Assembly (NCBI GenBank): GCA_951406725.2
Contig: OX597837.1
Location: 10,230,001 to 10,294,000 of the forward strand
Reading direction: 5' to 3'
Length of the DNA stretch: 64,000 nt
Source: Octopus vulgaris
Taxonomy: Eukaryota
A program made the translations under genes and the position numbers. How positions within the stretch are numbered: position 1 is the first letter of the stretch; every line of letters begins with the position of its first letter. Below, piece after piece: positions 1 through 64,000 of this stretch. A model generated the notes under the pieces. It saw nothing but the letters and a program-made list of their open reading frames with translations. It was not told the DNA's origin and did no database searches.

Positions 1-414
1 ATTATTTGGATTAGTTCGCAGTTTTCTTCAGAGATTAATTTATTTCGTTCGTTATTTTTTTTTTCATAATTAGAAAAAAAAAACCATGTTAATTTTTTTT
101 TTACTCTTTGACTAATATTATAAACTTAAAACTAATTATTATTACAAAAGAAACTTACCACAGATTACACAACACAATAAGTATATATGTAATATATATA
201 TTATATATATAATGTATGTACACACATACACATTATTGAAGAGAGAAAGAGAGAGAGAGATACGTGACAAAGGGTGGCAAAATTTGTAATTTGAAAACAT
301 TTAGCTATCGATATAAGTTTAAAGAAGGTAAAAAAAAAAAAAAAAGAAAAATCGACTGAAATCATTACAAACAAGATAATCGAAATCCTGATAAAGTGAA
401 CTCAATATATATAT

Positions 415-620
415 ATATGAAAGAAAAAAAGTGTTCAGAATGCTGGATGGTTGTAAAAATATATATTTATTTACATATCACATTATTTCTTAACATTAGC
501 GCTCTGGTGAAACTACAGGAGTAGTTGAAAGCGTTAATATGAAGAAATAATATGTGATATGTAAATAAATATATATTTTTACAACCATCCAGAATTCTGA
601 ACACCTATTTTCTTTCATAT
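415..620. repeat. Long inverted repeat (fold-back) with a hammerhead-like apex
   Basis: 415-503 (atatgaaagaaaaaaagtgttcagaatgctggatggttgtaaaaatatatatttatttacatatcacattatttctt...) is the near-perfect reverse complement of 530-620; the loop reads CTGGTGA-aactac-agga-gtagtt-GAAA. Confidence 0.9.
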
Positions 621-654
621 TGTATTAAATCTGTACATCACCCACAATACTTCT

Positions 655-696
<42 letters not shown>

Positions 697-789
697 TTCA
701 GCAAAATTTAGATTCAAATGAATAGGGTACTTAAAGTTATATGCACCAGAATTTTGTATGGTGTTATCCATATAAATCCATGGGGTGAT

Positions 790-866
790 TATAATAAAAA
801 ATAAGCAACAAGAATATCTCCGAACCAAATTACCCGAGAGATATTCTTATTGCTTATTTTGATTAT
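790..866. repeat. Inverted repeat with ~30-bp arms next to (TA)n
   Basis: ataataaaaaataagcaacaagaatatctc pairs with gagatattcttattgcttattttgattat; ~17-nt spacer. Confidence 0.85.
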
Positions 867-1039
867 ATATATATATATATATACATATATATACCTCAAA
901 AATCGTACGCTACGTTTAAATATTTTTTTTTAAAATCATAACTGACTGTTGTATATATTGTGTGATGTATAATAAAGAAGAATAAAAAAAAAATAAAGAA
1001 GAAAAAAACTAGAATAAAAAAAGGTCTCGAGAGTTAAAC

Positions 1040-1110
1040 GCACGAACTGTGAAAGTTGCCGGCAGCTTATAATAAATCCTTGCACACTTCCTGGCGGTCA
1101 CCTGTCAGAT
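1040..1110 (-). promoter_or_regulatory. Candidate minus-strand core promoter
   Basis: Unique sequence. Minus strand reads TGACAGGTG (Meis/E-box, 1099-1107), CAGGAAGT (ETS, 1086-1093), TTTATTATAAG (1066-1076), then CAGTT Inr-like at 1045-1049. Confidence 0.3.
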
Positions 1111-1224
1111 ATGAATACTACTTCTACTATACTTGTGCTAATATAACTACTACTACTACTACTACTACTGTTACTACCATTGTTAATGACTGCTGCTGTC
1201 GCTGTTGCTATTACCACCGTTGAT

Positions 1225-1530
1225 AGTGAGAGAGAGAGAGAGAAGTAAGAGGTTACAAAGAAGCATGGGAGAGAAGAAAGCGGGAAGTGGAGAGAGGGGA
1301 GAGGAAAGAGAGATAGAAGAGGAGGGAGAGAGAATTAGAGAAGGGGAGGGAGAGAGAGAGAAAACTAGAGAAAGGGAGGGGGAAGAGGAAACTAGAGAAG
1401 GGGAGGGAGAGAGAGAAAACTAGAAGAGGAGAGAGAGGGGAAACTGGAGAAGAGGAGAGAGAGGGAACTGGAGGAGAGGAGAGAGAGAACTGTAGGAGAG
1501 GAGAGAGAGGGAGGGAGAGAGAGCGATGGG
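1225..1530 (+). repeat. Polypurine GA-rich tract with degenerate aactagagaaggggagggagag sub-repeats
   Basis: Nearly pure A/G over ~300 bp with a recurring aact anchor. Confidence 0.85.
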
Positions 1531-4201
1531 GTGAGGGTTGAATAATAGATTGAGTTGATTGCTGGGCTAAAAACACCTGAATTGACACCTGAACTGGACG
1601 GGGAGAGAAGGAGGAGAAATGATTAACTGCTACTTAAGACACCGGAAACGTATTTAGGACATCACAACTAATCATACACACAATACTACTGACACATGTC
1701 ACAACCTCTGTCATAGCTACGACAGTCACCCGAGCAACCTCAGTCGTAAACTCAAATCACAACGGCCGACGGTCTAACTCAGTACTAAACACGTCAGAGG
1801 TACCACAACCACCACGACCATCACTAAACACTTATCAAATCATTCATCAATCATCATCATCATCATCATATAACCTCTATTTTATCATGCTTACATGGCT
1901 AGAATAAATTTTCTACGGCCAGATGCCCCTCATGTCACCAACCATCACCTGTTTCCAAATAAGGAAATGTTCGATTTCCGCCGAGGTCAACTTTGCCTTT
2001 CATCCTTTCGGGGGTCGATGAAACAAGTACCAGTTACGTACTGGGTCAAAGTAATCGTCTAACCCCCCTCCTCCCCTCAAATTGCAGGCCTTGTGCCTAT
2101 AGAAGTAAAATGTGTCTTCATGGGGAGACAACCTCAACCTCGCTAGTATGACCGTGATGCACATTTACAACCATCGCTTGATATCTTGGCAACAGTACAC
2201 GCAAACACGGCGGGCTTCTTTCAGTTTCCGTCAACCAAATGCACTCGCAAGGCTTCAGTCAGAGATAATAAAAGCCAAGGGACCAGTTAAGCAGAGGGGA
2301 CTGAACCCAGGACCTCGTGGTTCGAGAGCAAGTTTTTAACCACACAACCACCTCCAGCCAACTCCCTGAAGCATGGCCACCACAAAGATTCACATTGCCT
2401 CAGTTTAGAGGGCTTCATTAAAACACAAGCTGTTGATTAAAATGATACCATTTCCTGGAACTTATCTGAGACGAAAGGCAAAACTGACCGATTTCGACAA
2501 GATTTGAACCCCGAACATACAGAAATAGTAACTACATACCACAACCACTAAGTAACTATTAACTAGAAACATTATTATTTCTAAATATCTCAACAAGAGG
2601 TATTCAGTCACAGTACTCTAAAATAAATATTATTTGCCAACAGGTGACAGACACAGGTGGAGACGATGTTTCCTGGGGTTAAACAACAGTAACATTCGTC
2701 CCAATCGGGACTGCCATATTATGCTGGCAAATAATCTTTACTTTAAAGTAACAATTATTTCCCACATAAACGATAAGGTCAGAAAATTGGTGGAAGGGAA
2801 CAACACATCGTATTCGACACCAATTAAAGGTGAACAAGGCTGGGCTTGATGAACCCAGACACAATTTTTTATGTCTTATCACGAGCCCTTGGACCTCATA
2901 AAGTCGGAGTTTAATCCGGTTTGTATGACGAATAAATGATTGAGATTATGATAGGTCCACCGAAGGATTGTTAACTTCACAGCTATTGCTGGAATGTCAT
3001 GTACAACTGAGCGGAGCGGGGGTGGGGAACGTGAATTGTGTCCGGGAATCGAAACCTCGATCCCATGACCATGCGTACAACACACTGAGAACTGCAACTT
3101 TGTCCAACACACCATTTTATCTACCAAGCCCTCTTCTATTCTTTCATTGCCACAAGATTGCCACGGATTGCAGGGATATACACAATGTGGTAGAGTTCCC
3201 TAGAAAGGATGACGGTTAAATGGCCAGTCAAGTAACCCAAGAGGGCCAAAAGCAGTTTCTAACATTGGGCAAGTGTCTTCTACTATAGCCTCAACCCAAC
3301 CAATGCCTTGTGAATGGACTTGGAAACTGCATGGAAGCCTGTAATACACAGGTGTGTCTTTTTACTTGTCTCTCTTCCTACATTTGACAACCGATGTAGG
3401 TTTGTTTAGGGTCCAGGCAAGAAGAGACCGAAAGAATTTTAGTGCCAGACTTCACCAAAAAAAAAAAAAAAAAAGAAAAAAGAAAAGAAAATACCGGGGT
3501 CAATCGAAATTGGTGCTCCAGTATGACCTCCATCAAATCAAAGAAAAACAAGGAAGAAGAAAGTAAAACATAACCCCACCGAATCAAAATTGACCTTGGC
3601 GTGATTTGAACCCCGAACTTAAGTAGACTGAATAAAAAAAATCCGCTAGTTTCTTTTGCCTGCCCCTTTTTTAACAGCTCTTCCAATCCACCAATAATAA
3701 TTATGAACCACCTCTAATGGGGGGAAAAAAAGAAAAAAAAAAAAGACGAAAGACAGGTCTTCTCAACGGGTGGGTCTCTTCTGTGGTATATACTGACATT
3801 CCTACTGCGCCTAAGTTTCTAAGAAGACGGTGATCTGGTTTGGAAAATATTTTATCTGCTTAACAACAACAACAACAACAACACCACAGATAAAAAAATG
3901 TCCTCACTACAACACGTATTTTTTATCACTGACCACCGCCATCACCACCACCACTACCTCCGCAACAATGCACTTTTGAAATGCCTGCGTGAGTGTATGA
4001 GCGTAGTGTAGGAGTTATTTTTTCTCATGTTCGAAAGCTGGAGGTTATCAACCCAGAAACACTTATGCAAATAACGTATTAACGAGTTTAATTACCACAG
4101 ATACACACACACACACCTATGTGTACTGTAAAGATAGAGAAAAGACGAACGGACAGAGAATGTGAGCGAGCGCGTGCGCATGTGTATATATATTTATATA
4201 T

Positions 4202-4402
4202 ATCTTTATTGCCCACAAGGGGCTTAAACGTAGAGGGGACAAACAAGGACAGACAAACGGATTAAGTCGATTACATCGACCCCAGTGCGTAACTGGTACT
4301 TTATTTATCGACCCCGAAAGGATGAAAGGCAAAGTCGACCTCGGCGGAATTTGAACTCAGAACGTAACGGCAGACGAAATACGGCTACGGATTTCGCCCA
4401 GC
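4202..4402 (-). mobile_element. SINE family A (tRNA-derived, conserved central domain)
   Basis: Reverse complement of ...gttctgagttcaaattccgccgaggtcgactttgcctttcatcctttcggggtcgataaat..agtaccagttacgcactggggtcg..., with B-box-like GAGTTCAAATTCC. Other partial copies at ~1975-2105(+), 7255-7490(-), 10158-10335(+), 14940-15200(-), 25535-25670(-), 27316-27447(-), 31796-31933(-). The central domain resembles the MetaSINE core as I recall it (unverified). Confidence 0.9.
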
Positions 4403-4595
4403 TCTCTCTCTCTCACACACATATATATATATATATTTATATATATATATATATGATGTTTGTGTGTTTGCATCTCCGTAACTGAGCGGCTCGGCAAAAG
4501 ACACCGATAGAAAAAATATCAGGCTGCGGTCGATTCATTCGATTAAAAACTGAAAGCCGCAGTCTAATGACTGAAACAAGTACACATACACGTAT

Positions 4596-4658
<63 letters not shown>

Positions 4659-4659
<1 letters not shown>

Positions 4660-5027
4660 TAGCAGTATCGCCCGGCGTTGCTCGGGTTTGTAAAGGAAAT
4701 AACTATAAAGCATTTTTAGAGAGTTATAGCCAAAAAATGGAAAAACAATGATGGTAATTTTTTTTTTAGTTAAAAAGGTCAATTTGCGTCCCCTAGACCG
4801 TCTGTGGTTTGTGTTTCTGATTGTCGACCCCATGTCGAATTTATCGATTTTTTTCAGAACTGGGGGAACTTTTCAAAATTTTCGCTGCGTTAGTTTTGAA
4901 TTATGACATTGGGCTATGTGTGTGTCAAGTTTCATCAGAATCGGTTGAAAGCCGTGGTCAGGGTGAGGGTACAACCTAACAGACACACAGAAACACACAC
5001 AGACAAACTGCCGTTTATATATAGAGA
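4659..5027 (-). mobile_element. Non-autonomous Helitron
   Basis: Minus strand starts A|TC(tctatatataaacggcag) and ends with the hairpin cccgagcaacgccggg followed by cgatactgCTAG|T; inserted in (TA)n; no TSD or TIR. Confidence 0.9.
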
Positions 5028-5469
5028 TATATATATATATATATATTAACATGTAAGAGTGTTTAGAGAACCACCAACGCCTATTACGACTCCCGGATGT
5101 TGCTGAAGAAGAAAGAAAAGAAGTAGGAAATCAGAAGAAACGATGAATGGTAGGAAGAGGAAAGTGAAAGCAAAAATGCTGGCAATGATAGAAGAGAGAA
5201 AGAGAGGAAGAACAAAAAAAAATAATAAGAGAAAAGATAGATTATCCGACGGGGTGGGGTAGGGTGGAGTAGATTTTGATTATTACTAAGGCTTGCAAAG
5301 ATATGAAGGGAGACGAAAGGTGGACAGAAGAGATTCGATTCTGGTGTAACTACTTTAGAGAGAGATTAAATTGCCCTCCCCCATTTATTATTATCATCAT
5401 CTGCCCCCACCCCCAGCAATTTTGTTAAAAGGTGGGTGAATTTTGCAGAAAAACAGAAGACGAAGATTG

Positions 5470-5620
5470 GTCTATAAACAAGAAACAAGTGTATAAGTTT
5501 GACGTTCGGAAAGGCGATAAAGTCTTTTACATTTCGAGCCTACGCTCTTCAGCAGAAAGGAACACGATGAAATAAACAGAGAGAGAATAATAAAAACTTG
5601 TGGATTTAGCGGTTGATCAG
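5470..5620 (-). mobile_element. Family D (hammerhead-bearing, Penelope-like), diverged copy
   Basis: Shares gtcttttac.tttcgagcctacgctcttc..cagaaagg with the copies at 19386, 44237 and 50457. Confidence 0.7.
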
Positions 5621-5666
5621 GGTGTCTGTGTGTGCGTGTGTGTGTGTACGTACATGGTTGGCTTGT

Positions 5667-5879
5667 AAAAGTCACCTGATAGTAAATCAAAACCCATTTA
5701 ATTCCAAGATTGAAGCATAAAAAATTATTTTATGAGAATTCGTTAATAGACAAATGCTAAAAGAAAAAATGGGTTTTAACTCACAGTATTCAATTATTAA
5801 ACATTCATAACTGGAATGAATAAATGAAATTGAATATTAAGTATTTATGGAATTTTGATTTACTGTCGGGTGAATTTTT
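5667..5879. repeat. Fold-back element with ~35-bp terminal inverted repeats
   Basis: aaaagtcacctgatagtaaatcaaaacccatt versus the reverse complement of the right end, aaaaattcacccgacagtaaatcaaaattccat; lies between (TG)n and (TA)n. Confidence 0.75.
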
Positions 5880-5882
5880 GGT

Positions 5883-5928
<46 letters not shown>

Positions 5929-6144
5929 CACACAAACACACACATCGTATTTGTATCTGATTTGAAAGATTCTTAATGTGAATTCGTGTGTTGAAACAAA
6001 TTTTGTTACATCTGGAGAAAGTCATATTGCCTTAATATATTTAACACACAGGTTCAATTTCCACTCTTATTATTAGTAGTAGTAGTGTGTGCGTGTCTGA
6101 GCGTGTATGAGTTTCAGTGATTATGTACATGCATCTGCTATGTA

Positions 6145-6254
6145 GGAAGTCCTACTGCGTGGCACCTTGGGCAAGTGTCTTCTACTATAGCCTCGGACCG
6201 ATCAAAGCTTTGCGAGTGGATTTGGTAGGTGGAAATATATACAACGGACTCTTT

Positions 6255-6350
<96 letters not shown>

Positions 6351-6480
6351 CGCCACCATAGCGGTTCGGCAAAAGTATTACGCTTACAAAGAATAAGTCT
6401 TGGGGTTGATTTGTTCCACTAAAGGCGGTGCTCCAGCATGGCCGCAGTCAAATGACTGAAACAAGTAAAAGAATAAAAGA
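6145..6480 (+). mobile_element. SINE family B (tRNA-derived, CORE-like ggcaccttgggcaagtgtcttct, internal microsatellite), 5'-truncated
   Basis: Matches the full copies at 38378 and 45212; tail ggcggtgctccagcatggccgcagtcaaatgactgaaacaagtaaaag. Confidence 0.9.
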
Positions 6481-7585
6481 ACACACACACACACCTTCTT
6501 CCAGAATAGGTACTGGCGTCTATTTGTCTAAAATATTCAAGGTGGTATATCCCACCATGGTCGCAGTCCATTGACCAATAACAGGTAAAATAAGGAATGG
6601 CTATATCGACGCCAGAAAGGCCAAAGAGATTATAGTGACCCCGGATGCGATCTGAACTTCGGACATAACGACGCCACGATTCTTAACAGTTCAGTGTCAG
6701 AAGAGGAAAAAAGAGAGAAGGGAACAAAGAGAAAAATGAAAGGTAAGGAAAGAAATGGAATGAAAAGTGATAATAGGAAGGTAAAAGAGGAAGAGAAAAT
6801 ATGGTGGGGGGGGGGGGGGGGGGGGTACGGCTCCCCTACAATGAAAAGAAAAATGGGAGACATAAAGGGAGATGGTTTCATTTAATAGAGCAGGGAGTGA
6901 TCATCAGGTGGATGGAGGTGTTAAGGAACTGAGAAAATCTATGTAGATTGTATGTGTGTGTGTGTAAGAGAGAGACGCACAGACAGAGAGTATAAAGGAG
7001 AGAGTATGAAGGAGGGAAAGAGGAGCAGGGAGAATGCTTGATATGCTAACAATTCAAGGTGTGGTTAGATTAATCTAGATCCGTTCTGCACCCAACCTGG
7101 TTTGTGTGAAATTTATGCAGACATTCTATAGGTTGTATGAGCGTAGCCTCCTTTGTCGTGTCTTTTTCGCATAAAAACCAACAAAACGAGGAGAAAAAAA
7201 AAAGAAAAAAAAAACGAAACAAAAAAGAACAACTTCAACCGAACCACATTACTAATAACGCTTTCCAATCTGCGACACAAGGCCAGCAATTTCGAAGGTA
7301 GGACGAAATCGATTTACACCGACCTATCAATTTCAGTGGTCTACTGGTATGTTATTTTATCGACCCCTACATGGGACGAAAAGCAAATTTGGTCTCTGCG
7401 ATTTGAACCCGGGTTGTAAAAGAGCCGGGAGAAATTCCACAAACCATTTTGTCCGCCATGTTAAAAAATTCTGCTAAGTTCACTGCCTTATAATAAAACG
7501 GTTTCTAATTTTGGTAAAGGGCCAGAAATTTAAGGGTGTAGGGGCTGTTACTTGATTACATCAGCCCCTGTTCTTATTTCGACAG

Positions 7586-7623
7586 CGAAAAGTATTTATC
7601 TGAATCGAGGAATGAAATAGCAG
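7586..7623 (+). other. Possible plus-strand micro-exon (EKYLSESRNEIA)
   Basis: ctgttcttatttcgacag| 38 nt, one open frame |CAG-gtgagt consensus donor. Such a site could occur by chance in 64 kb. Confidence 0.2.
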
Positions 7624-7688
7624 GTGAGTGATACCAAAAATTACACCACCAGCCAATCCTAAAACACCGTTTTCGGTGATGCAACACT

Positions 7689-7845
7689 CGTCGTCGTTTA
7701 ACGTGCCCTTTCCATGCTAGCATGGGTTGGACGATTTTGACTGTGGGCTGGCGAACCAGATGGCTGTACCAGGCTCCAGTCTTGATCTGGCAGAGTTTCT
7801 ACAGCTGGATGCCCTTCCTAACGCCAACCACCCCGAGAGTGTAGC
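7689..7845 (-). mobile_element. SINE family C, 3' portion (RTE-like (GAT)n tail)
   Basis: Reverse complement of ggttggcgttaggaagggcatccagctgtagaaactctgcc...catgctagcatggaaag..cgttaaacga; copies at 18980-19141(+), 34228-34368(+), 48688-49108(+). Confidence 0.85.
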
Positions 7846-10348
7846 GGGATAATTACATTCTATAAGATTGCATCAAAAGTACAATACACTATAAAACCGA
7901 CTAATGAGGAAGACGTAGTGGACAAGAAACGCTAGATCGTGGTTTCGAATCTGACTGGACGTGTCTTGTGTAAAACACATTTCACTTCACTTCAGTCAAT
8001 TCAGCTGTCAACGGTAAAACCTACAATGGATTGGCTTTCTGTTTAGGGCAAGGGTAACTCAACTAGTTTTGGCCCGTGGAACTCTGATTATAGTTTCACT
8101 CGGGTGGGCCTTCATAGCCAGTCGTTGATTAGTAATTTCTATTATATCTTTGTACTTAAATATTATCAGGAATTGTATTAATACGAAATAAGATTGTCAA
8201 AATATTTGAAGAAGTGGAACCAATTTACTGCTCATAAATTATAATAAAATCTTATATGGCCCCCTCATGGGTCCTATGGACCCCAGTTGAAAACTACTGG
8301 ATTAGAGTGTTGTTTGGTTTTCCTGTCTAAGCAGCGCAGGGCAGCATCATTAGACCGTTATAGCAATACGGAGAAGTGCACAGTGACAAGCAGTGTGTAA
8401 CAACATCCGATAGTCTGGTCGATATAGTGATACTATTTAAGAGGGAGACGACTGTGTTCTTTGAACAACAGGGATAATCCTTTGATCATGGACGTTCTCT
8501 GAATGGGACATCACAAAAACAAGGGTAAAAGGGGTTGAGCAAGCCTTTCAATTCCTTACGCTCCATTATCAGTTAGTTGAAAGCGTTTGGAAGGTGGCTC
8601 TTGATTTAGTCCTCAACTCCCCCAATCAAACTAACCTTCTCTACAAAGCAATGTGAAAAACTAATGCTGTAGTTGTTTAACCCCATCTAAAAGGAACTGC
8701 AACTAGATGCCGTTAAATCCAAGGTCAGACCTAAGGTTAAAGACATTCCAACTGTGACCAAACAGCTAAGTTCTTTTTCAACATGCTAAGACACCCAAAA
8801 CTGCATTTTCTAACGTAACCCGTTCCAGGACAGCACGATGTGAGATTTTTTAGGGTAATTTGGCTCGCTTTCCCTAACAGGTCGATCCACCCGTAGAAGA
8901 AGTCAAGAACTGTTTTTTTAACTTCTCCGTGACTCTACCCGAGTAAGAAGAATTGGTAACTCGTACCGCAACTTCGTTAATTCTTTTAGGTGCCCGCGTA
9001 ATTGCTAACAGATAGAATCGCTGCCCTCGCGCTCTTCATCCAATGAAATCTCCAGGATGCTTAACAGCTTGAGAGATCGAAGCCCTGCATCAGCACTGAG
9101 CTGCTGTACACATTTCCGCTTCCTGGAGACTCGACATGAAATGATATGCTTTACTCGAAAACACAACGAACTGCGCGGTCTAGGAATTGATCCTTTGACA
9201 TCAGAGTCGCGAGGCCAAAACCCTAACGAGTAGGCCATAAGTCTTCACATTTTTTTTTGGGGGGGGTGGTACATTATCGAATCACTTTCTGAGTCAATAA
9301 AATAAAGTACCAATCAAAGTCGATGATGCCGAATTGATCCTATCACTCCTCTCCCAACGTCAAAATCGCCCCCTTGAGTCAAATTCTGAAAATATTATCT
9401 AAAATGGCCTAGGTCTATGTCACATGGCCCAAATATGACAGGCTTTGATTTGAGGGGCATTTAGCTGCTGTTTCCAGCAAGTGGGGGCTATCTATAGACG
9501 CTGTTAATGCCAAATCTTTTATAGGTTAAGTTTAAGCTTAAGAGTAGCGTAAAACGATGAGAAGTAAAAGATTATAGATAATAAAGAACAAATGCTATCA
9601 ATCAAGTTAGACAGGTGGGAGAGGGGGAGAGGGGTAGTGCTCGAAGTGTCTAAATAAACTAATGCGTTGCTAGGGTCACAGCGGAAGGTAAGCGGTGCGG
9701 CAGTACGGGGCGGTGGAGGTGACAGTTGTGAGCGATAAGAGTACAGAGTCAGAGACTGCCTTGGGAGGGAGTATGTAAGAAGCATAACCTACATGATAGG
9801 TGTACCAGGGTGGAGTGTATGTAGATAGATAGGCAGGTAGAGAGAGAGAGAGACAGAGGGGTGGGATGAATAGAGATAGAGAGCGCGTTGGGTTCCCAGC
9901 TTTTAGATTTAGGTCAACACAGACCGTCCAGAGGTGCTGAATTCCAGCCGTGGCTATCCCCTGTGTTTCTTATGTGCAAAGAACACAAGACGATAGAATT
10001 CTAACCGTCAGGGTGTGTTTTGAGGGAGATTTCGCTGCTTAATTCTTGTCGACCAGGGTTTGGTAGGACTTTACGTTTAAAAAGGGTCACAGGATGGAGG
10101 TAAAGTGAGATAAGGGACAGCAAACAAAGATTTATTATTATTATTATTACTATTATTGAAGCGATGAGATAGCAGAATCGTTAACACGCTTAGCAACATT
10201 TCGCCTATCCTTACATTCGGAGTTCAAATTCCGTCGGGATCGATAAAATAAAGACCAATTTGACCGATGTAATCGACTGGGCCCTTCCCCGCAAAGATTT
10301 TAGGTTTTGTGCCCATCCTATAGAAAGGGGTTATTACTATTGGCAACG

Positions 10349-10399
<51 letters not shown>

Positions 10400-12427
10400 A
10401 TACACACACACACACAGATAGACAGATAGATAGAGAGAGAGATCAGGGGCTGTGTGTTGTGTATTAGGTAATGTGGAGGTGAATTAGGACCAGTAGTTAT
10501 GGAGTAAACTGCTAATGACTGTACAAGTGAAGTGTTGGGTTCAGATCACGTGAGATGATCCGAGTTTTACGTAACGGAAGCCTAAAGATACGAAGGACTC
10601 CGTTTGAATGAAGCTGATGCTCGCCTCTTCAACTGTCCCATCATGTAAAGACAACACGATACGCAAAGAGCTTCCTCTAGTTTCCGTCTAACAAATCCAC
10701 CCAAAGGCTTTTGTCGACAATGGGATACCATGAGTTATTTGCCCAAGGTGCCCTGCAGGGACTCTCAAATTGAAATTATACGGTCGAGAATCTAACTTAA
10801 CTACAAAGCTACGCCTGCGCCTAATACTCATGAATATAAAACGATACATTATATATAACTTCTATTAAGATTTTCTTTAGGAATTAGAGGCAGCACTAAA
10901 AAGCTACGACGTTTCGTACAGAAATATGACTGAGTCGCACTGCTAACACAGGTAGGACAGTATTGACATATAAGCCTTTTAGTATATTCTTGATAGTATA
11001 TTTACGGTTGTATAATGAAATAACGTATCCCAACCAGCAATTAATACACACACACACACACATACACACGTAGACCGTATACGAAAATATATAGACATAG
11101 TTTTAAAAACAACGATTTTATAGTGTTCTTTTCTTTTCTTTGTACACACATACACAAACACACATATAAACATACAAATATACAAGCCATCAAGGACACT
11201 GTTAAACTATGTGAAACATTCCGGAAGTTTAGTCTGTGATAAATACATATATATACACACATGCGGGCATGCAAAAACACGTGTGTTCAGTTGTCAAAAC
11301 ATAAATCCAATGATGCGGGTGATTCCACAAAAGATGCAAGCGTGCACACATTCATACATACATGCTTTTTATATATATAAGCAAACATGGACTATTCCGG
11401 GTTAGAAACCGGTTCCCCCCTCTGATTTGAAATGAGGAAAATAATCTAAAAAAAAATACGCGCACAAACATGTATGATGTCATAAGGATATCTATGACTT
11501 TTTTGGAACTGTATCTTGAAGGACATAAAGCTATGAATAATAATAAGCATTTAAATATATTGGGTTGAAAAACCCTTTGAATATATCTACAAGAGATGTG
11601 GGTTCGTGACACACGGACAGCCTTCGCTTTTTTTTTTCTTTCTATCTAACTTCATATAAATTTATACGCCATTAGTTATCAGCTTTATGTACTTCGAGAT
11701 TCAGTTCAAAAAAGAAATTTCACACACATACACTTATGCGCACACAAATAATGGGCCAATTCATTCTAAATAGCAAAAAAAAAAGAAAGTTCAGGTAAGA
11801 GAAACCACGTGTGTAGGATATGTGCAGGTGCGTTGAAGGTTTCTGTCTACTGCCCCGCTCCACCCTCTTCAATCGGTCGTGATAGCCATGGTGATGATAA
11901 TAGTGACGGCGAGTAAGACAAGGGGGTTGAAAACAAAAGACAGACACACACACATACAGGTATGAAAAGACAATAAATAAATAGGACAGGTGTATATTTA
12001 GAAATATAAGCAAGAGATTGCTAAAAGGCGGGTATGAGTGAAAAGAAGTACCCGGGTGTTGTAGCAGTAGTAGTTCTCAGGTGAAGCAAAATGTCTTGTT
12101 TTTTTTTTTCATTCCCCCCGCCCCCGTCGCCACCAAAAAGCTTACAACCTAACAATTCTGTCAACGCTAACCTTAGAACCATATGCGGTTGTGGGGTGGG
12201 GGGTCACATATGGAATAAGTTACAGGTGAGATAACCTCGGTTAGGTGAGATTGTACGCACAATTAAAAGACAAACAAAAATACCCAGGTTGCTAAAAAAT
12301 CTCTAGAAAAAAAAATAGAACAAGAGAGAGGGGGTTAGGTTTCTAAAAATCTATAGAAAAAAAATAGAACAAGGGAGATAATTTCTAATGATATCAGCCA
12401 CTTGCATGAGAGAGAAAATTTTAAAAA

Positions 12428-12462
<35 letters not shown>

Positions 12463-12672
12463 CGATGTGGAGATAGAAGTGAATACGAGTGTTTGAAATC
12501 GGAAATAAATGGTTCAACCCCCGGTCACACACCCCACCCCACAAGTCTAATAGGTGTAAAAAAAAATGTGTAGGAAACGAATATATAAACAAAAATTTGC
12601 GCAAACGAACGGGGGTGGGTGGGGAAAGAACTTTCGGAAAATTCGCAAGATTCGATTTTTCACCCCCTCCTC

Positions 12673-13091
12673 ATAACTTTTGGTTTGAACGGCAGTTTTT
12701 TTCTAGCGGTGTCATATGAAATTGTCACCCATAATTATGACCCTAGTATCGATCTATTGCATTTCAATCTCTTTTAGGGTTAGAGTTGGTTAGGGATGGG
12801 GGAAGGGTATCTTTTTTTCTTCGCAGATGTAAATAAACCCAATCTGTTTCTTAAACGAGGGACATATTCATACGGCACAGAATGTTTTCACCTCAATAGA
12901 CGTCATTGATTGGTTGAAATTGCAGAAATTGAAGAAAAAAAAACAACAATATCTAACAAACTATAGAATTTTCTCAATAAAGCCAAGAGAAAAAGATGTT
13001 TTATAAACACATTCTACCAGTATACGAAGTTTAAAAGTGTTTAGTTACGTGGAAATTATTTTAAAAACTGCCGGTCAAACCGAAAAGATCC
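12673..13091. mobile_element. MITE with ~25-bp TIRs and an internal telomere-like motif
   Basis: Left cttttggtttgaacggcagttttt versus right aaaaactgccggtcaaaccgaaaagatcc; internal tttagggttagagttggttaggg; partial second copy at 54533-54830. Confidence 0.85.
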
Positions 13092-13329
13092 GACGGGGAA
13101 GATAGAAAATAATTAACCTAAGGCGCACTGAGAATGGACCCAAAACGACGTGGTTTCGAAGCGAACTTCTTATCCCTACAGCCGAGGGGCTTAATTATTG
13201 TTTAATTACTTTATCATCAACGGGCATTTAAAATGAAATGTCATTTACCCACAACCGATTAAACACTAAAAAGGCAAGCGGAAATGTAGTCCAATTAAAT
13301 GATAATCCTCTCCTTGAAAGTCTACACCC

Positions 13330-13800
13330 TCTCCCCAACCACATGATTCCGGGTTCAGTCCCACTGTGTGGTACCTTGGGCAAGTATCTTCCTCTATAAC
13401 CCCGGGCCGACCAAAGGCTTGTGCGTGGATTTCGTTTGCAGAAACTAAAGGAAACTAGTGTGTGTGCATGCGTGTTGGTGTTTAGGTGGCCATAACTTAG
13501 ACGTTCAGCAAAAAGAGAATGATACAATATGTACCAGGCTTGGCGTAACTTCGGTATAAGTACCGGATACATTTCAAGAAATGGTTTTTTTATATATATG
13601 GGGGGTTAGGGTTTGTGTTAGGGGTGGGAGAAAAGGGTTTCTCTTAACTTCAGAAATGTAAACAAAGTCACGTGTGTACCTATACCGAAGGATCGCCCCA
13701 GGCTCAATTTTTTTTTTTTAAATTAATACTGGGGTTGAATCAGTTGACTAAAATCCTTTTCAAGGCGAATTGCCCCAGCACGGCCGCACTCTACTGAATA
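13330..13800 (+). mobile_element. SINE family B interrupted by a MITE
   Basis: SINE B head at 13330-13541; the sequence resumes after 13698 (ggggttgaat...gccccagcacggccgca). Confidence 0.8.
13542..13697 (+). mobile_element. GG-ended MITE with 8-bp TSD (Merlin-like)
   Basis: TIRs ggcgtaacttcggtataagtac / gtacctataccgaaggatcgcc; flanks ccaggctt / ccaggctc; second copy inverted at 56502-56674. Confidence 0.85.
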
Positions 13801-14124
13801 GATGAATGATATGAAAGCAGGGGACAAAAACGAAGGACCTAAATACTGCCACCCGTCGAAGTACACACCCTCAGTTTTTTTGTATGTTAAACTCTAGATG
13901 GAAAGGGGTCAAGCGCAGAGAAAAGTGGGTGCGGAGAGCAGTTAAAGACAGGGAGACATTTAAAAAAAAAAAAGGGGCGGTGTGAGAGAAAGATAACGAG
14001 AAATATTCATGAATTTATCAAGTGAAAATATTTTGGTGATTACAAGGGATTGGTCGTCGTTGCTATTACTGCTACTACTACACTAAGCTACCCCAACCCT
14101 ACCCCTAAACAGGTGCTTTGTGTA

Positions 14125-14442
14125 AAAGAAGAAAATTGGCATTCCGTCAGTTACGAAAGCGGCTGTTGATTCGATCAACGGAACAGCCTGCTCGCGAAAC
14201 TAACGCGCAGGTGGCTGAGTACACCACAGGTACGCGTGCCCTTAATGTAGTTGTCAAGGAGGTGCAGCATGACAGAGAATGTAACAAGGCTGGCCCTTTG
14301 AAATACAGGTACAAATCATTTTTGCCAGTTGGGTGGACTGGAGCAACTTGAAATAAAGTGTCTTGTTCAAGGACGAAGCTCGCCGCTAGGAATCGAACTC
14401 ATGACACCCGAATACCGTAACTCTTAAGTCACGCGCCCTCGT
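14125..14442 (-). mobile_element. SINE family E (tRNA head plus ccttgaacaagacactttatttca core)
   Basis: Minus-strand head with gagttcgattcc B-box; related pieces at ~29900-30110(-), 9130-9250(-), 32100-32320(+). Confidence 0.75.
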
Positions 14443-16149
14443 TAATGTTCAATATACATATATTTCAATGGACCTAGGGCTGGGATCGGTGAACCGGGGT
14501 TAATGAAATTCTTGGGGGTAACGAGGACTCATTGGACATAAGATTTTAAAAAACGTATTCCTTGTTATCTAGGATTTTATTCCTTTCGAATCAAAGGAGT
14601 AAAAAATATATTTCAGCGTAAACAAATATATTTTGGGGCAATTGGTTGAAAAAGTTCCCCAGTCCCTGGACTAGAGAAATTGTCTAACCCTAAACCCAGG
14701 GTGTGCGTATTCTTTACCTTCGCCGTGACTAAGCTGACCTCGACATGATTTTAACTCAAGTGGCCCAGAGTCACAAATGTAATGTAGGGGGAAAAAAAAA
14801 TGCATTAAAACAAAAAATATAAATCTTTTAAATAATCAAACTTGGCTGGGATTTGAACTTGGAACGTAAAGAAACAAAACAATGTAGTTAGCTTTTAGTG
14901 ACCAAGGTTAAGAAGAAAACGAACTAGCTATAGTAATAATAGTTTCAAAATTTGGTACAAGGGCCAGCCGCTTGGGGGCTGTGAAGGCCTAAGTCGACAA
15001 CCTCGACACAAGTGCACAACTAGTACTTGTTTTATCGACCCCAAAAGGACGAAAGGGGTAAAATTGACCTCGACGGGGAAGAGATGAGCCAATTAAATCA
15101 GCTTAAGTACTAGATTGGTACTTTATTTATCGATCCTGAGATGGGAAGGCAGAATCAAGCTCGGCAGGATTTGAGTTCAGATCTTAAAAATCAAAACAAC
15201 CATACCGAGGTACTTTTCAGGCAGCGTATTGAAATATCTGTCCTACAAAATCCCACACCTCATGGTGGACGTAGCAGATCCGGGTTAGGTTTTTTTGGGG
15301 TTTTTTTCTTTCCTCACCCCCAGCAATAATTAATAAATATTTTTGAGTTTCCAGCAACGGAAATTGCAGTTTTGAAATAATTTTCTCAAAAAACTTTTTT
15401 TTTTAATTTTCCTATTTTATTTTTTTTTTTAACGCATTTCTCTGGCATTTGTGCTACCCTTTCGTTTCCTACGAGGTCTGGGACTTCGAAGTAAAGTTAT
15501 TCCAAAGCTCCGCTGAAAGTTACTAATATGTTGGGCCGAAATAAAGTTTTAAATGTTTATAGATTTTCGTTTAACATACTTTTTAGTGGTAATAGCATAC
15601 AACAAACAACAGATCCATATTATATACATATATTTTAACTAACCCTAAATTCAGATTATATATATATACATACATACATACATACATACACACTAACGTA
15701 TCTACGTAACTAGTACACCAGGAGAAACTCTACATGATCTTTTCGAATATTTCTAAATAATTAAAAATCAACAAAGAAAATAAAATAGAATCGTTAGATG
15801 AAAAAGAAAATTTTAAAAGTTAAAAAAAAAACATTAAGAAAACAAAATATTAAAAAATCTATAAAATGAAAAAATTAAAATTAAATTAAAAAATTGAAAC
15901 AAACGTAAAAAAATATACTGAATTTGTTGGTACTGTCGAAAAATATTTTGCCACCGATAATAAGTGTTGAAGCGATATATACATATATTTATATATGTGT
16001 ATATATGTATATATATTTTCTCTCTCTCTCTTTCCTTCTCGCCGTTTCTTCGTCTCTTTTCTCTCTCTCTACCATTTTTTCCTCTTCTTTTTAAATAAAT
16101 TTCCTCTTCTACGTCTCTCTCTCTCTCTTTGTCTCTCCGTTGAGGCTTG

Positions 16150-16340
16150 ATTCGAAAGCGAAGACGAACCCCAAACTTTAGTAGAAAAAAAATAAAATTC
16201 GTTGCTGTTGTTGAGAATGTTAAGCAGTGGACATATTTTATGTACCACTCAGTCGAAGGACCACAGCTTCAATGAAGACCTGGACGAGGTGACTGAACGT
16301 AGAGCGCATGCGCACCAGCACAAACGTACCTTTTTACTTT
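16150..16340 (-). promoter_or_regulatory. Candidate promoter island with an NRF1-type motif
   Basis: GCGCATGCGCA at 16304-16314 in unique sequence, with minus-strand TTCAGTC (Inr-like) at 16291-16297. Confidence 0.35.
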
Positions 16341-16355
16341 GAAAGTCCTATATGA

Positions 16356-16391
<36 letters not shown>

Positions 16392-16783
16392 CGTTTTTTT
16401 TTCTTCTTGTTTTGTTTTGGTTTTTTCCATATTTTTCTTTCATTTCTGTTTCTTCAACTGACCTGTTTCTACATTGTTGTATGTTTTATTGTCCCACTAC
16501 CACTACTGCTACATGTTCAGGTATTCATACACCTGTGCGTATGTGTATGTGTATGTGTGTGTGAGAGGAGGGGGGTGATATACGAGTCGATGTATATACG
16601 TATTTGTGTGTGTGTGTGTGCTATATATGAGTTGATGTGTGTGTGTGTGTGTGTGTACATGCAGATATATTTCTTTTCTCTGTGTTTGTGGTACACTAAC
16701 GTTAGTGTGTGTGTGCATATGTGTGTGTAAACTGAAACCAGTTTGTCTATATGAATAAAAGAACGAGTTTGTGTGTGTGTGTA

Positions 16784-16814
<31 letters not shown>

Positions 16815-17284
16815 GTGTGTGTGAGTGAGAAAGAGAGAGAGAGAGATTGAAGTTTGTATGTGTGTGTGAAATGAAACTCGTTTCTGATTGTTGTGCATCA
16901 AAATCTGTGTGTGTGTGTGTGTATGTGAAGTGTGTGAGAGAGTATGTATGTAGGAGTGTATGCGAGTGCGTAACTATAGTCGATAGAGATTGTGTGTGTG
17001 TGTGTGTGTATGTGTGTGTGTGTGTGTGTGAGTGAATGTATGCATGTGAATTGAAACTAGTTTCTCATTGTTGTGTGTCGAAATCTGCGTGTGTGTATGT
17101 GTGTGTGTTTGTGTGTGTGTGTGTGTATGAAACTGATTGGGTATGTAACTGTGTGAGTACGTTTAAATATACTCGTTCGTGTGTGTATGTGTATGTGTGT
17201 GTGTGTGTGTGTGTTTCCTAAAGAGTCCAAAAATCCATATTGTCCATCAACAGAAGGGAAGAGTGGGGGGGGAGCCTTACTTAC

Positions 17285-17386
17285 TTCAGAAGAGGATGAA
17301 GTGGTGCTCATGCCTTGATTTTGTGAAGTGATGAAAGTGAACTTAGGTGAAACTAGATAACAATACAAACAATACTGCTTCGTACC
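17285..17386 (-). CDS. Candidate exon, possibly carrying a start codon (MSTTSSSSE)
   Basis: Minus strand: long poly-T tract, gcacgaaccag|, 102 nt open in frame, ATG at 17311, GAA|gtaagt donor at 17284. Unique island between microsatellites. No protein family recognised. Confidence 0.4.
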
Positions 17387-17559
17387 CTGGTTCGTGCAAA
17401 AAAAAAAATAATAATAAAAAACTGTGTATCTGTGTACAAGCATATACATGTATATATATATATATGCATATATATAATATATAATCAAAAACATAAATTA
17501 TATATATATATTATATATACGAATATATTTATGTATTTATATATACACACGCACAAATA

Positions 17560-17703
17560 TATATATATACATATATACATACAAATATATGTGTGTCTAT
17601 ATATATATACAAATATGTGTGTCTATATATATCTATATATATACAAATATATATGTGTCTATATATATATACAAATATGTGTGTCTATATATATATACAA
17701 ATA

Positions 17704-17735
<32 letters not shown>

Positions 17736-17780
17736 CAAATATATATGTATGTATATATACACACACAAATATATATGTGT
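17560..17780. repeat. Minisatellite built from (TA)n: atatacaaatatgtgtgtctatat units
   Basis: Anchors acaaatat and gtgtctat recur about every 28-34 bp. Confidence 0.8.
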
Positions 17781-17783
17781 ATA

Positions 17784-17823
<40 letters not shown>

Positions 17824-19385
17824 AGTATATATAATTTCTCTTCTACACATAGGATACAAAAGTTACACATACAGAAAAATGCAAGGTTATGAATGTCACA
17901 AGAGAACTTAAAAAGAAGGAATGACAATTCTAATGAAAAATTAAGGCGACATTTTTGAAAAACAACATAACATAGAACAATAACACTGACAACAACAACG
18001 ACAAGAATAACAACAACAATAATAATAATAATAACAACAACAACAACAAGTAATGAATTGCTTGAATTAAGAAAGGCAAGAAATGGACAAAAAAAAAAAA
18101 AAAGGAAAATAAAATCTTCTAAAAGAGGAAATAGCGAATGGGTATTGAGAGTGATAATGATGCTGGCAAAGACAAGGGTGATGACGATGATGATGAGGAA
18201 GGAAGTGATGACAACGACGAAGAAAATGATAATGCTGAATCCCCAGATTACCCGTAACCCAGCAGATGATCTATGATTCTCAAGTGCGTCTCGACCGTGG
18301 CCATCCACTCTTAATGATAACGTTGTTTAATTAAACAACAACTGTAGCATCAATGACGGGAGTTGCTAAACAAGACATTAGGGTCCACTCCCTACCCCAT
18401 GAAAACGCATGAACCTCACTGAATCACATCTACCCTCGTTCACTCGATGTCTTAGTGAAGGCTTTATGCGTTGTGATTAAATAACTTAATGAAGATATTT
18501 ATGTTAAAGGGCGGTCTTCATTTATCAGATGCATGACCAAAGAGTTTCCTTCCGTGACCACCCTGACTTAATATAAGTCATATTGTGACCTATGAGTACA
18601 TACATTATCGCCTGCATGAGTGAACACATTTTCATGATGGGGTAAATTGTGTGCCGTGAGGGATATTTAGCTGCTATACCTGGCACATCGACCAGCCACA
18701 CAGAGTCACTGTTGACCCGCTCACTCCCAGTTGTCCCGCGGCTGCCGTGCATTTCGGAGGGGAGGGATATATTAAACCATTATAGCCAGGGCCCTAGAAT
18801 TAAATACATAGCAATGATTATAAATCAAGGGGACGTCACTCTAGCTATAGTAATCTGTTTCTTTGTTTATTTTTAAATAATTCTTTACGTGAGATCTTTT
18901 GTATTTAGACATACACAACACAAACCCATTTCTTTGATGCACGCACATGAAAAGATGTGTGTGTGTGTGTAATATATATAAAGCACCCACTACACTCTCG
19001 GAATGGCTGGCGATAGGAAGGGCATCCAGCTGTAGAAACTCTGCCAAACCAAGATTGGAGCCTGGTGCAACCATCTGGTTCTCCAGCCCTCAGTCAAAAT
19101 CGTCCAACTCATGCTAGCATGGAAAGCGGACGTTAAACGATGTGTGTGTGTGTGTGAGAGAGAGTATAAGTGATACTCTTCACCTCATGAAAAGGCATGA
19201 ACACCACTGAATCACATCTCCTACTCTCGTTTGCTCCATCTCTGTAAAAGTAAATGAAGTTATTTACACACATGCACACACAAAACCAATGTCCACAATT
19301 TTTAAGTTGTGCATACGTGTGTATATGTGTTTGTGTATTTATGTATCTATATATATGTGTGTGTGTGTGTGTATGTATGTGTATA

Positions 19386-19573
19386 GGGGGGAGTTTACGA
19401 AAAAAACAAAAGACGAAGACAGGTGGTGTAAAAAATAAACAGATGTATTAGTATAACGCTCAGGAATAGAAAAAGTTTTTTACGTTTCGAGCCTACGCTC
19501 TTCTACAGAAAGGGACACAAAAAAAACAAGGAGAGAAAAAAATGTGTGTAGTGGCTCACGATCTATCATGGCG
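19386..19573 (-). mobile_element. Family D (hammerhead-bearing, Penelope-like)
   Basis: gggagtttacgaaaaaaacaaaagacgaagacaggtgg...gtagtggctcacgatctatcatggcg; motif at 19476-19512; sits between microsatellites. Confidence 0.85.
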
Positions 19574-20517
19574 ATATATATGAGAGAGAGAGACGGAGAG
19601 AGTTTTCTATTACTTCTACCAATCTACCATTATCGGTTTAACGTCTACTTTACCGTATTCGCATGAGTCAGGTATAATGTTCTGCATGTGTATTTTCTAC
19701 GCCCGGGAGCCCTTCGTGTCACCAACCCTCACTTGTTTCCAAATGTAACAGATAAGATTTCCGCAAGGACTGACGACGCGGAAGATTGGAAATAAAAGAC
19801 ACCGCTCGCATAACGATGACACTTGTTTACCACTGTCACTCGATGTCAAGGTAAAGAACATAGATGATAACAGACACACGTGCGCGCACATACACACCAT
19901 AGGTTCCTTTCAGTTTCCGTCTGTCAAACCCACTGACAAAGGTACTGGTCAAACTGAGGCTACACTTCTCTAAAGAGGCTCGCAGTGGGCCGGAACCCAG
20001 AATCATGTGGTTGAGAAATATACACCTCACCAAATAGCCACGCCTGCGTATATGTATGCATGTATATATGAACGCAAATCTCTGTGTGGGAAGGAGATTA
20101 TAGCCTAACTCCTGGTATAAGATACCTGGTATCTTATTTAAACTCGGTGGAATTTGAACTCACAAACGGAATGAGACGGTATAGGTAGACAGGCAGACAT
20201 TTAAAGCATTTCGAAAGGCGTGCAACAGAGTAGAAATGTGAGGTGGATGGGTGAGGGGTGGGGGTGAATGAAAAAGAAAAAAAGAAAGAAAATAAGAGAA
20301 GGGAAAGAAAACGGGTATCGGTTTCGTTGATATATTAGAAGAGTGATTTAAAATAGTTTGAAATTCGTCGATGGTTTAAACACACATTTTATACGCATCT
20401 TATACACCCACACGAAGACGTACAAATACACGTTTCTATAAAACGAAACGAAACAAAGCAAAAAAAATAAATAAAACGAAGAAACAATGAACGCATGACT
20501 TGCGATTCGGGTTAAAT

Positions 20518-20560
<43 letters not shown>

Positions 20561-21122
20561 TGTGTGTGTACTGGTTCTTGTTATGGTGAAAGGAAAAAAC
20601 GGGTGTGGTAATAGAGGGTATATACAACAATACAGCAATACAGAGCGACCTGTGTATTGGAGACGAACCGACATGTCTGTAATGGCGTCACACAGCCTAT
20701 ACCGAGGGCAGAAAAATGGCGGCCGTACAACATGAGACAGTTCTGGTCAAACGATATCCGTGTTCCCGGAAATACACTGTATGTGTATGTGTGTTGGATG
20801 AACCAAAGCTGGTGAAAGTCTCTATGTGTACGTTCGACCTCTTGAAAAAAAATCCAGAAACCTCCCACAAATCACATCTTGGCCGTCTTTAAAATAAAGC
20901 AAGAAAAAAATTAATGGCTGAAATTTTATATCATGGCTCTTTTCAGTAGCGCTTGACCTGCTAGAAATAGCAACAAATTCTCTTCAAATCACACACATTT
21001 GTTTAAAATGTTAAGAATACAATGGTTGATGTTTATGTGTGCGTGTGCGGAACGGGATTCCACAGAGTTTCCGTCGACCAAATTCACTTATGTGGTAGTT
21101 AGTGGTTGACCAGGATCTACAA

Positions 21123-21395
21123 TCTTCTTCTTCTTACAGCATTCACCCAGGGTGGGTTGAGCTGGCTTCATTCATCCTCAATGCTGCATCTCTCACAAAC
21201 GCCGACCAGGCTTGGCGATTTGAGGCGTGATCTCCAACGACCGCGTGATCTCCAACCACTCCTTATTCCAGCGGCGAACGCTGTAGATATGGGGGCCTAG
21301 GTTGGGTTCCAGATCAGCTTTGACTGTCATCAGCCAGGTTTTTCGTTGTCCACCACATCGCTTTCGCCAACCCTGAAGGGGGCGCTGGGGCAGTT
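21123..21395 (-). mobile_element. RTE-clade LINE 3' fragment
   Basis: Translates GWRKRCGGQRKTWLMTVKADLEPNLGPHIYSVRRWNKEW, a typical RTE ORF C-terminus, and ends in an (AAG)n tail. Confidence 0.8.
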
Positions 21396-22786
21396 GCTTC
21401 GTAGATCTACAATAGAAGGCATTTGCCCAAGGTGCCGTGCAGTGGCACTGAATCCGAAACCAAGTGGTTATAAAAGCGATCCAAACCACATAGATATGCT
21501 TGCGCTTATGAAAATTTTAGTCGGATTTGGTTTCTATTTCTAGCAACTCCACCCTTCATTTACCTAAATTCGAAAACTGCTGCAATAATTAGTTATTTGA
21601 ACTCGGTTCACCAAGAAGAATTGAACCCAGTTCATTGCCAACTAGATTCAACATTTGACTGCACTACACGGTCAAACTCACGGAATTCATTAGGACAAAT
21701 GATAAAAGAAACACTACGAACTAATTAGACTTGCAACTTTTAGCTTGGCGAAAATTCTCACCCGAGGAGAAATAACACCGTTCCATTGTAGGGAAACTTG
21801 GTACTTTCAGTGAAGAAAACTGCTTTTAGATTGGAAAATTTTATATCATTGATCATTCATGATTCATACTGATTTCGAAGATGTTAATGGTAAATTAATA
21901 TACGATTGCTAATGTCACGTAATGGTATTGTATACAAGACCACTTTAATACGACGCTGATAAAGTAATGCAATAACGTTGCATGCAAGACTGATATAAAT
22001 TTGTTAGCGGTATATGATAGCGCTGTATTCTAATAAAATACTTTGATATAAAGCTGTCAACGTTATGCAACAGTGTTCTTCTACATCGATGTTGCATATT
22101 CCAGTATTAGGCGTTTAATGTGATGCAAACATAATGTATTGTACACAAAGTAACTCTGTTTTCTAATCCTATGTGTAGAATCAGGATATGGCTTAGACAA
22201 AAGAGAAGCAGACTCTTGCCTCAAAATCAATGAAAATATTAGGCTCGTCCCTCTCTTCTTATCTATGTACACACACAAAGCCACGCAAACACAAACGCAC
22301 ACACATTTATATATACACATATATAAATGTGAGTGTGTCCGTCCACTGCTTAACAACCAGTGTTTGTTCGTTTCTTTCCTCCTAACTTAGCGGCTCCGCA
22401 AAAAGAGACTGATGGAATAGGTACTAGGTTTAAACAGAATAACTACTGGAGTCGAGCTATTCAACTAATCATCATTTCATCATTGTTCGACCGTGGTCGA
22501 GACTTTTCAAATGGCTAATAATGTGTGCGCGCGCCACTACTACACACATTGGAAAGCATTGTACAACCAAGCACTAAAGAAGATCTTTCCTCCTCCATGA
22601 AACAAAGCTGTTCCCGCTGGACGTCAACCCAGTATTTCTAAGCTACGGACCGAGTGATTTATTGTAAGGTTATCTCCCTAGATAGATTGCCTTCACTACG
22701 GCTAAGGAGCCCTTTCTACCCTAAAAGGCGGTGCCCCAGCATGGCCACAGTCCAATGACTGCAACAAGTGAAAGGTGAAAGATGTA

Positions 22787-22995
22787 CTGGGTGGGGGTGC
22801 TAAAAAAATCCCTGGCTTTCGGGGCAAGAAAATACAGGAGGATCAGTTAATTATGATTTTATTGAACATATTCCCTTCTCAGATTCACACACATATTGCA
22901 GTGATCCTGTAAAAGAACACGGAAGGTTGGGGCCTCCAGCCAGGCTTTTTGCGACACACTTGAAATCAAGAACTTTTCAGCATACATAACCCTCG
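22787..22995 (-). mobile_element. Mariner-derived MITE
   Basis: Degenerate TIRs gggggtgctaaaaaaatccctggc / aagaacttttcagca..ccctcg; the minus strand retains CVNLRREYVQ*, resembling the mariner transposase C-terminus; homologous to 50814 and 60940-61362. Confidence 0.7.
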
Positions 22996-23144
22996 TGTGT
23001 GAGTGAATAAAAGAATACATACATTCATACATATATACGTGGTTTTGGGTCGTTTTGACTGGTCCTTCTAGCGGTGTAAGGCTGCCTGTTAAGGCTCACC
23101 CCTTTTGTCTTTAAATGTATACTAATCATATATATATATATATA

Positions 23145-23188
<44 letters not shown>

Positions 23189-23749
23189 CAGAAATGGTTC
23201 TTGAGGCACTGATAGGTTATGGCACACCACCACCGCTCCGCTGCCGCCACGTTGATGGGACAATCACCTGTGTCCCTTTCTTCCAAGATACCCATATCCA
23301 CTCAACCACAGTAAAAGAATATATGGTCACCAAGGCTTTGACAGAGCACGACACGCCACCATCGCCGCCGCCACCACTACCACCACCACCACCTTTTACG
23401 CAATCACACATATTTAACGCTCTCCCTCTCCCGCATTCCTCTCCTCCTCCTCCTACTACTACTCCTCCAACATTACCGATCTAAAGCTGGCGGGTGGTTC
23501 TTTTTCCCCCTCTCCTACCACCTACACATAACTCTAGCTTCGATGTTAGGTCTACCTGCCACTACCACTCCCAACTTTTTACATATGTGTGTCTACAAGG
23601 AAGGTCTCTATGAATGGTGAAGAAAAAAGGGGTGGGGGGGGGAGAAAAAAAACAAAAAAACAGATCGAATTCTTAACATAGTAACATAATATATATTTCC
23701 TTTTTATTATTCTCGCTTGAGTTTTCTGGAACGACGAGGCAGTGTTTTA

Positions 23750-23995
23750 TTACACACATATATATCATTACACACAATCTTTTATATAAATATACGTACA
23801 CATATATATACAGGTATACATATACACGCACACACACACATATATATATATATATATACACACACACATATATATACATATACACACACATATATATACA
23901 TTACACACATTCTTTTATATAAATATACGTACACATATATATACAGGTATACATATACACGCACACACACACACACGGTCTCTTTATATACACAC
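23750..23995. repeat. Local direct duplication within microsatellite
   Basis: attacacaca.tcttttatataaatatacgtacacatatatatacaggtatacatatacacgc occurs at ~23767 and ~23900. Confidence 0.85.
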
Positions 23996-24512
23996 ACACA
24001 CTAAGTGACGGGGACCTAAACACACACACATCGGTTGTCAACAATACACACATATACACATACACACACACACACACATATATACATACATACACAGGCA
24101 CTTTCATTTCCGTCTACCAAATCCACACACACACATATATATACATACACACACTTGCCCAAGATGCCACGCAGTGAGGACTGAACCCGCAACCGTGTGG
24201 TTGGTTAGCAAGCTACTTACCACACAGCCACTCCTGCGCCTATATATATATATATCGTTATGTACAATCCTATATGTTTTATTACATATAGTTTATGTAT
24301 AGATTTTTATTGCATATATCGCTGCATATGTTTTTTTTTATTATAAATATGATTCTATTTTACTCCATGTTGTTTTTTTTTTCAGAAAACAAATGTGTCT
24401 ATTTCACTCCCTCTCTTATAATACATGTGAGCGCGCGCATATACATACATATACACACACATGTTAAGACATTATACATGTACACACCCACGTATATATA
24501 TATATAAATATG

Positions 24513-24562
<50 letters not shown>

Positions 24563-24594
24563 AAATTTTCCCTGTAAGTTTGGAGCAATACTCC

Positions 24595-24650
<56 letters not shown>

Positions 24651-24651
<1 letters not shown>

Positions 24652-24898
24652 GAGGCGCAATGACCCAAATGGTTAAGGTAACGGACTCGCGGTCGTAGGA
24701 TCGCGGTTTCGATTCTCCCCAACATCGCTTGACAACCGATGCTGGCGTGTTTACGTCCCCGTAACTTAGCGGTTCGGCAAAAGGCACTGATAGAATAAGT
24801 ACTAGGCTTCCAAAGAATAAGTCCTGGGGTCGATTTGCTCGACTAAAGGCGGTGCTCCAGCATGACCACAGTCAAATGACCGAAACAAGTAAAAGAGT
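24651..24898 (+). mobile_element. Chimeric SINE: family F head fused to family B tail
   Basis: ggaggcgcaatg..ggtta..cggactcgcggtcgtaggatcgcggtttcgattc (like 37277-37540) joins directly to ccccaacatcgcttgacaaccgatgctgg (B tail). Confidence 0.75.
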
Positions 24899-25775
24899 AT
24901 TTCTATGAATAATTCAATATACGCCAATAAAGATAAGTTTAACGCATTAAATTAACGCGTAACTTCTTCATGAACGCCGGCACTGAATTTAGGATGTTTA
25001 TATTACTTATGAGGTATTCTATATTTTTCAGCTAGTGTAGTTGGGTCTCAAAGGGGTGGTATAAACCTAGCAATACATGTTTTATAGTGAAAACGAAATT
25101 TCCCCTTCAAATGGCAATCACCAAACAACTTCCTGTTCGAGTCTAACCGTTGTAAGTCACCTTGGAAACGCAACCCATGTCGCAAATAGGCTTACGAATG
25201 CTGTATAAATTTTATAATTGAAAAACTTATTATATTTTGTACATACGAGTATACCAGACTGCGGGTGCAATTACACCCCGAGGGCGGAGGTTTCCCTACC
25301 CCTGGTGTAGAACGTTAAGGATTATAAAAGCTTCGACTTCTGTAACGGACCGGTAACATCAGTATGGGGTTAGCGTAGGAGCCAAGCGGAGTTTTGCGCA
25401 TTACAAGTACTGAGGACGATGACTTCAGAATGAAGTTCGATGAAGTACGTATATGTCCCAGATGAAAAAAAAATGAGTCATGGGCGAAGAGTTGTTGACG
25501 ATTTCAGGAATTCAAGGGACAGCAGAGGAAGTAGATATGTTCTTTTCTACTCTAGGCACAAGACCCGAAATTTTAGGGGAAGGGCCAGTCGATTAGATCG
25601 ACCCCAGTACGCAACTATACTTAATTTATCGACTCTGAAAGGATGAAAGTCAAAGTCGACCCCGACGGAATAAGGAACTAGATATGTTCAAGGAAAATAG
25701 GGGAGTGGACGGACCCGAATTACATGGAGAACAGGAATGTACAATAAGGGCAGAATAAAGATTTTGGGTAATAAA

Positions 25776-26160
25776 TGGGCGCAGTCGTGGCCGTATGGTT
25801 AAGAGGCTCGTATTACAGCAAAGTGGTATCGGGTTCAGTCCCACTTCGTGACACCTTGGACAACTGTCTTCTACAATAACCCCGAGTCGAGGAATGCCTT
25901 GTAAGTGGATTTGGTAAACGGAAACTGTGATGAAACCCGTTGTATTTGCGCACGCGAGAATATCTGCGTATCCGTCCCGTCCAAACACACGGCTTGACAA
26001 CCGCGTTTGTTTTTACGCTCCAGTAACTGAGCAGTTCGGCAAACGAAACCGATAAAAACTTAAAAGCAACAGGTACTGGGGGCGATTTTCTTTACTCTAT
26101 TAAGACCCTTCAACGATGTGCCCCAGCATGGCCGTAGTCCAGTGACTGAAACAGGTAAAA
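25776..26160 (+). mobile_element. SINE family B, diverged full-length copy
   Basis: ggcgcagtcgtggccgtatggtt...gggttcagtcccac...ccccagcatggccgtagtccagtgactgaaacagg. Confidence 0.8.
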
Positions 26161-26774
26161 GGAACGAGATAAAAGCAAGTGGAGTTGGTCAGGGCAATGG
26201 AAATGGACCCTCAATAAAAGCCGAGCAATTTATGCCTCGTGAGAGGAGCAAAAACTTATGTTTACCTGTTAATAAGGGGCGATTTATGGGGGCTCGAAGG
26301 CTACGAATGTAAGAGAAGAAAAGGGGAGAAATTTATTCAGCACATTTTTTTTTCTTTGTATTTTGTAGTTTGTTTTGCTTTGACATTTAGAGGGTGGTAA
26401 AGGAAGGTGGAGCACCGCGAGGTCACGACAACCCCCTGCGGGTAGCCTAGTCTGAATTTTTACAGAATGAACCCACGAAAGATATACCTGGAGCCCAGGA
26501 GGTCTTGTTACCACTACCGATCGCCACCGCCGCTACCACAGCCAGTTTTTGCTCTCCTCACCACAGAATGTATCGTATACCATACCACCTCTTTCTATCT
26601 CTCTCACCTTTTTCATGGTCGGCTGAACACAAAATTGAATGCATGTGTGTATGTAGGTATGTATGTTCTTTTTCACCAGATTTGTCGTCTTACCTTTCAG
26701 GTAAAATGAAAATTAAGGTCGCCAGTCTTTTCAACTCACCTACAAAAGCATTTTAGCTCACCTTTCAATAAACA

Positions 26775-27281
26775 CAGCCACCAACGCCGCCACCACCACC
26801 AACAACAACGTCATCACTCACCACTACAACTACTACTACCACCACCACCACCATTTCTTACCAAAGATCACGACTACCATCACCACCACCACCACTATTA
26901 CTACTACTACCACCACCACCACTACTACCACCAATTCTTACTAAACATCACGTGTACCACCACCACCACCACCAACAGAAACACAACCACTGCTACCATC
27001 AACTGTCACCACCACCACCACCAACAACAACAGCAACAACAACTCCGAACTACCTCCTCCACCACCATCACCACTACAACAACGACCACCACCACCACTG
27101 CCAGCAACCATCACCAACACCCACGCCACTACGACTTACTACCACCAATACCATCACAACCACCACCACCACCACATCTGCCACAGCATCATCACTACTA
27201 ACAATCAAACATACCACGACCTCAGCCATCACAATACCCCTCCCCCCGTACAACCACTGCCACAGAAACTACTACTACTAC

Positions 27282-27315
<34 letters not shown>

Positions 27316-27640
27316 CCTTTCTATTATAGGCACATGGCATGACAATTTTTGAGGGGAGGGGTAAGTCGATTGCGTTGCCCCGAGTACTCGACAGGTACTT
27401 GATTTATCGACCATAAAGGACGAAAGGTAAAGTCGACCTCGGCGGAATACTACTACTACTACTACTACTAATAATAATAATAATAATAATAATACGATGA
27501 CCACCACCACCTCTACCTCTACCACAACTACGACTACTACAATGACCACGACCACCACCACAGCAACTACCACTACCACTACTACTACAACGAGCACCTC
27601 CGACACCACCCCCACCATTATAACTACTACGGCGACGACG

Positions 27641-27672
<32 letters not shown>

Positions 27673-27680
27673 TACTGCAT
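26775..27680. repeat. Degenerate trinucleotide tract (CAC/TAC/AAT) with an embedded SINE A fragment
   Basis: Runs of accacc, actact and aataat; SINE A piece at 27316-27447. Confidence 0.9.
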
Positions 27681-27838
27681 TATACGAAGTAATACGAGAA
27701 AGACAGAGCCGTGTTTGTGTTTGTACATTGAATATGATAGCCACAAACTGTGTGTATTGACAAAACGAAATACCAAAGAGAAAAGAAGAGCAAGGAGGAG
27801 AACCAAATAAATAAATAAAATAAATAAATAAATACTAC

Positions 27839-27888
<50 letters not shown>

Positions 27889-28300
27889 GAAGAAAAAAAT
27901 AAGTGCTTAAAATATCAAAAAGTCGTGATGTATGCATTTGCTTGTACGGTCTGTTTCTTTTGGACAGAGTAATATTCCTGAGGAGGGAGGAGGGGGTAAG
28001 AGGAGAAGAAGGAGAGAGGGAGAGAGAGAAGTGAAAAAGAGAGAAAAGCCTTATGTGATTGTAATAGAAAGCTATATTCATAAGAATAATAGAAAGGAGG
28101 AGAGCCATTTTGTATACGCATGTATGTATATTGTACGCATATATAAGTATATGCATATGTATATATACATATACATACATACATATATATGACCTAATCT
28201 CGGTTTCTTATTTATGCTTCAATATGTGCTGTGTGTAGACATTTGTACGTGTACATGCATATACACACACTCACACATATACATATATTTACACATACAC

Positions 28301-28351
<51 letters not shown>

Positions 28352-30122
28352 GAAATTCGGTACCTCATTTCGTATATAAAATACCTGTACATCATCTCCA
28401 AACTTTCTAATATATATATATATATACACACACACTCAGTTGTACGTACTTGTATACATTCACATATACGGTACATACATATATACTCGCATATAATGCG
28501 CACACGAATACATATTCACACACACGTACGCAGACATATGGTAAACTATCAAAACAAGATACTGAGATCACGTCGTAGTTGGGTTAACACTTAAAACCTT
28601 TTATCTTTTTAGGTGTAAAACTGTAAAAAGAGAAAGTTTACCAAACAAAAAAAAAGGGAAATAAAAAGCAAAAGAGATGAAAAGAAAGAAGAGAAAACTA
28701 ATTTTTAAAAGAAAAAGAATAAACTTTCCCACCCACCCTCATCACCTATTTCAGCGATTCATACAAATTTTCTTTCAAGGGTCTCAGGCATAATATATTT
28801 GGAGCAGGGGTACCCAATTGTGGCCAGTAGGGTCTCTGAGGATCCGTATAAAATCTTGGGGGGTCCACGCAAGGAAAATAATTAATTGGGGATACGTTGT
28901 AGTATTTTAAGGATCCACGGAAACGATTCGGTTTCGATGTTTCCTGCAAGAAACGGCAACGTTTCTGTCTCTGATGTTTCACATCGTTCAAGCTGCTCAA
29001 TTTAACGGCAAGAAAAACGAAATAGGAATTATGAAAGAAAAACCATTAAAAATTGTAAGCAACAAACAGCAATGGGTGGGTCCACATGAATGAAACCCTA
29101 ACCAAAGGGATCTATAGCTCTGAAAAGGGTTGAGAAACACAGCTTTTGAGTTAACAGGCCAAGATGTAATTTATCGCCCTGTTTAACACCTACAAACTCG
29201 CTCTGAGCTCTCTTTTATGCTTTTAAAGACTCGTCCTCTTTGTCACAGCTATTCTGAGTCTATGTACGAATTCGATCTCTTCATCATAAGCTTCTGTATC
29301 CAGAAGTTGCAGATCCAAGTATTAAGATTATATATCGCGTTATATCTATCCTCCCCCATCACTCTTCTGAGACTTGAGGACCTTCCAAAAGGTCATGGCG
29401 CTGACCTTTCGCCCTTAGACTATTCACAATAAAATGCCAAGAGACGACAGAGTCTGATATATATTATAATGCAACCTCTCTGCATAAAACAGTCGAAAAA
29501 AATGGCCGCCGAGAAAACTTCAACGAAAGCGCCAAAAACCTACACACACACAAAACGTGATTATGTAAACTATGGCTGTGCGTTTGTTTGGGCGTAGGAT
29601 ATATGTATACAAACAAACATTTATTTATACACACATATATATACAACCCCCCCCACACTCACACACACACACACATACACATGTATATACACACACATAT
29701 GTATGCGTGCGTTCCGTCATATAATAAATTAATAAATAAAACATATGCATATATACATACATATATGTACGTAGCCACCTCTACATGTATATATACATGT
29801 AGAGGTAGGTACGTAGAGGTATATATGCATACACACACACACACATATATAATATCAACACACACACATGTACATAATGTACTTCGCTATCGTTTTCGAT
29901 TTGATGATCCGCCCAGTGAATTAGTGTACGAAGTGGCTGAGTACTCCACAGATATGTGTACCATTAGAGTAATTCTTAAGCGGAATCAAACGCAAAACAA
30001 TGTGACAAGGCTTGGTTCAACCCGCAGCTATATTAGACGAACGTGCCTAAAACGCCACGCACTAGAAACGAACCCGAGATCTGATGGTTGCAACTTAACT
30101 ATCTATCCAATCATTTCAGCGT

Positions 30123-30167
<45 letters not shown>

Positions 30168-30929
30168 ATCAATGGGCCCAGGGAAATAACCTTAGGATTC
30201 CGTCCTTTCCTGCGTGCAAAATACTCTATGGTATAGCGACTCGCATAACTCATACAATGGAACAATAAAAGTCGATTCATTGAGGTTAGATTATCCAGGT
30301 TATTAGTACAAAAAAACTCCCTCAACAAGTGTTTCAGATTAAATCACACCCCACCTCTCTCCCCCGTTTCTTTATAAATTTTAAACACGCTGACAGGGGT
30401 CTTTTTTCTCTGCTAATTGCATAGATAAATCCATTTTATTTCTCCCAGCAACTATACCAGATCCTACCACATGTGTATACATACACATAGATATGCATAT
30501 TGTGTACGTGTGTGTGTGTGTGTGTTTTAATTATTGCAAAGCTAACTCCTAAGTAATAAAGGAACATGTTAAAGAAACGAATGTAATCGCTGAAGTTGAA
30601 AAAAATTAGGTCAGACCTCTACCACATTCAATAGTCGATTAACTATGCATGTTATAAATGCTCACTACTCTATGTAACAACATAATGAGGAGACAGAGAA
30701 AGAGAGAGAGAGAGCGAAACAGAGCAGCCGTGTAGGTAGGTACGCTGATTCAATGAGTTTTAATCACAAGAAAGAACAAAGGTGGTAAATATACAAAGAA
30801 TTATAAAAAGAAAGAAAAAACTGTACAAGAATAAAATACAAGAGCTTTGGAATGTCATCATCATCATCATCATCATCATCACATCCAACATCATCAAATG
30901 AAAAACAACAATAGTAATAATAATATTCG

Positions 30930-31312
30930 ATCCTTTACTATGGGTACAAAGCCTCTAACTTGAAAGAAGGGATTAACTGATTACGTCGACCCCACTCTTC
31001 AACTGGTACTTATTTGGGCGACCCCGAAAGGATGAAAGGCAAAGTCGACCTCGGCGGAATTTGAACTCAGAACGTAAAGGTGATCGAAATACCTATTTCT
31101 TTACTACACACAAGGGTCTAAACACAGAGGGGACAAACAAACGGATTAAGTCAATTACATCGACCCCACTGCGTAACTGGTACTTATTTAATCGACCCCG
31201 AAAGGATGAAAGGCAAAGTCGACCTCGGCGGAATTTGAACTCAGAACGTAACGGCAGACGAAATACCGCTAAGCATTTCGCCCGGCGTGCTAACGGTTCT
31301 GCCAGCTCACCG
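30930..31312 (-). mobile_element. Two adjacent SINE A copies
   Basis: gaccccgaaaggatgaaaggcaaagtcgacctcggcggaatttgaactcagaacgta at ~31020 and ~31195. Confidence 0.9.
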
Positions 31313-32549
31313 AAGAACAAGGGCTCAAATTTTGGAGGAGCGGGGACAGTCGATTACATCGACCCCATTACTCGGATGGATTATAGTAGAAGAGAGTTTC
31401 CCAAAGTGATACGAAGTAGGACTGGCTCCGAAACCATAGGGCTGTGAAGTGAAATTCTTAACCACACACAGGACCTTCTTAGCAGTATTTTTTTAAGCCC
31501 CCCCCCCCCGGGATTATATTTAGACTTATATTTAGAACTGGGCCCGAAGACTCGCGAGTCAGTGCCCTAGGCAATTCAATACAGTGGGCCCTATAATATC
31601 TATTTATTCACAGCAAGCCACGGTATACGGAGATCAGGAGTGAGGCCCTGTGCACATCGGTTCACTGTTATATTTATTCATTGACAGCAAGGCAAAGTTT
31701 ACATAGATCCGAATTGAGGCCCTAAAACCGTGCCAAATCTGACCATGCCTAAAGACAGAACTAACCACGGAGTCAGACCAGTATCTTAACAAGTGCTTCT
31801 TTATTACCCACAAGGGGCTAAACATAGAGAGGACAAACAAGGACAGACAGGGGGATTAAGTCGATTACATCGACCCCAGTGCGAAACTGGTACTTAATTT
31901 ATCGATCCCGAAAGGATGAAAGGCAAAGTCGACCAGTATCTTAATAATACCTTTATTTGTTTTTGACTATTTCTAACATAGTCACAAGGTCAGATATTTA
32001 GTGCACAGGCGGGGAGCAGTCGATTACTTCGATACCAGGTGTTGAATGATAAAATACTTAATCTTTACGATGATACTTGAAGGATAAAAGAGAAGGAGTC
32101 CGGCGCAGTGGTTGAACTCCCGATCGCAAGATCGCTGTCATGAATCCAAGGCCGGGTGATGTATTTTGTATCCTTGAACAAAACACTTCATTTTACGCTG
32201 AACCAGTCCATTCCGCTGTAAATGCGCGACCCTACGACGGGCTGGCGTCCCACTCACATGAGCTACTCAATTCTCGGTTAAATTATACGGCATGGAAACC
32301 GGAGAACCGGCTCTAAAGTTAGAGTTAGACATGGTAGGATTTGATCTCGAAGCATAGAACAGCTACAAACTAAATGACATAGGCGTTTTTTTTTTTATTA
32401 CCTCGCATTTCAATCATTCCGCATTTTACGTCCCACCCTTAAATAATATATATCCCATTACAGCACACACTGACACATCACATCCCATCCCTAACACACG
32501 ACAAATACCAGGAATAGTAATACGAACACACAAACACACACACACACAT

Positions 32550-32717
32550 GTAGGCGCACGCGTGGCTGCGTGGCAAGAAGCTTGCTTCCCCAACCACATG
32601 GTTCCGAGTTCAGGCCCACAGCGTGGCACCTCGGGTCGGTGTCTTCTACTTTAACCCCGAGCAAACTAAAGCCTTTGAGTGGATTTGATAGACGGAAACT
32701 GAAAGAAGCCCGTCTTG

Positions 32718-32763
<46 letters not shown>

Positions 32764-32850
32764 GATTGTGTGTGCGCGCGCGAGCGCCATCCCATCAGCA
32801 CTTGACAACCGGTGTTGGTATGTTTCCGTCCGCATGACTTAGCAGCTCGG
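32550..32850 (+). mobile_element. SINE family B
   Basis: ggcgcacgcgtggctgcgtggcaagaagcttgcttcc...gaaactgaaagaagcccgtc, (TA)n, then cttgacaaccggtgttgg. Confidence 0.85.
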
Positions 32851-32970
<120 letters not shown>

Positions 32971-33054
32971 CAAGCAAATTTTAGTCATTTCTCCACACAC
33001 ACACACATATATATACATCCACACACATGCACTCATATCCACACATGAATATAC

Positions 33055-33087
<33 letters not shown>

Positions 33088-33341
33088 GCACTCACACGTA
33101 CACACCTTATTTATGACGTAGCCCTGTTAATCAAGATCCTCCTACTGCTTACTCATCGCCGAAAGTGACGGAGGATCCATAGAATTACACACACTACAAA
33201 CGTTCGTATATGTACGGTCATTTACGTAGCGGGGGGCGGGGCCGAGTGTGGAGGGGTTGCTTTATGCTTGAAGAAGAAGTATTTGCAAGTTAGAAGAAGG
33301 GAAAAAGAGGAAGAGAAGGAGATCGAAAATCAAAGACTTAC

Positions 33342-33415
33342 CGCAAAATGTTAGGCAATTGGAATCTTTCTTGTGTTATTTTTTTCTTTTGGTGTTTACT
33401 ACGTTTTGTTTTTTT
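33342..33415 (-). CDS. Candidate internal exon (KKTKRSKHQKKKITQERFQLPNILR)
   Basis: Minus strand: tttccgtttttttactgcag| 74 nt open in phase 0 |CG-gtaagt. The same ctgcag also makes a plus-strand acceptor, so the strand is ambiguous. Confidence 0.35.
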
Positions 33416-34393
33416 CTGCAGTAAAAAAACGGAAATAAATAAATTAATATACGTAAGTAAGCATAAGAAATATAAATTTTAAAAAAAATTTTTTTACAAG
33501 CAATTATTTTGTATATGCGATTACCTATACAAACTGCAAATTAAACAACTCAGACACGCGCGTGGGCATAGAAATACACACATGCCATACATTCACAAAC
33601 AGACAGACAGACAATAAATGGATGGATGGATGGATATATTTCTTTATTAGCCACACAGGGCTGCACACAGACGGGGCAGATTACAAAGTAGAGCTCTTCT
33701 TTTTAGGGAGAAAAAAGAAAGTGGGGTAGGTTTTCGATCAAAAGGGATCGTAAAAGGGAAAGGAGGAGAAGAAGAAGAGAAAAAAAAAGATAGATAGATA
33801 GGCATGCATCCAGACAGACGGCTAGCAAGCTAGATAGATGGATAAATGGCTAGATAAATATCGATCAATCTATCTATGTATCTATCTGTCTACCGATCTA
33901 TCTAGCTATCTATCAACATACATAGAAATTAAATTGTACTACATAACGTATTTATTTGTATTTAATATGGAAGGACATTCTCCAGAGTATCTTCCAGTTA
34001 ATATCCATATTCTACCTCAAGTTCTTCCCCAACAATATCAAAATGTAGGGTTAATCATGAATAATGCGGATTAAGCGTGCAAGGGAGATAACTGAAGTCG
34101 TTCAATGTAAGGTAGATAACTGCAGAATGAATTTTTGGTTCTGAACGCCCCAATAATCCAATGTAGACTTCCTTTTTTAAACGATTAACCATATTAATGC
34201 TTCACCAATATAAATTTTTTTTGTACACGGTTAGGCATTAGGAAGGACATCCAGCCGTAGAAACCATACCAAATCAGACTGGAGTCTGGTGCAGCTTGCA
34301 AGCCTTGGTCAAACCATCCGACCCATGCCAAAATGGACAACGGACGTTAAATAATGATGCTGATGATGGTTAATATCTCGAAATAGGCTTCCG

Positions 34394-34585
34394 GTCATTT
34401 ACAGAGCTAAGGTTAACAAAGACGGAAAGGAAGAAACTTACAAATTCAAATAATGTGGATCGACAGCCCAAGCTTAAATAATTGAACATCGCAGAACAAA
34501 GGATAAGAAGATGGTGGTATAGTGAGTCCGAAACGGCCAGCAGTTTGAGGAAAGAAGTTTTAGACAAGGATATATTGATACGTGG
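34394..34585 (+). pseudogene. Decayed GIY-YIG endonuclease-like relic (Penelope-like element)
   Basis: Translates VIYRAKVNKDGKEETYKFK*CGSTAQ, resembling the PLE endonuclease VxY...Y(I/V)GxT; stops and a probable frameshift follow. Confidence 0.4.
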
Positions 34586-35409
34586 CAATTCCCCAGCATG
34601 GTCAAATAGCGAAGCCGTATTCTTAAACCCGTTTCAGTCTTTTGACTGCGGCCATGCTGGAGCACCGCCTCTATTCGAACATATCGACCCCAGGAGAAAC
34701 ACACACACACATATACGACGAGCTTCTTTCAGTTCCCGTCCCCCAAATCCACTCATATGGAATTGGTCGGCCCGAGGCCATGGTAGGAGGCACTTGCCCA
34801 AGGTGCCACGCAGTGGGACTGAACACGGAACCATGTGGTTGGGAAGCAAGTTTCTTACACCCCGTGATTAACAATGAGGGACATCTTAGACAAGCGTTTT
34901 GGGTTCTACTTTGGCGTGGGATCTACAATTTAAGAGAGATTATTTTAAGGTTACATTTTTTTAACTTTTCAATTTCAAATTTTTTAAATAAATTCTTTTG
35001 TACATACTTCGCATTGTAAATGTATTTTTTAAAAATTCTTACTATTCTAATAATAATAAAACCATATTACATACGCATAGAGGACAATATGCTGAGTATA
35101 GTCATTAAAGCTATAAGGTGAAAAAATGTTAATTATATAAAGATTCTATAAAGATTTTTAATGGACGTAAGGACTATAAAAGTTCTATAATCCAAATTAC
35201 TCCAGTTCGGACCCAAAGCTTTCTTTTCAAAAATAGAGAGAAACATTTCACTGCTATTTCTAGCAGGTCGAATGACCACGGGCGAACCTCTTCCTGTCAA
35301 CCTTGTTATTTTGGTGGTAGGAGAAGGGGTAACAAATAACTAGAGCATTCCAGAGTTAGTAACCTTACATCTAGTTAACACACATTTACCTCCCTTTAAA
35401 ATGCAAACT

Positions 35410-35628
35410 GACTGGCAGAACCGTTAGCACGTCGGGCGAAATGCTTAGCGGTATTTCGTCTGTCGTTACGTTCTGAGTTCAAATTCCGCCGAGGTCGACT
35501 TTGCCTTTCATCATTTCGGGGTCGATAAGTTAAGTACCAGTAACACACTGGGGTCGATGTAATCGATTTAATCCCTTTGTCTTTGTTTGTCCCCTATATG
35601 TTTAGCCCCTTGTGGGTAACAAAGAAAT
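35410..35628 (+). mobile_element. SINE family A, near full length
   Basis: ctggcagaaccgttagcacg...gagttcaaattccgccgaggtcgac...tttagccccttgtgggtaacaaagaaat. Confidence 0.92.
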
Positions 35629-36027
35629 ATATTTTTCGAATGGCTTCTGAAGGCTGGACAAGAAGACAAGTATTTATGTCCAGGCCAGAGATTTCGCTCG
35701 AATGCCTGCAACAGCGTGTGGTCCCACTAAAGTCCCCATAAGCCGGATAGCAGCAGAGTTACGGCGATTTATCCACAACGCGAATGAACAACTGCCCTTT
35801 TTTTATCGTAAAGGACATTGCTTAATTAACAGAAAAGGAACAGAGTTCTGGCATCAGCTCCCATCTTTTACATACTACTGCCTCCAACTAACAGCAGACA
35901 CACTCACATCATCATCATTTGACGCTTGCTGTCCGTGCTGACATGGACGGACACACACACACACGTGTGGATAGATGGGTAGGTAGGTAGATAGATATAT
36001 AAACAGACAGACAGACAGACAGACAGT

Positions 36028-36093
<66 letters not shown>

Positions 36094-36310
36094 TAGGTAG
36101 ATAGATAGACGGAGAGAGACAGACAGACAGAGAGATAGACAGATAGATACATAGGTATATACTGTGAAATGTATTCCCACTGTTGTTTATATGTGCGCGT
36201 ATGACTTCACAGTGGATCGAAGAAGGAAATTAGTCGATAATGACTAATTAATCAGCTTTTATTATCTACGGCACAGTTGAGTCACTACCAATGACAGAAT
36301 AGACCAGCTG

Positions 36311-36376
<66 letters not shown>

Positions 36377-36622
36377 AAGTAATATATTTAAACATGCGAA
36401 GTTACACTCATCTCTTTCCACGTGAAACAAGTGCTAAACAGTGTGTGTGCGTGTGTGTGTGCGTGCGTGCACCATCCCATCAGCGCTTGACAACGGGTGT
36501 TGGTATGTTTCCGTCCGCATGACTCAGCGGCTCGGCAAAAGAGACCCACAGAATAATGAGTACGAGGCTTAAAATAATAAGTACTCAAGTCGATTCATTC
36601 GGTTAAAAATTCATGGCCGCAG

Positions 36623-36698
<76 letters not shown>

Positions 36699-36978
36699 TG
36701 TGCGTGTGTGCACGTGCGTGCGTGTGATTAGATGAAGAAATTTAATGCGAAATTACTGACCGTATATATTTTTCAAGTGCTGCTTTTTCCATTTCATTTT
36801 TTTCCCCTGGTAATGTTTTAGAAGAATATCAGCCAAGTAGCCACAGCCAGGCAGTCTGTAAAAGATTGAAAGAATAAACACTTTAAAAGTTGGCAAAATT
36901 AAATACATCGAAATGAAAGGCAACAGCAGAAGGAATTTTCAATTTTAACTATTATCACAGTCCATTCATATACAACAC

Positions 36979-37010
<32 letters not shown>

Positions 37011-37276
37011 TATATATTACATATATATATATATAATATAGTAAATAAAATATATGCATATATACATACATATATGTACATACTTACATCTAGATGTATA
37101 TATACATGCATATATGAGTACAGGACACCACAAATAAACGTAGAACACAACGAGAAACGAAAACATAAAAACAAACAAGGAAACGGACTTTTTTAAAAAC
37201 AACGAAAAAACAGAGTACAGGACAAACAATACAAGGAAAGAAATGTATGTGTATGTTTTTTGTTTGTTCCTTCTCG

Positions 37277-37540
37277 AGCTCATAAGGGCCGGTTTCCCGG
37301 TTTCTTTGGTGTATAGGTACTCCACCTGGACGGGACGCCGGTCCGTCGCAGGTGAGCTGCAAGATGCAGTAGGAAAGAGTGAAAGAAAGTTGTGGCGAAA
37401 GAGTCAGCAGAAGTTTCGCCATTACCTTCTGCCGGAGCCGCGTGGAGCTTAGGTGTTTCGCTCATAAACACACACATCGCCCGGTCTGAGATTCGAACCC
37501 GCGATCCCTCGACCGCGAGTCCGCTGTTCTAACCACTAGC
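37277..37540 (-). mobile_element. SINE family F (tRNA-derived, V-SINE-like cctgcgacggaccggcgtcccgtccagg segment)
   Basis: Minus strand has tagtggttag (A-box-like) and gggttcgaatc (B-box); CpG-rich, so probably young. Confidence 0.85.
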
Positions 37541-38377
37541 ATGTGTGTATATATGCGTATACAAGTTGCCATAGAGGCCTCTATCATACGCACCATTTAC
37601 CAACATGGTTCCTTGTATTATTTTTACAACGTTCCGGGATTTCCATTTCCCTAAAGTCTGCTCCCTACTTCCTCCGGCCTCTCCTTTCGCCGCCATCCCC
37701 GCCATGATAGCCCTATTCTCTCTTCACTCAAACAACAACAAACTGTTAAGGGAAATAACTGTTCTTGAAATAAAAAGTAATACACTGCGTGTGAAGAGTT
37801 ATCTCCCATAGGGCATACAATCAAACATTAAAGAGTTTACAAAAATATAACAAAATTATTAGATTTTCTCTTTAAATAATTCCTGCAGAGAAAAGACAAA
37901 TTGTGCTGTTTGTTTTGATACTTTACATCTCTTATCTTTTAACTCTTTCAGTCACTCGACTGCGGCCATGCTGGAGCACCGCCTTGAAGGATTTAGTGGA
38001 ACAAAAGGACACCACTGTTTTTTTAGAGTCTATCGGCAATTTTTTTGCTGAAGCAATGTTACAGGGACGTAAGTTAGCCAACATCGGTTATCAAGCAGTG
38101 GTGCTGGTAAAATACAGACACACACACACACAGAGTTTCCGTCTAGTGAATTCGCTCACATACGCTTAGCTATAATAGCAGAAGACACAGGCCGCAGGCG
38201 TCACAAAGCGGGACACGACACGAAAGCGCTGGATGCGAAGGGAAGTTCTTAACTACGCAATGTTTCGAAGTCCCACCAGACAATATGGTGAATATGCTAC
38301 ACCGAAGAATGGTGAGGGAGGTGCGCTACAAGTGCCATTCCAATTCATGGAGTTCATTCCTGCAAATGTCAATATCA

Positions 38378-38750
38378 TAGGCATAGGAGTGGCTGTATGG
38401 TAAGTAGCTTGCTTATGAACCACATGGTTCCGGGTTCAATCCCACTGCATGGCACCTTTGGCAAGTGTCTTCTACTATAGCCTCGGGGCGACCAAAGCCT
38501 TGTGAGTGGATTTGGTAGACGGAAACTGAGAGAAGCCCGTCGTATATATATGTTTATGTGTCTGGCTGTCCCCCGCAACATCGCTTGACAACCGATGCTG
38601 GTGTGTTTACGTCCCCCTAACATAGCGGTTCGACAAAACACACCGATAGAATAAGTATTAGGCTTACAAAGAATAAGTCCTGGGGTCGATTTGCTCGACT
38701 AAAGGTGGTGCTCCAGCATGGCCACAGTCACATGACTGAAACAAGTAAAA
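38378..38750 (+). mobile_element. SINE family B, full length
   Basis: Head ggagtggctgtatggtaagtagcttgc..ccgggttcaatccc through tail gactgaaacaagtaaaag. Other copies at 34630-34860(-), 37940-38250(-), 45780-46145(+), 51342-51715(-), 60020-60210(-). Confidence 0.92.
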
Positions 38751-39714
38751 GATTATCTGTCGCGATTAAACTACATAGGAAAATGGTCCGACGGTGCAGG
38801 ACAGCGAACATTCCGAACATTCATAGTTCTAGAAGAACCATATCGAAGAACCACCGGCACTTGTTCTGTTAGTAATCATCGACCTGGCTCTGATCCTGAT
38901 CACCAGATTCTGCCTTGAAACAAAGACAGATTATCTACTCCTAGAAACATTATGTCTGGTGTACAAAACCAGGGCTGAATACCTTTATATGGTCAGCCGG
39001 TTCACAGATGATCTAGAGTAGGGGGTCCTCAAATATCTATCTATGGAACCCTTTGAAATACTATTTTCTTCTAGTGGACCAGAACCACAGCGATGCGATA
39101 TTTAAAAACTGATTTTATAGAAACTTCTTTCAAAATCCCTATTTTGTTTTTACACAGATTGATTTGCGTAGGTTGAACTGTGTAAAACGTCAGAGAAAGA
39201 AACCCAGCTGTTTCTTGCAATACATACCAATAGACATCTAAAGCAAAGCATTTTTTCAGGAGCCCCTTAAAATACAATTATGGATCCTCGGTTTACTATT
39301 TTGTTGTGTGATATAGACCCTCCGATCTAGAGCCTCACAACAACAACAACAACAACAAATTGTCGAAGAATGAGTAAATTGACTGCTAAGCTTTCGAGAT
39401 TTCAAGTAACCTCCATTTCGAGTTATCTCCTATATTTATGTCATATTTAAGGTCCAGAGTAGCCAGGGCCCGGTTCTCTATAACCCCGCAGTTCAATATC
39501 CCTGTTAACGACTATTCTCCGTTCGCAGGGCCCCTCCACCGTTGTCATCAAACATGCATCGTCCACATTATCCCTGCTCTATGTACATTACAAGGCTTCT
39601 CACTGATTCAGTTCAAAAACGTTCAATACTTCTGCTCATAGCATCATGGTACACAGAACTTTCCCAAGTCACATTCACTCATATTCGCGGTTTACCGATT
39701 TCTGTGCCTTACAT

Positions 39715-40087
39715 ATACTCTTTTACTCGTTTCAGTCATTTGACCGCGGCCATGCTGGAGCACCGCCTTTAGTCGAGCAACTCGACCCCGGGACTTATTC
39801 TTTGTAAGCCCAATACTTATTCTATCGGTCTCTTTTTTGCCGAACAGCTAAGTAACAGGGACATAAACACGCCAGCATCGGTTGTCAAGCAATGCTAGGG
39901 GGACAAACACAGACATACAAACATATACACACACACACATACATTCTTTCAGTTTCCGTCACAAGGCATTGGTCGGTTGAGGCGATAGCAGAAGACACTT
40001 GGCCAAGATGCCACGCAGTGGGACTGAACCTGGAACCATGTGGTTGGTAAGCAAGCTACTTTACCACACAGCCACTCCTGCGCCTAT
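39715..40087 (-). mobile_element. SINE family B, near full length, inverted relative to 38378
   Basis: Reverse complement of the 38378 and 45212 copies. Confidence 0.92.
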
Positions 40088-40122
40088 ATATATATATATT
40101 TCTCTTTTCTCTTTTATCTTTC

Positions 40123-40172
<50 letters not shown>

Positions 40173-40177
<5 letters not shown>

Positions 40178-40461
40178 GCTTAATAATCTCAATGGAGGCA
40201 ATGCAAGCGGAAACTAGAGGAACATAATTAATAGCTACACTCAAAATCAAATATATATATATATTCTTCTACATTTATAAAACTGATATAAAAATTCCAA
40301 ATATATAAATATAAAAATACATATAAATAGATAAATAGATGTCTATATGCATTTTTATATTTACATATTTAGAATTTTTATATCCGTTTTATAAATGTAG
40401 AAGAATATATGTATATATTTAATTTTGAGTGTGTGCCACCATTGAGATTATTTAAGCGGTA
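40173..40461. repeat. ~290-bp fold-back inserted in microsatellite
   Basis: ataccgcttaataatctcaatggaggca...acactcaaaatcaaatat...ttcttctacatttataaaactgatataaaaattc pairs with the right half ending ccattgagattatttaagcggtat. Confidence 0.92.
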
Positions 40462-40569
40462 TGTATGTATGTATGTATGTGCGTATGTGTGTCTGTGTAT
40501 GTGTGTGTCTGTGTATGTATGTATGTATATGTGTGTGTATGTGTGTGTATGTGTGTATGTGTGCATGCA

Positions 40570-40608
<39 letters not shown>

Positions 40609-40635
40609 GTGTGTGTGTATGTGTGTATGTGTGCA

Positions 40636-40675
<40 letters not shown>

Positions 40676-41119
40676 TGTTTGTGTGTGTATGTGTGTATGT
40701 ATGTATGTATGTATGTAGTCCTAGAGCGCACAATGTTCCTGAAGGTCGGCAATAGTCTTCCTCGGTCACGAGTGGACGGCCATCATCATCTATGTAAGTA
40801 TGCATCCCTGGATGGGACGCTAGTCTGGCGCATAATCACCCCCAGCATCCTCCTCGTCTCTCTCTCTCGGCACGAATAGCTTCAATGCGTTCCTCAAGCC
40901 CAGTCAGAGCGACACAAATAGCGAAAAATCAAATTTTTGAATGTCCAATATAGCCCCAACAACCCCACCACCACCACAATTTACTGTACTTTTTATCCAT
41001 TTTATTTATCGATTCCCGAAAAAAAGAAAAACGAAAAGCAAGGTTAATGCTCGACCAGATGTGAAGACGGAACAACAAGAAATATAACGATCCTGCCATT
41101 AGATGATAGCCTATCCGAC

Positions 41120-41165
41120 TCTCTGATGATGATACTAACCGAGTCGACGTCTCAGAAATGTCAGA
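41120..41165 (+). ncRNA. Minimal type I hammerhead ribozyme motif (PLE-type)
   Basis: tct-CTGATGA-tgatac-(13-nt loop)-gtctca-GAAA-tg-TC-aga: intact core, stem II 5/6 bp, stem I 3 bp, GUC cleavage triplet. Confidence 0.6.
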
Positions 41166-41518
41166 CATACATACAATGCGTCAGTGTTAATGGACAAAAC
41201 GTGTTTCTGTGAGACAATCGATAATAAGGAAGCATCAGTGAGGATCAGCACAGCTCTAGCTAGTTTCTAGTCTTGTTATGCCTTCATCAGAGAACGAATA
41301 CACGTCTTCGATAAGCCTGAAGTCGTTGTCAACTACATGTTTGTAACAGAAAAAGTATGCGGGTGAGTGTGTATATCAATATTTATGAGAACAGTTTGAT
41401 GGCAGTTGGAATTTCGAAGTCACTTTCCACATACCTACCGCTTATAAAATATGAAAAGTGTTCAGTTGGTTCGTTTGTTTTTTTTTGTTTTCGTTTCTTT
41501 TATTTAATATATAACATA

Positions 41519-41666
41519 AGCGCAAGGGTGGCTGTGTGTAAGTAGCTTGCTTACCAACCATATGGTTCTGGGTTCAGTCCCACCTTGGGCAAGTGTCTTC
41601 TGCTATAGCCCGGGCCGACCAAAGCCTTGTTTGTGGATTTGGTAGACGGAAACTGAAAGAAGCCTG

Positions 41667-41705
<39 letters not shown>

Positions 41706-42145
41706 GCAAAATTAGAAAATGGAGCTCCATTTTCTCATTTTGTATTATTAATTTACGGTAATAATTTTACCTTTGCCCACATAATACAGTGGATGAATTA
41801 ATTGCATGGCAATTTTTAACATTTATGTATTAGTCTTGTTGGGTACATCTCTAGCAGTATATTGGATATATGTTATCCCATGGTGGGTTGAATTTTCAAT
41901 CCCTATCTCATTATATATATATATATATATCTGTATGTGTGTGTGTGTGAGAGAGAGAGAGTGAGTGTGTCTCCCACCATCGCTTGACAACCGTTGTTGG
42001 TGCGTTTACGTCCCTAAAACTTAGTAGTTCAGCAAAAAAGACTGATAGAAGTACTAGGCTTACAGAAAATAAGTCCTGGGGTCGATTTGTTCGACTAAAA
42101 GAGGCGGTACTCCAGCATGGCCGCAAATGACGGAATAAAAGAAAC
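41519..42145 (+). mobile_element. SINE family B with a ~210-bp insert in its internal (TA)n
   Basis: Head 41519-41670, insert 41701-41911, tail 41970-42145. Confidence 0.85.
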
Positions 42146-42160
42146 TACATGAAAAGATTA

Positions 42161-42237
<77 letters not shown>

Positions 42238-42452
42238 GAGGGAACGATAGAACTTCTGATGATGGGGATGAAAGAAGGGGATTGAGGGAGAGGAAAGGTG
42301 AGGAGGAGGGGAACAAACTTCAGGGAGTCGGAAACCCCCGGAACGTTGTAAAAATAAAAGGCGGGACCATATTGGCAGATGCTGGGCGTGATATAGGAGT
42401 CTAATGGCAGCGTACACATATACACACATCTATATATATACACACACACACG

Positions 42453-42486
<34 letters not shown>

Positions 42487-42621
42487 TACATACATATATA
42501 CACATACGCACACACATATATATAATATATCTATTTTTCACACATTCACAAATATTTATATACACACACACATATTCTCACATGCACACGTACATAAACA
42601 CAAATATATACACCTATATAT

Positions 42622-42652
<31 letters not shown>

Positions 42653-42762
42653 CATACAGGCACACACACATAATATATATTTCACACATTCACAAATATT
42701 TCTATAAACACACATATTCTCACATACACACGAACATAAACACAAATATATACACCTATACA

Positions 42763-42810
<48 letters not shown>

Positions 42811-42863
42811 GGCACACACATATGTATGTGTATATGTATAATGTATACATAGATGCACAGACA

Positions 42864-42917
<54 letters not shown>

Positions 42918-43310
42918 CACACACCCGTATATACGCCGATAGACACACACAAATGTTTATGTAGAGTTAAATAAATACCCGTGAAATACTAATTGAAGTT
43001 TCACGCAATACACAAAAGTAGAATATCAAACTTCTATTTATATATTTGCTTGGAAAACGTCGACTGTGACTTCGAAATTTCGATGGAATATAAGACACAC
43101 CATGTGTGATACCTCGATGCAGCCTAATTGCGCGCATGTGTCCCGAAACTCTGGGGAGGTAACGCCGAAAACCGCCATGAAACGATCTTAGATAAATATG
43201 AAATTAAAATTCCGTCTGCTGAATAAATCCTATGAATACATCGTATTTTTGTCATACACGCATTATATATATACGTGTGCACGTACGAGTGTTATTATTA
43301 ATATTATTTG

Positions 43311-44163
43311 GCGGCGAGCTGGCAGAAACGTTAGCACGCAGGGTGAAATGCGTAGCCGTATTTCGTCTGCTGTTACGTTCTGAGTTCAAATTCTGCCGAG
43401 GTCGACTTTGCATTTTTATCCTTTCGGGGTCGATAAATTAAGTACCAGTTACGCCTCGGGGTCGATGTAATCGACTAAATCCCTCTGTTTGTCCCCTCTA
43501 TGTTTAGCCCTTTGTGGGCAATAAGGGAAGGAGTTGGCAGAATCGTTAGCACGCCGGGCGAAATGCGTAGCCATATTTCGTCCGCCGTTACGTTCTGAGT
43601 TCAAATTCCGCCGAATTCGACTTTGCTTTTTATCCTTTCGGGGTCGATAAATTAAGTACCAGTTACGTCTCGGGGTCGATGTAATCGACTTAACCCCTCT
43701 GTCTGTCCCCTCTATGTTTAGCCCCTTGTGGGCAATAAGGAAAGGAGCTGGCAGAAACGTTAGCACGCCGGGCGAAATGCGTAGCCGTATTTCGTCTGCT
43801 GTTACGTTCTGAGTTCAAATTCCGCCGAGGTCGACTTTGCTTTTTATCCTTTCGGGGTCGATAAATTAAGTACCAGTTACGCCTCGGGTTCGATGTAATC
43901 GACTTAATCCTTCTGTTTGTCCCCTCTATGTTTAGCCCCTTGTGGGCAATAAGGAAAGGAGCTGGCAGAAACGTTAGCACGCCGGGCGAAATGCGTAGCC
44001 GTATTTCGTCTGCTGTTGCGTTCTGAGTTCAAATTCCGCCGAGGTCGACTTTGCTTTTTATCCTTTCGGGGTCGATTAATTAAGTACCAGTTACGCACTG
44101 GGTCGATATAATCGACTTAATCCGTTTGTCTGTCCTTGTTAGTTCCCTCTGTGCCTAGCCCCT
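43311..44163 (+). repeat. Head-to-tail tetramer of SINE family A
   Basis: gag(c/t)tggcaga at 43316, 43531, 43745, 43959 (periods 215, 214, 214). Confidence 0.95.
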
Positions 44164-44236
44164 CGTATGTATGTATGTATGTATGTATGTATGTATGTAT
44201 GTATGTATGTATGTATGTATGTATGTATGTGTGCAT

Positions 44237-44421
44237 GGGGAGAGTTTACGAAAAAAACAAAAGACGAAGACAGGTGGTATACAAAACAAACAGATGTATT
44301 AGTATAACGCTAAGGAATACAAAAAGTCTTTTACGTTTCGAGCCTCCGCTCTTCTACAGAAAGATACACAGAAAAGAAACAAGGAGAGAAAAAATGTGTG
44401 TAGTGGCTAACGATCTATCAT

Positions 44422-44423
<2 letters not shown>
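44237..44423 (-). mobile_element. Family D (hammerhead-bearing, Penelope-like)
   Basis: Minus strand at 44327-44364: tcttt-CTGTAGA-A-gagc-ggag-gctc-GAAA-cg-TA-aaaga; flanked by (TATG)n and (TA)n. Confidence 0.85.
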
Positions 44424-44459
<36 letters not shown>

Positions 44460-44529
44460 CACACATATACATATATATATATATATACATATACACATAC
44501 ATATACATATACATATATACATAAACACA

Positions 44530-44588
<59 letters not shown>

Positions 44589-44735
44589 ATACATATACAT
44601 ATATATATATACATATATATATATACATATACATACATATATATATATATATACATATGTGTGTGTGTATATTAATGCATGTGTATATAGCTGTATGCAT
44701 ATGTGATATATTAATGTGTGTGTAGCAATAAATGC

Positions 44736-44776
<41 letters not shown>

Positions 44777-45211
44777 GTTCAAATTTAGAGGAAAGCAAAA
44801 ATGAAGACAGACGTACAAACAACATTCAGGTGTGTCTAGGTTAATGCTACGCTTTTCGAGAGAAACAATTTAGAGGGGGAAATGGCGAGAGAAAGAAAGG
44901 AAAAAAAAAAAGGAAAAGTGCAGAGTTCATCCAAAATGGCGAGATGACTGGAAAGAAGACGTTCAATGTAAAGGAGTTAAACAGTGTGTGTGTGTGTTGG
45001 GGGCGGGGGCTACTCGTAGAATGGTATTTGTGGTGATGCTGCTGAAGAGCATGTGGATTAATGGTATGTGGTGTGAGTGGTGAGAAATGTTCGGTGCCAG
45101 TATGTGTGGAGTGGGAAGGTGTATGAGTGTGTGTGTGCATGTATTTATATGTACATATATACACACACACACAATATAATCAAAATACATATATATATAT
45201 ATATATATATA

Positions 45212-45605
45212 TAGGCGCAGGGGAGGCTGTGTGGTAAGTAGCTTGCTTACCAACCACATGGTTCCGGGTTCAGTCCCACTGTGTGGCACCTTGGGCAAGT
45301 GTCTTCTGCTATAGCATCGGGCCGACCAAAAGCCCTGTGAGTGGATTTGGTAGGTGGAAACTGAAAGAATCCCGTCGTATATATGTATATATATGTGTGT
45401 GTTTGTGTGTCTGTTTTTGTCCCCCTAGCATTGCTTGACAACCGATGCTGGTGTGTTTGCGTCCCAGTAAATTAGCAGTTCGGCAAAAGAGACCGATAGA
45501 ATAAAGTACTGGGCTTACAAAGAATAAGTCCCGGGGTCGATTTGCTCGACTAAAGGCGGTGCTCCAGCATGGCCGCAGTCAAATGACTGAAACAAGTAAA
45601 AGAGT
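45212..45605 (+). mobile_element. SINE family B, full length
   Basis: taggcgcagg..gctgtgtggtaagtagcttgcttacc through aaacaagtaaaagagt. Confidence 0.93.
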
Positions 45606-46788
45606 ATACACACACACACGTAGGTGTGTGAGTTCTTGGTGCGCTACCCTGGGCGACACCTGATGAAGGGTGGTTCTTAGCGTTACTTGTCCTGTTTTCA
45701 ATTTTCTCTCTCGTTGTTTGCGTATTTTAACTCGCTTGTTTTCGTACTACATGTTGTTTACAGTTGGTGACATCCTGTACGCAGGAGTGGCTGTGAGGTA
45801 AGAATCTTGCCTCCCAGAGTGGCTGTGAGGTAAGAATCTTGCCTCCCAGTCACATGGCTCCGGGTTCAGTTCCACTGCGTGGCACCTTCGTTGAGTGCCT
45901 ACTCCTATTTATTGCCTCGAGCCTACCAAAGCCTTATGAGTAGATTTGGTAGGTGGAAACTCTCAGAAGCCCATCATTATACATATATATATATTGGTGT
46001 TTCTATGTCTGTAACTTAGGGTTTCGGCAAAATAGACCGATAGAATAAGAAATAGGCTTACAAAGGATACAACAAATAAGTCTTGGGGGTCGATTTGTTC
46101 GACTAAAGGCCGCTGTCAAATGACTGAAACAAGTAAAAGAATAAAGGAACACACACACACACACACACACGTGTATGTGGGTGTGTGATAAAAAATATTA
46201 ATGCGTAAATAATATTTTCTTGTTAATTACAAATCTTTGTGTAAGTAGCTGTGTCCTATTTCTACATCTGTTTACACCTAGAAATGTATACACACACGGG
46301 TGTGTGTGTATATATATATATATATTATATACATACATACACACATCATTTTTTGCGCGAGGGCTTCAAGAGGGGAGAGAGGTAAAAGAACTAGGGAAGT
46401 GACCCTTTTATGAACCCAAAACAGTGACAATAAACTCAGCCCCACCGTCATTTTTTATTTTATTTCCCCTTTCTTTTCCTGCCCCTATTTTGGAGATAAA
46501 TTGATTGTGGGGAACAAATGGAGGAAGAGAGAATGGGAAAGCGTGAGAGAGAAAGAGAGAGAAAGGAGAGAATGGGGTGGTGGAGGGGGTAGTTGTTGTT
46601 GGGAAACGTTTAGGGGGCATTCTATTCAAGAATAAAAGAAAGAAAAAAAAAAGGGGTCAAGTGAAAGAAGTGGAACGAATGTGGGATGGCAAGCAAAACA
46701 CGAATCGCACATGATGGGGTAAACATATGCGTGGAAGCCCGTGTGTGTGTGTGTGCGTGTATGTGTGCGTGCGTGTGCGCGTGTGTAT

Positions 46789-46826
<38 letters not shown>

Positions 46827-46974
46827 GCGCTTGTTATATACATATATTTATATATAATATATACATATTCATATATATATATGAGTGTCTATATATATAT
46901 ATATATATATAAATACATATAATATATATAAATACATATAATATATATATATATATATAATATATATGTGTGTG

Positions 46975-47070
46975 TGAGAGAGTGTCTTATATAAATATGT
47001 ATGTATTTATATATAAAAATACATGCGTGTCTATATATAGATATGTATATAATCAAAACACAACATATTA

Positions 47071-47105
<35 letters not shown>

Positions 47106-47148
47106 AGTGTGTCTTGATATATATATATATAATCAAAATACAGCATAT

Positions 47149-47225
<77 letters not shown>

Positions 47226-47295
47226 AGTGTGTCTTGATATATATATATATATATATATATATAATCAAAATACAGCATATTACTATATATATATA
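46975..47295. repeat. Triplicated microsatellite-containing unit
   Basis: ataatcaaaa(c/t)aca(a/g)catattactatat occurs three times, with gagtgtgtcttgat spacers. Confidence 0.85.
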
Positions 47296-48065
47296 CACAC
47301 ATACAGGACCGTGTACGAACACATATATATATATATATGCACACTTTACATTCATATATACACACGAACGCACACGCACGCATATATACACATGCAATTT
47401 ATGCATATATATATATATGTCTTTGTGTCTATACATAAAAAAAAATGTATATGAAAAGGACCACGGAATGAGGAATGAAACACAAAAATTGAATAGTAAT
47501 TGGGAAGAAAAGAGACCTTGTTATGAAAGAAGAAGAAAAAGGATCGTTCATATATTTTGGCGCGAAAATTTGACCTCAATTTTTGTTGAAGGGTGATGGT
47601 CGTGGGGGGCACATATACATATAGACAACACATTCAGCCTAACCAACCTCCAGTTCTTTGTTGCTTTCTTTAAAAGAGAAATTCGTCCCCTATCTGTCAC
47701 TTTTTATTGGAGATTAAAAGAATTAAGAAGGAATAATTGACCTGGATTTCATGAAATCCTGTCTTTATTGTTCTGGTTCTGGTTTTCTGTATCCATCGAG
47801 AAGAGTGGGGGTATGCGAACCGCTGCAGCATCTCAGGAAATCGTTAGAATTAATGTCATTTTATCTCTAGCCACACACACACACACACACACAGCTGCGA
47901 TGGCTAAAACTGACTTTAAGAACAAAAGAGAAAGGTAATATTCGGTATTTTTATAATTTGTTTTAAATATCTTTCAGTCATTGGACGAAGGCCATCCAGG
48001 AGCACAACCGCAAGGAGTTCATTATATATATATATATATATGTATGTGTGTATATATGTATTATG

Positions 48066-48124
<59 letters not shown>

Positions 48125-48204
48125 ACACACACACATACTATAATATATATGTGTGTGTATGCATAGAAACACACTATATATACATACATATATGCATGTG
48201 CGAA

Positions 48205-48551
48205 CCCTTTCGGGGTCGGTAAGTTAAGTACCAGTAAAACACTGGAGTCGATGTAATCGACTAGTTCCCCTCTCCAACAATTTCCGACCTTGCGTCTATC
48301 TTATAGTAGAAAGGATTATTATTACCTATTTCTTTACTACCCACAAGAGGCTAAACACAGAGAGGACAAACAAGGACAGATTAAGTCGATTATATCAACC
48401 CCAGTGCGTAACTGGTACTTAATTGATCGACCCCGAAATGATGAAAGGCAAAGTCGACCTCGGCGGAATTTGAACTCAGAACGTAACGGCAGACGAAAAT
48501 ACCGCTAAACATTTCGCCCGGCATGCTAACGTTTCAGCCAGCTCACCGCCT
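48205..48551. mobile_element. Tail-to-tail inverted pair of SINE A copies
   Basis: Plus-strand partial 48205-48315 followed by a minus-strand near-full copy 48326-48551. Confidence 0.85.
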
Positions 48552-48553
48552 TA

Positions 48554-48587
<34 letters not shown>

Positions 48588-48687
48588 GTTTCTAATATTA
48601 AGACACACGGACAACAAAGCGATAAAAATGATTAGTTTTCATGGTTTTACCGTTAGCGATTAATGAGAACACGATTGAATAAATTAT

Positions 48688-49108
48688 GCGAGCGTGATCG
48701 TTACCAGCGTCACCTTACTGGCACTTGTGCCCGCGCTAGTAGGGTGCCACGAGCACCATCCGAGTGTGATCGTTGCCAGAGCAACCAATTGGCTTCCGTG
48801 CCAGTGGCACGTAAAAGGGAACCATTCGAGCGTGATCGTTACCAACGTCGCCTTACTGGCGGCACCTGTTCTGGTGGCATGTGTAAAAGGATTCGAGCGA
48901 AGTCGATGCCAGCAGTACCGCCTGACTGGCCCCCGTGCCGGTGGCACGTAAAAAGCACCCACTACTACAGTCTCGGAGTGGTTGGCATTAGGAAGGGCAT
49001 CCAGCTGTAGAAACTCTGCCAAACCAAGATTGGAGCCTGGTGCGGCCATCTGGTTCGCCAGCCCTCAGTCAAAATCGTCGGAACGCGGACGTTAAACGAT
49101 GATGATGA
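48688..49108 (+). mobile_element. SINE family C with internal tandem sub-repeats
   Basis: cgag(c/t)gtgatcgtt(a/g)cca three times, then the family C 3' region ending cgttaaacgatgatgatgat. Confidence 0.85.
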
Positions 49109-50456
49109 TTGCCTCACTGATGAGATCCAATAAAGCGGAAACATGTGTTGGTACTTGTCGCATTACTGGTTTATAATATATACATTGGTTTTACTTAAAG
49201 CCTTAAATCCGACCTTTCCCATATAAGCAAGGAATAATTTTCGCCAAGGATACCTTCTTTCTTTTTTATTTATTTATTTTTATTTCTTACTTTTTAGGGC
49301 TTTCCTTCATCACAAATAAGAGGGAAACTTCAGTAGATCGGGAATTATGTTTTATACACCATCATTCCACCACGAACCACCACCACCACCAACCACATCA
49401 CCGGCAGCCCCCTTTCAAGCGACACCCACCTCGTGGCCGAGTTACCTCAGAGCAAACTCCTTTATGAATAGGAGGAGGGGGGTGTAAAGGTCATGACCGC
49501 AGTTTCAATCCAGATAAGATGGGATTAATAAAAGGTTAAAAGGAAGAGGGGAAGGAGAGAGAGTATACAGAGGGGGTGCGTATATATTATGTATGTATGT
49601 ATGTATGCATGTACGTACGTATATACGCATGTATATAAATATATGTAAATATATACGTATGAATATATATGTACATTTATATGTGTATGTATGTATATAT
49701 GCACGTCTATATGTATTTATATATGCACACACAGATATGTATATGTGTGTATATATATACACACACACACGTGTGTATATATACACACACACACACACAC
49801 ACATATGTATATGTGTGTATATATGTGTATAAAACCTACACATATTATACATACTCAAAGATATATATATATATAATATGTACATGCTTATACATACATA
49901 ATGTATACATGTTTACACACACACACACATATATATACACATACAAATACTTATACGTGTGTGTATTATACATACACAAAAATATATACGCGCGTGCGCG
50001 CAGACACACTCTCTCTCTCTCTCTCTCTCAAATATGCACACGATCCTGTTCGACCTCTTTCTCTAAATACACGCATTAAACACTTTCAAAAATACTCGCA
50101 TTAAAATATATACCCCGTGTATTTATAGCTTCATTTCGTTACCCTACAACGATGTTACCGGTTCACTGGGCGGTCAGTCCATCTGCCAGAAATAGCAGTC
50201 AAACCTTCTTCGTATCATAAGCGTGCGCGCGCGCACACACACACACACACTGGACTACGTAAGCCTAAATTCACTGCATATATGTGAGATGGAAAAGTAT
50301 AAGAAGGACAAACCCGAAACCCAGACCTGTACTAAAGAGGGCAGTGATAGGGTCGCGAATGGAGACGTATGAACTCCGATGAACTTAAATGATCGATTGA
50401 TTGGCCGGATGGATAAGCAAAACATCGATTATTTAATTGGTTAAATGTTTAATTAG

Positions 50457-50683
50457 GGAGAGCTTACGAAAAAAAAAAAAAAAAAGGACGAAGACAGGTG
50501 GTGTAGAAAACAAACAGATGTATTAGTATAACGCTCAGGAATAGAAAAAGTCTTTTATGTTTCGAGCCTACGCTCTTGTACAGAAAGGGACACAGAAAAA
50601 ATAAGGAGAGAAACAAATAGAGAAAAAAAGGAGAGAAACAAAATGTGTGTAGTGGCTAACGATCTATCATGGCGACTGACTCG
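50457..50683 (-). mobile_element. Family D copy with a 10-bp target-site duplication
   Basis: gtttaattag at 50447-50456 and 50684-50693. Confidence 0.88.
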
Positions 50684-50813
50684 GTTTAATTAGTTAGCTT
50701 ACAACTGATTCGAATTTTGGCACCAGAGCAGCAATTTAAGTAGGATAGATACGTCGATTATTGCCACCCCAGTGCTCAACTAGCCCTTTTACTTATTTTT
50801 ATCGACCACGTGA

Positions 50814-50999
50814 CGAGGGGTTACTGCAAAGTTCCCGGTCTGGGGTAAAAGAAAATACAGGAGGATCAGTTAGTTAAGGCCTCATTTCACATATTCCCCT
50901 TCCAGCTTTATACAGTTACTATTGCAGTCCTTCAATTTTTCCAAGTCCTGTAAAAGAACACGGATACCCTTAGAGCCACGAATTTTTCACCACCCCTTG
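50814..50999 (-). mobile_element. Mariner-derived MITE
   Basis: cgaggggttactgcaaagttccc / gaatttttcaccaccccttg; internal gaaaatacaggaggatcagtta shared with 22787. Confidence 0.7.
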
Positions 51000-51013
51000 A
51001 TATGTACATGTAA

Positions 51014-51303
51014 TCTTTATATATAAAAGTGAAGTTGTGTGTCTGTCTCCTACGATTTAGATTCCTAACTACTCCCACATTTTGCGGTGCAGTTTAACCA
51101 AAAGCGGGTATCTTATAGTCGTGATTCATATCGAGCCCTTCTGGGTATTAGCGCGCGTCTACGATGAGTCTACGATTTAAAAAAAAAAATTACCAGCATT
51201 TTTTCCCATTTTAATGCATTTTTTTTGCTATTATATAAGGGAAGTAACTGCTTATATATTTATTCCCATTACAAACCCGAGCCACGCCGGGCGATACTGC
51301 TAG
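51014..51303 (+). mobile_element. Non-autonomous Helitron
   Basis: A|TCtttatatataaaag ... acaaacccgagccacgccgggcgatactgCTAG|T. Confidence 0.9.
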
Positions 51304-51885
51304 TGTATGTATATATTCTGTTACATTGTTACTTGCTCTAGCATTTGACTGCGGCCATACCGGAGCACCGTCCGAACAGGTTTTTAGTCGAAGAAATTGA
51401 CACCAGGACATATTCTTTGTAAGCCTAGTACTTATTCCATCGGTCGCATTTGCCGAACTGCTAGTTTACGGAGACGTAAACACACCAACATCGGTTGTCA
51501 AGCGATGGTTGGGGGACAAACACAGCACAAAGATACACACACACACATATATATATATACGACGGGCTTCTTTCAGTTTCCGTCTACCATATTCATTCAC
51601 AAGGCTTCGATCAGCCAGAGCCTACAGTAAAAGACACTTGCCCAATATATAACGCAATGGGACCGAACCCGGAACCATGTGGTTGGGAAGCAAGCTTCTT
51701 AGCACGCCCGCGCCATACGTATTCTATATATATATATATAAAAGGCATAAATTTTCCGTAAAGATTTCAGCTCTGATGATTCTCCGAAACGAGATGAAAC
51801 CCCTTAATAAATAATTATCCAAAATTCTGACAAGCCCCCTTTCCTTAATGTAAAAAAAAAATCATCTGTACACGACCTCAACTAA

Positions 51886-51932
<47 letters not shown>

Positions 51933-52159
51933 TTCGTTATCGCCTCTTCATCTTCTTCACCGTCTGCAATAAAAAGAGTTCAACCGTTTCAATTTAGCGC
52001 ATAAATGCTTTTGTGTGTTTCTAAAAAGACACAAACCCTTTACACCTCTCTGTATCGTTGTGAAACGATGTAAATGTAGATTATTAGATGTGTAGTTATT
52101 ACCTCGTCTCTTCCGACCCTCGATAAATAATAATAATAATAATAATGATAATAAATAAT

Positions 52160-52526
52160 GAAATAGAAAAATCTGGAACCTGAAGACTAAAACAATACCT
52201 GTTGTCATAGGTGCCATGGGAATGATAGCAAAAGGGGGATTGCTACCTAAGCTGAGATACCAGGAAACACCAAAATGGTAGAAATTCAGAAGATAGTGCT
52301 CATGTGAACTGCCCATATCCTACGCAAAATACTTTCTATGTAATCTCAAGTTTTAAGACAAACATAATTTTCTTATGGTTTCTTAAACATTCTCTAGAAC
52401 AACACTAAGTACAAAACCAAATATATATGGCACCCTAGGCATAACACCAACATGAACTTCCAACTTGATGTCTCTTGAGGTCTCTGGGTGAGACTTGTAC
52501 AAATGTAAAGCAAAAGTCAAACTTAA

Positions 52527-52568
<42 letters not shown>
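52160..52568 (+). mobile_element. R4/Dong-clade LINE 3' fragment in (TAA)n
   Basis: Translates IWNLKTKTIPVVIGAMGMIAKG...KIVLM*TAHILRKILSM*, the typical Dong/R4 C-terminus; (TAA)n on both sides, the known Dong target. Confidence 0.85.
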
Positions 52569-52570
<2 letters not shown>

Positions 52571-52720
52571 GTCCCCGTATCTTAGCGGTTCGGCAAAAGA
52601 GCATAAGTAAGTACTAGACTTACAAAGAACAAGTCCTGAGGTCGATTTGCTCAACTAAAAAAGGCGGTGATCCGGCATGGACGCAGTCAAATGACTAAAA
52701 CAGGTGAAAGAATAAAAGAA

Positions 52721-52767
<47 letters not shown>

Positions 52768-52868
52768 TAAAAAGAAAAGTAGAAATGATATTCTATAGAC
52801 TAGTGTATATGTTCGTATGTATACTTGTGCGTAATCTATGTATCTACCTGTCTTTCCGTCTGTCTTCC

Positions 52869-52903
<35 letters not shown>

Positions 52904-52969
52904 TCTTTTACTCGGCTGAAATGTTGTTATGCAAGTAAGACGTTCCTAAGTGCCAAACCACACGAAACT

Positions 52970-53140
52970 GGGTTTTTCCAGTCGATTAAAAAATATCGAT
53001 ATGCATGGGTCTATGCATGCGCGGTCGCGTGCACGATAGAGAAAATGTACATTGACGTTATCGATGTCCTGTTGCTGCTGATCCAGTCATACGAACTCGG
53101 AGGCTTTGCAAACCACAGATCCATCGATCTACCCAGATAT
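52970..53140. promoter_or_regulatory. CpG-rich island with repeated ATCGAT motifs
   Basis: TATCGATA at ~52994, tatcgatg at ~53059, catcgatc at ~53122, plus gcatgcgcggtcgcg. Confidence 0.25.
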
Positions 53141-53492
53141 ACTACGGTTTCTCAGTGTACACACACACACACACACGCATATCGTTAAAGGCGTGAAATT
53201 GTAATGATTTCTGGGCGATAACTGATGAAGAAAGAGCATGTCCATACGTTCCTTTGTAATCTTTTGTGCAATTTCTGGATACCACCCCCACACATATACA
53301 AAAGAGGCCCAGGATGGACTACTAGAATTTTTCCTTCCAGCCACATGCTTCCGGGTACAGTCCTACTGCGTTTCACCTTAGATAATCGTCTTCAACCATG
53401 GCCCCTGCAACGGCAAAACCCTTGTGAGTGGTTTGGTAGAAAAAGTAGAAAAGAAGCCCATCGTACATAAGTGTGTGGGGGCAGGGGGTAGC

Positions 53493-53530
<38 letters not shown>

Positions 53531-53917
53531 GGAGGGGCTTCTTTTTAGCTTCCGCCTTACAAATCCACCCCCGTTTTAGAAATACTCAATACTGGAACGA
53601 AGATTAACCACAACGACTACCGTCTCCGCCGTGTTTTTTTCTAAAAGCTTTGTGCGACTGTCTTCGAGACGTTCATTATTAGACGTATAACCGACGCTCC
53701 TGAGATGTATGTAACATTGTGTATTGCAGGGGTCGGCGAACAGGGGAGCCAATGTTCTTAAGGTTCCACCAACTCAATGCCCTGGATTGGTACCTTTTTA
53801 AGGATCTCAAAATGATGAAAAACATAACCTTGGCAGGATTTGCATACCATGAGGCCCTCCTTTTGATAACCCAATGACTTTGTCAATTCATACTTGATGA
53901 AGCAAGACAAGAAATTC

Positions 53918-54532
53918 TAGGATGAGGGCAACTGTGAAGAAGTGCTGAACTCAAATGGTGCAGAACCTGTGGAACAGGTAGACCCAGGAAGACATGGGGT
54001 GAGGTGGTGAGGCATGATCTTTGAAAGTTGGGCTTCACGGAAGCAATGACAAGGGACTGAGACCTTTGGCATTATGCCATGCTTGAGAAGACCCATCAAA
54101 CCAAATGAAATTAGTAGTCAAGTGGGGGTAAAAACGAAAATCTTCGGGGTAATGAGAACTCGTCAGACAATTAAAATTACATAAAAATGAGGTGGTGAGG
54201 CATGATCTTTGAAAGTTGGGCTTCACGGAAGCAATGACAAGGGACTGAGACCTTTTGGCATTATGCCATGCTTGAGAAGACCCATCAAACCAAATGAAAT
54301 AGTAGTCAAGTGGGGGTAAAAACGAAAATCTTCGGGGTAATGAGAACTCGTCAGACAATTAAAATTACATAAAAATGAAAAAAAAAAGGTGTTCCTTGTT
54401 ACAACAGTTTTCTTCGGGCAAACACAGCATCTGTCCAAGTGCAGAACCTGTGGAACAGGTAAACCCAGGAAGACATGGGGTGAGGTGTTGAGGCATGATC
54501 GTCGAAAGTTGGGCTTCACGGAAGCAATGACA
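53918..54532 (+). mobile_element. RTE LINE 3' fragments with a 188-bp tandem duplication
   Basis: TCGTGRPRKTWGEVVRHDL*KLGFTEAMTRD*DLW; units 54000-54187 and 54188-54375; third piece 54438-54532. Confidence 0.85.
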
Positions 54533-54830
54533 GGGTTATGGTCAGGGGTGGGGGGAAGGGTATCTTTTTCTTCTTCACAAATGTAAATAAACCCAATTTG
54601 TTTCTTAAACGAGGGACATTTTCATACGGCGCAGAATGTTTTTTTTTACCTCAACAGACGTCATTGATTGGTTAAAATTACAGAAAAAAACAACAAATAT
54701 CTTTAAAAATTATAGAATTTTCTCAATAAAGTCAAGAGAAAAAGATGTTTTTTTAAACACATTCTACCAGTAAACGAAGTTTAAAAGTGTTTAGTTACGC
54801 GAAAATTATTTTTAAAAACCGAAAAGATCC
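54533..54830. mobile_element. Partial copy of the 12673-13091 MITE
   Basis: gaagggtatcttttt...aaacgagggacat...ccgaaaagatcc. Confidence 0.88.
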
Positions 54831-55202
54831 GAAACAAAAATAAAAAGAAACAAAAACGAAACCCCTGAAAGTCATTCTTATTCCTGTGGAGACGGCGGTG
54901 GACAAACGTGAGGAAAACATAAAAAAAAATATTAAAAAATACCAAAACGCCTATAGTTATGTCCCTTTGCTCGGTGGTAAGACTACTGCGTTGGTTATAC
55001 TTTATGCTTCATTATCTGAAGATCAATAAAGACAGAGAACCAGGGATCCAGAGAAGGGGATGGCTTTGTGTGTGTGCGTATTGGGGGTTGTTTGTGTGTA
55101 TTTTTTTTTTAATAAGTGAGGTCCATAAATCTTGGACGATATTACATCCGACCCCGCCTCACGAAAGAATCGTTTTTGCCAATGACGTATGTGCTGTATC
55201 GA

Positions 55203-55236
<34 letters not shown>

Positions 55237-55854
55237 CGCGCCGATTCGAGTAATGATGTGCAGTACACACACACATAAACACACAATCATATATACACAC
55301 ACACACACACAAATATAAGCACATGTATATATACAGCTATATAGTTATATATCCATACATACATATACAAACATATATACTCATATACACAGACAAAATA
55401 TATATATACTTATACACATATATACTCTTTTTCTCTCATACATATGTATATATCTTTTATTTTGTTCCAATAATTAGACTGCGGCCAAACTGGGGCCATG
55501 CTGGGGCACCACCTTAAAGGGATTTAGTCCACCGAAACGCACCCCTACCCGTATTTGATTTTTCTTCTCAGAGCCTGGTACTTATCCTATCGGAGTACAA
55601 TTCGGATGAAGTGCTATCACTCTGTACTTCTTTTCTTTATTTTTTCTTTTCTTAAGTAGAGTACAAGTTTATTAAATGACACAAAGAAAAGATTCTGAAA
55701 AGATTCTTCACCAGTCTCTGGCGATAACTTATTAGCTGGAACTTCGAAGTGACTGTCAGATTTTGCCTTGTAAAATCAATCAATTATGACACATACATGC
55801 AAGTGGGTGCATACATATACACTCACATGTGTAGGTGCGTGTGTGTGTGTGTTA

Positions 55855-56006
55855 AGGCGCAGGAGTGACTGTGCGGTAAGTAGCTTGCTTACCAACCACA
55901 GGTTCAGTCCCACTGCGTGGCACTTTGGTCAAGGGTCTTCTATAGCCTCGAGCCGACAAAAGCCTTGTGAGTGAATTTGGTAGACAGAAACTGAAAGAAG
56001 CTCGCC

Positions 56007-56060
<54 letters not shown>

Positions 56061-56142
56061 CCCACCGGTAAAATTTCCACTTATTTCTTATTTTTATTTT
56101 CCTAAAATTTTAGTTGCGTCTTGCAACCTTTTCAATAGTCCG

Positions 56143-56210
<68 letters not shown>

Positions 56211-56385
56211 TTGGGTGAGCGTGTCCGACGCTGGTGTGTTCACGTCCCCGCAACTTAGCGATTCGGCAAATAAAGAGACCGAGAGAACAGAGTACTAGGC
56301 TTACAACGAATAAGTCCTGGGGTAGTTTCGTTCGACTAAAGACAGTGCTCCAGCATGGCCGCAGTCGAATGACTGAAACAAAAGA
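55855..56385 (+). mobile_element. SINE family B with an ~87-bp insert in its (TA)n
   Basis: Head 55855-56008, insert 56057-56143, tail 56225-56385. Confidence 0.85.
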
Positions 56386-56467
56386 ATGCACACACACACA
56401 TATATATATATACACACACACATAACCCATACATTCACATATACTCAAGCATGAGAGATGCCTGAGC

Positions 56468-56501
<34 letters not shown>

Positions 56502-56504
<3 letters not shown>

Positions 56505-56674
56505 GATCCTTCGGTATAGGTACCGTAAGTGGCTTTGTTTACAGTTCTGAAGATAACAGGAACCCTTTTCTCCTAACCCTAACGCAAATCTTGACCCTAA
56601 CCCCCCATATATAGAGAAAAAATACTTTGTTGAAATGTATCCGGTATATCCGGTACCTATACCGAAGTTACGCC
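56502..56674 (-). mobile_element. GG-ended MITE (second copy of 13542-13697)
   Basis: ggcgatccttcggtataggtacc / ggtacctataccgaagttacgcc; internal cctaaccctaac; flanks atatatat / atatttat. Confidence 0.88.
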
Positions 56675-56710
56675 ATATTTATATTTATATATATACATAT
56701 ATATACACAG

Positions 56711-56741
<31 letters not shown>

Positions 56742-56865
56742 CTGTGAGTGCGTGTGTGTGTGCGTTCTTGTGTATGCATATAAATATATATATATATATA
56801 CACACACATATATACATACATACATATATATCGTGTGCATGAATGTGTGTTAGTGTGTTTGTGTG

Positions 56866-56975
56866 CGCACGCGTGGCTGAATGTTACGTCCACCGACGTC
56901 TCACGTTAATTATGTAAACATTCTAACCGAACGTCACTCACAAAGTACACATGCGCGCGCAGCTCCGATTGGAGG
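56866..56975 (-). promoter_or_regulatory. Candidate promoter/enhancer island
   Basis: Minus strand: CCAAT, gcgcgcatg, TGACGT, TGTTTAC (Fox) and several ACGT cores within 110 bp of CpG-rich unique sequence. Confidence 0.35.
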
Positions 56976-57056
56976 TGTGTGTGTGTGTGTTTGTGCACAT
57001 GGAAGGTGGAGGGGACACACGGATTCTGCATTACTGAGGAGAGAGAGAGAGGGATG

Positions 57057-57105
<49 letters not shown>

Positions 57106-57171
57106 TACATCTTTCATCAGTGGGACAGATAAACCTGCTTTATAGTTGATGTATTGTGTAAACAGTGCGTG

Positions 57172-57208
<37 letters not shown>

Positions 57209-57338
57209 ATAAATACGAGTGCTTGCATGTAAGCACACATGCGTACGCCAAAAGCAATAGCAAAAACTGCACACGCATGCATATATACATAAATACGCAC
57301 ATGCACGTAGATGCATGCATGCAAACAAGCACACACAC

Positions 57339-57384
<46 letters not shown>

Positions 57385-57511
57385 AATACACGCATGCACA
57401 AAATACATACACGCACAGAACGCGTACACATAGATGCACACGCGCACACACAAGATAATACGTGCAGATGCATGCAAACACACACACAGAGGTCAACAAC
57501 AAAACACACAC

Positions 57512-58003
57512 ACACTTGCATACATCCATAAATACACACTATGTATGGAAGCACATACACACATTTGCATATATACATAAATACACACTATGTATGGAAG
57601 CACATACACACATTTGCATATATACATAAATACACACTATGTATGGAAGCACATACACACACTTGCATATATCCATAAATACACACTATGTATGGAAGCA
57701 CATACACACATTTGCATATATACATAAATACACACTATGTATGGAAGCACATACACACATTTGCATATATCCATAAATACACACTATGTATGGAACGACA
57801 TACACACACTTGCATATATCAATACATACACACTATATATGGAAGCACATACACACACTTGCATATATACATAAATACACACTATGTATGGAACCACATA
57901 CACACACTTGCATATATCCATAAATACACAGTATGTACGGAAGCACATACACACATTTGAATATGTATATAAATGCACACTATGTATGGAATCACATACA
58001 CAC
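57512..58003. repeat. 49-bp minisatellite, 10 copies
   Basis: The ggaa anchor falls at 57547, 57596, 57645, 57694, 57743, 57792, 57841, 57890, 57939, 57988. Confidence 0.95.
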
Positions 58004-58276
58004 AGAGACGTACCTACATATATACGCAAGTAAACAGAAACACAGTCACTGAGGCGAACACCAACAACAAACCCATTGCGCTGCTATTTTTTTTTTTTTA
58101 GCCCTTGGTCCAAATCGGAGCTGGATGATCCAGTCGCTCGTGTATTCCCTTCTGTTCGCCATTGTGTCGTCCTTCGTTGGCTGAGATATAAATAGAAATG
58201 TGCCTGGTAATTTCTAGCAGATCAAACGACTGCATTACGGACCCTCTGCTTGATCCGTGTGTGTGCGTGTGTATGT

Positions 58277-58316
<40 letters not shown>

Positions 58317-58533
58317 GCGTGTGTGTCAGTGTTTTTGTTCTTTTGGGATTGCTATGAATCCATGTAGTTCTCTTCATGTATACGAGTGTGACTGAGAACA
58401 TGCTTCCACACACACACACATATATATACACACACACATACACACACACACATATACATATATATAAAAACATACATACATATATACACACACACACACA
58501 TATATATACACACACACATACACACACACACAC

Positions 58534-58566
<33 letters not shown>

Positions 58567-58664
58567 CATACATACACACATACATATATACACACATACA
58601 TATATATATACACACACTCACACATACATATATACACACATACATATATATACACACACTCACT

Positions 58665-58702
<38 letters not shown>

Positions 58703-58866
58703 GGTATATATGCTTCCATATATGTGTGTGTGTGTCTATGCATATATTTGTAAGCATGTATATATAGAAAAATACGCATACATGTATATATATATTTATA
58801 TCCCTTGTTATAGCTTGTGTGTGTGTGTGTGTGTGTGGATATTTCTGTGTGTGCATACTCTTGTGT

Positions 58867-58898
<32 letters not shown>

Positions 58899-59273
58899 CT
58901 TCTGCTTACATGCATGCACATGTATACACGGATTTCCGTACGCATGCATTTGTACGTGTGCATGTGTGTATTTGTGTGCACGCACTTATTGTATATATGC
59001 ATGTGTGAACAGGTTACTGCTGACGTTAGTGCGTGTGTATGCGTGTGTGTGTGTGTATGTGTGTGTGCAAGTTGTTGTTGTTGATGTTGTTGTGGTTGTT
59101 ATCCTATCTAATGAAAGACTACTTACTGGGCAGGTACTTCTGCATGCACGGAGCACGCTTTGCGCATGCATGCAGCATGCACAGAGCATGCATGCTGCCT
59201 GTATTTTTGCTCCAGTGTACCTGGGAATGTTCCGCGTACAAGTGTACTCACGTATGTATGTGTTTATATTATG

Positions 59274-59305
<32 letters not shown>

Positions 59306-60428
59306 CAGAGAGACACAGAGAGAAGAGAGTTTAATAGTAGCACTTTCGTAAAGAAGTATAATCCAATGACCTCGTCTTCGGTCACTTCCCACGCATCAAC
59401 AATTTATCCCAATAGTCCATTTGTATAATCCTCCGCATCCCCCTCCTCCTCCTCCTCATCATCATCATCATCACTACCAGAGTAGTAAAAATCGTCAAAA
59501 CCGCTGTACAAAAACAACTTTCCAGTGAGAACCCCGAATCTTGTAAGTTCAGAGTTTGATTCCCATCGTGGGTACAAAACTTCTCCCTTCATTTTCCTAG
59601 AATCAATAAAACGAAATACGGGTCCAGATAGGATTGTTTGGAGCACCTTAAAATGTCCCTGGGCAAATCAGAGCGAACTGGGCCCAATTGTATATTTACT
59701 TACAGACAGCAAGTCCCAACATATGTAATTCAGGACTGGGGACCCTAGATCCTTAATGCTTCCGGTGTAAGGGACTAATGCGCTAATAGCTTAAGATGGC
59801 ATTGGATCCGAGTACAATGACTCCTGGCAGAATTGTTAGAACCCTAAGCAAAATACTCTGCCTGATTTCGATCCTGGATCTTTGGGTTGAATGTCGAGGC
59901 AGGTGTGGAGAAGATTTCGACATTCTACGATGGGGCCTTTGGCCCTATGAAAACTCCAAGGCAAGCGTTGTGGACTCCTGCCTCATTGTAGAACCCACTT
60001 ACAGCTATGTAGATTATCTTTACTCTTTTACTTGCTTCAGTCATTTGATTGCGGCCATGCTGTAGCACCGCCTTTTTAGTCGAGCAAATCGACCCCAGGA
60101 CTTATTCTTTGTAAGCCCAGTACTTCTTCTATCGGTCTCTTTTGCCGAACCGCTAGGTTACGGAAACGTAAACACACCAGCATCGGTTGTCAAGTGATGT
60201 TGCGTGGAACAAGTACATACACACATACATGAAAACTCCATGACAGACGCTGTGTTCGGATATGGAGTCAACTCGTGTCGGTTGTGCACTTTGACCTCCC
60301 CTGTGGTCCCTACTTACAGATACGTAGACAAACACACACACACACATATATATGCAGCACCCAGAACACAACAATGATAATGAAAAAAAGGGAGATACAT
60401 ATCCTAAATATATATATGTGTGTGTATG

Positions 60429-60459
<31 letters not shown>

Positions 60460-60678
60460 TTCTTTATTGTTCACAGGGGGCTAAACATAGAGGGGACAAA
60501 CAAAGGGAATAAGTTGATTACATCGACGCCAGTGTATAAACTGGTACTTGATTTATCGACCCCGAAAGGATGAAAGGCAAAGCGACCCCGGCGGAATTTG
60601 AACTCAGAACGAAACGGCAGACGAAATACTGCTAAGCATTCCGCCCGGCGTGCTAACGATTCTGCCAGCTCGCCGCCC
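60460..60678 (-). mobile_element. SINE family A, full length
   Basis: The minus strand begins gggcggcgagctggcagaatcgttagcacgccgggc. Confidence 0.92.
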
Positions 60679-60939
60679 TATACACACACACACAGACAAC
60701 ATGTAGGTATTTGTATATGAAGATGATATTGAGCGAAACAGAAGATAGCATAAGATGGGAAGTGCAAAATCTTAACAGAGGTACACACATTTACACAGAG
60801 GCAGAGAGAGGGAAATAGCTACAACATCAATAATATCACTGGTTCCCCCAAAACACTATGCTGGGATGCCCAAAAATTAACAATAATCGCAGGGGGTCAA
60901 CAAACTGTAGCGTCCCTATTACAGAGTCCCTTCTACTTT

Positions 60940-61085
60940 ATTTCAGTTAGAACAACCTTAGGACCGCTGCAATAAATATGCCAATCTGAGAGGGGTCTAC
61001 TTTGATGGAAATCATAACCAACTGATCCCCACCCCCTATTTTCTTTTACCCCACTAAGCCAATAACTTTTCAGCACCCACTTTTG

Positions 61086-61141
<56 letters not shown>

Positions 61142-61362
61142 CATATACACACACATGATGAAGAGCTGGAAATTTCTTGGCTTGAAGGACCTAACGTTGC
61201 GAGGTTTTTTGGGGTTTTTTTTACAGGGCTTAGAAGACCCTCATATATACAAGTTCCTGGCTTTAAGAGAATTGGTTGGAAGCCTAACCCTCGATTTCTT
61301 TTAAAGGGCTTAGAAAACAATAAATGTGTCAATCTGATAGGGGAATATGTTGAATGAAATCA
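60940..61362 (+). mobile_element. Mariner-derived MITE fragments
   Basis: aacttttcagcaccc TIR at ~61065-61079; aaatgtgtcaatctgataggggaatatgttgaatga = KCVNLIGEYVE* at 61322-61357. Confidence 0.7.
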
Positions 61363-62524
61363 TCACGTGATCTTCCTGTATATTTCTTTTTTTAACCCAA
61401 GCACCCGTCGTATGGTCTTGAGAAAGAGACTGGACAGAGGACAGAGTGGATGGAGTGCAAACATGTCCTGGACTGTCCTAATGAACTGACCAGACCACCG
61501 CTGCTCTCCTACATCAGCTATAAGTGACCAATGCAACAAGGAGAAAGTGGATCTGGCGGGGGGAGAGGGGGGTAGCTCCTTCTGGCTCCACCGACCCTCG
61601 ATGTGCCCTACATAGGACGGTTTCGAAAGCAATGGTCTGGGGCCACACACACACAACGCTGTTGCAAGCCTCACCATGATCCTCACCCTCGCCATGACCA
61701 TCACCATCGACATCACCATCATAACGATCGTCATTAACGTCAACAATTATTATATTAATTACTAAATAGTCACACACGCTCTTTTCTGTGTATATCCGAC
61801 CTCTTCCTCCCCCTCTCTCGGAACACTACAGTACAATCGGACAGCAGCAGCAGCAACAGTAGTAGTAGTAGTAGTAGTAGTAATTCTGGCGGTTGTAGTA
61901 GTAGTAGCAGAAGTAGTAGTAGTAGTAGCAGCAGTAGTAGCAGAAGTAGTAGTAGTAATTCTGGCGGTGGTTGTAGTAGTAGTAGTAAGGGTTCTGGCGG
62001 CTGTAGTAGTGGAGGTAGTGGTGGTGATGAGAGGAAAGCAGTAGCAGAGATTCTATTGAACGCTGTGTAGGATGCAGTGCTGTGGATGGTGGTGGTGGTG
62101 TTGAAGATGGCGGCGGTGGCACTCCATCGAAACAATTACACTGGTTGGTCATAAGTGTAAGTCACGCATAAGAGAGAGAGAGAGAGAGAGAGAGGAGCAC
62201 AATGAGAGAGAGAGAGAGAAAGAGACATACAGACAGAGGATGCTGTTGAGAGAGAAAGAGAGAGAAAAAGAGAGAAGAGCACAATGAGAGAGAGAGAGAG
62301 AGGGAGAGAGAGAGAGGATGTTAATCAATGGAGAAAAATAGTGAAAAAGAAGTGTGTATATGTGTGTGAATTCATACAATGCGAATGTATATGAATCATT
62401 TGTATATATAGACACATTAATGATTCATCGCAATGCATATATATATATATATATGCACAGACACATACGTACACACACACACACACATGACTGAAACAAG
62501 TAAAAGAGTAAAAGAGTAAAAGAG

Positions 62525-62556
<32 letters not shown>

Positions 62557-63001
62557 TATACATATGTATACACACATACATATATACATATACAAGTATG
62601 CATTCATACATACGCACGCATACATATATACATGTACACATACGTATAAATACGTTTGCAAACACACACACACACACACACATATATACACATACATATA
62701 TGCATACACACACGTATATACATTTGCACAGGTGCCCCAGCATAGCCGCGGCCTTCGGGCTGAAACATTTTAAAGGATTTTAAGGATATATATATACGCA
62801 TAAACACACACAGGTATACATATTTGCACACACGTATATTTAGACGCATGCATACATACACATAAACATATATATATGTATGCATATATACATATACATA
62901 CACATACGTATGCACACACATTTATGTATATACGCATACATAATTACAAATACACACACACACACACACGTGAGTATGTCGTTATGCACTGAAAGACTTA
63001 C

Positions 63002-63042
63002 GCAGAAATACTCCTGAATGACTTGTGGAATTAGCATCTCAG
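63002..63042 (-). CDS. Candidate small exon (EMLIPQVIQEYFC)
   Basis: Minus strand: gttctttctacag| 41 nt, only one open frame, ends phase 0 |GC-gtaagt. Confidence 0.35.
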
Positions 63043-63359
63043 CTGTAGAAAGAACCCAAACGCCTAGCGGTAATTATGAGCAACACACACGCACGTGGGG
63101 GTGTAGGGGGTAGAGAAGGGTTCGGTTAAGGGAAGTGGGGGGCGGGGAGATCTTTAATCAAAACAGCCGAGTTTGCTTGCTCTTTAAACAAAAGGCGCAA
63201 TGTCACACTCGGTACATGTGTACCCGAATCGCCCACGACAAACTACCCCCACCCCGACTCCATGCATGTATCTACATACATGTGTGTTCGCGTGCGCACG
63301 TATTTATGTCACTCATACACACACAAACATCATTATCTTCGTCTTCACACAGCGATGCA

Positions 63360-63366
63360 TGGATAA

Positions 63367-63411
<45 letters not shown>

Positions 63412-63830
63412 CAGACAGATAGATATGTATAGATAGATAGATAGATAGATAGACAGATAGATAGATAGATAGATAGATAGACAGATAGATAGAGGGAAGG
63501 ATAGATAGATAGATAGATAGAAAACAGAAAAAAACGTAGAGGGAGAGAGAGACAGATAGATAGATGGGTGGATGAATGGATGGATTGATGGGTGGCTGGA
63601 AGGACAGATAGATTAGATAGATGGATAGATAGATAGATATGGATAGATAGAGAGATATGGATAGATAGACAGAGATAGATAGATATGGATAGATAGAGAG
63701 ATAGATAGACAGAGATAGATAGATATGTAGATATAGAGATAGATAGATAGATATGCAGATAGATAGATAGAGATAGATATGTATGTATGTATGTATGTAT
63801 GTATAGATAGATAGATGGATAGAAGTACAG
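63360..63830. repeat. (GATA)n compound microsatellite
   Basis: Extended atag/acag/atgg repeats; a similar tract lies at 35970-36150. Confidence 0.95.
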
Positions 63831-64000
63831 ATAAACACACTAAGGTAGGGACAGACACACAGACAGACAGATAGATATGTCGTATACATATTAGTGTGCG
63901 AATGTGGTGTGTGTGTGTGTGTGCGTGTGTGCGTAAACTGACACACACGTAGACTCTTGAACAGAGACCCAGTAGGGGTCAGGAGCCAAGACAAACTAAC

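Follow-up and report, generated by a model that had tools for sequence, protein, structure and literature searches.

The repeat at positions 44237 to 44423 of the analysed window, a stretch of 64,000 nucleotides from Octopus vulgaris (GCA_951406725.2, contig OX597837.1), is almost certainly the 3' end (pLTR) of an autonomous Penelope-like element (PLE). The assignment to a Neptune-type PLE follows from long copies that carry an ORF for RT and endonuclease (EN), from the domains found in one such ORF, and from a linker and EN that resemble those of the Neptune clade. Our preferred interpretation, to which we assign a probability of roughly 0.7, is that this Neptune-type end carries an attenuated hammerhead with U instead of A at core position 6 (U6), which by analogy with related ribozymes would stay mostly uncut and cleave slowly, as a dimer and with the assistance of a protein. 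The element itself is the tail of a known kind; what appears to be new is U6 as the state of a whole family.

Four copies with a hammerhead-like fold are present on the minus strand of the window (Table 1), as proposed in a first-pass annotation of this DNA, and their cores were read correctly there: CUGUAGA in the copies at 44237 and 19386, CUGUACA at 50457, and CUGCUGA in a copy placed at 5470-5620, which exists but extends from about 5434 to 5623. Two features described as common to all copies were found only in part. Stem I is complete in the 44237 copy but has lost its fourth pair in the 19386 copy, and GAAA-CG-UA is intact in two of the four copies but shows CA in that at 50457 and UG in that at 5470. 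The 44237-44423 copy sits between microsatellites. Its hammerhead comprises stem I, (U)CUUU/AAAG(A), with five pairs in all (UCUUU/AAAGA) and CUUU/AAAG as the inner four, the core C3-U4-G5-U6-A7-G8-A9 plus an extra A (C3 at 44359), stem II GAGC/GCUC at 44351-44340 (GAGC-GGAG-GCUC), then GAAA-CG-UA with its palindromic ACGU, and a predicted cut after A17 (H17 at 44332). A 10-bp direct repeat flanks the 50457 copy as claimed, but the duplication proper is 8-10 bp, since the outermost two letters of GTTTAATTAG may be the element's own.

Table 1. Features of the repeat family in the window, with strand and basis of the reading
Feature	Position	Strand	Basis or remark
pLTR fragment, 5'-truncated 3' end of a most likely Neptune-type PLE, CUGUAGA subfamily	44237..44423	-	96.3% identity over 187 columns to L093:7195-7380
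Minimal type I hammerhead fold	44328..44363	-	Motif reading and covariation across families
Core position 6, U replacing canonical A	44356	-	Motif reading; U6 in 96/100 first listed pattern matches
Second pLTR fragment, CUGUAGA subfamily	19386..19573	-	Core at 19508-19481; fourth stem I pair lost
Third pLTR fragment, internal duplication, G8C, CpG decay	50457..50683	-	Motif reading; core CUGUACA
Target-site duplication of the 50457 copy, left	50447..50456	.	10-bp direct repeat GTTTAATTAG
Target-site duplication of the 50457 copy, right	50684..50693	.	10-bp direct repeat GTTTAATTAG
Old-subfamily pLTR fragment, core CUGCUGA	5434..5623 (approx.)	-	C3 at 5555; clusters with the oldest subfamily in trees

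The claim that the repeat has no tRNA head agrees with the result that no tRNA gene was found anywhere in the window. An Rfam scan of the whole window gave no match at gathering thresholds, and when the whole 187-nt copy was folded against shuffled sequences, the hammerhead fold did not emerge as a stable minimum-energy structure (z = 0.70). A 27-nt match at 3732-3758 was discarded as low-complexity sequence. The window also holds a tandem array with a 49-nt unit at 57406-58091 and a 213-nt repeat that occurs twice in tandem at 43531-43957 and once inverted at 31096-31308 (87-90% alike); the latter is a separate dispersed family adjoining the 44237-44423 copy.

The size of the family was estimated with a 34-letter pattern in which positions 6 and 7 were left free. 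It gave 8,108 exact matches in the 2.8-Gb genome and none for the reversed control; hence, the matches do not occur by chance. The true copy number must be higher, since none of the four window copies matches this pattern exactly. Upstream of the pLTR, five loci (L002, L037, L041, L062 and L063) show a C-rich UTR and then an endonuclease ORF, and a 3.8-kb element with GLRF, DKG, RT, a Zn-finger-like CxxxxCxxC linker and EN could be read in two frames at L093 (L002/L093). Moreover, a protein search of the genome returned 22,554 candidates, of which 86 were scored, and a sense-strand hammerhead follows the ORF in 26 of 30 protein-anchored loci, in every case with U6 (26/26). Copies of a younger subfamily contain intact 969-aa ORFs with a U6-type hammerhead at both ends. 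An upstream, hammerhead-bearing pLTR was seen in nine of 12 fetched long copies, defining a unit of about 4.48 kb, and the same nine share one TA-rich sequence at the junction of the upstream pLTR and the 5' UTR. The start codon follows the motif at a distance of about 0.6 kb, and non-coding sequence holds the fixed end of the repeat.

The 969-aa ORF of one young copy (L207) matches RVT_1 with 32.2 bits (cut-off 29.6) at residues 455-644 and GIY-YIG with E = 0.0054 at residues 875-908, the latter below the domain cut-off; its best homologues carry RVT_1 and many of them also PF01541. The ORF of the element contains the motifs KPADKGG, a CSRPRCRTC linker and CISCSLC..YIGQT..EHL..RHF with the CCHH residues in EN. 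A single ORF thereby encodes RT followed by a GIY-YIG-type endonuclease, as is characteristic for EN+ PLEs. Among the EN+ clades, Neptune is the most likely assignment, judged from linker length and motifs and from EN compared by eye with the rows of Fig. S2 in PMC8557442; this comparison also underlies the choice of Neptune over Nematis. Inverted head-to-head pairs (L037, L069) agree with structures known for PLEs. The endonuclease in L081 was considered as the parent EN and rejected, because it is part of another, adjacent PLE family. This third Neptune-type family (EN first seen at L081:245-700, minus strand; 3' UTRs in L125-L144) is abundant, with 17,780 candidates, and has a hammerhead-like motif of its own with a U3-A8 core, a 2-bp stem II, a palindromic ACCGGU and a 6-bp stem I (17 matches, 10 of them identical).

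Collectively, the long copies that join the motif to an RT and GIY-YIG-type ORF bear out the fallback proposal of the first-pass annotation, namely that the repeat could be the pLTR end of a PLE, together with the link to PLEs on which it depended. Its favoured idea of a separate short, non-autonomous, retrozyme-like family found no support, because the long copies continue into the RT and endonuclease ORF. The copies are single and dispersed rather than arranged as tandem units with a hammerhead each, and the non-coding part is not set apart from a coding element: RT-EN is continuous with it in L002/L093, L037, L041, L062, L063 and the young copies. Three pLTR-fragment copies with 335-nt spacing occur at L030:858-1685, in one of 30 loci, where the flanking DNA is duplicated as well.

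The best reading of the sequence comparisons is that the fold is still under selection. Two subfamilies were compared with copies that had been found by DNA similarity (13) or by protein (22), without use of a hammerhead pattern. Between them, none of 30 core and stem columns differs, compared with 28 of 150 flank columns (p = 0.005), and within the motif the differences are confined to N7 and H17. When seven subfamily groups are compared, five changes are seen at N7 and three at H17, the latter only between A and U and never to G as the subfamily majority. The corresponding count for the seven groups (0/30 vs 61/142) is partly built in by pattern selection, and we therefore prefer the comparison of 0/30 with 28/150. 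The constancy of U6 over the seven groups is not significant alone, the chance of zero change at the flank rate being 0.55. Retained in the U6 family are C3, G5, G8, A9, G12, A13, A14 and A15.1-U16.1, and the extra nucleotide after A9, G10.1-C11.1, GAAA, a palindromic stem III and UH are all present as well. With all its remaining features in place, the motif thus was rightly recognised as a minimal type I hammerhead of the PLE kind; the family departs from the PLE-type core CUGANGA at A6.

The covariation analysis suggested for this repeat supports stems I and II across families. In 23 motifs from several families, 87.8% of the cells pair, and 37 two-sided changes were counted against 13.5 after shuffling (0/500); in controls with a slid partner, the values fell far below the real stem pairing. 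These rows were picked by hammerhead pattern, the relatedness among them is uncontrolled, and the signal consists of differences between families, for example CUUU/AAAG for stem I in the U6 family and GUUU/AAAY in a sister family. Inside the U6 family there is no covariation, as the stems are invariant.

The replacement of A6, noticed from the window copies, turned out to be a family-wide state that dominates in old and young subfamilies. Among the first 100 listed of the 8,108 matches, position 6 is U in 96, C in three, G in one and A in none, and position 7 is U in 35, C in 33, A in 26 and G in six (hand counts). The oldest subfamily gave U 90, C 8 and A 2 among 100 listed of 332, and U6 was also scored in 38 of 41 copies taken from locus flanks, a few of which were pattern-picked. 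Of the core variants described for the window, U6 is therefore real, but C6 and G8C represent decay of single copies and not family states. A shorter pattern with A6 has 134 matches in the genome. When positions 6 and 7 are masked for tree building, A6 copies are scattered over all subfamilies, mostly with the N7 of their own subfamily, and they are hence taken as back-mutations after insertion. An old A6-bearing founder subfamily, suggested by a first tree, was dismissed, because the masked tree scatters these copies and the oldest subfamily has U6 in 90 of 100 listed. Four runs labelled with other organisms gave contigs in which no alternative letter is listed at position 6 at a 5% share, but since these contigs also miss the known variation at N7, the comparison has no weight as evidence.

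A sister family shares stem II and has the loop UCC, stem I GUUU/AAAY and the canonical CUGACGA core; it gave 3,482 exact matches, with A6 in 96 of 100 listed (L145-L174, L287-L316). A search for its parent with one query in 30 loci detected no upstream EN within 1.5 kb. Four of 30 sister-family copies (L147, L148, L167 and L168; about 1500-1530), apparently of an older subfamily, have G at cleavage position 17. With a looser pattern, 402 further minimal hammerheads were obtained compared with five in controls, and about 83 of the first 100 have A6. These further hammerheads, at least 400 in number (L175-L204), show a diverse and covarying stem II and a mostly canonical core. From the sister family and these other hammerheads it is likely that A6 is ancestral and that U6 was derived before the oldest sampled subfamily.

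As had been claimed, the copies share a fixed 3' end; it lies about 95 nt beyond the predicted cut site. At this end, 21 of 30 tail-anchored copies abut TA-type repeats, with the end not located in seven, and such an insertion bias for (TA)n microsatellites is typical for EN+ PLEs. Behind the pLTR 3' end of tandem units follows a constant TA-rich stretch (L205-L216, e.g. L215:2251-2260). The 5' ends vary in position. Each of the 30 tail-anchored copies begins between 49 and 946 nt upstream of the cut, 17 of them at -87 to -109, and 10 of 16 young copies start at -102 to -113; short copies of the sister family likewise cluster about 90-100 nt upstream. Starts between -2 and +4 relative to the cut were counted by hand in about 24 of 100 listed rows, corresponding to about 21 events among 4,770 copies with this tail (about 0.5%), and in about four to six of 869 copies of the A6 sister family, in counts that cover the cut-site interval alone. 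A pile-up is thus absent from the U6 and the A6 family alike, and these counts do not separate an active from an inactive hammerhead. Among nine tandem copies, eight have 96.6-99.8% identity between the repeats, and none ends at -100; they reach -176 to -1441. It is therefore unlikely that -100 is a general stall site, and we infer that it more likely marks the 5' end of the RNA.

According to our preferred interpretation, the element's endonuclease would nick (TA)n DNA and RT would begin at the fixed 3' site of a pLTR. The TA-rich stretch past the pLTR in the RNA could pair with the nicked (TA)n target and in this way set the fixed 3' end. Starting from the upstream pLTR, RT would run off at the RNA 5' end about 100 nt before the cut and leave pieces of about 190 bp, while a start from the downstream pLTR would give long copies that read through an intact hammerhead, from templates that exceed one unit or are circular. 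Most of the RNA would keep its hammerhead uncut, and such cleavage as occurs would be slow, in the dimeric form and aided by the element's protein. Run-off appears a fairly probable origin of the short copies, and we see even odds that residual cleavage is the function still selected. Several steps have precedents in the available parts of published work. The hammerhead of an anole PLE cleaves only with its protein, its catalytic mutants still insert in vitro, and the protein nicks AT-rich DNA while RT starts at an internal site of mostly uncut RNA (PMC11167929). The pLTR of Penelope contains an internal promoter, and the transcript starts within the upstream pLTR (PMC2377424). An A6C hammerhead was reported to cleave at less than 0.1 per minute (PMC3088659) and to be almost inactive in Mg2+ while working well in Mn2+ (PMC7151607), and in a saturation study of one type III hammerhead all other single mutants of the CUGA turn showed low activity (PMC9901934). 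By analogy with these A6C and CUGA-turn mutants, the U6 core is expected to weaken cleavage. Based on the CUGA-turn mutants in PMC9901934, U6 may even be effectively dead, which counts against our preferred interpretation.

The fold could accordingly be catalytically dead and persist only because it serves the RT-endonuclease protein as a signal for binding or folding. It would fit that U6 never went back to A as the state of any of the seven subfamily groups while N7 changed five times, that the A6 copies are scattered back-mutations, that the motif is uncut in nearly all genomic copies, and that insertion in vitro tolerates catalytic mutants of the anole hammerhead (PMC11167929). We nevertheless regard a dead fold as doubtful, because the positions that vary are just those free in catalysis (N7, and H17 as A or U), C3, G5, G8, A9, G12, A13, A14 and A15.1-U16.1 are all conserved, and natural A6C hammerheads still have low activity (PMC3088659, PMC7151607). 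At the other extreme, the U6 ribozyme might be efficient in vivo, perhaps with cleavage restored by the element's protein: the two pLTR hammerheads would pair via ACGU, cut and re-join the RNA to a 4.48-kb circle, and multi-round copying by RT would rebuild the pLTR. Simple run-off from a linear RNA leaves the tandem copies unexplained, since none of the nine ends at -100, whereas a circle would account for their constant junction, for the fact that all of them extend beyond the cut site in the upstream pLTR, by 176-1441 nt, and for the high repeat identity in eight of them. By inspection, none of 86 listed RT-EN matches is in tandem with another, and circles have been proposed for PLEs (PMC4209133). 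However, the same picture would result if transcripts read through several units or if the element inserted into a pLTR of its own (PMC11167929, PMC2377424), and the ACGU duplex is worth only -1.7 kcal/mol, so that we consider the circle unlikely.

The abundance of short copies invites still another view, in which the pieces of about 190 bp stem mainly from non-autonomous solo-pLTR masters with their own promoter. In 27 of 30 tail-anchored copies the start is less than 110 nt upstream of the cut site, and transcription of such masters is conceivable in view of the internal promoter of the Penelope pLTR (PMC2377424). Yet, short copies have the same subfamily characters as long ones, in old as well as in young subfamilies, the 5' ends are staggered rather than fixed, and the copies are dispersed singly without tandem arrays, which together make such masters quite improbable.

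As a new class of mobile element the repeat would have little weight. It was known that pLTRs of PLEs contain hammerheads, that these cleave poorly and that insertion needs no cleavage in one in vitro system. A lineage of many thousand copies, in which U6 is fixed and the other catalytic and pairing positions are kept, permits a direct test against the A6 sister family. Furthermore, the PLE hammerhead that dominates in a genome escapes descriptors that require CUGANGA. If a protein did restore the U6 hammerhead and circles were formed, the U6 family and its A6 sister would provide a natural pair in one genome for the study of PLE hammerhead function, and a long-lived, highly successful retrotransposon would run on a core change that cripples protein-free hammerheads. 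A search of the literature found no A6U hammerhead in a PLE, and nothing on octopus, Penelope and hammerheads that describes the U6 family; the largest survey of variants (Lunse et al. 2017), which was outside the scope of this search, may contain A6U.

The closest known systems agree with the octopus element in many respects and differ in others, as far as the available parts of the respective papers go. The minimal hammerheads of PLEs described in PMC4209133 likewise have a short stem I, an extra nucleotide between 9 and 10.1, G10.1-C11.1 and the palindromic ACGU for stem III, occur in both pLTRs and are found mostly as single truncated copies. However, their core is CUGANGAH, with A6 in the rows of Fig. 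S3 and U3-A8 as the core variation, whereas U6 is a family state here. Neptune-clade EN+ PLEs (Craig et al. 2021, PMC8557442) share RT followed by a C-terminal GIY-YIG-type EN, DKG, the Zn-finger-like linker, partial pLTR tandems, inverted 5' copies and microsatellite targets, and their EN aligns best by eye, but the U6 core would escape the cuganga descriptor of that paper. In Poseidon PAc of Anolis (Frangieh et al. 2024, PMC11167929), a pLTR hammerhead, AT-rich targets and a lack of ends at the cut site are also seen, and uncut RNA is the main template; in contrast to the octopus element, the PAc hammerhead and the start of the ORF overlap, and RT initiates within the ORF. A natural change at position 6 with the rest intact is known from the A6C hammerhead of phage Bcep176, which in assays was weak in Mg2+ and good in Mn2+ (Perreault 2011, PMC3088659; Naghdi 2020, PMC7151607). 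There, C and not U replaces A, and the change is that of one phage sequence, not of a family with many thousand members. Finally, metazoan non-LTR retrozymes (Li et al. 2026, 10.64898/2026.07.22.740005) resemble the repeat as short non-coding pieces with a type I hammerhead related to that of PLE pLTRs, but they consist of tandem units with a hammerhead each, whereas the octopus copies occur singly, in continuity with a coding element.
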